Below the pieces are notes generated by a model that had not been told where the DNA came from, searched no databases, and saw only the letters and a program-made list of their open reading frames with translations. The position numbers and the translations under genes are program-made. DNA of 63,967 nt, filler included, from Hyphochytrium catenoides (lineage: Eukaryota > Protista > Hyphochytriomycota), in NCBI GenBank assembly GCA_900088475.1. It is 11 parts of 11 records of this genome, joined end to end, with 100 filler letters (N's around TTAATTAATTAA, not from the genome) between each part and the next. Parts side by side here need not be neighbours in the genome. Positions count along the whole stretch, not along the records: positions 37,032 to 40,889 come from FLMG01003508.1; 10 more parts are not named here. One strand, written 5' to 3'. Of this stretch, positions 1 to 63,967 are shown piece after piece; positions within the stretch are counted from its first letter, which is position 1, and each line of letters opens with the position of its first letter.

Positions 1-278
1 ACGGGGATGGGGGGGGGGGAGAGACCATCTTACGATGTTCGTATTTTTGAATCTGGCGGCAATAATAGTCGTCCTTACTTTGGTTGTACGGTTAGCTTTC
101 TGAGGAGTAGTAAGACCCGTACATGTTTTTCAACAAGTTTTTACGAAACGGTAGTTCAGGTTTGATTATCAGTTTTGCCTTTTGCCTTAGTAAAGATAGT
201 AACTGAGATTCGGTAACTAGCTCATTGAGCTTCAGAAATAAACCGATATACCGATATGACAGAGATTCAGATGATGTC

Positions 279-293
279 TCAAAGCTTCAGGCC
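279..293 (+). promoter_or_regulatory. Candidate upstream motif TCAAAGCTTCAGGCC (copy 1, before ZMAT2)
   Basis: An identical 15-mer lies on the minus strand at 7256-7270 upstream of THOC5, in the same orientation relative to that gene. Confidence 0.35.
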
Positions 294-430
294 TTCAAGT
301 CTCACTCTGCTGTGAGCTCCTGTCTGGAGGTAGAGGCCTAGAGCCCGCGTTCACTCCATCATATAGGTCTCTTAGCTACGGATAGTTCTCGGCCCTGCCA
401 TTTGTAGAGATCAGAGTTGGACCACGAAAG

Positions 431-2020
431 ATGAGCTCTGAGAAAGATAAGCGAGGGGCAGCCAATTTCACCAGGAGGACTTGGGACAGGGAGGCCTATG
501 CAAAGAAAGCCGAAGACAGAGAAAAGTTTGGAGATGTTAGTTGCACCACGGTATTACTTAATGATGATTCTCTCCAACTGACGTTTCTTTGTGGGTGCTG
601 CACAGGAGGCCGTGGAGTCCGTCAAGCCAAAGAAGAAAGATGTGGTCAAGGAGGAGTTTCGGGTTGTGCTGGAGGAGGGTCAGCCGGGGCCCGACGGGAT
701 GAAGCGAGCCTACCTGAAAGCGAGAGAGGAGAAAGTTGAACTGGACGATGTTGTGGGTACTACCAAGGTAAGAGGATCATCCGTCCCTCAGTCTGCGGCT
801 TTCCTGGTGTCAAAGCAAGCTTTATACCTTTAGAGACATGTTCCCTGCATCTCAGTGTCTGCTATAGATCGCCCCTGCTCGCAAATCTCTCGTCTTTCCT
901 CTTTATGTAAGCTCCTTAGCTCGCTGCTAACGGTCTTCCTCTTCACGCTTTTGCCCAGGTTGTTACTGGGGACAAAGGGGCGGGCGCTGGAGGCTTCTGG
1001 TGCGACCTATGCGAATGTCTTCTGAAGGATTCGGCATCGTATCTGGACCATATCAATGGAAAGAAACGTAAGTACTGTCAAGAGAAGGAGGAGCAGGAAA
1101 AAGGAAAGGAAGAGAAGATGTGAGAAAGATTATCAAGAAGGTAGCGGTATGGTGATCAGAGTGTAGGTCTCCTGGCACAGGTGGAGGCCCCTCAATATCT
1201 TACCTTAGGCTTTCTTGGCTGACCTCCATGCCCTGACAGCATTCATGATTCCTAAGTCCTCATCACCATGGTCTTACCTCTCATGATGTGCTCTCTCTCG
1301 CGCTCACTTCTACTGATGGCCCGCACTGCGGCCGCAGACTTGCGAAAACAGGGGTTTAGTACAAGGGTTGAGAGAGTGGGAGTGGACAAGGTGAAGAGTC
1401 GCTTGGAAGCTTTCAAGAAGAGAGCGAGCAATCCTGCGGGAAGCAACCCAGCCAATGCGCTAGCTGATATCCTTTTGCAACGCCACTCTGCTTTGTCCCT
1501 CGCCATCATCCTTCCTGCCCCACGTTTCTCATCTCTGCCTCTTTGCTATGGGGAAAATCTTTGGATTCCTTTTGCTCTTTTCTGCTTCTAGAGCACTCTT
1601 TCCTCATCGCCTTTGCAACTAACCCTCCTGGAGATCAGAACTGTCTCATGATGAGTACTTTCACTCATCCTCTCTCCCTCTCTGACTCTCTCTCTACCAT
1701 TGCTGCTACTTATGTTACTCAGCCTTCGCTGCTTCGCTTCCTACTGCGCTATCTGTCCCTTCCACTTTCCCGTATATACTGATCAAGAGCTCCAGCCACC
1801 AGTCATAGCGACCGTCCTTAACTCGTTGACACAATATGAACGACGTCTAAAGATGAGAGAGAACGAGGAGGAAGAAAACCGAAAGAAGAGAAAGTTGGAA
1901 AAGGAAGAAAAGAAGGAGAAGGAGAAAACATCCGTTGCCGAAGAAGACGAGGATGCCGCCAACCAAGAAATCTTTGCAATGATGGGAATAGCGGGCTTTG
2001 GAAGCAGTAAGAAGAGCTAG
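431..2020 (+). CDS. ZMAT2: Zinc finger matrin-type protein 2 / Snu23 (spliceosomal B-complex protein), 5 exons
   Basis: Spliced translation contains [12 protein letters not shown], the matrin finger [44 protein letters not shown] and the C-terminal [14 protein letters not shown]. Introns are GT-AG except a probable GC-AG last intron. Confidence 0.9.
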
Positions 2021-2916
2021 CCACCCTCTTACGCGTGGGAAAAGCCGCCTTAGAGGGCCAAGGATAGTTCCTATCATGAAGCAGATTTAAGCAGGAGGCT
2101 AGAGTCAGGAAGATGCGAACTCAAGGAAGAGACTCCAGTAGACTAAGCAGGCCATCCAACTGGACGATTTGACAGCGGCACTCGTGGTCCGTTCCGTTCT
2201 CTACATTGATAACGGACGAGGAGCCCTGAGTGTTGACGAATACTACTTCCGCCGACTCAGTTGATGCGCCGGTGCTGATTAATTACCCTCTGTGCTGAGA
2301 GGCCCAAGCAGCGTCACAGCTGATTGGTGACAGAGACCTAGCTATATCTCCCTCTCTCGTAGAAAGCTGGGCTGCTAGCAGCTCTGAAGGATGAGCGTAT
2401 CTGGCTCTAGTACGCACGCTACCCTCTTTGTCTTCTGGCGGCAAGCCTTTATGGAGCTATTTAACGTAATGTAACTGGTAAAATAGTACAGGGATTGCGT
2501 CAACTCATTTGTCAGTAGAGCCACTTAGCTGTGAGAGAGGTGTTCGTAGGGTTCGTGACCCCAGCGGGGGAAAATATTAGCACTTCCCCCTTTTTGACCG
2601 AGCGTTGCACTGTCAGTCAGTCACGGTGTGCGTGCTCCCGAGGGCACACAGGACAGCAGATAGACACGCTCACTTGAAACGGCGTACCTTTACGGTGAGT
2701 CCAGAGCCTGCACTCTGATTACCAGCCACCATTAGGAAAGAGAGAGAGGGCTTGAAGAGAGAGCGGAACCTACACAGAGCTTTCGCTTGAACGTGGAAGC
2801 AAGAGAGAGGTGAACAAGCAGGGAGGGAAGAAAGAAAGCGTAATGCTTGCTGCCGCGATATGAAGTCTGACAAACTTCATGTTATTTAGATAATATTATT
2901 GACAGCAGCTCTAGAG

Positions 2917-5900
2917 CTAACGCAGCGAGACCTCGGACTTGAAGGGCAGTTTCCTATCTCTTCCTCGTCTTGACCGTCCAAACGTCGGTTGATCCGCTTG
3001 TCCTAATACATCGAGGCAATGCTGGGCCGGCGGAGAGTTTGGAAAAGGAATAGGTCAACAGTGAGGGGCGGCAGGCAGCGTATTGCCAGAAGTAACGAAT
3101 GAAACAGGGAGAACAAGGACAGCCAAGAGGCCACGATGGGGGAGAGAAGGATAAAGAAGATGAGAGAGACCAAGAGTGTGTGTGTACGTGTGAGAGAGAG
3201 GGGAGGAGGGGGAGGGGGGGAAGAGGAGACGAAGGAGAGAGAAGAGAGAAAGAGAGAGCACAGATCTGTAAGAGAGGAGGAAAGAGAACATACGCCACTC
3301 GATGGCAATGACCGGCTTAACAATATGCGGTTTGCTTTACCTGAAGCTTTCTCAGCTGATGCGAAAGGACCCAATCCTCGCTCTCTTTAGGGCAAATGTC
3401 CCGATAGTAGGCATTGAGCTCAATCTCGATCTCCTGCGTGACAATCAGTAGGCTGTTATGTTTCTGCAGGCGCTATTCGTTCCGGCCAATCCTTTCTTCA
3501 ACCTTTCACTGGGGTTTATGTATGGTCTCGACGCCCAAGATCTCTCTCATCTGCCAATCTCTCTTCCATTAGCTATCTCTCATGCTCTCTCGGGCAAAGC
3601 CATTCGATGCGAGTCCTCCGGAGCATACCTTAAGCTGATTGTCCCATAGGTTAGCCTCGTTACTGCTGCCGCCTGCTCCTGGCTGCAGAAGGAAGCGCGG
3701 TGGTCTAAGAGGATACTCTGGGGAGATCTCTATGAAGGTTGTTATGGAACCTGGCCAAGGGAGCGAGAACAGGCGATCCATTAGTCTCTGCGACCAAAGC
3801 CTGTCTTACATGTCTTTCCTTCTCCTATTGCCTTTGCCTTTTATTTCTAGCCGCTTTCTCTCATGCAGATCTTTAAGTGTTCTATAGAACTCACGGCTTA
3901 CCCAGCCAGTCTTTTTGCTCACCACATTCTCACAAGGTAGAGGAGACGAGCATTACCTTTCTCTCTTCTAAAGATGGCTCTATAATATTGATAACCTCCA
4001 AATTCTGGGTCAATCCTCTCTTCCTCCGCCAACGCCTCCTTACTCGGTGAGGCTGCGAATGCCTCTCTAGCATGTGAATACTCCGTCCACGCAGTAAGTT
4101 GACAAGTGTGAGAGGAAGGGAACAGAGGGACAGCAGAAGGCTGGACTGGGATGGGATTCGGGCACGAGATAAGAGTCTTGATCTGCTGCTGCAAGATAAG
4201 AAAAGAATTGTACCGTCTGGTAATCTATAGAAAACAAAGAGAAGACTCTCAGTGACTAGCAAGGTCAACCCAGTGACATTACAGCGTACTCCCAATCTCT
4301 GATTCTCTCCCCGCCAATCCGTACAGGTCCATCTCGGTCCCACAACCCCGCTTGCTTTCAAAAGGACCTCGTCGTTCCGATGTCATCGAGACTCTGGCCC
4401 TTCGACCTATCCGCTATTTTCTATGAAGTATGGAAAGCAGCCCTGTCTATCTCTTCACTAACCTTCTGGACAACAGCCTTGACTGAGATCTCAGGCTTGA
4501 GAGAAAGATGTGAAGGAAGAGAATAGATACCGCTAACCCACTGCAGCCAGTAGTACGGTCTTCCTATTAGGTCCGTAGGGACTCTCGTCTCACTTTCCGG
4601 CGTGTAAGAAGGCTCGCTGACTGCTGGGATCTTATCGCCCAAATCGGCCGGGAAGAGACTGATAAGGAGGAACGGGAAGCCTTCTGCCTGCAATGTAAGT
4701 TAGACGGTTTTGAAGAGTCACCTCGTCTGTTCTCCTCCTTCAATAAATTACTTGTGCTGCCCTCCCCCTTTCCATCTGGTGTCACTGACCTCGGCAGTTA
4801 CTACTTTGAGCTTTGGATGGTAGCGGAACCTGATCTTCAGAGGCTTTTCTGGGTGCTTGATGACCAGAGACACAGCGACAGAATGGCAAGCGAACAAAGA
4901 GGAGATTTGTGCTTCTCTCTTTTTCGCATCTCTCGAGGAACCTTTGTCATCCTTGCTTCTTCTTCTACTGTTGGCACCTGAGTCCAGGACTACCTCCGAC
5001 GACACCTCTTCCAGGTCTATCTTAACTGTCTCCTCTACATGAGCAACAGCAAGGAGTTAGGGTCGCAATCTAACTCTGCTCTGGGGAGCAATCGTTGAGG
5101 GTATGTAGGCAAACATGACGCGGAGCGACAATCGCTCAGTGCGGAAAGCAGAGAGCGGGTAGAGGAGAGCTAGAGGGTGTGGCCATCAAACGATGCGAGA
5201 TCTCCAGGCTATGGAGGAACAAATAATGCATGAAAGGAATGATGAACGACAGAATGCTAAGCAAAGCTTGGAGACAAGTTAGGGGAGATGTATGAAGCTC
5301 TACCGTATGCATCTGAGTACGCCTCCAAACGCGTGTAGAGCACAAAGAGCGGTTGAGGAAGGTCTGGAACCTGCGCCTGGCGCGTAAGGCGTTGAGATGT
5401 GGAGATGCCGAAGTACTGCTGGAGACCTTCGGTGGCCTAGAGGCGAGAGAAGAAGAGCCGTGAGCTTGTCGACCAACACAAGAGAGAGAGAGCAAAAAGG
5501 AAAATAGCGTGGTAGCTGAGGCTTGAAGGAACGATGGGTATAAGAGCTCTTGCTGAAGAGAACATCTGAAAAATGGTAAGAAAGACAAGAAGATAGGGCG
5601 ATATAGGTCTTGACGCGAGGACTTTGTATGAGAAGAGCATGGTCCAAATGTGCAGACACCTTTTCAATCGTCTGAAGCTGCTCAGGAAGGTTCTCCAGGA
5701 AGCTCTGCTTACTCTCCACCTCAGTCTCCAGCGCTTTCAATCTAGAGTTCAGCTCCTCAATCTCTTTCCTGAGCCTGTTTAGCCGTTAGCACGATGGAAC
5801 CGAAGATAATCAGATGCTGAGTAACATGGTCCAGGGCCGTCAACGGAGACAGTGAGCTAAAGAACCAGCCAATAAGAGCAGATAATATCCAGAAAAGAAG

Positions 5901-7020
5901 CAACACCAGGTTAACGGCTGAGCATTTGCCTTTACCGAAGAACACAGCTTTGAAGATGGAGCTCCCCAGCTTACAAGAAGCGCACAATGGCCAAGAGAAA
6001 GTAAGGATAACCTTAAGAATGAAGAGCTATCTTCGAAGGAAACAGAACAAGAGAACGCATGCGTGCCCAGGATGGTCTCCGTACTCAATATCGATGGTGA
6101 GCTTACCTCTTACGGCCCTCAAGCTCCAAAGCCAGGCGCCTGAGGTGCTTGGCGTAGACAGCATTGTCTGTCGTGTGAAGCGAGGAGGGGGTGATAACCT
6201 CGTCGAAGGCTATCTTATCCATCTCCTTCGTGCTGAGAGCGTAGTAGAAAGACCGGGAGAGGCAGAGAAAGGGTTAAGCATTATGTGAAGAAGGGGAGAC
6301 GACTTCCAATCGCAAGAGGGCGACGAAAGACCACGCGTTACCACATCCAAGGGGCACAAGGAATGCCATAGAGTAGAGTTAATAGAGGCAAGAACCACAC
6401 ATAGACGCAAGAAGCAACGGAGAAGAGGCAGAGAGGCGGGATAACCATCAAGGATCAGCAAAAAGCGTAGGGAGGTTGTCCTTCAAGAGGGATGACGGAG
6501 GTCGAAAGGAGCCTCCTCTTTCTTCTTTCTCTCCTATTAAACATTCTCTCACCTCTGTCTCTCTCTCTCTCTTTAACCTACCTGAATTGCCTGCTGACTT
6601 GTATCTCATGAAGTAGATGGTTCTCTTCGTATTGGAGGTTCCTCAGCTGTAGTTGCCGCGACTCAATATTGTTCTTCGTCTCACTGAGCTTCAGCTTGAA
6701 GCCCTCAGCACCCAGTCGTGACTGGCGGTCAAGAGATTTTAGCTCTATAAGGAGCATGGCGATATCAGCCTTCCTCTTCTGGAGCTCTAACCGGTCCTCC
6801 TCTCTACTAGTCTAATAAGGAGAGCAAGCCAAGGTCAGCGTGATTGCATGCGGCCTACAGCTCTCACTGCTTTGTCGGAGGAGCGGGCCCTTACGTTTTT
6901 TAACGTTGCTATTTTTAAGAGATCTTCTTGAAGAAGGTTGGAAACGAAGGTAAAACGCTCCAAAGTATGCGGGAGCCCTTCAGAGTTCTCATGACACCGC
7001 GACGCGTCTTGGTAAACCAT
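2917..7020 (-). CDS. THOC5: THO complex subunit 5 (FMIP family), multi-exon
   Basis: Exons give QLQLRNLQYEENHLLHEIQVSRQF, HLRRLALELEGRKRL, LPQPLFVLY, IRFRYHPKLKVVT, LFPADLG..GRPYYWLQWVSG, ISPEYPLRPPRF, WVLSHQLRKLQHCLDV and RRGRDRKLPF, in THOC5 order with GT-AG boundaries. Confidence 0.85.
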
Positions 7021-7255
7021 CGTTAGCCGAAGGTTCACCGGATGACGTTCACTAAGTCGCTAAGTCTGCTGGAAAGCACCGAGGACGGCTAATTAGCCTT
7101 AATTCAAAGTCCGACGCCTCTTATAAGCACATATCCAGTCTGCATCAGCCAGTTTCTGGGAGGCTATCTTAAAGCGGAGCTCGAAATGAGAGCTTCATAA
7201 CGAGGGCCGATAACGTAGATCTGTGATGAAGATCTGAAGATTTCAGATAATTATT

Positions 7256-7270
7256 GGCCTGAAGCTTTGA
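7256..7270 (-). promoter_or_regulatory. Candidate upstream motif TCAAAGCTTCAGGCC (copy 2, before THOC5)
   Basis: Exact reverse-complement match to 279-293, in a tract rich in CTGAAG and AGATCT. Confidence 0.35.
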
Positions 7271-8964
7271 TCATCGGCATTCTAGCCGTTAACGCTCAGA
7301 ACTTGCCCTTCTTGCAGTGCAACTTCCTGCTTCGCTCTGTCCTGTGAACAGCTCTGGGAGTGATCTGAAGCGCAGAGAGAAGCGGCAGCAGGATGAAGGA
7401 GCAGACCTTTGCGGTGTTGATGAGGCTCAACCTCACTTCTATGACGTTGGTCGGGTCCCAAAGGTTCAGCAGCAATCCCTATGGGTCTGCAATCCCTCGT
7501 TGAAGTGCTGGAGGTAAGCGTTAGAATGACACTTGTGGTTCATTGCGAGGTTGACCCCTCTCTAGGCTGGCGTCAGGCGGTGGCTATTTTTGCGTGGTGC
7601 TCTCTATCCTTTCCTCCAGCTCTACGCGTCCTCTTCCCTGGTCTTTCATGTCCTCTCCTTTGGCGACTACGCAGACGTCTGTCGGCGTGCTGCATTGGCC
7701 ACTAAGCTAAGCGGTATAGCAGCGGACGTATTGCTGTCCTCTTCTTCATTTGCGAGGACCGGTTACACTATAGCCAAAGAGATCAGTCGTCTCATCATTG
7801 GTCCCAATATAAAGTTTGGTGACGCGTGTTACTTCTCCGTCAGTCCTGCCTTTAGCCTTTGCGTTACGGACCCAGGTTAGCTTTGCACCCTTGTCGTTCT
7901 ATGGGAAGTGAGTTCGTACTTTGCTCGGAACTCTTCGGCTGGGCAATCGTTCGACTTGTGAAGTTCGGGGCGAAAGGTGGTCAACTTTCGCTGCGATCGC
8001 TATCCCGAGACTGCAGTGTGGGCCGCCGCCGTAATTGTATGCTGGTTGTCCATTCTCAGTTCTCCTTGACTATTCACGATAAGGATAACTCTGGGAACTC
8101 TGGAAGCGACTCGCTCCGGATGGCTGGCGTGCTCCTTCCTCTTGAAGAAGCCTGACGCTGTCTGCGGTTGATGAAGTTGTCCTTCGTCCTTGTCCTCCAT
8201 TCTTCCTCCCATCATTATACTTGGTTTTCGTGTCCCCTTCTACTTCCTCCCGGTCATAGGACGGATGGCTGATGTTTTCTCTTCTCGCACGAAGATGAAG
8301 AAGATGGTGATGCCGGCCCTAGTGCTTTCCCGAGGCAGCTCTTTGCCTTCGGCCCTACTTGAAGTGTCTTCTTCCTTTTATCTTGTTTCTTCTTATCTTC
8401 AATAGTTTACTTAGCCAAAGCTAGTAAAGAGCTCTACCAGCACTGACTCTGTGGGCCATCTGTGATTTCTAAAGGAGCGACTAAGCAAATGCTCCTAAAT
8501 AAGAGAACTACTGCTTTGCCTGACATGAACCAGCTTTATCGCGCCCTTAGAGTCACTAGCATTGAAGGCACAGCATTGGTCATAAGTGCTGCTATTAGTC
8601 CTTGACGGAGCTGTCGTTCGCATTCTGCAGCAGTGAAAGTCTTTGTTGTCGGTTCCTACCTAGCCATGTAATGAAGAGAAAGCCGGTTGAACATCATTGC
8701 ACCCACTAAATTGCTATAAGAGCAAGTTAAGTGAGGTTGATGGAACTCCTCTCATGTATATCCTTGACCTTACCTCGCCCACAGATAGACTATGCATAAA
8801 AAGATAAGCAGACATCACAGTCCGTAGAGCTTGACTGCTTTTCAAAAAGCCAATGTGGAGATTTACTTTCCACCGCCATAGTGGAAGACGTAAGTCCAGC
8901 AGCTTCCGGTCGCTGACAATTTGTTGCCTGCCAGAAACTGGCTCATCTGGACCGAAAGATGCTG

Positions 8965-9226
8965 CTCGATGGCATCGCAGATTTATTGGGACCCGTTCAG
9001 GGAGTCATAGGGTGAGATTTGGCGACCATCTGTGTTAGCTTCTCCCTGTACCCCGTGGGTTCGCATTATCTAGGGGACCTTGAAACTCTGCGATGGCATC
9101 GCTTGGCCACTTCTCAACGGCAAAAATGGGAACCATTGGATTTGCGAGAAGTTAAAATTTGACGGTCGCCGAATCGCATACTGTGACTCCCTGAACGGGT
9201 CCCAATATTTCTGCGAAGCCACCGAG
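8965..9226. mobile_element. MITE-like non-autonomous element with ~100-bp imperfect terminal inverted repeats
   Basis: The left arm ctcgatggcatcgcaga.. matches the reverse complement of the right arm, with a perfect 24-bp core tattgggacccgttcagggagtca. The right end is followed by TA and the left end preceded by TG. No coding capacity. Confidence 0.6.
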
Positions 9227-9998
9227 TACTGCTCTTAGCTGAGGCAGATTTGGCTTCTTTCCAGCGGCTTGAAGGCAGACATCTCGTTCAGGTACTTGTA
9301 GCATTGACAAAATCGATCTGCGTCTTTGGCTTTAAGGATTAACCCTTTGGCTAGGTTCCATCGACTGGTTGACAAAAATCTTTTCGTTGAAGATTCACTT
9401 GTGAGGCCTTGGGAGGCGACAGGGGTGCACTTTCATAATCCCCATGTCTAGAGATCTCGCTTGGAAGAACTCTGCCTCTCTTTCGCTGTCTTTCATCTAG
9501 AGCATCCTTCATCAGATGGCAGATGTCTGTCTCAAAAGCTGGCCGAGGCGCTATAATCCTTCATCCTTGGCCGGGGCTGTCTGTCAGCTCTGCTGCCGCG
9601 TCTTCAGAAGAAAAAGACAAGGAAAATGATCTTCGATCGGCGATAGGTACACCAGGATCCAGAGACACATCACCGCTCACGCACAGTCTGATAACTGAGT
9701 AATAAGTTATCATTGAATGCGATCTGTTCGGCTAGTTCTGTTGCGCCTGTGTCTTCTTCTCCTATCTCCTCTCTCTCTCACATCAACAGCAGAGCTCTGC
9801 TTGAAAAACGGAGCTCACGCATCTGAATCTTCTCCAGACGCGGCTGCATTCTTTGCTTTGCGTTGGTGCATGCACATCCATTGGGCAGGCAGCTGCATAC
9901 CGTGCATCTGAGAGGTGTGGAGCACATCCTGAAGGGTACGTGCAGAAGACAGTCCGAGCGTTGAGGCCCCCTATAGGGTGGCCGCAAGAAGTGAGGTG

Positions 9999-12737
9999 AT
10001 GGCTTTCGATCCGCTAACCTTACTCCGAGATGCCGCGATCGCGGGAGATCTTGCTGATGTCAAAGAAGAAGGCGACGAGATCATCTTTGGGTCTCATCGA
10101 TTCAGCAAAGAAGCACCTACACGGGTCAAGCCGAAGGATGGCAGCTCCAACTATTCCCTCTGGGCTGTATATACGTGCCTAAAGTTTGCCGAAGAGCAGT
10201 ATGCCGTGTATATCAACCACTGCAGAAAGAACAAGATAACCCGTGTCCCAGCACTAGAGAGGTCACAGCGGCTCCCTTCTTCTTCATGCTCCGATAGCGT
10301 CTGCTCTGGTCCACTCTCTCTCTCTCTCAATCTATGTTCGTCATTTGCTCTACCTTACCCTCGCATGGCGTGAGTTCCTCTTCATCCCTCTGCCCGTCCT
10401 AGCAGTATTGAGACTAAAGTTAGGCATATTATAGGAAGGACTTACTGTCGTATCTGACGGGAAAGTCGAGTACGCTGAGTCAGGTGAGGCTCAAGCTACT
10501 GCCACCGAAGAAGAATGACTCCTAGCCTCCTATCCATCTCTCTGTTCCTTGCCGTATCGTAAGTCTTACTCTTCCTTTCCTCTACATCTCTTCTCCATTC
10601 TTCCGCTTCTCTGCTATTTGTGGCACTCGCAGTTGGAGACCAGTTCTGTCATTGCGCCAGAGACTGAGAGCAGGGTTGCAAAGCGTCAGCGAGTAGATGA
10701 ATCGGCTCCTCAGGCGCAAGAGAGGGACGAAGGGCTAAGGTATGCCGCACTTTATTGCCGCTTCCTTAGATCTGACCAATGATAGAGAATTTTGGTAGGG
10801 GTGAGGCCGATCAGAAGACTCCACAGGGCCAGGAAGTGCGAGCTGAAGGCTATAGCTCAGCCAAGAAAGAGCTAGAGCTGTCGACTAGGTCTTCGATATT
10901 ACATAGCAAAGGAAAGGTGAGGCCCTTATCAGGTTGCTTCTCTCTAAACGGCACTTCATCGTCCGCATCCTTGCGTGTTGCACACTATCACGATCGCCTT
11001 TCTGTCCCTCGGGACATCACTCTCGCCAGCAACACCTACCGCTCCATCACTCTTTCTGTCCTCTCTTCCTTTTGTGCGAACCTTTTGTCTCCTTTCCTGG
11101 CTATTGCCGACTGCTATTGGCTTATATGGTTCACTGCCTAGGCAACTGGCCCTTTGTCCCTTGTATTCTTCAGGCTTGCCATTTGGCTTCCCGCCCTATC
11201 TTGTCTTTCTGGTTTTTCCTAAAAAGTGGGGGTTGAGTCCTGGCCCTTCTGCCCTTTCGTACCTGCCTTTATTCCTCTTTGTCAATCTCCACGGTCTTCA
11301 CTGGATGTACGCGTATCTCCGGTTTAATGCTCTCGTTTGCATTGGGCTCACTCTTTGCTGAGGTAGAACTTCAGTAGAGTGCTTGATATTTTCCAAGCTG
11401 TCAAGAGGGCAGGACGGGCTGATGCAGCATTGGCCGCGCGGAACGCGAAGAGTTCTTCTACGACCCCTGCTAAGGCGACACCAGCTAAACAATATCCAGG
11501 TAAGAAACTGCCCCTCTTCTGCGCGGTTGATCCCTTATTTGGCTGGCTTCTGGTCGCTGGATATCTTCGACCCTGCCTTTTGATCTACCATCCTAATCTG
11601 TAAGGTGCCCAGGAACCCCTATCATCGTGGTTCCAGCTGCCACAAGCACCACGATAGCCCTTCCCAATGTCAAAGACTTCTTAGAGAACGGAGTGTAAGC
11701 GATTGTTACCTAATCTGTTCTCTTCCTAGTCCATTAATGTGGCACCTCGGCCTATTCCATGAACAGGCACTTTGGTCTGTTCCCCTTTATGCCCGAGTGT
11801 CTCCCGACGCTGTGCCTCTCTTTCTTGGTGTGCCGTTCTCCTCATCGGCTTGATTTAAGCTCAGTGAGCAAAAAGCCTAACTAGCACTTTTAGGTTTATT
11901 CCCATCGCGGAGAAGTTGAAGGGTCAGATGGAGAGAGTGACTTCCGTGCGGGTGAAGCATTCAAACTCTGCTGGCCTTCCTCAAGAGTTCGAAGTCGTGG
12001 ATAATATTAATAGACTGACATACAAGCACTGGTAAGCACTGAGGGGGAGCAAAGAAGGCCGATAGTTTGCAATCAAGGGACGTCTGGGGACACTCTTAGC
12101 GTCATCGCACGGAGCTATTGCCCTTCTTATATCCGTAGATGTGCCTCTTGAGATTGATCTCTATTCAATAAGCCTCGAGAAGGACTGTTGCGTGAGGCTC
12201 TCAGCCTTTCTGTCCCTTAGGAACCGCGTGGTAGCTGTCTTTGTTCAAGGCCCGGCGTGGCAGTTCAAGGGCTGGAAGTGGCCATCCCCCACAGAAGTGC
12301 TCGAAAAAGGTGCGAGGACGTCCTTTTTGGCCTTCCTTCCCGCCAGGATATGCTCATCTATCGCGCACCGCAGTGCTTGGTATCTATGTTAAGTATGCCG
12401 ATGCGCAACCTGACCCAAATATTCCCAAATGGAATGTGACCACCGTCCAGGTAAGCGTCATGCTGGCGGTTCTTTAGCCCTTAGGCCACTTGTCTCTCTC
12501 TCTCTCTTCTAACTTCAATTTATCAATGTTTCCATATCTTGAGCATTGTCTCTGTCGTTTCGTCCATCACTTTTTTTCGACCTCGCTTCCTCACCACATT
12601 CCGACCCTAACCGTCCGCGGGGACAGGTGCACAAGCATCTTCGGCATCACGATGTCGTGGCGTCTAATGAGATTTGGAAGGAGATTGAGCAGCATATGAA
12701 GGTCAAGAGGCCAGAGTTCATCTTATCAAGCAGATAA
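9999..12737 (+). CDS. CDC73: Parafibromin / Cdc73 (PAF1 complex), multi-exon
   Basis: [95 protein letters not shown]. All traced introns are GT-AG with consistent phases. Confidence 0.92.
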
Positions 12738-13379
12738 TAGACGTTTCTTTCTCCACTTTGCGGGCTCTCCTGGCGCAGAGCGTGGAGGGTTATCAATGGG
12801 GAATAACGTCGGGGCAGGGCTGGTGTCGGGGAAGGGCAAAGAGTCTGGGTTAGGAGCTAAGATGCGAACCGAAAGAGACGGAAAGGCTAGGGAGAGGCCA
12901 CCAACTCACGGTTGCCTCTTTACTCCGAGTCTACAGTGTCATTGGCCATTCTCCCTTTGACAGATGTGTCTCATGCATCAGAACCTTCTTTCTGAAGTCA
13001 GTTTCCTCTCTCTGCCAAGATTGGCGGACTAGTAAGGTGTAAAGTGGCGATAGGCGACTCAATCATCCACGAGATCACACGGCTTGGGGTCAGATGGGAT
13101 TTTATTAGGTGTGGCAGCGCCTCTATAGGGTTATAAGAACACAACCACTGAGTGCTAAAATAGCTCTATACCGCTGGATAACACCAGCTACAAGGGCGAC
13201 GATGATTATAAGGAGCCTGTTGGCCAGGCTTCTTTTCCTGATGGCTACCCGTGCTTCGCTGTCTAAGCACCAACTGAGCTATCGTGATGTGCAGATGACC
13301 ANNNNNNNNNNNNNNNNNNNNNAGAGAAATAGAGCAGACGAGGCTATAGAGAGAAGGGGCGGGGGCTTCGAAGCACCAT

Positions 13380-16095
13380 TTATAGCGCCTTACGATTTAG
13401 GATGGAGGCGCCATGTTCCTCGTACTCATCTTTGCGGATCCACACGGTCTTGAAGGTAGCTAATGATGCCAAGATCGACCTGTCACAGGGGTAAATCGAG
13501 CAAGTCAGCATGCCAGGCTTAACCTTACTTGTAGGCCTAATAAGGGAGATAATCGACCCTCTGCTTCCCATCCTGATCAGTACACTACTCTGGGCGGCTC
13601 TCTCTCTCACGCACACATATATATAGACCATCCTGGCCTTCGGAGTTCGTTTATCTTACCCTCCTATCCATGTAGAGAACTTCCTCTCTGGAGGTGCTGA
13701 TATCCGGATTTTCATGTCTTTAGGCGCAGCTTTTCGCACCTCGTTCAATAATCGATCGCCGAAGCCTGTGAATGTCAGGTTAGGGTCTCTGGGAGTTAAG
13801 AGAGGCCAGGGGGGGAAAGCACTGTCTTTTGCCCAAACGGATAAAATGGCAGAGAAATTGGGCAACTTGACGTAGTGTAAAAGGTAGCATAGAGAAGATA
13901 GCCAGACCGCACAGGTGAAAGGCATGATTGAGGTGCTATGGGAGATAGAGCAGGAGGACCACAGACTAAGATAGCTACGGCACATCATAGAGGTAAACGA
14001 AGGGCCTGACGGACCTGCAAACATGGTAGATCCTCCTGCAAGGACGATCTGAGAGAACAACGTCTTCCGCAGATCGAGATCCGACTTTAAAATAGAGTCC
14101 ACAAGGCAATGATGGATACCTAGAAGACAGGTAGGGAAACAGTATACAGTGAGTGCTTTGGTCGTACTTGGCCCAGTACATCTCCATCTATGTCTAGTCC
14201 TCTTGTCGGTCAAAAATACTCTTTCGCTAGGCCCTTTCTGCCCTAATAACATTCTGTCAGGCATCTTCACTTCTTGATTATCCTACCTCTATATTCTAGA
14301 CCCAGGAGCTCTGGCCTGAAAAGCACTTCAGGAGCTCGGAATCTCTCCGGTCCCAGCTGGATACAGATAGTAGCGGGCGGAGAAGTAAGAGAGATAAGGA
14401 AGAGAAGAAAAAATCAGTGAGCTTTCCTCCCATTTACGGAATCGGAGGTAAGCGGCGACGCTGATGGAGAGGTGAGCCGAGAATAATGTGGCAGGACACA
14501 GTCGAAGTTCTTAGAGAAGAATCACGACCGACCCGAAGGAGTCAGACGAGGACAATGGAGGAGGTTCAATACCTGCAATGTCGTCCCATCAGGCAGAGTA
14601 TAGCCGTGGAGGCTGGCTGATGTTGCGGAGATCGACGAGGACGAATGAGCAAGACGCTGCTCTTCAAGCTGCTCTTCTTTTGCAGGATTAAATGCAACAT
14701 AGCAAGTATCTTCCTTGATAGACCGAACCACCTGCCAAGCATGCGATAATAGGGACAGGTCTTAGCACTGACAAGGACATCCGTTCACCCTTGTCCCCTG
14801 TCTGACGTGCTCAGTCTACTCTTTTTCTCATCTCTGGCTGAAGCCTCCGGACTAATGCCTATCATCTCTCCGTTAAAATATCAGCAGCTCCACCCATTCT
14901 TTTAGCTGAAGGTCTCTGCTTGACAATCAATGCCCCTGGTATGACTCTCCAGACACCCAGTTGCTTTCCCTCAACTTATCCCTTGTTTGGCCTACCTCTC
15001 TCTCTGCAGTAGTGTGAAAAGTATAGCCGGCTCTACGCAGAAGCAGCTGATGGTTGGATCCGGAGGCCAGCAACGACAGCCAGGCGTAAACATAGAGCAG
15101 GAGTAGGAATTTGTGAGTCCTTAGTTCCTCATTGCTGATAACTACAGCGTAAGGTGGTCTTTGAGCCGCCGTCTTACCTGAAGATGGTTTGTCACATCTC
15201 GACCAGCGACATCCATGCGAGCCACAGCGTGAGGAAGGGCAAAGCCTTCATAGACTGGCACAGCATGAGTCACTCCGTCTCCGGAGTCCAGAACGACCCC
15301 TGTTGTTCTACCCGACGCGTAGAGACTGAGGACTGCCTGAGGAGAGACGAAGAGAGCAGGGACATTCAACGTCTCAAAGAAGATTTCTGCAGCTCGTTGA
15401 CGGTTTTGAAAGGGGTTTAGCGGGGCTTCTGTCAGCAATACCTGCAGAACAAAGTTAGACGAAAGAAGCTTACTAAGAAGGAATGTAGAAGCATGGTGGA
15501 CAGAAGTGAAGGCGATAGAAGCGCGTAGCAAGTAGCAAGAAGCCTTTCAGAGAGACAAGAACCATGAAGGTGTAGGTGAGAGAGGACAAGAGCCAAGCAG
15601 AGTAAGGAAAGCAGACAGAGTATGGACGCACGGGATGGTCTTCACTGGCGATATTAAGCTGGTCCTTTGAGTAAATGTGCCTCCAAACGAATTCCATGTC
15701 AGACCAGTCGGTCACCTAGAACAGCGCTATAAGTCAGCGCAAGAGCATGGTGAACCCTTCTTCTTCCTCATCACCTACCACGCCGTGCTCCATAGGGTAG
15801 CTTATCTTGAAGAGGCCCCGGTGCTGGTCTATTTTTGAACCCACAAACTTATCGCTACCCTCGAGGTCTCCGCCAGGCATCATCCTAACATGCTTCAGCC
15901 TAACAAAAGATAAAGTTAGACGCCACCCTACTCTTTAGGAAAACTAGCAGTGCGGCAACCACGTTCAGCCCACCTTCCAACCGCGCTCGGAAAGACCACT
16001 CTTGGCCTATCTCCACCCGCAAAGCCTGCCTTGATGACACCGCTGCCATTGTCAATAACCACCGGTTGATTGGCAATGACTTCCCGTCCCTCCAT
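13380..16095 (-). CDS. ACTR1: Actin-related protein 1 (centractin, dynactin filament), multi-exon
   Basis: [79 protein letters not shown] and [33 protein letters not shown] are Arp1-type variants of the actin motifs. Confidence 0.93.
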
Positions 16096-16499
16096 AGGTA
16101 GTCTTAAACGCTACCCTCAGACTTATCTTGGATGTCAGCCTCTACACTTCTCTTCAGCCGGAGCAGGACAAGCGTTAAGTATGTTACCAGAGAGGTTTGG
16201 TGGTCGGCCTCCCACCAAGCTTTCCTCTCGAAGAGATAGAGGTGACACCTCACCGAGACGCTAAAGAGAGAATGCAATAACAGCGGCGCTGGAGAGGCGA
16301 TGAGCTTCACGTATGTCCGTGTCAATGATCTGTTGATCTCGGATGTCTGCGGCAGGTTCACGGCCTTGGCTTGTGACCCTGATGATGGGCTGGACGGGTG
16401 AGCTGCTGCTGCTGCTGATGATGATCCAGACAGGAAAGGAAAGCCAAGATGTTGACACAAGTTTCCAGAACCAGGACATCTCAACAAATCCATACAGGT

Positions 16500-16675
16500 T
16501 CGGAATCTAAGTACTAGCTATTCTACATGATACATGATACATGATGGTCAGTTCATTACACAGAGTTCCCCCTGAAGTTAAGATTTGATCAGATGGCCCC
16601 TCGGAATCTAAGTACTAGCTATTCTACATGATGGTCAGTTCATTACACAGAGCTCCCCCTGAAGTTTAGATTTGA
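16500..16675. repeat. Direct duplication (~89 and ~75 bp) in the divergent ARP1/MAPR intergenic region
   Basis: tcggaatctaagtactagctattctacatgat..ggtcagttcattacacagag..ccccctgaagtt.agatttga occurs at 16500-16588 and 16601-16675. Copy 1 carries two extra 7-bp units (tacatga). Confidence 0.9.
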
Positions 16676-16896
16676 ACGACAGTAGACGAAGACGACGAAG
16701 ATGAAGCTTGAAGATTGCTCTTGGCTATTAGAGATGATGTCTGTTGATGGCGCATGGTCCGTGCTGGGTACTGAATCTTGCTGTACTCTGTAATACAGTC
16801 ATAGAGAATCAGCTTCTTCTTTATATAGAGAGAGTATCTCTGAAAACCTGAACTATCTACGGTGGTTAACCCGAGTAGACTCACAGCTTTGGTGAC

Positions 16897-17967
16897 ATGG
16901 TCAAGTCTACAACCCTCGGGCTTATCGCTGCGGCTGTACTTTGTCTCAGCATCCTATGGCCTCTTCTCGTTGAACAGCTTTCCCTTGAGAAGCTTTGTCC
17001 ATGGATCAAACCAGGAGATAATGCCTCTTCAGCAGGCAGATTCATGAACTACCTAGGAAAGCACATTTTGGGACCCAATAAGAATGAGAAGCCTGCAGGC
17101 GTGACCAAAGAGCAACTGCCCTATTGGGCTAATGCAGCGAAGGCGGAGCCACAGCTGAAGAAACTCACGCTCTCAGAGCTCTCAAGGTTCCTCACTTTTC
17201 GACAATAGTGCTCTCGCCTTACGGGCAATGATTTGATCTGGCTGACGATGCTCCAACGCAGATACGATGGCAAGGACGATTCGCTTCCAACCTACATCTC
17301 TCTCTGCGGTTATGTACGTAGCGATGTCATTCGCCGGATTTCGCATCGTGGTGCCGCACTCTCTATCACCTCCGTTCATTACATATATCTTCCATCTGCT
17401 CCTGTTATCCTCCATTCTGTCTATTCTTTGGCCTCTTGTACCTCTTGCCATGTTGTCTTTCTCTTCCTGGTTTAGGTCCTCTTCTTAGGAATACTCATTC
17501 TTCCCTTCATGCGTGGCAGGTATTTGACGTGACGGCAGGGAAGCGCTTCTATGGCCCGGGAGGGAGCTACGCAATGCTTGCGGGCAAGGTGAGAGCGCGA
17601 CCTTTCTGTGCATGAGGAACAGCGGATGCTAACAGTCTCTGCTTCATCTCCTTGTGCCTCCTCTTTTTTTCACTGATTTTGGACTTGGAACACTGGGTGT
17701 AGCCTATCAGTGTTGCCATGGCAAAAATGTCAAAGGCCCCAGAGGTAAGCCTTCTAAAGAGTGTGTAGGATAAGTTCACCTCTCTCTGCACTTCTTCCCT
17801 CACCGCTTGACACTGAAAGCAGCTCGAGCGCTGACAATCCTACGATTTAGGACATGACCGATGACGTGACAGTGCTGACTCCTGGAGAGCTTGAAGCGCT
17901 TGAGTCACAGTGCACCTATTATTCGAACAAGTATCCGATCGTGGGTGTGCTCCTAGATGACTCCTAG
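16897..17967 (+). CDS. Membrane-associated progesterone receptor (MAPR)-type cytochrome b5 heme/steroid-binding protein, 5 exons
   Basis: N-terminal hydrophobic anchor, then LTLSELSRYDGKDDSLPTYISLCGYVFDVTAGKRFYGPGGSYAMLAGK ... NKYPIVGVLL. Confidence 0.85.
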
Positions 17968-18864
17968 AAGGAATCAAGGGGTGAGAGTATCAGTGGACCC
18001 CATCCAGGCGTAGCTTCCCCTCAACCTTCAGAGCTATTATGAGTCTTAGCTGAAGTTTTCTCTGGCCTCGAATGAAGCCTCTCGGTAAATTTTGCTCTCG
18101 GGGTAAGGCAGGCTTGTCCCCACAACGCGACAGGCTATCGACGCTTAATGGGCTTAGGCGTTAAAGACGCCAATCTTTCACACAGGGGGCTTAGGGCGGA
18201 CACCTCAAGAATACGGACCAACAACCTTCCCGGCCTCGATAGAACGTAGAGAACGAGGTTCTTAAAACTCGTACCATCCTTTATTGTCTGTTAATGAGAG
18301 TACTATTCTGAGGGCCAGCTTCACACAATGGATGGCCTCTAGAGGTAGAGCTGCTCTTCCCTTATCTCGACAATGGGAATCAGTGAAAGTTGCCGGAAGC
18401 TTGCTTAATTAGAGGGTGGCTGCCTTGCACGCCGTTCAACAAACCGTGATGCTTGACGAAGACCTGTGCCTCCAAGGTGCTTAGTAATCGATGAACACTT
18501 CTTCCTGGGCTTCCAGGCCCAGCCTCTGGCCAGACCAAATGAACCAGTCCTCCCGAGGCGAGGGAGATCCACCCAGCAGGCAGCAGGCAGCCATCAGAGC
18601 TCAATGCTTCATGCCTATGGAGCCTGTGACAGAAGAAGTGCGATGATGCGAGCTGATGGGCGATGGGCGGCGGTGGGTTTTTTCCCCGTCAGCTAGCAGT
18701 TAGCGGCTAGTATGTGTTTGGACAAGAAATCTTTTCGGTGCTGCTGTGGAGAAAGAACAGGAAGCCGTGCACAAACGGACCAGAGACCAGAGGTCATGTC
18801 ATCTCATGTGCCTGCCTCCTGCTCCTCCTTCACCTGTCTCCTCTGGCTCTTCGTCTCTCTCTCT

Positions 18865-18964
18865 NNNNNNNNNNNNNNNNNNNNNNNNNNNNNNNNNNNN
18901 NNNNNNNNTTAATTAATTAANNNNNNNNNNNNNNNNNNNNNNNNNNNNNNNNNNNNNNNNNNNN
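18865..18964. other. Artificial scaffold spacer N44-TTAATTAATTAA-N44 (first of ten)
   Basis: A six-frame-stop 12-mer inside N runs at 18909, 21927, 25414, 30586, 34033, 35593, 36976, 40934, 46593 and 62908. Confidence 0.97.
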
Positions 18965-20238
18965 TCTTTCCCTTGCTGTTGCCTACGCACTATAAGCTGG
19001 CGGGTTCTATGCCCGTTGTCTACTGGCACTTGGCTGCAATTTGCGTATGGGCTGCGGGACTTCTTGCACCATTTTCCTATGAGCGTTATTCCGCTTGTTC
19101 AGTATGCATGTCAGCGTCGAGCCTTTGTAGTGCCCTACTTCCTGTCTCTCATCAGCTAACTCTTTTATAATAATAAAGTAAGGTTATTAACAAATACTAA
19201 CGCGCACCTTTCCCGTTGAACATCATCACGCGATGAGGCTTATCATCAACTCAAGAGAGTAAGTCCTGCTCACCTGACCGCCTTCTTCCGTTAGAGTTGC
19301 TGCGTCAATGCTGAGGGATGCCATAAAAGCTGGAAGCACAGGGGTGGAGACAGGAAGGGCGCCTTCTTCCTTCTTGTCGGTCAACGTGAGAGTAACCAAA
19401 GTCTTAGGAGTAGCTGCAGCATCGCAACTAAAATAGATGATGATCAGTAGCCCTAGTAGGACGCATCCGATAACCAAGAAGTGACATGTTCATGGTATCG
19501 TGTCTAGAGGTGAGGAAGAAGAGAAGCTTCAAGGGAGGAAGAGAGGAGAACCGCTCAATGAAGATGTTAACTACTAGGCCTAGTAGGACTTCTTCTTTAA
19601 CCAAGAGCACATGCAGCGATATCCTTCTCAATCAGTCGCTTGTAGCCAAGACTGGACCTGACTTGTCTCTATCTATCCTACTTCCCTTATGCTGGCGATT
19701 GGTGCCTTCTAATCAGAGGTTGTGATGAGAGGGTATTATGGCCGACTTCTTCTCCCCATCGACCACGCCCTTAGCCTATGGACGGCTGCTCCTGAGAGAG
19801 GTCCATGCCAACAAGCTCATGAGGTCAATATCGCTTTTCATGCTGATGGGCATCCTGCAGGCTATGGTATCATCCCCCTCCAAGTAGCATTGGCCCACGT
19901 CGTCCGATAGGTAGTTCGGCGAGCCAGCCAGCACACACCAGCCATGCACTTCATAGTGTATCTGCGCATCATCGTGGGCTAGCCCAGGAGGAACCTCTGC
20001 ACCTCCTCTCTGAAAGAGCTTGCTCTTTCACAAGGACGAACTGCTGCCAAGCGGCGCCGAGCAGCAGTAGATGAAATCGCAATGACTGCGAGCTGACAGA
20101 TCGAGATCTCTCTTTCTTCCGGCGGCACCGCTATAAAATGACAGAGTTCTAGGAAAGGTTTTTACCTTTTAGGATTCACTTTGAAAAAATGCTGAGATTC
20201 TTGCTGGATCGGAAAAGACAGAAGGAGGAAAAAAGTTT

Positions 20239-20312
20239 TGACCTGCCTGGGACTTGAACCCAGAATCTCTTGATCCGTAGTCAAGCGCCTTATCCAATTG
20301 GGCCAACAGGCC
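20239..20312 (-). tRNA. tRNA-Arg(ACG)
   Basis: Exact reverse complement of 20459-20532, followed on its own strand by an oligo-T Pol III terminator. Confidence 0.95.
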
Positions 20313-20458
20313 ATGGTTGAGTTCGTCCGGACTTGCCCTGGTATACAGTCACCCCTATCCCAGAGCCATCTTCCATTTGTCCCAGGGGAGCACTGAGATC
20401 GAGTCTGATATTGCTCTGAGGTACTTCCGTTCTGGCAAAACGTACAGCTTTCAGCAAT

Positions 20459-20532
20459 GGCCTGTTGGCCCAATTGGATAAGGCGCTTGACTACGGATCA
20501 AGAGATTCTGGGTTCAAGTCCCAGGCAGGTCA
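20459..20532 (+). tRNA. tRNA-Arg(ACG)
   Basis: Cloverleaf with acceptor GGCCTGT/GCAGGTC, A-box TGGCCCAATTGG, anticodon arm CTTGA-CTACGGA-TCAAG and T arm CTGGG-TTCAAGT-CCCAG. TTTTT follows downstream. Confidence 0.95.
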
Positions 20533-20842
20533 AAACTTTTTGCGTTTTCTTTCAGAACTCTGTCCTCGCTACGTACAAAGATTGCGGATGAAGATTATTG
20601 CGTCTCTCAGTCTCTCGAGTCTCTAACGTCTGGAGCATCGTACGTGGCTTGGTCACCCTGATGCTCCTTGGACGGATACAGGCCCTGCTACTGTACATCG
20701 TTTGATAGCGGTGGTTATTTCGTCCAAGGGAAGCTCATCTCCCTGACGCGTATACTTCCCAGGGTAGCTGTCAACGAAGCGGTAGCTGACTCATGTACAA
20801 CGGCGATGGCATGGAGTAGCATGGCGCATATATAACAGAGCT

Positions 20843-21260
20843 ATGTCGACAATCTCAGAAAGAAAGAAGATGTCTCCCTCCTATGCTTGGCTGTCACGGA
20901 GAGTCTCTACGACGACTCTATCTTTGAATCTGTGGAAATTCGTGTTTGTGGCATTTCTTCTGCTTGCAGCGCAGGGAAGGAGGAGCTTCTGCGCGCAAGC
21001 GGACTACATTTGCAGAGATGTAAGGGTCACTCTCACTTTATATCGCTTGCTCATTATAAGAGTATGTTGGCCACCACATTCTTGGCTTATTCCCATTCTC
21101 TACCCTCTCTCTGGTTCTTGGTAGCTTTGTCATGCTCCTTCCTGCTTGGCCTCAAACTTCCTAGTCGTCCTGAGCTTCGCTTCAGTTCACCTTAGGCTTC
21201 CCTACGCCCTGCATGAAGACCGAGATCAAGCCCAATGCCAAGTACTTTTGCAGATTTGCA
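20843..21260 (+). CDS. Possible 5' part of a Cys-rich secreted or membrane protein (truncated by scaffold end)
   Basis: Hydrophobic stretch WKFVFVAFLLLAA, then FCAQADYICRD|gtaagg donor and a candidate next exon PCMKTEIKPNAKYFC. No family recognised. Confidence 0.25.
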
Positions 21261-21264
21261 TGTG

Positions 21265-21440
21265 CTATGGGAGGCTCCGAGGTACCTGTCGTTCTCTCTC
21301 TATATGCTCTTCTTCTATGGGAGGCTCCGAGGTGCCTGTCGTTCTCTCTCTATATGCTCTTCTTCTCTCCCCCACTCCATGGTTGCCTCTCTTCTGTTCT
21401 TTGAAGGAACCTCCTCTCTGTTCTTTGAAGGAACCTCCTC
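21265..21440. repeat. Two adjacent tandem duplications (50 bp x2, 24 bp x2)
   Basis: ctatgggaggctccgaggt(a/g)cctgtcgttctctctctatatgctcttctt at 21265 and 21315; tctgttctttgaaggaacctcctc at 21393 and 21417. Confidence 0.9.
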
Positions 21441-23712
21441 GTGCACTTTCATGGACTCTCCGGGAAGAGGAGGTTGTTCATTTCTCCTTGCCCACTATGT
21501 TATTGCTTTCACTATGCTTCTTGTTCCTTCTCCTGTCCTGGAGATGTCCGACGAGAGAGGAGAGAGACACATCTATACTGAAGGTAGAGAGAGAGAGACA
21601 AACAGACAGAGAGAGAGGACGAGGAGCCAGATTGACCCTAATCGAGCCTCCTCCTGCTAGCCATGGCTTCAGCTCTATGTTCCTGATTCTTCTCTAGGTA
21701 GGAGCTTCCATCGATGGGCCGGTGCTTCCTGTCTTCACTTATTTTTATCCTCCTAAGTTGCCCTGGAGGAGGTGCTCCCTCCGTCTCTCAAAGATGCCCT
21801 AGAGTTCTTTCCATGCAGCCTTGCTGGCCCTTACCTCTCTTGATAGCGATGGCAGATAGTGGGGACGCTCTATCTCTCCTACNNNNNNNNNNNNNNNNNN
21901 NNNNNNNNNNNNNNNNNNNNNNNNNNTTAATTAATTAANNNNNNNNNNNNNNNNNNNNNNNNNNNNNNNNNNNNNNNNNNNNTGGAGGAGCCTATTTGTG
22001 TGCGTACAATCCATTTGTATACGATCTTAGTTAGACCTCTAAAGAAGGGCGGGACCGCTGTCCTGTCTCTCCACGGTCCTCGACCCTCTTCTTACTCCTT
22101 GGGCGCTTTAACTTCTCCAAGGCACCACAATGTCACTATGTCTCTTCAATACTTTCGTCTTAGTTCTCAGGCGCTCTAACTCCTCCGCAGGACAATTACT
22201 CAGTCCTTGAATCCTCAGACCTTCACTCTTCTGATTGAGGTGATGCTAGCTCTCACTTCACTGTTGTCTGATGACTCCACCTTCACTCATAGAAGAAGAA
22301 GTACTTGCTCTTCTCTTCCGCGTTGCTAGTAGATGGCTCCTACTGCTACCGATGATTGGGCCTTACTAACGTTTACCGTGATGTCTCTGCCTGCAAAATA
22401 GCCCTTTCATTCCCTCCTCCACCTGTTGATATGTGTCCACGTACCTCTTCCGAGGCGGTAGAATGCCTTCTCTCGTCACATTGATGAGCCTGGACTGCAT
22501 CTAAAACACACTGTTTAGGCCGTAAATTGGAGCTTGTGGCAGAGCCCAGTGATGACCGGCTACTGCTCACTGCTTAACAGAGTTTCAAGTTGAAGAGAAG
22601 CAGAAGTAGGATCGGGGACGGCTCAGGGACACTCGGAGCGATGGCCGGCCAAGACTGGCGATAGGGAAGCACTGAACCACGACGTCAAAGATACTGCTAC
22701 TCTCACTCATTGGGTCATCTAATAACGTCGTGAACCAGCCTTACGCATAGACTCCGTCTTACAGCTGATTGAGTGCTTCTAACGTTCTCCGTCCCGGATT
22801 ATTTAACCGCTGCCTGGGCCCTGTACATACCAACAGAAGTTTGAGCTGCATCTAGACTACTTGGCCATGCACTGCTCTTTATTTATTCGAAAGCTGTCTC
22901 ACATACGTTTGACTGCATTGTATGTCCGGGTGTGTCAGGACACTAGAGACATGCCCAACGTCATGATCAGGAGCTCAGGAGGAGCTCTCCACAGGGAGCT
23001 TCCCAATACGGAGAAGAAATAATGATAATTGAATGCGTTTCTTGATGCCTGCAGCAGCTTCTCCGCCATAAAGTAAGAAGTCAAAGTACGTGCCTTAGTC
23101 ATTATTACTCTGCCACAGACTCTAGCAGCAGAGGGACGTGGAATCGTTAGATATTACGGTTCAGCGCCTATTCTCTTCTGTGAACTAGAGCGCTGCCAAA
23201 CCCGTCCATTCATCGATCTTGCTCTAGGGCGGCCACTACAGATGAGAGCAATGTGATAGAAGGAAGGAGATAGCAGATGTCCAGAATGAAGATTAGCCTG
23301 TGAATTATGGGAAAAGGTGGTCCTTGGCAGAACCACGAGCTTAATTATCATTTTTTAGCGCAGGATATGACACTGCTTCTACATTCTAGGGCAGTGCTCT
23401 CCTTCCACCCCACCACAAGGTCACTCCAAGAGTAAGATACTTAACGTCCTGTCGTGATCTTCTCTTTCCTAGACTATAGAGCTGAACCTCATCGGACGGA
23501 GAGCACCAGGGAGCTGAATCCATGCAACAAACATTTTGGCAAGCAAGCACCATACATCTTTGCCCCGTCGTAAAGAACAGTAGCGTAGGCAATGCAATGA
23601 TGGCCAGCGGCGTTCCTCTTGCTCAATCTCATATTGTCCCAGCTACCATGACTTCAAGTGGCGATGGCTTGTGACGAACGCGTTATCTGGTTAGCTCTTG
23701 GACCTACTCATG

Positions 23713-24834
23713 TTATGCCCAGTAGCCGATGATGGCCATGGCAACGGCCCCAAGGGAAAGGCACAAAAAGCTGCATATCTGCGTCTTCGAGGAGAGTCGA
23801 GCAAACTCGGGATTTGCTGTGAACTGATAGGTCAGAAGCTCCACAATGCCCGTGTACGCAAGAATGCCGCCTGCCATAGCCTCCAGAATACCCGTGGACC
23901 ACAGGTAAGCTGCGGACGTGTCCGAGAAAGTCTCTGAGACCAGAATGCCAATGACAGTGCCAATAGGTGTCGCTATGCTGAAGCCCAGCAACATCATAGC
24001 AATCGTTTGCCAAGAGCTGTCGGCAAAGGACTTCTTAGCTGTTACACCCAAGGCAATGCCCTCAAAGAACTGATGAAAGGCAAGAGCAATGAACAAAGTG
24101 TTAAACTCCGTGCCTGAGGTCACGCCGAGCGCGACTCCAATGATAACACTGTGACAGTAGACGCCCACTTCGAAGATCGACGCAGCTATCTTTAGCCGTA
24201 GACTGCCTCTTCCGTCGGTGTTGGTTGGATATAACCCAAGATTACCGTGCTGCCCATGGCCATGATGATGGCCAGCAGCCTCTGTCCCCTTCATCCCACG
24301 CTCCGTGTCCTTCATGACGGAAAAGTTGGAATCAGCGCCATCAACGCTGTCCATAACTTGTTGATCGCCCTCATCCTCAGCGACGGCGCGCGCCTCTGTG
24401 CCATCCAGCTTGTAGATCACGTTAACAAGGCAATACTCTATGAGCTGAAGCAGGAGAATGGTGCCCACGACAATCGCCATAGCGGTGCCTTCATATTTAT
24501 GGCTGGCGATACAAGGGTTCGCTAGTGTCTCCACAGCGGGAAGGATCATATGAATGAAGGCCGTGGCGATGACCACGCCAGTTCCAAAGGCAAAGAGACA
24601 AGTAAGAAGGCTCTTGGAGATGATATGTGGAGCTTTCTCCGCAATGAGGGGAATACTGGCGCCAAGAAGAGAGATGCCAAAGATCACGGCGACGGCGATC
24701 CAGTGTGCGGCCTCATCATAGTCTTCAGGACGACCATCCGCCGAGCCACATTCAGCCAGAAGCGCTTCTTCTGCCATTGCTGCCTCTTCTTCTCCGCCCA
24801 TCCCATGCGCTGTGCTGAAGTGATTGAACCTCAT
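23713..24834 (-). CDS. ZIP (ZRT/IRT-like) zinc/iron permease, intronless
   Basis: 373-aa ORF with FGTGVVIATAFIHMILPA, His-rich loop GHHHGHGQHG, TM4 FEVGVYCHSVIIGVALG, TM5 ALAFHQFFEGIALG and terminal AMAIIGYWA. Confidence 0.95.
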   Translation of the reverse strand: MRFNHFSTAHGMGGEEEAAMAEEALLAECGSADGRPEDYDEAAHWIAVAVIFGISLLGASIPLIAEKAPHIISKSLLTCLFAFGTGVVIATAFIHMILPAVETLANPCIASHKYEGTAMAIVVGTILLLQLIEYCLVNVIYKLDGTEARAVAEDEGDQQVMDSVDGADSNFSVMKDTERGMKGTEAAGHHHGHGQHGNLGLYPTNTDGRGSLRLKIAASIFEVGVYCHSVIIGVALGVTSGTEFNTLFIALAFHQFFEGIALGVTAKKSFADSSWQTIAMMLLGFSIATPIGTVIGILVSETFSDTSAAYLWSTGILEAMAGGILAYTGIVELLTYQFTANPEFARLSSKTQICSFLCLSLGAVAMAIIGYWA

Positions 24835-25291
24835 CCTTCAGTCTATGTTCTGCTCACGTCAGCCAAAGAGTAGGGAAGAGAGTGACCACGAAGTTCTTTC
24901 CTTTCAGCGCTAATAAGCTTTCTACTTCTTCTTCGAGCCGACTGTTCCTCTCTTCACGATGATGATGCTAAACGAGAAGTGAACATGCTCCAACAAGAAG
25001 GAGGAAGGAAGTAGTGATGGAGAGAAATAAGAGAAAAGACACCGTCTTCTTGCGACGTCATGGCCTTCAAGAAAGTGCGGCATGACGGGAAGGAGGAGAG
25101 GAGAGACACACCGACGATCAGGGAGGAGGAGGAGGAAGAGACAGGTGGTAGTGTCGGAAGCTACAGGTAGAGGACGAGAGAGAGAGGAGGAGGCTCGAGT
25201 TAGAGAGAGAGCGAGCAGAGAACAAGAGAGAAAAAAGAGAGAGAGAGAGAGAGAGAGAAAAAAAGAGAGAAGAAAGAGAGAAGAAAGAGAG

Positions 25292-25327
<36 letters not shown>

Positions 25328-28300
25328 CTGAGAGTTCAATTTGTCATGCCGCCGCTGCTGTCCTTTTCTNNNNNNNNNNNNNNNNNNNNNNNNNNNNNNN
25401 NNNNNNNNNNNNNTTAATTAATTAANNNNNNNNNNNNNNNNNNNNNNNNNNNNNNNNNNNNNNNNNNNNTTTCCCCTTTCATTTGTTTCGGCGATTCGTC
25501 CTTGTAGGGTTAATAATGACATATGTTTTGCTCGAGTGCCCATCCTCAAGAAGGATCTTACTCATTAAACCTTCTACATTGATTAAAGTGAGCTGAGATG
25601 ATGAAGGGAATGCATAGAGGCCTATGAAGCGGTGGCCGCCAGGAAAGAGTAAGGAAGAAACGCCGCGCTTTATCTGTTTCTCGTTGTTATTCTTGCGGGT
25701 TATGTGCGGTTGTCCTCCTCTTCTTCTTATGAGAGCCTGAGCACTCCTCATTCTCACTGTTCCGTTGTTGCATCATCGCCATGCATAGAGATCTCTCATC
25801 GACAGCTGCTGGCAAGTTTCAAGACCTCCGACAAAATGCAAAGCCGCGGATCGCAAGCCGAGCATAGCTAGACAGCCCGGTAGTTGACGGCGTGACAGTT
25901 CATTGCTGATTAGGCTGATTAGGCGTACATCATACTTTACTTCGGTAGATCAATGCCGCTGCAGCTGCTGCCCAGCTGGAGAAACCTTCTTTTTACCTGA
26001 CAGCAGGCCATAGCTGTCCCTTCTTGGCGTCAGGTGTTCCGCTGACCAGTTCTCAGTGTGCCCAAGGAGTCTAAACGCCAGTCGCTAAGCTGGCATATAA
26101 CTAGCGAGATAGTTCTATCCTTGAGAGGCTTTTGCTCCGTGATGACGAATGAACCAAAGGTCAGTGGAGGCAAGGCTTCCTTCTACAAGCAGCACTATGT
26201 AGCTCACGACCAAAGGAGAATAAGGAAGAGCCAGAAGACGAATAAACAATGACCAGAGGAAGAAATGCCCAGAGTGAGACCTAAGAAGGTGTCCAATGGA
26301 AGATCCGGAAGGTGATGATGATGGGTTGCTGCGGTGAGTCTGTGGCTACCATGGTCGGTGGCCTACTACTACAAAGGATCCACTGTATGGGTCACGGAGT
26401 AAGAATAAACCCTAGAAGGTGAGGCCTTTCTGGCAGAAGACTACTTGTTCTCATCAATGATGATTCGCATGCTTCACTAACAGCAGGGAAGCTCAATTAG
26501 TAAGCCTCCGTCCTCTATGGGTTCCGCCATCATGTCTGAAGATGCTGAAGTGCGCCATTGAACAGCAGAAGATGATGGGTCATCACTATTGTCCGTGTAG
26601 CATGGAGCGTGGCTGGCATTCTTATATATGGTCTTTGTGTTGCCCTTAACTAGCTTAGGTTAGGAGAGCTAGATAAAGTAGGTCAATGTGAGTTGTTCTT
26701 ATAAGAAAGGGATAGAAGTAAGCAGAACGAGCTACTGTCTCAATTCTCTGCGTTATGAGAGGATAATAAGTGGTTCTTGAGATGATATCTGTGGTGGTCG
26801 GTAACACTGCTGCCTGGTCACCATCATCATCTACCTTTCTCTCAAGCAGCTTTGCTGCTGGTACTGGACCGATCTTGCTGGTCTACTTCTTCACAAGCTT
26901 GCTATTATCATCTCAACATCTTCTTCTAATACACTGTTATGGCTGTCAGTGCTGCTTCCTGCTGCTGCTGGTATGGGCTTACCCAATGTGCCTGTTGGCG
27001 ACACAATGATAGAAGTCCGTCATAGGTAACCTGTTTCTCCTGTCGCATACTTCGTTCACATCATCATCTTCGACTCGACGGATCCGCCTGGTGCCATGAC
27101 GGAGGAGGAGGATGAGCAGCAAGGAATGAAGGCATCATCAGCTGCATTCTTCTTCTGATCAACACGAAGAAGAAGACGAAGGAGGGAGGAAGCTGATTGT
27201 TGAGAGCCATGAAGAAGCGGGCTTTGAACATTGACAAAAGGGAAAGAAAGGCCAAGGAAGACGAGGAAGGAAGAGAAAGCCAGTTCCCTACTGCTAAGGA
27301 AACGGACAGAGAAGACAGCCAAGGGCGGAATAAACCCAACAGTCCTTTCTTAACATGGCGACACTGAACCAGGAATCGTCGCAATAAAGACCCTACCATT
27401 GGGTTCGAGGGCTCTATATGAATATAAGAGCTAGGCTTTCTAAGGTAATGTGTATGGCTAGGTAGGGAGAAGCTGACCTAAGATTAGCGCTTCAAGAAGT
27501 GTAAGGAGGGGGGACCAGAGGGGAATAACTTTTTGTGGGAGAAAGATAGGAAGATCAAGGAAGATCGCGGCCTGCCTCTTCCCTTCCTGGCCTCGCCTTG
27601 TCCATAGATAACATGGGCATCGCGCTCATCGCAGACCCATCATCATCGTCAACTCAAGAAGATGCTACGCTCCTACCCTCTTCTTCTTTCTTACCTCCTT
27701 CTCTCCTCACCTCCTCCCACCCTCGTCATCATCTACCATCAGCACCAGCAGGCGCTATAGCACTAACTCTGCTGTTCTGAATGAAGCTCCTCGTCTCTTC
27801 GGACGTGTTGAGGACACGATCTACCGAGATGAAGCGATGACTCTATCGGGATCTGTGGGGAGAGGGAAGAAAAATGAGGAAAGAAGTCGGACTGTGCAAA
27901 AAAGAACAAAGTTGTTGAAAGTTGTTGAAGGATCGCCTCGCCCAATTTATCCATGATGGCGCCTTCTCCTGATAAACTGAAGATGGAGATAAGAAACGGA
28001 AGAAGAAGGAAAGAGAACTCTTCATGATCATGTCAAGGTCGGAAGAAGCAACATCACCAGGACCAGCGCAGCACGATGACTGCGCTCCTTGTCCATCCCT
28101 GATCTTATGACCATCGCAGAGGGAATAACCACAAACACTCTCCCTCCCAGTTTATTAGTAGCAAGATGGCCCCCCAGACATCTTGGTAGACGGAAGGACT
28201 CTGAAGAAGTGAACGGCCTCATCTCTTCAATAAATGAGGAGGACGAGCGCAGTCTTCTAAGCGGTCTGAATAAATGCGATGGTCCAAAGCGGGTAGAAGA

Positions 28301-28827
28301 TCACATTGACATCACGTCGAGATATTAGCATTGTCTTTCATCATAAGTGGAAGTAGCTATGCATGATGACAACTAAGACTTGAGTTCTATTGCTAAAGAT
28401 GCTCATAGCTGTTCGAAAGGAGAGAAGGGGACGAGACGCCGTGATGCAAAGGAGATAATGGTGGGACATGATAGAGCTAATCTATAAGCTGAAGTGCAAG
28501 TTATTCTCCTCCCCAGCTACGTAACAGAAGGACCAAGATTAGCCTTCAAAAGGTAGCTATAGGGTCTGAGAAGTTTGAACGCTAGTAGTCCTACAGTTCG
28601 TTCTGTCTCTTCTTCTTAGCTGACGCCACCAACTTCTTTCGTAGAGCTATTGGGTTCTTCGTAAATCTTCTGCCTTCGTCCCTTGGTTAGTAACGGCGCT
28701 CTTCTGCGGAGGAACCTCACAACATAACTTTCCGGCGCTCAAGCAACCCACCCCGCGGACAACCCAACGGACGAAGGCCACAAAGTCTCGATCGTTCAAT
28801 AAGGTAGTACCCATCCACCACGCGACG

Positions 28828-29718
28828 ATGGTCTCAACACGCAACGCTTTCTTTGCTCTGCTCGTGGCCTTCTTGGCGGGTGGCGTCAGGTCAGAAGACC
28901 AGCAAGCGGCCGTAATCAATCCACAGGATGTGGTCCCTAAGAAAATCGTAGGACCGAATGACCTTGTTGTCGTCAAGGCTGACGGTAGCAATGTGCCAGC
29001 TAAATTTGCTACTGGACTGAAGGCCTATGGATACCTGTCAATGGGTTGCACTGTCACACATATTGGCAATGGCCTTGCCCTTACTGCTGGGCATTGCTTC
29101 CTAGACCAGGGACAGAAAGTACGTGACAAGAGCTGTGCCGGAACCACAGTGAAGTGGGGTTACTTCGCAGACAAGGCTCCGTATCTCACTGGAAACTGCG
29201 TGAAGATTCTTGCTGGCGAGCTGAGCAGCAGCAGAGACTACGCTATCATTTCCGTGAATCCTCGGCCTGCTGCATCCATTGGCATTGATGCGCGTGCACG
29301 GTCTGCGGATAACACTCTTCTCACCATGTTTGGTCATCCCAATGGTCGCCCCCTCGAATGGTCCCAATACTGCCGCCTGGAGTCAACCAGCACTGATGCA
29401 GGAAACCTTCCAGGCTCTGGCCAGTTTGGGCACCAGTGTGATACCGAGCCAGGCAACAGTGGTAGCAGCATTCTCGCAGATAACTCCAATCTCATCATTG
29501 GCATTCACGACGGTGGCGCCCATCAGACCCCAGATGGCACCTGGAACTACGGTACCTACCTCTCAGACACCCCTATCCTCGAGTTTGTTGGACGGGACTC
29601 GGGTCCTGGTGCTCCTACTCCATCTCCTTCATCGGCACCCACTCCGGCACCCACCAATCCCCCATCTACATGCCGCTACTCACCCTGGATCTGCTGTACT
29701 TTCTTCGGTGAGTGTTAG
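28828..29718 (+). CDS. Secreted trypsin-like (S1, V8/bacterial-type) serine protease, intronless
   Basis: Signal peptide; triad motifs LALTAGHC (His), RDYAII (Asp) and CDTEPGNSGS (Ser); IIGIHDGG; P/T/S linker and short Cys-rich tail. Confidence 0.92.
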   Translation: MVSTRNAFFALLVAFLAGGVRSEDQQAAVINPQDVVPKKIVGPNDLVVVKADGSNVPAKFATGLKAYGYLSMGCTVTHIGNGLALTAGHCFLDQGQKVRDKSCAGTTVKWGYFADKAPYLTGNCVKILAGELSSSRDYAIISVNPRPAASIGIDARARSADNTLLTMFGHPNGRPLEWSQYCRLESTSTDAGNLPGSGQFGHQCDTEPGNSGSSILADNSNLIIGIHDGGAHQTPDGTWNYGTYLSDTPILEFVGRDSGPGAPTPSPSSAPTPAPTNPPSTCRYSPWICCTFFGEC

Positions 29719-30641
29719 AAGGGCACCCAGCAGGGCCGTCCGACTCTCTTTGGTATCCTACCCATTAAACAAGCCGCTGTCAGGAAAGTATATGCCCTCC
29801 ATGGTTGTGGCATTGCTGGCATTGTCTCGTAGCGTGAAAGTGGCCTCTTGTTCCTTCGCTTCGTCCGTTCTCCCCTTCTACTCTGTGACAGAGCAGCGGG
29901 TCAGTTACTTCTTGTTTGTCGCATCACCATTTGATATCGCTCGCTCCATAAATCTCAGTTCCTCAAATAAAGAACATCATCTTATTACTATGTCAACTTG
30001 CACATTTTGTGAGTATAAGGGTAACTCTTAGAGTAGCACGTGACCTTGAAGCCTTCAATTCAGAAGCATTGGTACAAAGGGAGGCGGGGGAGCCCTGTTA
30101 TGTCTGTGATTGTAACAGGACACAGCTAGTGGGCGCTCGGCTCAGCATCGTTGACTGTCCCCCAGTCGAAGAGGAAAAGATTGCGATGTTGAAGGACGAC
30201 GCATTTTGGCTAGGAGGCTACGCACGCAACTGCAGGTGTCCTTATTAGGTGGTGCCATTCATTGCTGGACCAATGACTCATCGACCGCCCGATAGTAGCC
30301 CTACTATAGCGGCTACGTAATGATCGTGACACGCGCAATTTGTGCCATCTCAACCGATCTACTTCACCGGGAACCGAAGGAAGAAAGACGAAGTCCGCAG
30401 GCCGATGAAGGAATGATCAGAGATGAGAAGCTAGCCTCCAGACCGATCTGAGGATCTTCACATATCGCTCAGCTGATAGATCTAGTAGTAGATGACGGGC
30501 GACGCCCTGGTGACTTGACCATTGAGGGATACGAGCCTGGCNNNNNNNNNNNNNNNNNNNNNNNNNNNNNNNNNNNNNNNNNNNNTTAATTAATTAANNN
30601 NNNNNNNNNNNNNNNNNNNNNNNNNNNNNNNNNNNNNNNNN

Positions 30642-30686
30642 TATTTGCCGATATTATCGGTTAACCGATACCGATGTGCAACCCTA
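30642..30686. mobile_element. Single terminus of a probable hAT-type DNA transposon at a scaffold edge
   Basis: Reverse complement reads TAGGGTTGCACATCGGTATCGGTTAACCGATAATATCGG, a TAGGG-type end followed by repeated ATCGG/CCGAT subterminal motifs. The partner end is not in view. Confidence 0.45.
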
Positions 30687-31228
30687 AACGAGACCGTTCT
30701 GCTTCATCTATTGATGATGATGACGCCACCCGTCCACCATCATTGTCATCAACGTCGATGAACGTTACTGGTTCCATGATTTCTGAAAGGACAGTGTTCT
30801 CTGGAGTGAAGTGAGCACCTTGTTGTTTATAATGGATTTTTTGCCTTTAACCAAAACAATGCAACCCTTACCTTGGACCTACGCATTACAGTACGAGTAG
30901 TCGAACACGACGAAGAACTTCTGTAATGGGACGAAACATACTACTACACTTAAAGGGCTTAAATCGCCACAGCGAACTTCCAGTATATCCGGCACCCTTC
31001 AACAGGCTCCAAAAAGGTCCAGTACGGTCCAGCAGGCTCCAGCAAGTAGGTACAGCGCGCTCCAGCTCTTACAGGACGTTCGGATCTTTTGTCAAAGAAG
31101 CTTGGAACTGGCCCCGCCTCTTCGCGCCTTGAACGGCAATATTCACCCACACAATGCTCTGTTCAGAAGGAGTTCTTCTCTGAATAACAAAAAAAGTGAG
31201 CTGGTGTAGTTCTTTAGGAGTAGCTAGG

Positions 31229-33020
31229 ATGAGCGCCCTCATGAGCTTTGACGGGGATTATGGACATCAACTACCTGACAGATCATTCGTAGCAGAGCGA
31301 CTCTGAAAACAAGCAGATCTCCACCAGCACTGGCTCCTCACGGTGGTATGGAAGCTGCGAATCGCGCCAAAACTGCTTGATCTTCTCTGCAAGGTAGCCT
31401 GGAATCCTATCTTGAGAGGTCAACGTATACAAGCAGTGCTCTACTAGAGCGTCCCTCTGACTCCAGAAGGGGGCTGCGTCCCCATTGGGCCAGATCGTTG
31501 TCTGTACGCAGACGGCTGCAGCCTTGTTTGGGTCATCAGCCTTGGTGGTGGCGTGATCAGCTTCCAACAGCACACTCCGCACAGTTTCCAAGAGCCAGGT
31601 CGTGGCATTTTCAAAGGGACCATGCAGAAGAATCAGGAGCAGGTTCAAACAATCCAGGGACCTGAAACTCAAAGTGTGACAGGAACACCACTCTCTCAAG
31701 ACGACATTCACTATTTATCTTATCTATTGAACCATGAAGATCATATGATGGCGTCTGGTAGCACCACGACCGCCATGCCACAGTCCTGGGATGTGCATGA
31801 GGCCAATCGAACTGGAATAGATTACGGCGGTCAAGGATGCGTTAGTCGCGGCATTGGTTTTGCAATTCCCGGATCGTATTGTAGAATGAGTCCTTAGTGA
31901 GAGGCTGGCGCCTAAGCAATCAAAGAATTTCCATAACGTCCTGCTGTCCACTTTCTCCCTGTATAACATCGTTTGTATACGGCACGATAGTTCAAGAAGA
32001 TACTGAGTGTTGGTCGCACGTACGAGTTTGTCCTTCTCAACGTCGTTGATGTCTTTCCAAGTACGCGTATTCCTTTCTGCTAGACAATAAAGAAGCAGTC
32101 ATGGTGGCTCTTTGCTTTGACTACTTGTTTAGCAAGTCAATCGAGGTACCGCAAGAGCAAGTGGAGTAGTGGGTGCAAGAATACGGCTAGCACTTTGAGG
32201 CTAGCCAACGCTTCTGGGAAGACTATCCTGGTGTCTTTCCTTTCTGTTAGACAATAGAGAAGCAGTCATGGTGGCTCTTTGCTTTGACTACTTGTTTAGC
32301 AAGTCCATTGGGGTGCCACAGGAGCAAGTCGAGTATTGGGTGCAAGAATATGGCTACCACTTTGAGTCCAGCCGACGCTTCTGGGAAGATTATCCCGGAG
32401 CCTTTAAAGCCAGAGATGGCACCTATAGACTCAAAATGCGCCCGTTGACTCTCCTAACCGACGGTGGCTCCGAGTTTGTTAACAAATACATGGATCGCAT
32501 CTGTAGAAAGTATAATGTCCACCAACAGACAACCTTTGTGGATCGGTCACTCGGGATTGTCGAGAACGGCTCAATCAAGGCCAAGCTCGCAGCTGTAGAC
32601 TGGGATGTCTCACTTTTGGATGACATTCTTGACATCTACAATCACGATACCATTCACAGCACCACCCGCTTTACTCCTGCCGAGGTGCACTTTGCACTTA
32701 TTGGTGGCAGCAGGGGTCAACTAGTCATAGCTTCAGTCTACGATCGTTTACTTTAGATCTACAAAAAGACGGTACCTATGGAGCAGACACCTTTAGAGCG
32801 CGGCGCGGTAGTGACCCTAAACGGTAGAGGTTACACCCTTTACTATATCAATCAGGTGCTCACAGAAGACATCATTCGAGCGGGCCACTCAATAACGAGA
32901 TATATTCTCCGAAAGTATGACACCGGTCAAATTTTAGCGCTTAGTAAGAACAACAAACTCTACGCTGCTAAGCTTTACCGGCATGAGCTCACCGTCATTA
33001 GCAACAGGGCTATCATCTAA
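31229..33020 (+). mobile_element. Decayed rve (DDE) integrase of Polinton/Maverick/PLV type; pseudogene with frameshifts, stops and an internal duplication
   Basis: YEFVLLNVVDVF[fs]KYAYSFLLDNKEAVMVALCF; PLTLLTDGGSEFVNKYMDRICRKYNVHQ; GIVE; DILDIYNHDTIHSTTRFTPAEV. In frame past the TAG at 32754 it continues to LERGAVVTL..YIL..KLYRHELTVI, resembling the Polinton integrase C-terminus. Putative first-Asp motif ERPHEL..MDINYL at ~31230-31277. Confidence 0.8.
32070..32405 (+). repeat. 167-bp tandem duplication inside the integrase
   Basis: Copies start at 32070 and 32237 (ATGs at 32101 and 32268); 18 of 55 codons differ. Confidence 0.95.
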
Positions 33021-33326
33021 GGTATAGCAAGCACAACAGGAAAAAAAACGATGGCGATAGCCGCTGCGACACTCCAATCTCAAGCTCAAGACAGAGTTCT
33101 TGGACGTCGAACGTTACTTTGTAGTGGATACTCTGTTGGTAATGGCAGGAAGTTTCGTAATTCGGCGCCGGTGATTGGACCGCTAGTCATCAGGACATTC
33201 CCGCTGGGCGCACTGATTGGTTAGTAATTAGATGAAAGCAACGCCCATTGGCTGCTTGTCAAGACATTATGTCCAACACCTAACCGTTAGCGAGTATCTG
33301 ATCCGTTACAGCAGGCATCACCAACA

Positions 33327-33792
33327 TCAGTATTGGGCCCTCAACAATACTATCACCTGGTGTTGCTTTTTTACAAACATCTCTTTGCATTGGTCAAGCC
33401 TTTTTTCTAGAACTGCAATAGTGCCCTCTAATTCCTCGACTCGGGCACGAAAATAATTTGTTGTTTAAAGTCAGGGATTCTTTTTTCTTTTGGTACACAG
33501 CCAGCTGGTTAATAATTTGTTCTTCCATCTTGTCGCTAACTTCGTCGAGCTCAAACTTTCTACCCTTTATCTTTGAGTTCAGAATCCGGGATTTGAGATG
33601 TGCTCGAACACTCGGAGGCATGAGCTCGAAGTAAGATTCGTAATGTGGGTTCCACCATCTTTCATCTTGCTCCTCCTGAGAGCTACTCTTACTGACATTC
33701 GAGGTGGTTGCACGACCATTATCGTTCATGTTTGGTTGTTCATGACCTCGTGTTGTGCCTTCATTGGCATCCGATTGGGTGTGAGCTTTCAT
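33327..33792 (-). pseudogene. Frameshifted intronless coiled-coil ORF of unknown family next to the integrase
   Basis: The ORF from ATG 33792 (..ELDEVSDKMEEQIINQLAVYQKKKESL) continues after a frameshift near 33460 as FRARVEELEGTIAVLEKRLDQCKEMF..QY*. The upstream tract is AT-rich. Confidence 0.45.
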
Positions 33793-34088
33793 GATTCTTA
33801 TAAAATCTATACATTACAGGCAGAAAAAAAGTTGTCATCCAAAAAAATTGCAAGTAGCCAGCAAAAAAATTTTGTCGGCAGCACTATTATATTTATTTTT
33901 TTTCTTTGAGTATCTTTCTTTCTGTTGAGAGGTCATATTTATTCTATCGCTACTAACAGACTAATTCTAGAAGAAGAAGAAAGAGAAGNNNNNNNNNNNN
34001 NNNNNNNNNNNNNNNNNNNNNNNNNNNNNNNNTTAATTAATTAANNNNNNNNNNNNNNNNNNNNNNNNNNNNNNNNNNNNNNNNNNNN

Positions 34089-34965
34089 CGACTCGTATAC
34101 AAAGTATATGAAAGGAGTCGTCAGAGAGAAGCAGAAGAACCAGAGAAAGGGGCTCAGAGTAGCCTTCAGGTGAGAGAGGGAGAGCGAAGAGCACTGATGG
34201 ATCGAAAGAGAGAAAGAGTCCGCAGCAGGGGAAGGAGAGAGAGACAGAGAGGGAGAGAGAAAAGGGTAAGAAAGAGTCCGCAGCGGGGGAAGGAGAGAGA
34301 GACAGAGAGGGAGAGAGAAAAGGGTAAGAGAGAATTGCGGTTATCTGGTGTCTCTAACCAATCCTCTCCTGCTCCTTTCTTCTCTTTCCTTTCGTTCCTT
34401 GCTCGCTCACTCTTGTTTCCCTTCTGCGCGTCTCCTCCTCTCCTTTTCTCTTTCCGTCTCTCTTCTCTCTCCATCCCTCGAAATCTCTGTCTACAGACTC
34501 CTCGCCGGAGAAGGGCGAGACTCGCTCACCGTCTACGACTGTTGGGACTTCTTTGCGGAGATGGGGAAGAACTATAACTTCTCTCACGTGTCTCGTGACA
34601 CTGTGGAGCTTGTCTTCAAGGCGCTGGACGATAATGGAGATGAGCAAGTGGCTTTCAATGAGTTCCGAGACCTTGTGGATGTGCTGCACTATCGCTTCAA
34701 CAGAATAGAGAAGAGAAGCTTCGTAGAGGTGAGGAGCAGAGAAGCCCGTCTGAGAAAGTAGAGGAGGCAAGTTGACGAAGGAATGTTGCTTGTGATGGCA
34801 AAAAGAGAAGAGAGAGAGAGAGGGCGCGAGGTAGAGAGTGGAAGACGCTAAGCAGAGACGAGCCGAGGAACGAGAGCGAGTAAGAAATGGCGAATATAGG
34901 AGGGGAAGTACATACAACATACAAGAAGTGAGGGCAGCAAAGGACGGCTTTGCCGAGTAATGATT

Positions 34966-35010
<45 letters not shown>

Positions 35011-35236
35011 TCTCTCCCTCTCTCTGTCTACTCCCTCTCTCTGTCTACTCTTTCTCTCTCTCTTCCTCTCTCTCTTCCTCTCTCTCTCTTTTTCTCCCTC
35101 TCTCTTCCTCTCTCTGTGTGTGTGTCTCTCTCTCTCTCCGCGTGGGCTTTAGAGAAACTTCCCGACGGTCTTCCACGCTCCGTGGTATCAACAGGTGGCA
35201 GTTTTCGTCAAGTCCAAATGGTTCGACAGGATCGTG
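34089..35236 (+). CDS. Two-pore channel (TPC1-like), three internal exons covering the EF-hand linker
   Basis: DSYTKYMKGVVREKQKNQRKGLRVAFR|LLAG..VELVFKALDDNGDEQVAFNEFRDLVDVLHYRF..RSFVE|RNFPTVFHAPWYQQVAVFVKSKWFDRIV matches the post-IS6 to EF-hand to IIS1 region of TPC1. Confidence 0.8.
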
Positions 35237-35649
35237 GTAAGCTTTTCCCTCTTTCTGCTGAGTATCTTTTCCTGTCTCGTCGTGGGTCGTGGAGGTTCTT
35301 CATTCTCCACCTGCACACGAGAAGTATCTCCACTTCCTTGGCGTTACGCTGTCTTTTCTCTCGACATTTTGTCTCTTTCAGTGCGTCCCTTCTCCACTCC
35401 TCGCGGGATCCCTCCGGATCTGGCTTTCTCTCTCTCTCTCTCTCTTTCACAATCTCCCCCTCTTTCTCTCTTTCTCTCTTCTCTTTCCTTTTCTCTTCTT
35501 CAGTGGCCTATCTTGGGGTAACCTTCTCTTGCATTATTCTCCTTTCTGNNNNNNNNNNNNNNNNNNNNNNNNNNNNNNNNNNNNNNNNNNNNTTAATTAA
35601 TTAANNNNNNNNNNNNNNNNNNNNNNNNNNNNNNNNNNNNNNNNNNNNG

Positions 35650-36208
35650 AGAGAGAGAGAGAGAGAGAGAATACGGGCGAAACATAGCAAAGAGAAAGAG
35701 AAAGAGAGCGAATGAGAGAGAGAACGAGAAAGAGAAGGGTGAGACAGAGACAGAGCCACGGAGAGAGAGAGCGGGGGGGAAAAGGGAGAGAGGGAAAAGG
35801 GAGATAAGAACGTTAAGTGAGAGAAATAAAAAGAGATAGGGAGAAGAGAGAGAGAGAGAATTTATTAAGAGGAGAGAGAGGAAGTCAAAAGAGAAGAGAG
35901 GAAGAGCATCAAGGGAGAAAGAGGCAAAGAAATACAGAGAAAGAAAGCAAACTGAGACAGGGGAGAGGAAAGAGAGAGAAAGAAAAGAAGGAGAAAGAGA
36001 CTTACTGAGAGCCACACCCGCGACACCCAACGCTACTAATAAAGGCCTGTCAAACACAGAGAGAGAGAGGAAAGAGGAAGGAAAGAGAGAAAAGAGAGAG
36101 AAGGTAGACGAGCAGGAGGGAAGGACGACGCACATTAGAGGATATTTAGATCAACACCAAGGTGCTTCTAAGGAAAATAAGAGAAAGAGGAGAGAGAGAG
36201 GGGGGTTT

Positions 36209-36242
<34 letters not shown>

Positions 36243-36251
36243 AGGGGTTTT

Positions 36252-36303
<52 letters not shown>

Positions 36304-36480
36304 AGAGAGAGAGGGAGAAAGAGAGAGAGAGAGAGGGAGAAAGAGAGAGAGAGAGGGAGGGGGCACGAGGGAGGGAAAGGGAAAAGAGTGAGATGAGAGA
36401 GTAAGAGTGGAGCAAGAGACTGCCTGCGAGGAAAAGAGGAGAGAAAGATGAGAGACAGAGAGAGAGAGAGAGTGAGAGAG
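35650..36480. repeat. Degenerate (GA)n/polypurine microsatellite tract
   Basis: Almost pure A/G on the + strand. Similar tracts at 25190-25325, 34970-35140, 54250-56070, 59415-59760, 60050-60195 and 62964-63967. Confidence 0.9.
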
Positions 36481-37231
36481 GTCAAGCGAGCGATAGGGGA
36501 GATAAAGCGAGTCACTCCCACCATGCCTCTCTCCTGTTGGAGAGATGGTACTCCCGGTAGCCCTGCTCCGCCTTCGCTCTCTTCTCTTCTTCTTTCTCTC
36601 TCTTTCTCTTCCCCCAGGAGAGACCCACGCCCTGGCCAAGCAGCGGACGGCGGATGGCCGGAGACAGAGCTCGGAAGGGGCTCAGTCCAAGCATTTGAGA
36701 AAAGAGAGAGCGAGAGACAAACAGAAAAGAAGAGAGAGAGACACCACCGAAGAGCAGCTTCTACTGTTTATATAGTGAATGTATGGGAATGGAGCAGTGG
36801 TCCAATGGAGAGAAGAACTTGGTGTGGGGCCGCCTAACGAGGGAGGAAGAAGCCAGGCAGCAGGGAAGAAAGCCTCCAGATGAAGAGCGGAAGTGCTGTC
36901 TGTTTGCTTTTGTCTCTCTCTCTCTCTCTCTNNNNNNNNNNNNNNNNNNNNNNNNNNNNNNNNNNNNNNNNNNNNTTAATTAATTAANNNNNNNNNNNNN
37001 NNNNNNNNNNNNNNNNNNNNNNNNNNNNNNNACTGCCTACCATCCACCCACTGCGTTTATAAAGAACAAAAGGTGCTTAGTACAGAGAGAGCAGTGGGGA
37101 GAAGGGCTGAGACGATCAGAGAGGGTTTAATGTAGATATAGCTCCTGGTAGGGGCAAGGAATGAGAAATGCGTTGTAGGTTAGACTGATAGGCTTACTAT
37201 CCTAAAGCGGTCCTAGAGGTAAGAGTGGCAA

Positions 37232-38962
37232 TTACACTTTTGCCAGAGTTTTATTCTTGGAAACGAAGGAAATGTGCTCGAACTCCATAGCCTTATTGTT
37301 GGCCTCCTCCTTGGGCTGCGGTCCAGGAATCACCAGCTATAGCGATGCAATAAGCTGCAGTTAGTCTTCGCGGAGAATAAGGTCTAAGTTAACGTAAAAT
37401 CAAAGCTAGAAGGCCGACAAAACCGAACTCGTCGACTGAAAGGGGAACCGCAGCGAGGACGCAGAGTTAAGCGTTTTACCGTGGCGCTCTTTTGAATCAC
37501 TGCTAGGGCCGTGACGGCCAATCCATCTTCAACAGCAGGAAGGAGGACCCGATCGTCCGCACTTAAGCTTTCCATAGAGTAAAATGTTACCATAGCGGTT
37601 AGGGGGAATCAGATCCTGTAACTTGGGTCCATAATCCGCTTTACCTCTTGGCTAGTGCACTAGCCTTAGCCATAGCTTCTCCCTGACTGATTGTTTGTAC
37701 CTTCTTGCCGCCAGAGTACAAGGTAACAAAGGGGCTGTCGGGGTTAATCTTGACCTGATCTGCATACTGCAGCTCATCGTTGATAAGAAAGAAGTCGGAA
37801 TACTTGTAGATCCCTATTGCCAAAAACCGAACATGCAGAAGGAGATGCGCGTGAGGAAGGGAGACAGAACTGAGAGAATAGCTGTTACATAGTACCCCTA
37901 TTTAGGGAGAAGTGACTCGTCGTGTTAGCCTCGTTAGGACTGAACAATAGAGGGGGAGAGAGGAGGCGATCTAGGAGCAAGAAACTGCGGTTACCAGGGA
38001 TATCCTCTATGTGAGCGCCGGTGGTGAAAACGAATCTCAGTTTTGGATAGGTTCCTGACGATAGGAAACGTGATTGCAGGTGGGCTGGATAGTACGTTCA
38101 GTCTTGTCAGATTAGCGCTATTCCATGGCCCCTTCATGCCTGTTAACTAGCTTGCCTGATTCAATTTCTGGGATGAGCTCGGCAATCTCGTGGGAGAGGG
38201 TCTCCCCACTCTTAAGCGAAGGGTCATAGATGAAGAGCGCAGCCTTGGAATCCTCTAGCGCAGAGCTAAAAGAAGAGTGTCAAGCCCCCTTTTTATGGCA
38301 AAGGTAGGGTAGGGTTGAAGGAATAGACCATAGACGTACGAGATATGATTGATGTCAGAGTCCTTTGGAGACATAGCCGCAACATGGAGTCCACCCCTGG
38401 CCGCCGCAAGCTGAGTGACCACCTGGGCGCACAGTCGAATGTCAGAAAGTGGGTTTATAGAGCTTGAAGAGGATCGCTTCTTCTTACATTCTCTGCGCTA
38501 TTTGGTAGCAATGTAGCCACGACATCTCCTGGCCGAATGCCCATATCGAACCAGCCATTGACCAGGCCATCTGCGTATTTCTAGAAGATGTTGGCATCGC
38601 CTTAGTACTGGCATGGAAGTGAGATGTAGAACCACATTGATCTTCTACCTTGATGTCCTTATAGGTCAGCCGATAGTCCTGCTCCATGTCTCTAATTGCC
38701 TCTTTCATAGGTAAGTCGTCTACGGACTTGTGTAAGGCCTGCGTCACCGTCGATGCGTGACGGACGACCCCTTTCAGCAAGCCATAAGTCAATAACTCCA
38801 ATTCTAGAGCAAGAGAAGGGGGATCATTCTTCTTGAGCTTACCGACTGGCGCCAACGCCCTTCGGAGTCCTGGCATATACACACGAATTAGTCTTCTCGT
38901 CCAGATCTACGCACCTCTCAGCGCCACTTACCATTCGACCTGCTCAGAGCTCTGATCATCAT
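37232..38962 (-). CDS. Truncated AMP-binding (acyl-CoA synthetase-like) protein, ~305 aa, 10 exons, with mitochondrial presequence
   Basis: Spliced: MMIRALSRSNGLRRALAPVGVVRHAST..LPMKEAIRDMEQDYRLTYKDIKKYADGLVNGWFDMGIRPGDVVATLLPNSAENVVTQLAAARGGL..YPKLRFVFTTG..DSPFVTLYSGGKKVQTISQ..LSADDRVLL..KSATLVIPGP..LAKV*. Confidence 0.78.
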
Positions 38963-39905
38963 TCTGCCTAATGACACTGTTAGACTAAATAAGTCTAATG
39001 ATCCTGGAAATAGCTGGTGAGTCCTACAGTATAGGAAACGAGTATGGCCCCTGCTCAGTCACTCGGGCCTGTGTTGAGGTGGAGCTCCAATGATCTCTAT
39101 CTGAGCTCTCTCTGAAGCTCTATCTGCATTGTAACTCTATGGCGCCCAAGCTGCAGTCAGACGGCCAGATCCGCCACATAAATTCATCTATCACAAATAA
39201 CATGACATCTCGGTGTTTTATGAAATATATGAAGAACCTTATTCTCGATCATCTGTACTAGGAAAGTCTTGCTATCACAGATCTGAACAACGCGCTTCAG
39301 AATGCTAATAGCCGTTAGCCGCTTTAGGGTTTCACAACATCCGTTCTAAGGCTGGCCTGTGGTAAATAATAAGAACGGAAACGCCATTTGATCCGAGACA
39401 GAGGTTCCAGAGATAGCGGCAGAGCAAGGTAGAGTAGCGCTAGATGTACCGGAAGATGATGAGGCATATGTCGCAGCATGCGAGACAGAGGAGGCAGAGT
39501 CTTCACCACATCCCTCTCTGGCTCCAATGCCAAAAAAGTTGCTGCACAGAGCTTCGAAGCTCCATCAGACGGAAGATCATTGCGGCTTGTGAGGAGATCA
39601 CCTTATCAGGGCCTAGTTAGAACAACCCTCGACAGAGAGGGATCTGTAACATCTCGCAGATTGCGCCGTGGACGCTTGAAAGGTAGGTGAAGTGGCGCTT
39701 CGAAATATGGCTGCGTGGTTTAACAGTTCTCTGTCTCAAGAGCGCCGCGTAGGTCGTCATCCTGGATTCCAAAAAAGCGAAGACTTGGCCCTCACCTCTG
39801 TCGTCTAGAGGTAAGTCCATTGCTTTGTCTACCTATCGTGACATATCAGTAAAAGAAGACTATTTGCTATATTCAGGAGACGCAGTAGGGTCTGAGGAGG
39901 GTGAG

Positions 39906-40706
39906 ATGGCTAACAGGGCAAGGAAAAAGCCCGTCGCAGGAACGTCTTCAAAGTTAGAGTACCAACATCTGGACAATGAGGTAACCCTCTGAAATACATT
40001 GGATCTAGCTTCTCTTAACTCTCGTATTGCGCAGCCTGAGGATAATGGCCGCAACGACCTTGACAAGGAGATGGAGCTTCGACAGGTCAGGCGGAGGTTT
40101 GCCTACTAGCAGTTTTTGGTAGAAGCTGACGTTACATCTGTATCTTCGTCTGTGCAGCTGGAGATGCAAAAGCAAGACCAGTCGCTCGACGTGCTTCATG
40201 ATTCTGTGCAAAGACTTGGGCACATGAGCGTCACTATCGGGAATGAACTGGACACTCAGAACAAGTATGTTCCCGCTTACTTTTAGCCTCGTTATCGTCA
40301 GGACGTCGCACTAAAGAGAGCCCTACAGAATGCTGGAGGAGCTGAATGCGGACGTAGACGAAGCGAAGAATGCGCTGGACTACGTGACGAAGCAGACCCA
40401 ACAGCTCATCAAGAAATCAGGTACGAGGACCAGGAACCGTTTTAGATTTCCAAACTCTGCAATGACCTTTCTCTTTCTTTGCTCTTTCTGATCCACCATT
40501 CCTATGCGTCCACGCGTCCGCTCTTTCACCTCCTTCTTGTTGCCCTTTCTAAGATGCTTCTTAGCCTTTCAAGCTGTTACTTTTGAGTACTTAGTCTTAC
40601 GCCTTCTTCATTCTTCCTGCTCGCAGGGGGCTTCAAGTGGTTCAGCGTCATCTTGACGTTGACTGCTATCCTGGTTGTTCTTATCTTCTTGGTTATTTAC
40701 ACTTAG
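39906..40706 (+). CDS. Qc-SNARE (syntaxin-6/8-like t-SNARE) with C-terminal TM anchor, 5 exons
   Basis: QKQDQSLDVLHDSVQRLGHMSVTIGNELDTQNKMLEELNADVD..LIKKSGGFKWFSVILTLTAILVVLIFLVIYT*. An in-frame upstream exon (39478-39681) could extend the N-terminus. Confidence 0.85.
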
Positions 40707-40989
40707 TTGGGCAGGGGAGACTCAAAAAAACAAAGAGTGGAAAGAGTGCACTGGGATATCTTCCACTCGTTTTATTTATATCACCTCAGTCTCTCAGACA
40801 CGAGAGAGGAGACCTTTAAAGCAATCAATGGCATACTCTACGTCCTCCTGGGACACATTTAAGTTCGTTACAGCTCTCACTCGCCCATTNNNNNNNNNNN
40901 NNNNNNNNNNNNNNNNNNNNNNNNNNNNNNNNNTTAATTAATTAANNNNNNNNNNNNNNNNNNNNNNNNNNNNNNNNNNNNNNNNNNNN

Positions 40990-41489
40990 TCAAAGAGCAC
41001 CAATGAGGAGATTTTTCGTGACCAGATTCAGAACTTTGAGAGAGAGTTCGAGGACTTTTCGTTCTCAGATGGCGTGCGAGCACAGCTCTCAGAGTATGAG
41101 CACAAGCTACAGATAAGGTAAGCTTGTCTGTCTGCTGGACCTGTTAGGCTCTAGGAGGTTTCGTTTCAACCTTGCTCAGTGAAGGGATTACCAGCTACCC
41201 TCTGCCTCTTTCTATTTTATAAGAATGCTGATACAGCTATAATCTATTCTCTCGTGCACCTTTGCCTAGAGGCCCTCAGAAACCTTCACGACTATCTTCC
41301 TCTATATCTAGGAACGAAAAACATAAGAATATCCCCCAGATGCTGCCTTCTTCACCAAAGCGAGCTCTTCTGGATGGGGTCACCTCTCCTACGAAAAAAG
41401 GAAAGAAGGATCCTATGCTATCTCTTCCAGGGCTAGACCTATCTCAGTTCTCGAACAGAGCTAACCTTCAGCCGCCTAAGGCTCTCTAA
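40990..41489 (+). CDS. 3' end (two exons) of an unidentified protein
   Basis: Open frame KSTNEEIFRDQIQNFEREFEDFSFSDGVRAQLSEYEHKLQIR, a gtaagc donor and cctag acceptor, then a disordered tail ending PPKAL*. Confidence 0.5.
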
Positions 41490-42187
41490 GTGCCTCTCCT
41501 AGCTGGAGAGGCCAATGTAGAAAGGAAACAGTTGATTGACTTGCATGTAAGATAGCTCGCTAAGGGGATAATGCTAGTAAAACGTAGAGGCGATCTTCTT
41601 AAGCCGACCCACTCTCGCCTCAGTCGAAGTGCTATCCATGGCAGAGCAGGCACTATAACCTTCGTTCAGCTTAACATAATAATCTATGAGGTAGTAGAAG
41701 GAGTTAAACGCCCGGAAATAGTCCAACTGGCAGAGATATGCGACGGCTCGATTCCCGTTTCGCGATCTTCTCTGTGCTTTCATCTCTCCTTGCCTTTCTC
41801 TTTAGGCGTTGCTTTCATTTTTTACCTTACAAGTAGCAACGTAAGACATGGGTTCCCGACCGACTACCTCGCTTCGTCCACGACCGTTGCCGTCATCTGT
41901 TTTGGATCCGCTTTCACTCGCGCTCATACATTCCTCCATCCAATTGCGAACCCATAAAGCAACCCATAGATGAAGGCTACCGCCTATTGACAGAGATGAG
42001 AGACATCAACACAGATAAGCGGCATAGAGAGCTGTCCAGTGTGGCGGTGTTGACGGCGACCGATGGAAGCTGCGAGCTTTTAAAACCGGGTCGATAACCT
42101 TGCGTTTAATGTACATTGCCACGTTCGCTATGCATGTCCGTTACTCTATGCATTGTAAGCCGGCTTCGAGGGCCCCTCATGTCGTTA

Positions 42188-45100
42188 TCAAACAACTTGT
42201 ATCGAGTCAAAGATGTACGCAGGGATATATCCTTCTAGAGCAGAGCGAGGAATGTGACTGAACTTGCAGAACTGCTCTAAGAAGATGAGAACGTTGAGTA
42301 CTTCCACAGGAATACTGTCCCTGTCTTCTTCAACCTTCTTCCTCTTCTTCGCTTGCTNNNNNNNNNNNNNNNNNNNNNNNNNNNNNNCAAGCATCATCCA
42401 AGGGTCAGCAGGAACAGTATGGAGAGAAAGCAGTAAGTACGTTAGAGATAATGGCTCCCGAGGGGAAACTAAGGGGCTAACCTGGCGAGTGAAAGATGGA
42501 TGGAACTGCTTTAGAATAGTCAATATGCCCACGACCATGGGTGTCCCGTCAACCTGTAGGATTGAGTTGTTAGACGTTGCGTTGAACGGAATGGCTATCT
42601 TATCCTCCAACCTATTGCCTCCCCATCTTCTGGCCTTCCCTTCGTAATTTACGCTCTATCCTCTGCTTGCACTTTCTTGGCGTTTCGTCGATGTCCCTGT
42701 GCTCTTTCTCTTGGCATACTCGCACTTACCGGATACTTCTCTCTTGCTCGAGTGAGGGTGCCAAAGTTCTTGTCATAGGCTAGCTTAGGCATATAGACCA
42801 CTACGAATAGCACTAGCAGCAGAGAAAGCCCCTCCAGGGGCTCATCGATAGTAAGATAAATCTTAGAGAGAGGGTCTGTTGCCCCGTTGGCATCCAAATA
42901 TTTGTTCAGTTCCGTCAGGACAGGGTTTCCATTCTCGCCAGGGTATACTTTCTTCTGAGGGTTGCGGTAGTGGGCGTGTATGTCGTTCATGATAGACTGC
43001 TCAGAGGCATCCAGGGCGCGAGAGGAGTTACGATAAAGCTATATACTGAGGCACATCGACAAGCTTGTCTACGGCAGGTAGGGAGAGGAGTAGAGAAAGC
43101 TGGACCTAGTTAAAGGTTAAGGTAGCCAACAGCCAGATAGAGAAGGGGATGTGGAGCTGGAACTGCATACATAGCACAGGGTTGCGTGACGTATGCCTAA
43201 GGTAAAGAGATAGCCTTCCCTAACCTTGTTTAGCGTCTCCAAGCAACAGGAGAGCAAGTTGGCATCGAGTCTGCTTGAGAAGGTTAACTCATAGGATATT
43301 TGCCGGCGGATGAGCTGAGCCTGTCATACGAAAAAAGGCCATTAGCCCTCCCCATTGCCATTTCTTCTTTTTCACCTGGAACTCCTGTGGTTACTTTAAT
43401 CCTCTCTTTGCGCTTACATTTATCTGCTCTCCTGCTACCAACCCCTGTCTGTCTCTTAAGATAATTACTGGCTGGCCATTGTCATCACGCCTGGTCTTCT
43501 TGCTACCTATGTCCTTACCTGTCCAATGATCATGCTCGCCTTAAGCATCCCGTTCATCAGGTGCTCCACTTTTCTAAGCGCGGACTCATAAATCTTTCCA
43601 GCCTGGTCTGGTATTCGCCACTCCGGTGTCAGAGCTTCCGCCAGCTGATCAAGTAACGGCAGCACCTCCACCACCCGCTGCTTCCAGAACTTAACCTAGG
43701 ATGTGCAGACATATAAGAGTAAGGCATCAGAGGATACGGAGACACATATGCTCAGCAGCGTGCTCAAATCGCGGCCGCTAGCAGCAGGAAGTGGATTGGA
43801 CTGGACTCATGTCCATAGATGGGAAGTGAGATGTAGTCGACGACTTCGGCGCTGCGAGAGCATATGCTCGAGAATTGACGATTTCAGGACTGGAGACGCC
43901 CAAAAAGCTATTCATGAAGCAAAGGGGATTGAATGCACAGCACTGAACATTGCATAATTCCCGGCAATTCCCGGGCAAGGCCCGGGCAACGAATGGTAGA
44001 AGGATGCGAAAGAGCTACCAGGTTATTCATGGTATGTACTATCCGGAAGGAGAGCATACGGTCCAGCCCTACTAAGCCCGAAAGCTCAACGCTACGATGC
44101 AATAGGGAAAAAGTGCTGCATAGACCATTAGGAAGACCGTAAATTCAGGGTGCTGTTCAATGGACAAATCTCAGTCATAACAATCCTTCCTTTACCTAAG
44201 TCCGCAGATTTCCTTTCCCTCGGAAGAGTACCATCCGCATCGCTCCGGAGCGTAAGTGGTCGTCTCAGGGTCAGTTATAAGAAAGACTGCTGACATTAGT
44301 CGCCTTAGGAGGAACCCAAGGCGCAGCACAAGGAGAAGCGAGAAAGCTGTTAAGGCGAGCGGGAGGGTTTAATCATAGGAGTGCCTTACCCCATAAAGTT
44401 CACATGTTTGTCATCACCCTCAGGCGGAGGAAACCGTGGGATAGGGATCGCACGATTCTGCACATGACAGGCCGGAGGAAAGTGAGACACTTCGTCAAAA
44501 CTTTCCAGCCACCATGCTGCGCGTAGTCATGGCAAGAATATGTCTCTCTGTCTTAACCCCTTCCAACGTATTCGGAGGTCGCTTTTTGTCTATGCGCTTG
44601 AGGCCCACCCATAGTACCAGCCCTTGAACCCCCAGCCCCTCCCTTTCGACGTCGTTTTGGAGACTCCAGGTCCCATTTTAAAAGCTGAAGCTTCCTCTGA
44701 GGGTCTTTCCTGCCTGCTTACCTGATACTGGGATGCCCGGTCGTATACTTTCTTCTTGAGGTATCTGTTACACTCCTGCTCCACATTGTAGTTCATGAGG
44801 CGACCAAACTCCTCCAGCCACATACGGAGGCCATAAATATTGATGTAGTCCTGTTGCATGCAGAGAAGTTGAGAACTCAGCCTCAATGAGGCCTTCCAAG
44901 TTCCACCTGCGGTGAGAAGTACTAGGGCCAAATTGAACCATTGCGGCAGCCTAAGAGACTCTCAATGTCAATGCAATTAAGGCCGAGGCTTACCTGAATG
45001 TACTCAAAAGAGACTCTATAGCCGGTGAGGGTGGCGGCTAACTTGTTCAAAATCTCCACGATCTGCTCTGGATCACGGCTGGGAAAAACCAGTGTCTCAT

Positions 45101-46445
45101 GCAGCGCCACCGAAACCTAAGATCACGGTAAGTATAAACCACCATCAGCTATGCGAGAAGAGACGAAGGAGGACAGCCGTGGCGGGAGAATGCGTTTGAC
45201 TAGCAAAGAGCAAGATCAACGTACCTGATAGACGAGTTCTTTTCGCAGTCCGTCCTCCAGGATCTGTCGGGGATCAACTTGGATGACACTTTGTAGATGG
45301 TAGTAGAGGTGGAGATTGTGTGAGGTCATATGAATTGGAAGAATAGTAACCCTCGGGTCCTCACCCTAAGAGTGTTTTCTTCATTGCCAGGACTCCTTCA
45401 GTGAAGACAGACACCTGGTGCGTAGCTCTGGCCAGGGTGTACCGCTGGTCTAACTGTGCATACTCCTTCAGGGCAGTATGTTCAATCTTAATAGGTAGGT
45501 CCTTCATGTTGTACGTCTAGAAGAGAGAGATAACGGTGAGATTCATGCACAAGGTTCACGGCAAGGAGCCACACAAGAGGGTGAGGAGCCAACCTAAGGC
45601 GTTACTTAGGACCTCACATCAACGGAAGCCTCCTCTTTTATTTGATAAAGGGAAGAAAGAGCATAAGCTAGCCATAACCGTCAGCCCAGGAGAGGGGGAA
45701 TATGGGACGAGACGGGGGAAGAGGGGGAAGAGCTGTGGCTAGTACCTGAACTCCCACAATCCCCTTCAAAATCCTGAAGACACTCTGCGGTATGACCTCT
45801 ACTACCCTGCGGACATAGTCTACCAACTCTCCCGAGTAGTATTCCGCAACACTGATTACATCGCCAGAGTTACACTGCGAGCAGTTGAGGGAGTCAATGA
45901 CCGACAACTTTAGGAGCCATGAACGTAGGCAGAGGGGACCATGCATGAGGCTAGGTTAGGGCTTTGATATATAACCAACCTGATTGATTCTAATGAGCGG
46001 CACGTCTAGGATAGAGGCAAGCTTGAGGAAGACAGCTCTCAGGAGAATGACGGCAGTCGGTTCTTTCTTGATCCTTGCGTGCAAGATTCCCATGTAGTCG
46101 TTGATGATCTCCCACCCATAGGAAAGATCGCTGATGGATTCCAGCTGATTCATTACCTAGTGAAGACAGCACTAAGTTCTGGTATACCTCCTCCCTTGTG
46201 CAGCTTTTCTCGTCTTTGTCGTCGGGCACCCACAGTGACCCAGCCCTTCAACCATCCACACCTCCAGAAGAGCCCTTAAGGGCTGTAAGGTCCGCAACCA
46301 CTCCGCCATCTCGTACCTCATCTCTAATGTTAACCGCTCTGATCATCTCCACAAGGAATTCTCGAGTTTCTGCCAAGAACTGTTTGATTTGCAAGGAGCT
46401 GTCGATCTGGTCAAACTGCTCTACGTCTTCTAGAGCAGAGAGGAG
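42188..46445 (-). CDS. WASHC5: WASH complex subunit 5 (strumpellin), 5'-truncated, multi-exon
   Basis: [123 protein letters not shown]. Confidence 0.93.
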
Positions 46446-46683
46446 CTGCAGGAGACCCGGAAATTAACGTGATGAAGGAGTGATTGGAAAGTATTAAGGT
46501 GAGCGGTTTGAACAGGAAGTTGTAGATGGAAGTTGTAGGTGGACATACNNNNNNNNNNNNNNNNNNNNNNNNNNNNNNNNNNNNNNNNNNNNTTAATTAA
46601 TTAANNNNNNNNNNNNNNNNNNNNNNNNNNNNNNNNNNNNNNNNNNNNCCCCCCCTCCACCGCCCTTCCCTGTACCACGGCAG

Positions 46684-49600
46684 TGCCACGCACAGAACTT
46701 TGCCAGACGCAGTTCCTGCTATCGCTGCCAACGACCTCGAGGCCCTGGGTCCATTATAGTGCCTCAGGAGGGTGAAGAGAATCCCTTATTTGGAGAGCCC
46801 TCTACTTCTCTCATCATCAAGAACCTTCACGTCAATACGGGCGAGGAGGCGGTAAGACATATAAAGCCGATCAACCTTGCCTCTTGAACTTGTTGTGGGC
46901 TTCAAGTTTCTGTCTCCTCTCTCTCGCTCGCTCGCTCGCTCTCTCTCCCCCCCCCTCNNNNNNNNNNNNGTTCTATTTTTTTCCACAGATCGTTGAGGCA
47001 TTCCGCCCATTCGGAACGGCACAGAGCGTGAACATTGTAAAGGACAGACAGAGAGACCAATCCAGGGGCCTTGCTTTCATAGATTTTAGATCCATCGATG
47101 TAAGTCGTTGGAACATCCTTCCTCACTCCATATCTCCCATGTGCTCTTTACTTGCTTGGCATTCTTTGTACATAACCATGCTTTCTTCCTGTCTTTGATC
47201 CCTTCCTCAATATCTCTAGTTATCTTCTTTGTTGGCAGAGCACCAAAACCAATGGGACAGACTCTCTTAATCTTGTTCTGGTTCATAAGAGAACAAACTG
47301 ATCGCTTGAGCGACGTAGAAGTCCATTTCCATCCCTTCACGCTCTATCTCGGTGCTCTTTCCCTATGACCTTCCCTTATTCTTTAGTCTGACGCATGAAC
47401 ATTCGACTCCTGTTTCAGGAGGCACGTCATGTACTAGAAGCTGCAGTGGCGCAGGGACTCACAATAGAAGGTGGAGAAAAGCCATCAGTGCCTGTGGCTT
47501 CCGTTGTCGCTTCGGCGGATATCTCACTGCATCCATCTCTCTCATTTCTTTGCCGTCTTCCTTTTTTTTCAGGAGCCAGAGTCCGCTTAGCCTTCTCCCG
47601 GGACTATATGAAAGACAGACTCTTGTATGGACCTCCTCAACCAGGGGTCGGAGGGAGAGGGCAACTGAACAATCTAACCTCTGCTGCCCTAGAGCAAGCA
47701 CAGTGGTCCAGATACTCAGCTGCCATCGTAAGTCGCTCTTCCAATAATCTATGGCTTCTGTCCAGTAGCCTTTGCTATGTTCTTCTCCAAGACCTTCTTT
47801 CTCTTTCACGTTGCCCTTTACAACTCTGCCTGCTGTATACAAGAGGTCTCCTTCACCATCTCTCTTCTAACATATTCTGGACAGTCTGACCCGCAAGCAG
47901 GACAGACCGGAGAGACCGGAGAACTTCCATCTTCTTCTCTCCCTGTGCCAAAGGGTCCGAAAAAAGAGTGGCCACCGCCGTTTGAAGAGGCCGGCGCAGC
48001 TTGGGTCTATGACGCTAATAGCGGCTACTATTATGAAGGCACAAGTGGTTTCTACTACGACATCAAGACCAAGATATACTACGGCAGCTATAAGCAACAG
48101 TACTTCACGCATAACAAAGGCGGAGATCCTCCTTTTGTGCCCTACGAGGGAGCGCAGGGTGGCGCTGCTGCAGAAGAAACGAAGGAAGGAGGTGGAGGAG
48201 AGGCGAGAGCGGACAACGCAGTCGCTGCTCTTAATGGTAAGACCACTTCTGACTCTGTCTCACAATAACGTAGACCAACGACTTCTCCTTCTTCGTGGCC
48301 CCTTCTACTTCTCACAAACCAGCCCTTGCGAAGCCAAAGGAGGAGGGAGCTTTGTCTTCAGTAAAGCAGAAGACAAGCACAGCGGCAGCAAAGCCGACTG
48401 GAGTCATCGCCTTCGGTCTAAAGGTTTCTGCGCCTTCCTTCTTACCCCACCATCTTGTCCTCTCGCCGAATGCTCAGAAATTTATTGTTGATGCCTTTCG
48501 CATTCTTTTTTCCTGCCGATCCTGCCTGGCTCGTTCTCGTGTTGCAGAGACATGTTTCTCTCTCTGTCGCCTGCTCTTTCTCTTTCTCTCTGTCGCTGCC
48601 TCTCTCTCTCCACTAATGAATCCTTATGTACAGACCGGTGGAGGTCCAGTTAAGGCCAAGCTGCTTTCTACAAAGAAAGCGGCCAAAGATATTGGGAAAT
48701 GGGTAGAGAAACAGCAAGAGAAAGACGAAGGGACAGTAGACAACAAGGGGCCTCCTCTTCCTGCTCGAGCCGGACCCAAAGAGAGGAAAGCATCGCCTCC
48801 TCCGACTGCCCCTGCTCCTGCTCCCTCGTCATCAACTCCAGCCGGAAAGGGAAGGATCAGTCTTCCTGAAGTGCCTCTCTCGATTCCTCCGAGCACCTCG
48901 TCTCTGCCTCCTCCTCCAGCCGAAACAGCAAAGTATAGGGGAACGAGTGAGGATGGGAAAGCAATCTGCTTGGTAATTCTGACGAAGGGGACTGCATTTC
49001 CCGTTTTTGCTCCTACCTCATCTCTCCACATCTACTGTCCCTCTCTGTATCTCCTGTCCCTTCTCCCTCTGTCTGTCCACTCCTTCTTCCATTACCGTCT
49101 TGCGTGGTCGCCAGCCATTCTTAAGCTTCTGTTCCAGGCTCAAGTAATGTCCGTAAAGCCACTTGAGCGTCCTAAGGATGCTTTAGTTTCTGTCCTCGTC
49201 CTCGTCCTGCGCTCGCTGTTGTTGACCACTATGTTCCGTATAATGCTCTTCATTTTCTGCTCAGCCTCTTCTCCTTATCCTGTCTGCCTGGCATGTATCA
49301 GGCAAGCAAACTTTGAGCGGAAAGCTATAACTCTTACTCTTGCCCTTATTACCTTAGCTTTGTCGTCGAAAGTTCGAGTCGTTAGAGACGTTAGAGAAGC
49401 ACGAACAGCTCTCCAAGCTTCACAAGGTACCCTTTTTAAGTTAAGGGCAGGCCGTAACTACTTCTCGCGTCAAAAATGTTTTGCCCCTAGCAGCCCATGC
49501 TCTAGAGCTCCTCCGCTCTTCTCCGTTTCTAATTAGTCTTTTCTATTTAGGAGAACCTAGCGAAAGCTCAGGCTGTAGCGGCGCAACAGGTATGATACTG

Positions 49601-50710
49601 GCGGTCAAGTTCAATTTAAATTGCTTCCCACTTCCTTCTTTTTTCGTTCATTATGTCTCGCACTTGTTTATCTTTTTTTTCTTGTCGTACGCGCCATTAG
49701 GTTCGTTCTTCTCCGTTCTTCTCCGTCTTCTTCCTCGTCTCTCTCTGTTTGTGAGTCCAACCTTTGTCATACTTTCTTGTCATTGCCTCTGTATAGTGTC
49801 GTGGCTCCTAGCTCAGCGCCGTGATCCTTTTCTTCTCTTGGCGTTCTCACATTCTAATTGCTCTTAGTACCGCGATCGGGCCGAGGAGCGGCGTCAGAAG
49901 TATGGTCAAGATTCAGCTCCGAAGATGATCGAGTCGAGGAAGCAGAGAGAACAAAAATTGACGCAAGAAGCTTTGGAGTTCCAGCGAAAGCGGGAGGTAC
50001 CACCCGTTCAGATCCCTCTGTACCATTTCAACCTCTTTACCTCTAGACTCGTTCGCTCTCTAGCTCTAATTCTAACCTCTTCCAGTTCCGTCTTTGTGCT
50101 GTCTCCTCGTCCTCGCAACTTCTCTGTATTATAGATCTATCTGACCATTTCTGGCTTCTTTCTATTATTAGCTTGAAGCCCAACAGGAACAGCAGGATGA
50201 TAGACCTTTAGGAGAGTCGAATGTAGGCAATAAGCTGCTCAAGATGATGGGATGGAAGGAGGGAGAAGGTCTAGGGAAGAATAAGACAGGAATTACGGCG
50301 CCGGTGGAGGCGTCAAGCAGAGGAGACGGAGAAAGGGCAGGACTGGGAGCAGACACTGGCCCAAGAATAGACATCAGAGGCGCGACGGACTATAAGCAGG
50401 CTGTTAGAGAAGCGGTAAGAAGGACTTGCCAAGAAAGATCTTCTTGCGTCTCTCCCTCCTGCCACAGTCTGCCAAGCCTTCACTTCAACGCGCGGTGCTC
50501 TTTCTCCCCCGATATCTATGTTCTTCTTCTCTCATTTCAACACGTGGTGCTCTTTCTGCCCTGATATCTATGTTTTTCTTCTCGATCTCTTGGAGTTGCC
50601 TTATCTAATAGTCCTCTACCTGCCATGCTAATGCTTTTCTTCCCTGACAGACGTTAGCTCGATACAAAGCCCAGTCAGATGATCGTGGTGGTTGGGCGGC
50701 AATAAATTGA
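46684..50710 (+). CDS. RBM5/RBM10/SUA-like splicing regulator (RanBP2 ZnF, RRM, OCRE, C2H2, G-patch), 5'-truncated
   Basis: CHAQNFARRSSCYRCQRPR; RRM SRGLAFIDF; OCRE WVYDANSGYYYEGTSGFYYDIKTKIYY; CLLCRRKF..HEQLSKLHKENL; YRDRAEERR; G-patch NVGNKLLKMMGWKEGEGLGKNKTGITAPV. Confidence 0.87.
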
Positions 50711-51014
50711 TTTAAATGAAGACTTAAGAACCACACTCTGAAACTCATAGCCACACTTTGGATCTACTGAGCAACTGTCACTCTCCTCCTCCTACGAACC
50801 CCATCGTGCTCGATTTTATCGTGTCTCTCTCCCTGTTTACTGATGGTCAACAGGTTCCGTTGTACTCTTGCAAGGAAAATGACTAGTAAAAAAGAGAGAG
50901 AAAGGGGATCGGGCAAGTCTGTCCCTTTCTTTCTTTTGAAGGTTGAGAAGAGACAGAGGCATGAAAGCAGGTGCAAAGTAGCCTTGCGCTGTAGTTGAGT
51001 GGGTGTTGCTATTA

Positions 51015-54000
51015 TTACTGATATACAATCTCAGGACTGACCCACTCTTCATATGCCTTCTCTTCTCCATCTCGTTCTCCCTCTCTCCTGTCTTCATCTG
51101 GCATTAGATAGGGCACTTTCTCTGCTCTTGCGATAACGACATATCTACCGCTTGGCACATCTCTAATTTCTCTTTTTCTAGTGCTTCCAGGATCTGCGGC
51201 ACCAGCGTACAAGGCAAATTGGTCATTGGGGTACCGATAGCGTGGATATACTCTCTCACCAGACTCCACACTCTCGTCGTAGTCCACATAACCCACCTCC
51301 ACTAGCTTCCTCTCGCTTTTTTCCCCCTCATTAGTCGTTGTCTTGCCTTCCTCAATTCGGTAGGCAGTCAAGGTCAGAAGAGGAGTAGGCCGGTTCAGGA
51401 ATAAGATAAAGCCCGGGTGCTCTCCTTTCTCTTTGGAACAGAACACCGTCTCTGAGGAGAGAGTCATCGGCTTTTGAAAGCTGGTAGCGTTCTGGCACTG
51501 CACAGAGCCTTTCTCTAAGATCTTGAAAGCTGAGTAATCGCCTTTGAAGCCAGCATAAGGGACAAACACAGAGTGACCAACGTTCGGCTTGATCTTTATA
51601 TAGCCGGAGTATAGCCACTGGTCCGCTAGTTTCTCGTTAGGGGTGATAGACACGGTGACGTTCAAGCTCTCCTGCGGCTTCAAGGTGAAGCTCGATGGCA
51701 TAAATCCAACCGTAGCAGGCTGATCTAGGACGTCCGGGTTCTCCTTCTTTCCCCAATCTACCGAGCTGGCAGCCACGGCTGGCTCGTGAGTCAGCTCATA
51801 CCCTAGGACATCTGGACCGTGGTTTCTGACCGTCAGCTGCTTGCGGACGGTATAGGGTGCCGTCGGAGGGTTGCCTAAGGCAAGAGAAGCCGGAGAGACA
51901 AGCGTTTTAAGAGTCAGGAGCTGGAAAACGTTAATCATTCCTGCGCCCTGCACAGCTACGGAGGCATAGCCTTGGTATCCGGCCACTTTCATGGGGACAG
52001 CGGTGTTCTGCATGAATTGGCGCAGAGCTTTACCCGTCTCGGCCGAACCAGCTGGTAGCTCAGGGAGGCCGAAGCGACCGGATCTCATGGCTTCCAGGTA
52101 CAACGCTGCTGCCCCTGAGAGGTATGGGACAGCCAGGGAGGTGCCTCTATGCGTCTTATATCCTCCTAGGGATATGGGCCAGGTTGTGAATACTTGTCCG
52201 GCTGGAGCACTGATGTCTGGCTTGATTTCCAGCTGCGTGGTTAAGCCCCATGCCGTCTCTTCTGGGTTAAACTGGCCCGCATTTGCGACAGAAGAGGGTT
52301 CATCTCTCCTCTTGAAGTGGATGCGGAAGCCCGTGGCCCACCCTGCGGAAGGATCTTTCTCTCTTCTCTCTGTCCGTCCTCCTAATCTCTGAAGAACTCT
52401 CTGCACGATGTCCTCTCCTTCAGTTCCGCCTATGTGAATGTATGGGATTTTGATCCTTTGCTTGGCTCCCGTGTTCCGGAAGCTGCCATTGACAGGGTCA
52501 GAGAGCACATTATAGAAGATGACACCGACCGCTCCTGCCGCCTGGACGTGCAGAATCTTAGTCAAGTGGCGTCCGTCCTTGCAACCACCACGGCGGACAA
52601 GCACAAGTTTGCCCGCTAATGGCTGTTGCTGGGCGTTAGCTAAGGGCTCACAAGCGTCCCCAACCACCTTGGCGTCTAAGGTAAGAACGGCAAGCTCTGC
52701 GTCCTTTAGCTCTACAAGGCGCAGTTCTGGGGGAAGGAAAAAGTCATACTCGCCGACGCTCTCTTCCTTATCTTTTCCGTCCCTCCCAGCAGGAGATAGA
52801 AGCTCAAAGCTATGGCGGAGATAGCGCTGGTTCTCTACTGCTGCTGCCGCTGTGACATCAGGAGAAACCCCTGGATCAGTTACTTTCCAGAGCCCAGGAA
52901 GTTCTTCTTGCCCTACGGCACCCATCACTATCACGCCTTTCGCTGCTGCTTCGGACACGATACGGCTAAACGGGAAAGAAGGAAGAGCAGCGTTAAAAGA
53001 CGAGNNNNNNNNNNNNNNNNNNNNNNNNNNAGCCACAGCGGTCCCATGGCCGTTGCAGTCGATAGGATCCGTGTCTCCGTCCATTGTCCCTGTCCCAGGA
53101 TATACTCGGCCATAGAGAACTCTGCATCCGTTCTCTTTGTCTCCAATGAAGCGGCAGGATCCGAAGGCCGGATGCGTGTAGTCGATGCCTGTGTCAAGTA
53201 AGCCTATCTTTATGCCCTTGCCTCTCAAACCCAGCCCCTCATGTACTTCTCGCAGCTGAGTGACGTTATGAGGGGAGATCTGCTCATAGATGCTGCCTTC
53301 CTCGTACCAAGACGGAAGAGAGAGAGGCATGTTGTTGGCCTTCTCTTTCTTCTCTCTCTCTTGGACTAGTCGCTGCTCTTCATGCTTCTGTTCAGTTCTC
53401 TCTGTCTCTAATCCCAACCGCCGCCTCAAATACGAAGAAGAGGAAGAGAGAGTGGAACCACTCGCGGTTTTCTCTCCTGCTCCTCCTCTCCTCAGAGGCA
53501 AGAACTTGCCCTCATTCTTCTCAACAGCCTTGACGACAGAGATTCTGGCTATAAGAGGGACTACGGCTGGAGAAGAGAGAGAGAGAGAGACACCCGACCA
53601 TAGAGTGCCAGAGTAAGCGAGTCTCTCTCGATATTCAATTCCTAGGCGATCCAGTTCTTCATAGAATTGCTTCCTTTGCTCTTCGATCTTCTCTTTGCTT
53701 CCTCCTTCGACGGTTGGAGGCTCTTTGAAGAAGATTGTATAGGAGACAGGAAAGAGAGCAGGAGAAAGAGAGAGAGAAGAAGAGTCGGGAGAGAGAGAAG
53801 CATGTGGAGAGGAAGCAGGGCTTCCAGAGGAGTCAAGGGCCTTGGGCGTCGGGGAAGGAGGAGCTGCTTCGATGTGAAGAGACGGAAGGACCAGTCCAAG
53901 AGCGAGGAAAGAGACAATGACAAAAAGCGGTTGAAAGAGAGAAGTAATCACTTTCCTCTCTCCTCTTCTGTTGCCCATCTCTCTCATTTCTCTCTCCCCT

Positions 54001-54023
54001 AGGTTATCGGTGCTGTTGGACAT
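51015..54023 (-). CDS. S8 subtilisin-like protease with I9-like propeptide, PA domain and Fn3-like domain; no introns in sequenced part (N-gap 53005-53030)
   Basis: Asp GLLDTGIDYTHP, His DCNGHGTAVA, Ser GTSLAVP; IKPDISAPAG; PA domain GKLVLVRRGGC..K..QAAGAVGVIFYN; QGAGMINV; LYSGYI..VPYAG. First ATG at 54023 (the ORF track starts at a TTG, 54062). Confidence 0.9.
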   Translation of the reverse strand: MSNSTDNLGEREMREMGNRRGERKVITSLFQPLFVIVSFLALGLVLPSLHIEAAPPSPTPKALDSSGSPASSPHASLSPDSSSLSLSPALFPVSYTIFFKEPPTVEGGSKEKIEEQRKQFYEELDRLGIEYRERLAYSGTLWSGVSLSLSSPAVVPLIARISVVKAVEKNEGKFLPLRRGGAGEKTASGSTLSSSSSYLRRRLGLETERTEQKHEEQRLVQEREKKEKANNMPLSLPSWYEEGSIYEQISPHNVTQLREVHEGLGLRGKGIKIGLLDTGIDYTHPAFGSCRFIGDKENGCRVLYGRVYPGTGTMDGDTDPIDCNGHGTAVAXXXXXXXXXSSFNAALPSFPFSRIVSEAAAKGVIVMGAVGQEELPGLWKVTDPGVSPDVTAAAAVENQRYLRHSFELLSPAGRDGKDKEESVGEYDFFLPPELRLVELKDAELAVLTLDAKVVGDACEPLANAQQQPLAGKLVLVRRGGCKDGRHLTKILHVQAAGAVGVIFYNVLSDPVNGSFRNTGAKQRIKIPYIHIGGTEGEDIVQRVLQRLGGRTERREKDPSAGWATGFRIHFKRRDEPSSVANAGQFNPEETAWGLTTQLEIKPDISAPAGQVFTTWPISLGGYKTHRGTSLAVPYLSGAAALYLEAMRSGRFGLPELPAGSAETGKALRQFMQNTAVPMKVAGYQGYASVAVQGAGMINVFQLLTLKTLVSPASLALGNPPTAPYTVRKQLTVRNHGPDVLGYELTHEPAVAASSVDWGKKENPDVLDQPATVGFMPSSFTLKPQESLNVTVSITPNEKLADQWLYSGYIKIKPNVGHSVFVPYAGFKGDYSAFKILEKGSVQCQNATSFQKPMTLSSETVFCSKEKGEHPGFILFLNRPTPLLTLTAYRIEEGKTTTNEGEKSERKLVEVGYVDYDESVESGERVYPRYRYPNDQFALYAGAADPGSTRKREIRDVPSGRYVVIARAEKVPYLMPDEDRREGERDGEEKAYEEWVSPEIVYQ

Positions 54024-54688
54024 GGCCTGACAGAAGAGGGCGAGAGCAGCGGAGGGCGGCAAGATGATCTACTTCTTTCAAAGCAAGAGACGAAGGAACA
54101 TGGACCAAAAGCCGCGCCTTTACAGAGAGGAGACCAGCTACGAAATGACAAGAGAGAGATAGAGAAAGAGGAACTTCACGAAAAGAAAGGAACTAAGAAC
54201 CGAGCAATTCCCACACATAGGACAAAGCTCTCTTCTTGATAGCGAAACACCACGGGGACAAGAGAGAGAAAGCACCAGAGAGAGAGAGAGACAGAGAGGG
54301 ATAGAGAGAGAGAAATAAAAAGAGAGAGTGAGCGGGAAGAGAGAAAGAAAGACAGAGAAAGAGAGAGACACACACGCAGAGGGGTAGACTATACAGCCAA
54401 CGAGGGCGGGAAGTACAAATATAGACCAGACGGCTACCAGGTGCGTGGACACATTTAAAGGAGAGAGAAGAAGAAGTTATTGCGGAGAGAACAGAGAAAA
54501 CCGCAGCTCTGGAAGAGATGTTGAACGCTGACACTGTGAAGGAGAAGAGATAAGCACCGAGGATTCTTCCTCAGTTGTCAAGAGACGATTGGTAAGTGGA
54601 AGGAATGACAGAAGCATGGGCACTCAGTGTGGAGTGAAGCGATAGGAAGAGCTCTCCAAGGAGAGAAAGATACAGGAAGACAGCGCCG

Positions 54689-54720
<32 letters not shown>

Positions 54721-57455
54721 AGGAGGAGAGTTTGCTTGGTTGATATCTCTACACCAAGGAAGGATCAAGCGACGTAGCGATAGAGAGTAACAGAGCAGGA
54801 GAAATGAGCAGGAGGAGGAGGAACGCTTCTATGCAAAGATAGAGACAATAGAAAAGAGAGAGAGAAAGAGAGGGAGGACGGAGAGTATAGAGAAGACAGA
54901 GATATGCAGAGACACAGAAAGAGGAAGCGCAGAAAGAGGAAGAGTTAGTGAGATATTAGAGAGATAGAACAAGAGAGGAGTAGGGGGGAGAGGGAGTGAA
55001 GCAAAGAGAGCGAACAAGAGAGAGGGAGTTGATTTAGAGAGAGAGAAAGAGAGAGAGAAGAGGGAGAGAGAGATGCAGCGCAGAAAGAGACACACATATA
55101 CACAGAGAGAGAGAGAGAGAAAGCAAGATGTGTTGATCCTAGAATGGGACAGGAAGAAGCGGCTCACTTATTGTGGGAAAGCACTTGACGTGACGTTCCG
55201 AATGTCATTGAGACCGAGCGCAGTCCTTTCTTTTGCTCTTCCCATCATTTTCCCTGTAGCAAGAGAGAGAGTAGAAAAGGAAAGAAGCTCGTCAAAAGGA
55301 CAGGGAGAGAGAGAGAGAGAAAGAGGAAAAAGCAACACGAAGTCACAATGAAGAGGCAAGGACATAGAGTTATGTTAGGCCTAGACTGGAGAGAGAGAGA
55401 AAAAAGAGAAAAAGGAAAAGAGAGAGAGAAAGAGAGATTGAGATTGTGAAAGAGAGAGAGAGATACTGCGTGAGAAACGAAGGAGAAAGAGAGAGGAGAG
55501 AAAGAGAGAGAGAAAAGGGGCGAGACAGAGAGAGAGGGGGGTGGGGTGGAGCGAGAGAGAGCAGACGGTAGGTATCGACGTGTAGACCAGAGACAGACGC
55601 TGCAGGAGGCAGAAAGAGCCAGCTCCCGCAGGTTTAGCACAGTAGCCACCTCATCACACGGCCGCGTGCGCAGGCAATAGGAGAAAGACAGAGGAAAGTG
55701 GAAGGCGACAAAAAGAGGTAACAGAAATGGCGAAGAAAGGCAAACCAAAGGAGGAGGAAGAAAAAGAGAGGGATCTCCTCTACACAATGAGACAGAGGGA
55801 ACGAGAGGGGGGAAAAGAGAGAGAGACAGAGAGAGAGCGAGAGAGAGAGAAAGAAAGAAAGAAAGGAACAAGAAAAGACAGGAAAGCTCAAGAGAAAGAG
55901 CAAGCGAGAGAAAAAAAGAGAATGGAGCCAGACAGAAGGAGAGCGAACTAGAGAGAGAGAGATGGGACGGGGAGAGAAAGCGGAGAAAGAAGAGAGAGAG
56001 AAAGGAGAGAGAGACAGAAAGAGAGAGAGGAGAGGAGAGAGAGACAAAGGAGAGAAAGACGAGAAAGAGAGAAGGAAAAAGGAAATTCGACATACTGTAA
56101 AACGGTACAGAAGAGTAGTTTTGAACTAATTTCTTTTTTATTTTAGTCCCCCAGAAAAATTGTAGATCCATGCCTCGAGAGAGCAAATAGGAATTCAAGA
56201 ATAGCGAANNNNNNNNNNNNNNNNNNNNNNNNNNNNNNNNNNNNNNNNNNNNNNNNNNNNNNNNNNNNNNNNNNNNNNNNNNNNNNNNNNNNNNNNNNNN
56301 NNNNNNNNNNNNNNNNNNNNNNNNNNNNNNNNNNNNNNNNNNNNNNNNNNNNNNNNNNNNNNNNNNNNNNNNNNNNNNNNNNNNNNNNNNNNNNNNNNNN
56401 NNNNNNNNNNNNNNNNNNNNNNNNNNNNNNNNNNNNNNNNNNNNNNNNNNNNNNNNNNNNNNNNNNNNNNNNNNNNNNNNNNNNNNNNNNNNNNNNNNNN
56501 NNNNNNNNNNNNNNNNNNNNNNNNNNNNNNNNNNGCTCTTTGTATAGAAATAATGTGCTCATCACGCTCCTTCTTCTTCATCATCATGATGCAGCAGCAG
56601 CAGCCGCAGCAGCAGTCCGTGCCGGCCGGCTATCAGGCTCGTCGCTTGTCTCTGAAAGCCAGAAGTAAGAGTCTTAGAAGAACGAGGCGCCTTGTCAGGC
56701 TGTGCGTGGGGCTGAAGTGTGTGCCGCCAGTTCGGGAGTCTTTCGAAGGTGGTGGTGGTGGAGGGCTGGTGGACTGTGTGGAACAGCTTCGTCTCTCTAT
56801 CTGTCAAGCTTCAATTTGATGGATGAGTAACTCTCCTCGGCATCATGGTCGGGACTCTCGGCTGCCGATGGCTTTACGCCTTCAATCTTTGGCTAACCAT
56901 GAGGAGGAACAAAACGCACCTCAGATCCTGAAGTGTATTATTCCTCTTCAGCAACTGGTGGACCTTCTTCTCTAGCTTGCCTGGTCGAAAAGTGATGATG
57001 ATATCCTCGTCAGCGCTTCATCTTCTCCTCCTTTTTTCTCCTCTTGTTATTACGGAGGAAGTCAACTATGATTCTTCCTTTTGCGATAACGAGTGCGGAG
57101 CGGATAGAGCCGATGGAGAAATCAAGGCTTTGTAGCTCTTCTTTCTTCTCTTCTCTCTTTCTCTTTTTTTTTTCTTCTTCCTCTTCTTCTTTTTCTTCTC
57201 TCTCCTCCTTCTACTCATTCTTCTCTTTTGCCTCGTCGTCCTTCTTCTTTCTGAGTTCCTCTTCTTTTCTTCTTCCTCTTCTTCTTTTTCTTCTCTCTCC
57301 TCCTTCTACTTCTTTTTCTCTTTTGCCTTGTCGTCCTTCTTCCTCCTCTTCTTCTTTCTTCTGAGTTGTAAGTAGATATAGAAGAAGAGAAAGAAAGTAA
57401 ATTACTTGATATCATTTTTCAGGATGCAGTGTGATTCTTCTTCTGCTTCTCTGCT

Positions 57456-57488
<33 letters not shown>

Positions 57489-58935
57489 GTTTCTCCCTCT
57501 TGCAACGTTTTGCTCTCTTCTCTTGCCTCATGTGCCTCCCAACAATCTACCTCGATCATCGTCCTTGCAGTCTGCTCTGACTGATGAAGTGTCTTCTGTG
57601 GATCAGAAGGTGTCGAGAGGTTTGGATGCTGACTCAATGATGAGTAGGTCTTATGGGCTCTTGACATCATTGTTGACATGGTAGAACACCTATGATCCTC
57701 CTCCTGAAAGAGCTCTGTTGTTTACCCTTCATGTCCACTGCTGTCTCCCTCATTTTATCACTGCTGTCTCCCTCATTTCTCTCTCTCTTACTTTACTGTC
57801 AGGCTTCTTCTTCTTCTCCTACACCGGCCATCGTGACGGCCTACGAACCTGTTTGCTGCCGCATGCGTGGCTCTTATTACCCTGTCTGTTTCTATCTGTA
57901 TATCTTCCCAAGTTAGACTCGACTTCGTCCGGGTCTCTTTCTCTGTCAATTCTTCTTTCAAAAGCCAGATCTTTATTTCGTAGTCATTTCAATCTTTATT
58001 TTTTCGTAGTCATCTCTCTAGGCTCTCTTGACGAGGATTGTCGCGATCGTCTCCCTATTGCCCCGCAACAATTGCGGTCTTCTCCATTGTCCCACCATCT
58101 CCCACCACAGCTTCATCTCTCTGTCGTCGATCTTCTCCTCTTTCTTCCTATTATCTTCTACGCTCTTCTCTCTTCAACGCAGTCCCTCACAGGTCCCTCT
58201 TCTCTCAAAAAGGTTGTACTCTTCTATCATGCTCCACAGATCGCCGTCGAAACATGCTTCTCTCCGCCGACAAAATGTTTGCGCCACTATTATATACTTG
58301 TTCTTTGTTATACCCTCTTCTTCATACTGCAGATGGTTGTGAGGCGTGCGTCTGTCCGGCAGTCTCGCATGACGGACCAAGCAAAACTCATCACTGTGTC
58401 TCAAATCTTTGTTGTTCTTCGCCGTCCAGAGAGACAGTCATCGCCCTTTCTTCTTCTCTATATTCTCTGTCCAACTCTTCAATTCTCTTTGCTGCCTTTT
58501 AGGTCACCCTCCCTGATAAACACATGCTCTCACCTCTCCAAGCACACTGTTCTGCGCAAGGGGTTCAGTTACGAAGTCCTCTTCTTCTCCTGCTCCTTCT
58601 CTCATCATCCCTCTCTCTGTCCTAGTATCTTGATGGCTACATTCTGTCTTCTCTCTCCACCTTGATGATCTCTTTGCCTCCTCACTCCTCGTCGGTCGCT
58701 TCTCGGTACACCTCTTTCCTTCTCTCTGATCTGGACCGTCTTCTTCGTTCTTTTCTCTTCTCATCTTCTTCTTCTTCTCTCTTCTTCTCTCTCTCTCCTT
58801 CCGTCCGTACGTAAGTAGGAGGAGTAGAACTAGTACCTTTTGTTCCAGCACTGGTTCCTCTGGTTCCTCTCTGGGTTCTGTCGCCTTCCTGAGAGGTTCC
58901 GGCAGACCAACTCTTCATCATCAGCCACACTAACA

Positions 58936-59386
58936 TAAGTAAGTACTTTTTTATTTGTACTTACTATTAAGGTAAACTTGGGCCGCCGCCAACTACCGTT
59001 TCGCACTCACCTTGCTAATATAACTCTGATAAGAGGTCAAGTAAGTACCACTTATTTTATCCGTGAAGTACTTGTAACTCACAAAAGACAAGTATAGTAT
59101 ACTGTAGGCACCAGGCAAAGGACGCCGGAGAGTAAGTAAGTACTTGACCTAAAGAGGGAAAGAGTTCTCCTCCTATTTGAGGTCCAAAGGCTGTTATCGA
59201 GTGGTAAAACGGCACTTACTTACTTCCCCCAAGTATTACTAATGTAATTACCAGTACTTGGGCCAGGATGCTGTTTGCGGAAAAGACGGCAAACTTACTC
59301 GTGGAAATACTTACCGGTACTTGAGCTCTTCTAACCACTATAGGTGACGGAGAGGCAACTCTTGTACAAGTAAGTCTTAGATACTT
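58936..59386. repeat. AAGTA/TACTT motif-rich segment, probable non-autonomous transposon relic
   Basis: Twenty copies of AAGTA or TACTT in ~450 bp, counted by eye and including overlaps, often as (TAAG)n or palindromic AAGTACTT. AT-richer than the GA-rich flanks. Confidence 0.6.
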
Positions 59387-59478
59387 TTAGTTTCGTTTTA
59401 TACGTCCAGCCAGATGTGAGAGAGAAAGAGCGGAGCAGAGAGAGAGAGAGCGGAGCAGAGAGAGAGAGAGACAGAGAC

Positions 59479-59519
<41 letters not shown>

Positions 59520-60155
59520 AGAAGAAGAAGAAAGTAAGAGTGGGAAGAGAGAGAGAGAGAGAAATAGAGGGAGAGAGTCGGATAAACATAATAAATATAC
59601 CGAGGCCGCACCGTGATATAAGACAGACAAAGCTCATAAGAAGGGACTGCAGGGCAGACTGAAGTAGAACCGGAGAAAAAGAAGGACATGTCATGAGAAA
59701 GACGACCAGACAGAAGAAGAAGAAGAAGGGGGAGAGAGAGAGAGAGAGAGAGAGAAGGCCTTGAACATGGTAGAACTACAGAAGAGCAGATTGAGGAGAG
59801 AAGAATCTTGAGACTATGTAGATCCATCTTCAAAAGGAAGGAGAGAGAGGGAAACGAAGTCTCTAACCTTTCCAAGTAGAAGAACTACGGACAATAGAAA
59901 TATGAGGGCGCAGCTCCATCAAATTTGATGTCTCTCGCAGAACTCTTCTCTTGGATCGTCTGCACCGTAGCAGCAGTAGAATTAGTCCTTGTAAATGTTG
60001 GAGCGCGAGTAGGTAAAAGGAAAGAGAGGAGATAAAGAAAAGGAGAAGGAAGAAAGAGGATGAGAAAAAGACAGAGACAGATAGACAGAGACAGATAGAC
60101 AGAGACAGACTGAAAGAGAGAGGGGTTAGAAAAAGAGAGAAAGCGAGAGAGAGAA

Positions 60156-60194
<39 letters not shown>

Positions 60195-61101
60195 AAGAAC
60201 AACTGTCATCTCGCCTTCTAGGCCGCATGCTCCCTAGCATTCTTGAAGGTCTTTTAACCGGGTTCTCTCCCTATTCTTTATCTTACCCCCGAACCGGCAG
60301 AGTCAGACTAGAAGATATCTTTCCTTTTTGTCTTCTTCGGTCAAGATCTGTGGAGAGGACAAGCCCTTCTTCTCTTTCCCATAGTTTATACCTGGACTTA
60401 GAGATTCTTTCCTTTCTTCTGTCTTCCACGAGAAAAGGGTCCTCAGCAAAGAAAGAAGGCGGTTCTTCTTCTTCTGTCTGGCACGTGTTTCTTTCTTCTG
60501 GCTTGCGAAGCAGCTCCGTAGAGCATAAAGAAAGGCCTCCTCCCGCCTCTGTTTTTCTGGCGCCGAATCTCCGTGTCGGTTCGTTTCTAATAGAGTTTCT
60601 TCTGGGTGTCATCTCTCTCCTTCTTTTCCTCTCCCATCGGAGTGGTAGGTCTAACCTTTTAAGGCGTTGGTTCTCTCATCGTCTTTCTCTTTCTTCATCA
60701 CTTCTTCTTCTTTTCTCTCTCTCTCTCTCTCTGTCTCTCTCCTCTCTCTCCTTGTCTCTCTCTCTCTCTACATATCCGTAGTATTGCTTTCCTAGAAAGG
60801 ACACATTCCCTTGGCTTCCTTCGAAGAAGGAGGTGTTTCCTGGTTCTCCTCACTTCCCAAAGAGCTCTCAGCCCCGCACATTGCCCACCGCCAGCTCTTG
60901 CGCGCCATCCATCTTCTGTTCCATTATCTGCGCTCCTGAGGTCCCAAGCAGGCCCTCGTTGCTCTCACACAGACATCGAAGTTTTTGTCAACCGCCGACG
61001 AGAGAAAGAGAGAGAGAGAGAGGGCTCTACCAGCGTCTCTCAACAACCTTTGTAGCAGCACCGGGAGACACAGCTAAAAATCTCCATACTAATCACATAC
61101 A

Positions 61102-61395
61102 ATGGTCGCAAACAGAAGACTCGCTCTACTTCTCTCTTTCCTTCTCGCTATCACTGTCCTCTTTGCTCCTCTTTCTTCCGCAGCCAACGTTGGAAGCAAT
61201 TTGAGAAGAGAGCTGCAGAAAGAGAAAGACACTGCGCCAAAAACCCAGGCTGGTGTTCCCGCAGCGAATGAAAAAACCAGCTCTGCAGAGAGCTTCAAAG
61301 TTTTGAAGGAAAACGGAAGAATAGAGACTCGTGAAGGGGAGGCCAAGGCCGTTGGAGGCGGAAACCCACAAGATTTCGATGAGTTGAAGAAATGA
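61102..61395 (+). CDS. Small secreted protein (97 aa), unknown function
   Basis: Single-exon ORF with a clear signal peptide (MVANRRLALLLSFLLAITVLFAPLSSA), then NLRRELQ and a hydrophilic, non-repetitive body. Confidence 0.55.
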   Translation: MVANRRLALLLSFLLAITVLFAPLSSAANVGSNLRRELQKEKDTAPKTQAGVPAANEKTSSAESFKVLKENGRIETREGEAKAVGGGNPQDFDELKK

Positions 61396-63240
61396 GGAGA
61401 GACTGCTACGCTCTCCCGGGCTTCGTCCTTCTTCTCTCTCTCTCTCTCTCTCTCTGGCGATTACCATGAGCTGGAAACAAGGTAGTCAGCAGATGAGAAG
61501 CGCAGGGAGAGAAATGGACGCAACGTAAGCAGACAATGGAGGGAGAAAGACGACGACTCCCTTTCCCTCACGCGCAGACCCTTCTCCCTCTCCTTTTCCT
61601 CGTCTCTTCTTCTATCGTCCTAACCGTTCCTTCTCATCCGCCTACTCTTCCTCGACAGTAGGCTTCACGTACACTCTGTAGGATATTATACGTCGCCCTC
61701 CTTTCCGCCACCTCGCCGGCCAACAGAAAGACTCTTTCTTCTTTCCTTGTTGGTCCTTCTAACATAATTATTAATCGTGATGAGCACTGATGTCTATAGT
61801 CGAGGTCCTAGCACGACTCCTCTGTCTTTATATATTACGGATGTTCATCGTGAGAGCTATATCTTCAAGCGGCCGTCTTGGATGGGCTGACTCTCTCTCT
61901 CTCTCTCTCTCTCTCTTCTTCTCTCTGGTCTGACACCCTCTCTTTTCTTGCGGATGCTGCCGCTAGAGTACCTTCTTCATCATCTCACCTCCGTGTTGAC
62001 CTTCCCGTCTTTATCATCAATGTCAAACTCATCTCATCCTTTTTCTGTCTGTATGATCCCTCTTCACTTTTGTTTGAAGAGAGAGAATAGAGTTTCTATG
62101 CCAAACAGGGGCGACTACGAAGGGGAGAGCCATTGATGACGAAGGAGGACAAGAACTAACTTCTATTACATTCTATGCTTCTAGGAAGAGACTGCAGGTT
62201 CTCCTCTCGTGATGTGCCAAGAAGGAAGAGGCGAGGGCTCTTCGTTCTTTGTACACGACGATCAATCGAAAACCTCTTCTCCTGCTGAGGATTTCCCCTG
62301 CAGATCCGCGCTTTCTCTCTCTTTACCTAGCTCTTCTTCAGGTTAAATGGCCATCTACTGGGAGACGTGTGAGCATTCGTTATGGCTCTTTCCTGTGTGC
62401 ATGCCGCGAACTCTTTCTGATGCTCTGCATGATGTTATCAGGGCTGGAAGTATATGACGTCTTATTAGAAGAAGAGAGGAAAGAAGAAGAAGAACGGAAG
62501 AAGCTGACGTGTTGGCCTGGTGGCGACAGAAAGGTGTAGAAAGATATATTCCGTGCGGCTGAGCTGCTGAGGAGGCGAGGGCTGGAGCTGGAGCCGATCA
62601 GTTTCTTTCCTTTCTAGCATCTTTAGAGTCTCCAAGAAGGAAGCAGGAGATAATTGATGAGGACGTCGTGCTGCTACCGTCTCTTCTCCTCTCCCCGATG
62701 ATGGATGATGGGCAAGATGATGTGCGTCCTTACATTCTTACAAAACTCTGTCTGTCTCTCTGTCTTGTCCGTGTTTTCTGTCTGTGTCTATCTCTCTGTC
62801 TCTCTCTTTCTCTCCCCCTCGCTGTTTCTTTCTCTCTCTCTCTTTCTCTTTCTCTTTCTCTCTNNNNNNNNNNNNNNNNNNNNNNNNNNNNNNNNNNNNN
62901 NNNNNNNTTAATTAATTAANNNNNNNNNNNNNNNNNNNNNNNNNNNNNNNNNNNNNNNNNNNNGAGAGAGAGAGAGAGGGAGAGTGGAACAGCACTTCGT
63001 ACACATGCAGAAGCCACTGGGGCTCTCCTAGAGCAAAACAAGAGCATTTAAGCGCGGGAGAGGAAGGACCGAGAACCAGGACAAAGACGGAGAGACAGAG
63101 ACAGCGGGACGGAGAGAGAAATGAAGGGAGAAGGAGACTGGGATGAAGAGGAATGAATTTCTATTAGAACAAGAGACAGAAGGAAATTAAGAGAGAGAGA
63201 GAGAAAAGGAGAGAGAGAGAGAGAGATCAGCCTAAAGGAC

Positions 63241-63504
63241 TCAAAGTCTCTCCTCCACCTGCAGTCCCGTAATTCCCACGGAGGTGTTGTCTCCCCAGCT
63301 CTTCCCCAGCAGGAGAGAGATAACGGAGCCTTTCACTCCTCCCACTCCGCTACTTCTCCCTCCTCTGTAGGGCGCGGTCGTGGGTCGAAAGCCGCTGAAG
63401 TCTCTCCCCAGAGAAGAAGACGCAGAGAGAGAAGGAGAAGACTGCCACTTTGCGATAGGAGTCCGCGGTCCTCCCTCCTGGTCCCAGCTGGGTTGAAGAC
63501 GCAC
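63241..63504 (-). CDS. Possible exon of a KATNIP/KIAA0556 (DUF4457)-like protein
   Basis: VISLLLGKSWGDNTSVGITGLQ resembles the [ST]WGD..[YV]VG[LI]TG[LI][EQ] repeat motif of that family. Single short motif only; boundaries are uncertain. Confidence 0.3.
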   Translation of the reverse strand: MRLQPSWDQEGGPRTPIAKWQSSPSLSASSSLGRDFSGFRPTTAPYRGGRSSGVGGVKGSVISLLLGKSWGDNTSVGITGLQVEERL

Positions 63505-63967
63505 CGGCTCCTTATTAACGAGAGAGAGAGAGAGAGAGAGAAGAGAGATGGGAGGGAGGAGAAAGAGAGAGAGAGAGAGAAGGTGTGGTGAGAGAGGGAG
63601 AGAGGTTGTGATGGGGAGAAGGGGTGGAGAGGGCCATAGCGAAAGAGAGACCGAAAGAGAGAGAGAAAGGAGAGAGCAAGGTCAGAGGTGGCTGAAGGAT
63701 AAGTGTCGTATCGAAACAAAAGAGAGAAGGAGAGATCGAAGGTGACTATAAAACGCCAGTAAAGAGCCAGAATATAGAAAAAGAAAGCGCAATGAACAGA
63801 GAGAGGAACAGGCAGTTAAGAAAAAGAAACATAGAAAAGTAAGAAGAGACCAATATATATTCAACATGCAGTCACATGGAAGACACGAATGACTGCTACA
63901 ACGAAAAAACAGAGAGAGAGAGAGAGACGGGGAGAGAGAGAGAGTCAGAGAGAGAGAGAGAGAGAGG

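Follow-up and report, generated by a model that had tools for sequence, protein, structure and literature searches.

A very diverged ANL-like gene with a shortened P-loop and an apparent end beside an assembly break, in Hyphochytrium catenoides

The Hyphochytrium catenoides DNA analyzed here contains, on its minus strand, a genuine ANL-like nuclear gene with the many introns of an intron-rich eukaryote. It encodes a very diverged derivative of the ANL (acyl-CoA synthetase/adenylate-forming) superfamily and is under purifying selection. Our preferred reading, to which we give a probability of roughly 45%, is that the TAA codon at 37232 would be the true stop and the product a short pseudoenzyme. 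The analysis was confined to the piece at positions 37032–40889, part of record FLMG01003508.1; positions are those of the window, that is, the whole stretch of 63,967 nucleotides presented. This piece is eukaryotic DNA of ~48% G+C and bears two genes, the ANL-like gene (-) and a SNARE-like gene (+).

The ANL-like gene, located at 37232–38962 (-), has an intact spliced frame of nine exons comprising 960 nt and 319 amino acids, as established by three-frame reading and phase bookkeeping (Table 1). The coding sequence extends from the ATG at 38962 to the TAA at 37234–37232, and the exon phases agree throughout. An in-frame stop lies 33 codons 5' of this ATG, which is the first ATG after that stop. 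The introns, seven GT-AG and one GC-AG, are 62–181 nt long. All of the peptides quoted in the earlier note of this gene were found on the minus strand where it had placed them. It had also described ten exons and ~305 amino acids; the intact frame is borne out, but the tenth exon requires an in-frame mini-intron of 39 nt at 38842–38804. This mini-intron is doubtful, because all 13 accepted introns of the piece, which form our reference set, are longer (54–206 nt). Three variants of one sequencing run fall inside it (38810, 38833 and 38837), all of them non-synonymous by manual codon reading if the region is coding; they would fit either an intron or a fast-evolving presequence.

Table 1. Features of the ANL-like gene and of the adjoining left edge of the piece
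Feature	Positions	Strand	Remarks
Exon 1	38932..38962	(-)	Start codon and first 10 codons, basic N-terminus; donor ATG/GTAAGT, leave-one-out PWM score 8.5
Exon 2	38649..38869	(-)	Remaining basic N-terminus, RHA-ST site, ...RLTYKDIK; weak collinear hhalign match, FadD 23-55
Optional mini-intron, 39 nt, GTAAGC...CTCTAG	38804..38842	(-)	In-frame; belongs to the 10-exon model; doubtful
Exon 3, GIRPGDVVATLLPNSAE	38488..38580	(-)	Sole exon with significant ANL similarity
Exon 4, VVTQLAAARGGLHVAAMSP...	38340..38422	(-)	Weak hhalign match, FadD 89-106, adjoining the exon 3 match; phase-consistent
Exon 5	38156..38265	(-)	Followed by the GC-AG intron (donor GCAAGC); exon end conserved in L001; no significant ANL match
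Exon 6, ..LRFVFTTGAHIEDIPG	37995..38054	(-)	Conserved in L001 (TTGAHIEKAPG); flanking introns do not align
Exon 7	37645..37813	(-)	Spans the P-loop surroundings; weak, reproducible hhalign mapping to FadD 188-233; conserved in L001
Shortened P-loop remnant YSGGKKVQ	37695..37718	(-)	Gap of ~5 residues relative to YTSGTTGxPKGV
Exon 8, LSADDRVLLPAVEDGLAV...KSAT	37480..37567	(-)	Start conserved in L001 (LKVDDRILLPDVED); ANL-like by eye only (xDxxLxxxPLFHxxG position), not significant
Exon 9, stop TAA 37234-37232	37232..37336	(-)	Top coding score of the gene's exons, 0.51 bits per codon
Intron-like element, 53 nt, GTAAGCC...CTAAC...CCTACCAG	37145..37197	(-)	Starts 35 nt after the stop; donor 7.3, acceptor 7.2
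Candidate further exon, ..IKPSLIVSALLPTALSVLS..	37060..37143	(-)	28 open codons; reachable only via the weak phase-2 donor 37235
Left edge of the piece	37032..37056	.	Assembly break, not a genome end

Comparisons with ANL proteins were made exon by exon. Exon 3 aligned with residues 57–87 of FadD with a hhalign probability of 88.9% and an E value of 2.4e-6, the target being a home-made alignment profile of seven E. coli ANL enzymes. The same exon matched the Pfam AMP-binding family (PF00501) at profile positions 40–58 with an E value of 0.03 and a score of 13.6 bits, below the cut-off of 29.9, and 13 of its 17 weak matches in the PDB are ANL enzymes at the equivalent position; of the eight exons searched against the PDB, it alone retrieved ANL enzymes. 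Among the nine exon pieces submitted to Pfam, exon 3 alone gave a weak AMP-binding match, and no single exon reached the gathering score. The best local hhalign matches of exons 2, 4 and 7 (Table 1) are each non-significant; they are contiguous and collinear with that of exon 3, and their spacing agrees with the lengths of exons 5 and 6. Exons 5, 6, 8 and 9 individually showed no significant ANL similarity in Pfam, the PDB, the home-made HMM or hhalign. Visual inspection does place them along the ANL pattern (DS.A.L...D; D..L...P....GL; ..ATLV....). A phmmer search of 1.84 billion cluster representatives with exon 7, the P-loop exon, found no ANL protein at E <= 0.001, and adding the metagenomic relative described below as extra alignment rows brought no gain in the hhalign mapping. 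PDB matches of exons to VopV and to phosphoglycerate kinase were discarded as chance or repeat matches. The ANL pattern previously called clear is therefore significant in exon 3 and weak and collinear in exons 2, 4 and 7, with nothing significant in exons 5, 6, 8 and 9. On these profile matches we accept ANL descent for a protein that is very diverged.

The protein resembles the ANL synthetases (among them E. coli FadD, EntE, plant 4CL and oxalate-CoA ligase) in its N-terminal A1/A2 region, Y[RK][ED][LI]...GI.PGD.VA...PN..E.....LA....G, and FadD in the collinear order of exons 2, 3, 4 and 7 along residues 23–233. In contrast to these enzymes, its P-loop (YSGGKK) lacks about five residues, VED stands at the A4 His/aromatic position, and the visible gene contains neither YGxTE, nor TGD, nor the C-terminal domain. 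The tandem ANL-like domains of DIP2 keep the ANL fold with decayed adenylation motifs. Proteins of this type are likewise ANL-derived and degenerate in their motifs, but they are complete ANL domains in large multidomain proteins rather than short proteins bearing a presequence.

The remnant YSGGKKVQ occupies the position of YTSGTTGxPKGV, where the hhalign alignment opens a gap of four to five residues, and the protein does not contain the A3 P-loop [ST]SG[ST]TGxPKG. The loop of the metagenomic relative, YSGGKKTQ, is equally short; together with the hhalign gap, this confirms the reduced ATP-binding loop recognized earlier. Because the Hyphochytrium gene has no intron at the P-loop, a hidden exon cannot restore it there, and since the relative has an intron after FYS, followed by GGKKTQT, the short loop is ancestral to both genes and is not a splicing artefact. 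Loss of catalysis is plausible from these motifs: canonical ATP binding would be lost, and the protein would be a binding or scaffolding pseudoenzyme rather than an adenylating enzyme. The former description of the protein as catalytically dead is accordingly plausible, the P-loop being both shortened and conserved in its short form.

The only relative found is P0003, encoded on L001, an ENA metagenome contig of 570 nt. It was the one true relative among six matches to exon 7 in the phmmer search of 1.84 billion cluster representatives; the other five (P0001, P0002, P0004, P0005 and P0006) were rejected as spurious, being long repeat proteins whose scores add up from many weak repeats. A word-index search with exon 7 yielded no candidates, the exon 7 alignment, scanned against JGI metagenomes, GTDB genomes and IMG/VR, yielded no confirmed relative, and exact look-ups for a longer contig with three mechanical ORFs of the window found none on record. 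The contig corresponds to the last part of exon 5 through the first part of exon 8, and over this span the exons align with those of the ANL-like gene and the introns do not. Over the 95 shared codons, the amino-acid identity is 63%, pS is 0.72 (saturated), dN is 0.25 and dN/dS is ~0.1. An extra phase-1 intron of 58 nt (340–397 of L001) interrupts the vestigial P-loop (FYS/GGKK) at the site equivalent to 37713–37712; it is absent from the Hyphochytrium gene, which implies an intron gain or loss separating the two taxa. The intron after exon 5 (38055–38155, -) is of the GC-AG type (CAG/GCAAGC), whereas the same junction in L001 has a GT donor.

Based on the dN/dS of ~0.1, the conserved short loop and the synonymous variants, the gene is constrained. 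By manual codon reading, both variants in exon 7 are at third codon positions and synonymous, as is one of the two variants in exon 9. Judged from such substitution patterns, the gene is functional and under purifying selection and is not a pseudogene. That it is maintained, as proposed before, accords with the low dN/dS over 95 codons and with the conservation of exons but not of introns, and the label of maintained pseudoenzyme appears reasonable.

The stop codon lies 200 nt from the edge of the piece at 37032. The piece is present in three DNA sequencing runs, all from one study, and none of the RNA runs contains it. Within every one of these DNA runs, two contigs extend past the ends of the piece and the unitigs break at 37057. 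The read contigs confirm the sequence and indicate that the genome carries on beyond both edges, so that the left edge is an assembly break. The DNA across the stop is identical in the contigs of the three runs, with no indels, and a homopolymer frameshift that would extend the frame near the stop was therefore rejected. No frame of the piece has a fragment that matches ANL profile positions beyond ~320, in a gene whose visible end is this close to the assembly break. The statement that the protein stops before YGxTE holds within the piece, where the stop is only 200 nt from the break. A gap-free reading of exon 9 against FadD places the end of the ORF near residue 309, within the N-domain rather than at a domain boundary.

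Splice sites were scored with a PWM built from the 13 accepted introns. The stop overlaps the donor-like sequences GTGTAA/GTAATT, whose scores are -1.1 and 0.1, compared with 1.3–10.5 for the 13 accepted donors (leave-one-out), and it looks like a phase-2 GTAA donor that has been read through ('xxG TAA'), as found at the internal donor of exon 7. Downstream of the stop, the donor at 37197 (score 7.3) ranks 7 of 195 GT dinucleotides, and the acceptor at 37144/37145 (score 7.2), which has a CTAAC branch sequence and a polypyrimidine tract, ranks 13 of 298 AG. The 53-nt element between them (37145–37197) is out of frame with exon 9, and would therefore be an intron of the 3'UTR or else belong to a neighbouring transcript. 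Alternative splicing through the strong donor at 37197 was rejected, as no such path keeps the frame open from exon 9. The only frame-compatible continuation passes from the donor at 37235 to the acceptor at 37144 and enters an open frame of 28 codons. Within this candidate exon the stretch VSALLPTALS resembles the ANL VT..L.VPT motif of EntE, with shuffle p values of 0.096 for the best match and 0.018 for the sum of the top three, this being one of five exons tested. The codon usage of the candidate exon is -0.43 bits per codon, compared with a mean of -0.65 for intron windows and a range of -0.09 to 0.76 for accepted exons. In our own reading, exon 9 itself has a copy of the VPT motif that is degenerate and correctly spaced (ISFVSKNKTLAKV). 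The outermost part of the piece has an ATG at 37040–37042 (-) directly before a good donor (ATG/GTAGGC, score 5.4); this arrangement resembles the short exon 1 of the ANL-like gene, and may mark where a downstream gene begins.

We regard a true stop and an incomplete gene model as having roughly even odds. If translation really ends at the TAA at 37232, the gene would make a stand-alone fragment of ~319 amino acids. This would take in the greater part of the ANL N-domain's alpha-beta-alpha-beta-alpha sandwich and lack both the beta-barrel and the C-terminal lid, and the 53-nt element after the stop would be a 3'UTR intron. The weak donors at the stop and the intron-like codon usage downstream make us lean to this reading. 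Against it stand the closeness of the stop to the assembly break, the cut at about FadD 309, which is not a domain boundary, the similarity of the stop to a read-through phase-2 GTAA donor such as that of exon 7, and the presence next to it of a strong acceptor with a CTAAC branch, behind which the frame is open and ANL VPT-like. Introns in 3'UTRs are uncommon; most exons of the gene individually lack significant ANL similarity; and we know of no stand-alone half-ANL protein that has been described.

The main rival, which we hold to be a serious possibility at somewhat less than an even chance, is a full-length diverged ANL gene whose exons for A5 (YGxTE), A7 (TGD) and the C-terminal domain lie beyond the break at 37032. 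The apparent stop would then be the start of a phase-2 intron (AAAGT/GTAATT), and fragmentation of the assembly would have produced the half enzyme as an artefact. Genes are often cut in assemblies of 4-kb contigs, which gives this reading a strong prior, and it agrees with an assembly break situated 200 nt from the stop, with the GTAA donor core that the stop overlaps, as at exon 7, and with a cut point inside the N-domain fold (FadD ~309). It also has a frame-compatible path available, from 37235 through the acceptor at 37144 (7.2, CTAAC branch) into 28 codons that include VSALLPTALS. However, all 13 accepted donors outscore the one at the stop, and the much stronger donor at 37197 lies within the proposed intron. 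The codon usage of the candidate exon is intron-like, its resemblance to ANL proteins is non-significant after five exons tested, and a degenerate, correctly spaced VPT copy already exists in exon 9. Furthermore, an intron extending past the edge must exceed 200 nt, as does one of the 13 introns here. The half length given in the earlier note is thus favored by the intrinsic signals (donor scores and codon usage), while the break, the intron-like element and the cut away from a domain boundary point the other way.

Should the gene run off the contig, it would encode an ANL-like protein that is diverged, restricted to its lineage and degenerate in its P-loop, of modest interest as an example of pseudoenzyme evolution, and would serve as a warning against the biological reading of truncations beside contig ends. 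The short pseudoenzyme that we prefer would, in contrast, be an unusual case of an ANL adenylation fold reduced to a fragment that selection retains in a non-enzymatic role, and a candidate for the kind of ANL-like module carried by complex I in Euglenozoa and ciliates.

The first 25 residues of the protein include seven R/K and no D/E, and the N-terminal hydrophobic moment is modest, at most 0.44. An N-terminus free of acidic residues as far as RHA-ST, as formerly described, applies to these 25 residues, but D26, E33 and E35 precede RHA-ST. This composition makes a mitochondrial presequence plausible, and the basic, acid-free segment would act as such. A more specific form of the short pseudoenzyme is a mitochondrion-targeted half-ANL scaffold of ~280 mature residues from a poorly sampled lineage, with a sandwich core lacking the beta-barrel and lid, a conserved vestigial P-loop and possibly a structural role as a subunit of a complex for respiration or fatty-acid handling; we consider this combination unlikely.

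The suggestion that the protein is a complex I subunit started from the premise that complex I of Tetrahymena and Euglena has an ANL-type accessory subunit, and this premise is well founded (PMC6018760, PMC10884005). NDTB17 of Euglena complex I is annotated as 'Adenylate forming domain, Class I', with a calculated mass of 53.3 kDa (PMC6018760). It has been identified with NDUEG1 and with NDUTT2 of Tetrahymena (PMC10884005), although one later paper equates NDUTT2 with NDUEG2 instead (PMC12854811). The FAS module of complex I that contains NDTB17/NDUEG1/NDUTT2 had no detectable enzymatic activity (PMC6018760, PMC10884005).

That the ANL-like protein is the equivalent of this accessory subunit of trypanosomes, Euglena and Tetrahymena appears to us very improbable. 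The existence of a subunit with a class I adenylate-forming domain, in a module that is enzymatically silent, fits the presequence-like N-terminus and degenerate P-loop of our protein, and both would be ANL-derived and presumably mitochondrial. These features are generic, however, and would suit any mitochondrial ANL-like protein, and a subunit of ~53 kDa (about 480 amino acids) differs in size from the 319-aa ORF. Eight exon-wise phmmer searches of 177,635 PDB sequences matched no complex I chain, short diverged exons giving such searches little power. Nothing found here ties the gene to that subunit, and a role in complex I is speculation.

Least credible of all is a decaying remnant, that is, a truncated ANL duplicate without function: although the protein is shorter than the family, degenerate in its motifs and almost without relatives, its frame is intact over nine exons with consistent phases, its exons have coding-like codon usage, and its dN/dS is ~0.1 with saturated synonymous sites, the degenerate loop itself being conserved.

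The second gene of the piece, at 39877–40706 (+) and possibly starting from ~39700, is a multi-exon gene divergent from the ANL-like gene and encodes a tail-anchored, Q-SNARE-like protein. Its heptad SNARE region is spread over two exons, one of which has a weak Pfam SNARE match (E 0.08), and the protein ends in a C-terminal transmembrane helix (..FKWFSVILTLTAILVVLIFLVIYT). Searches of the piece for repeats and Rfam families gave nothing relevant. Logan unitigs at 37057–37208, 38375–38697 and 39192–39382 have about half the depth and represent heterozygous bubbles. Comparison of the three runs with the piece revealed ~40 differing sites, and the organism or the sequenced population is thus markedly polymorphic.
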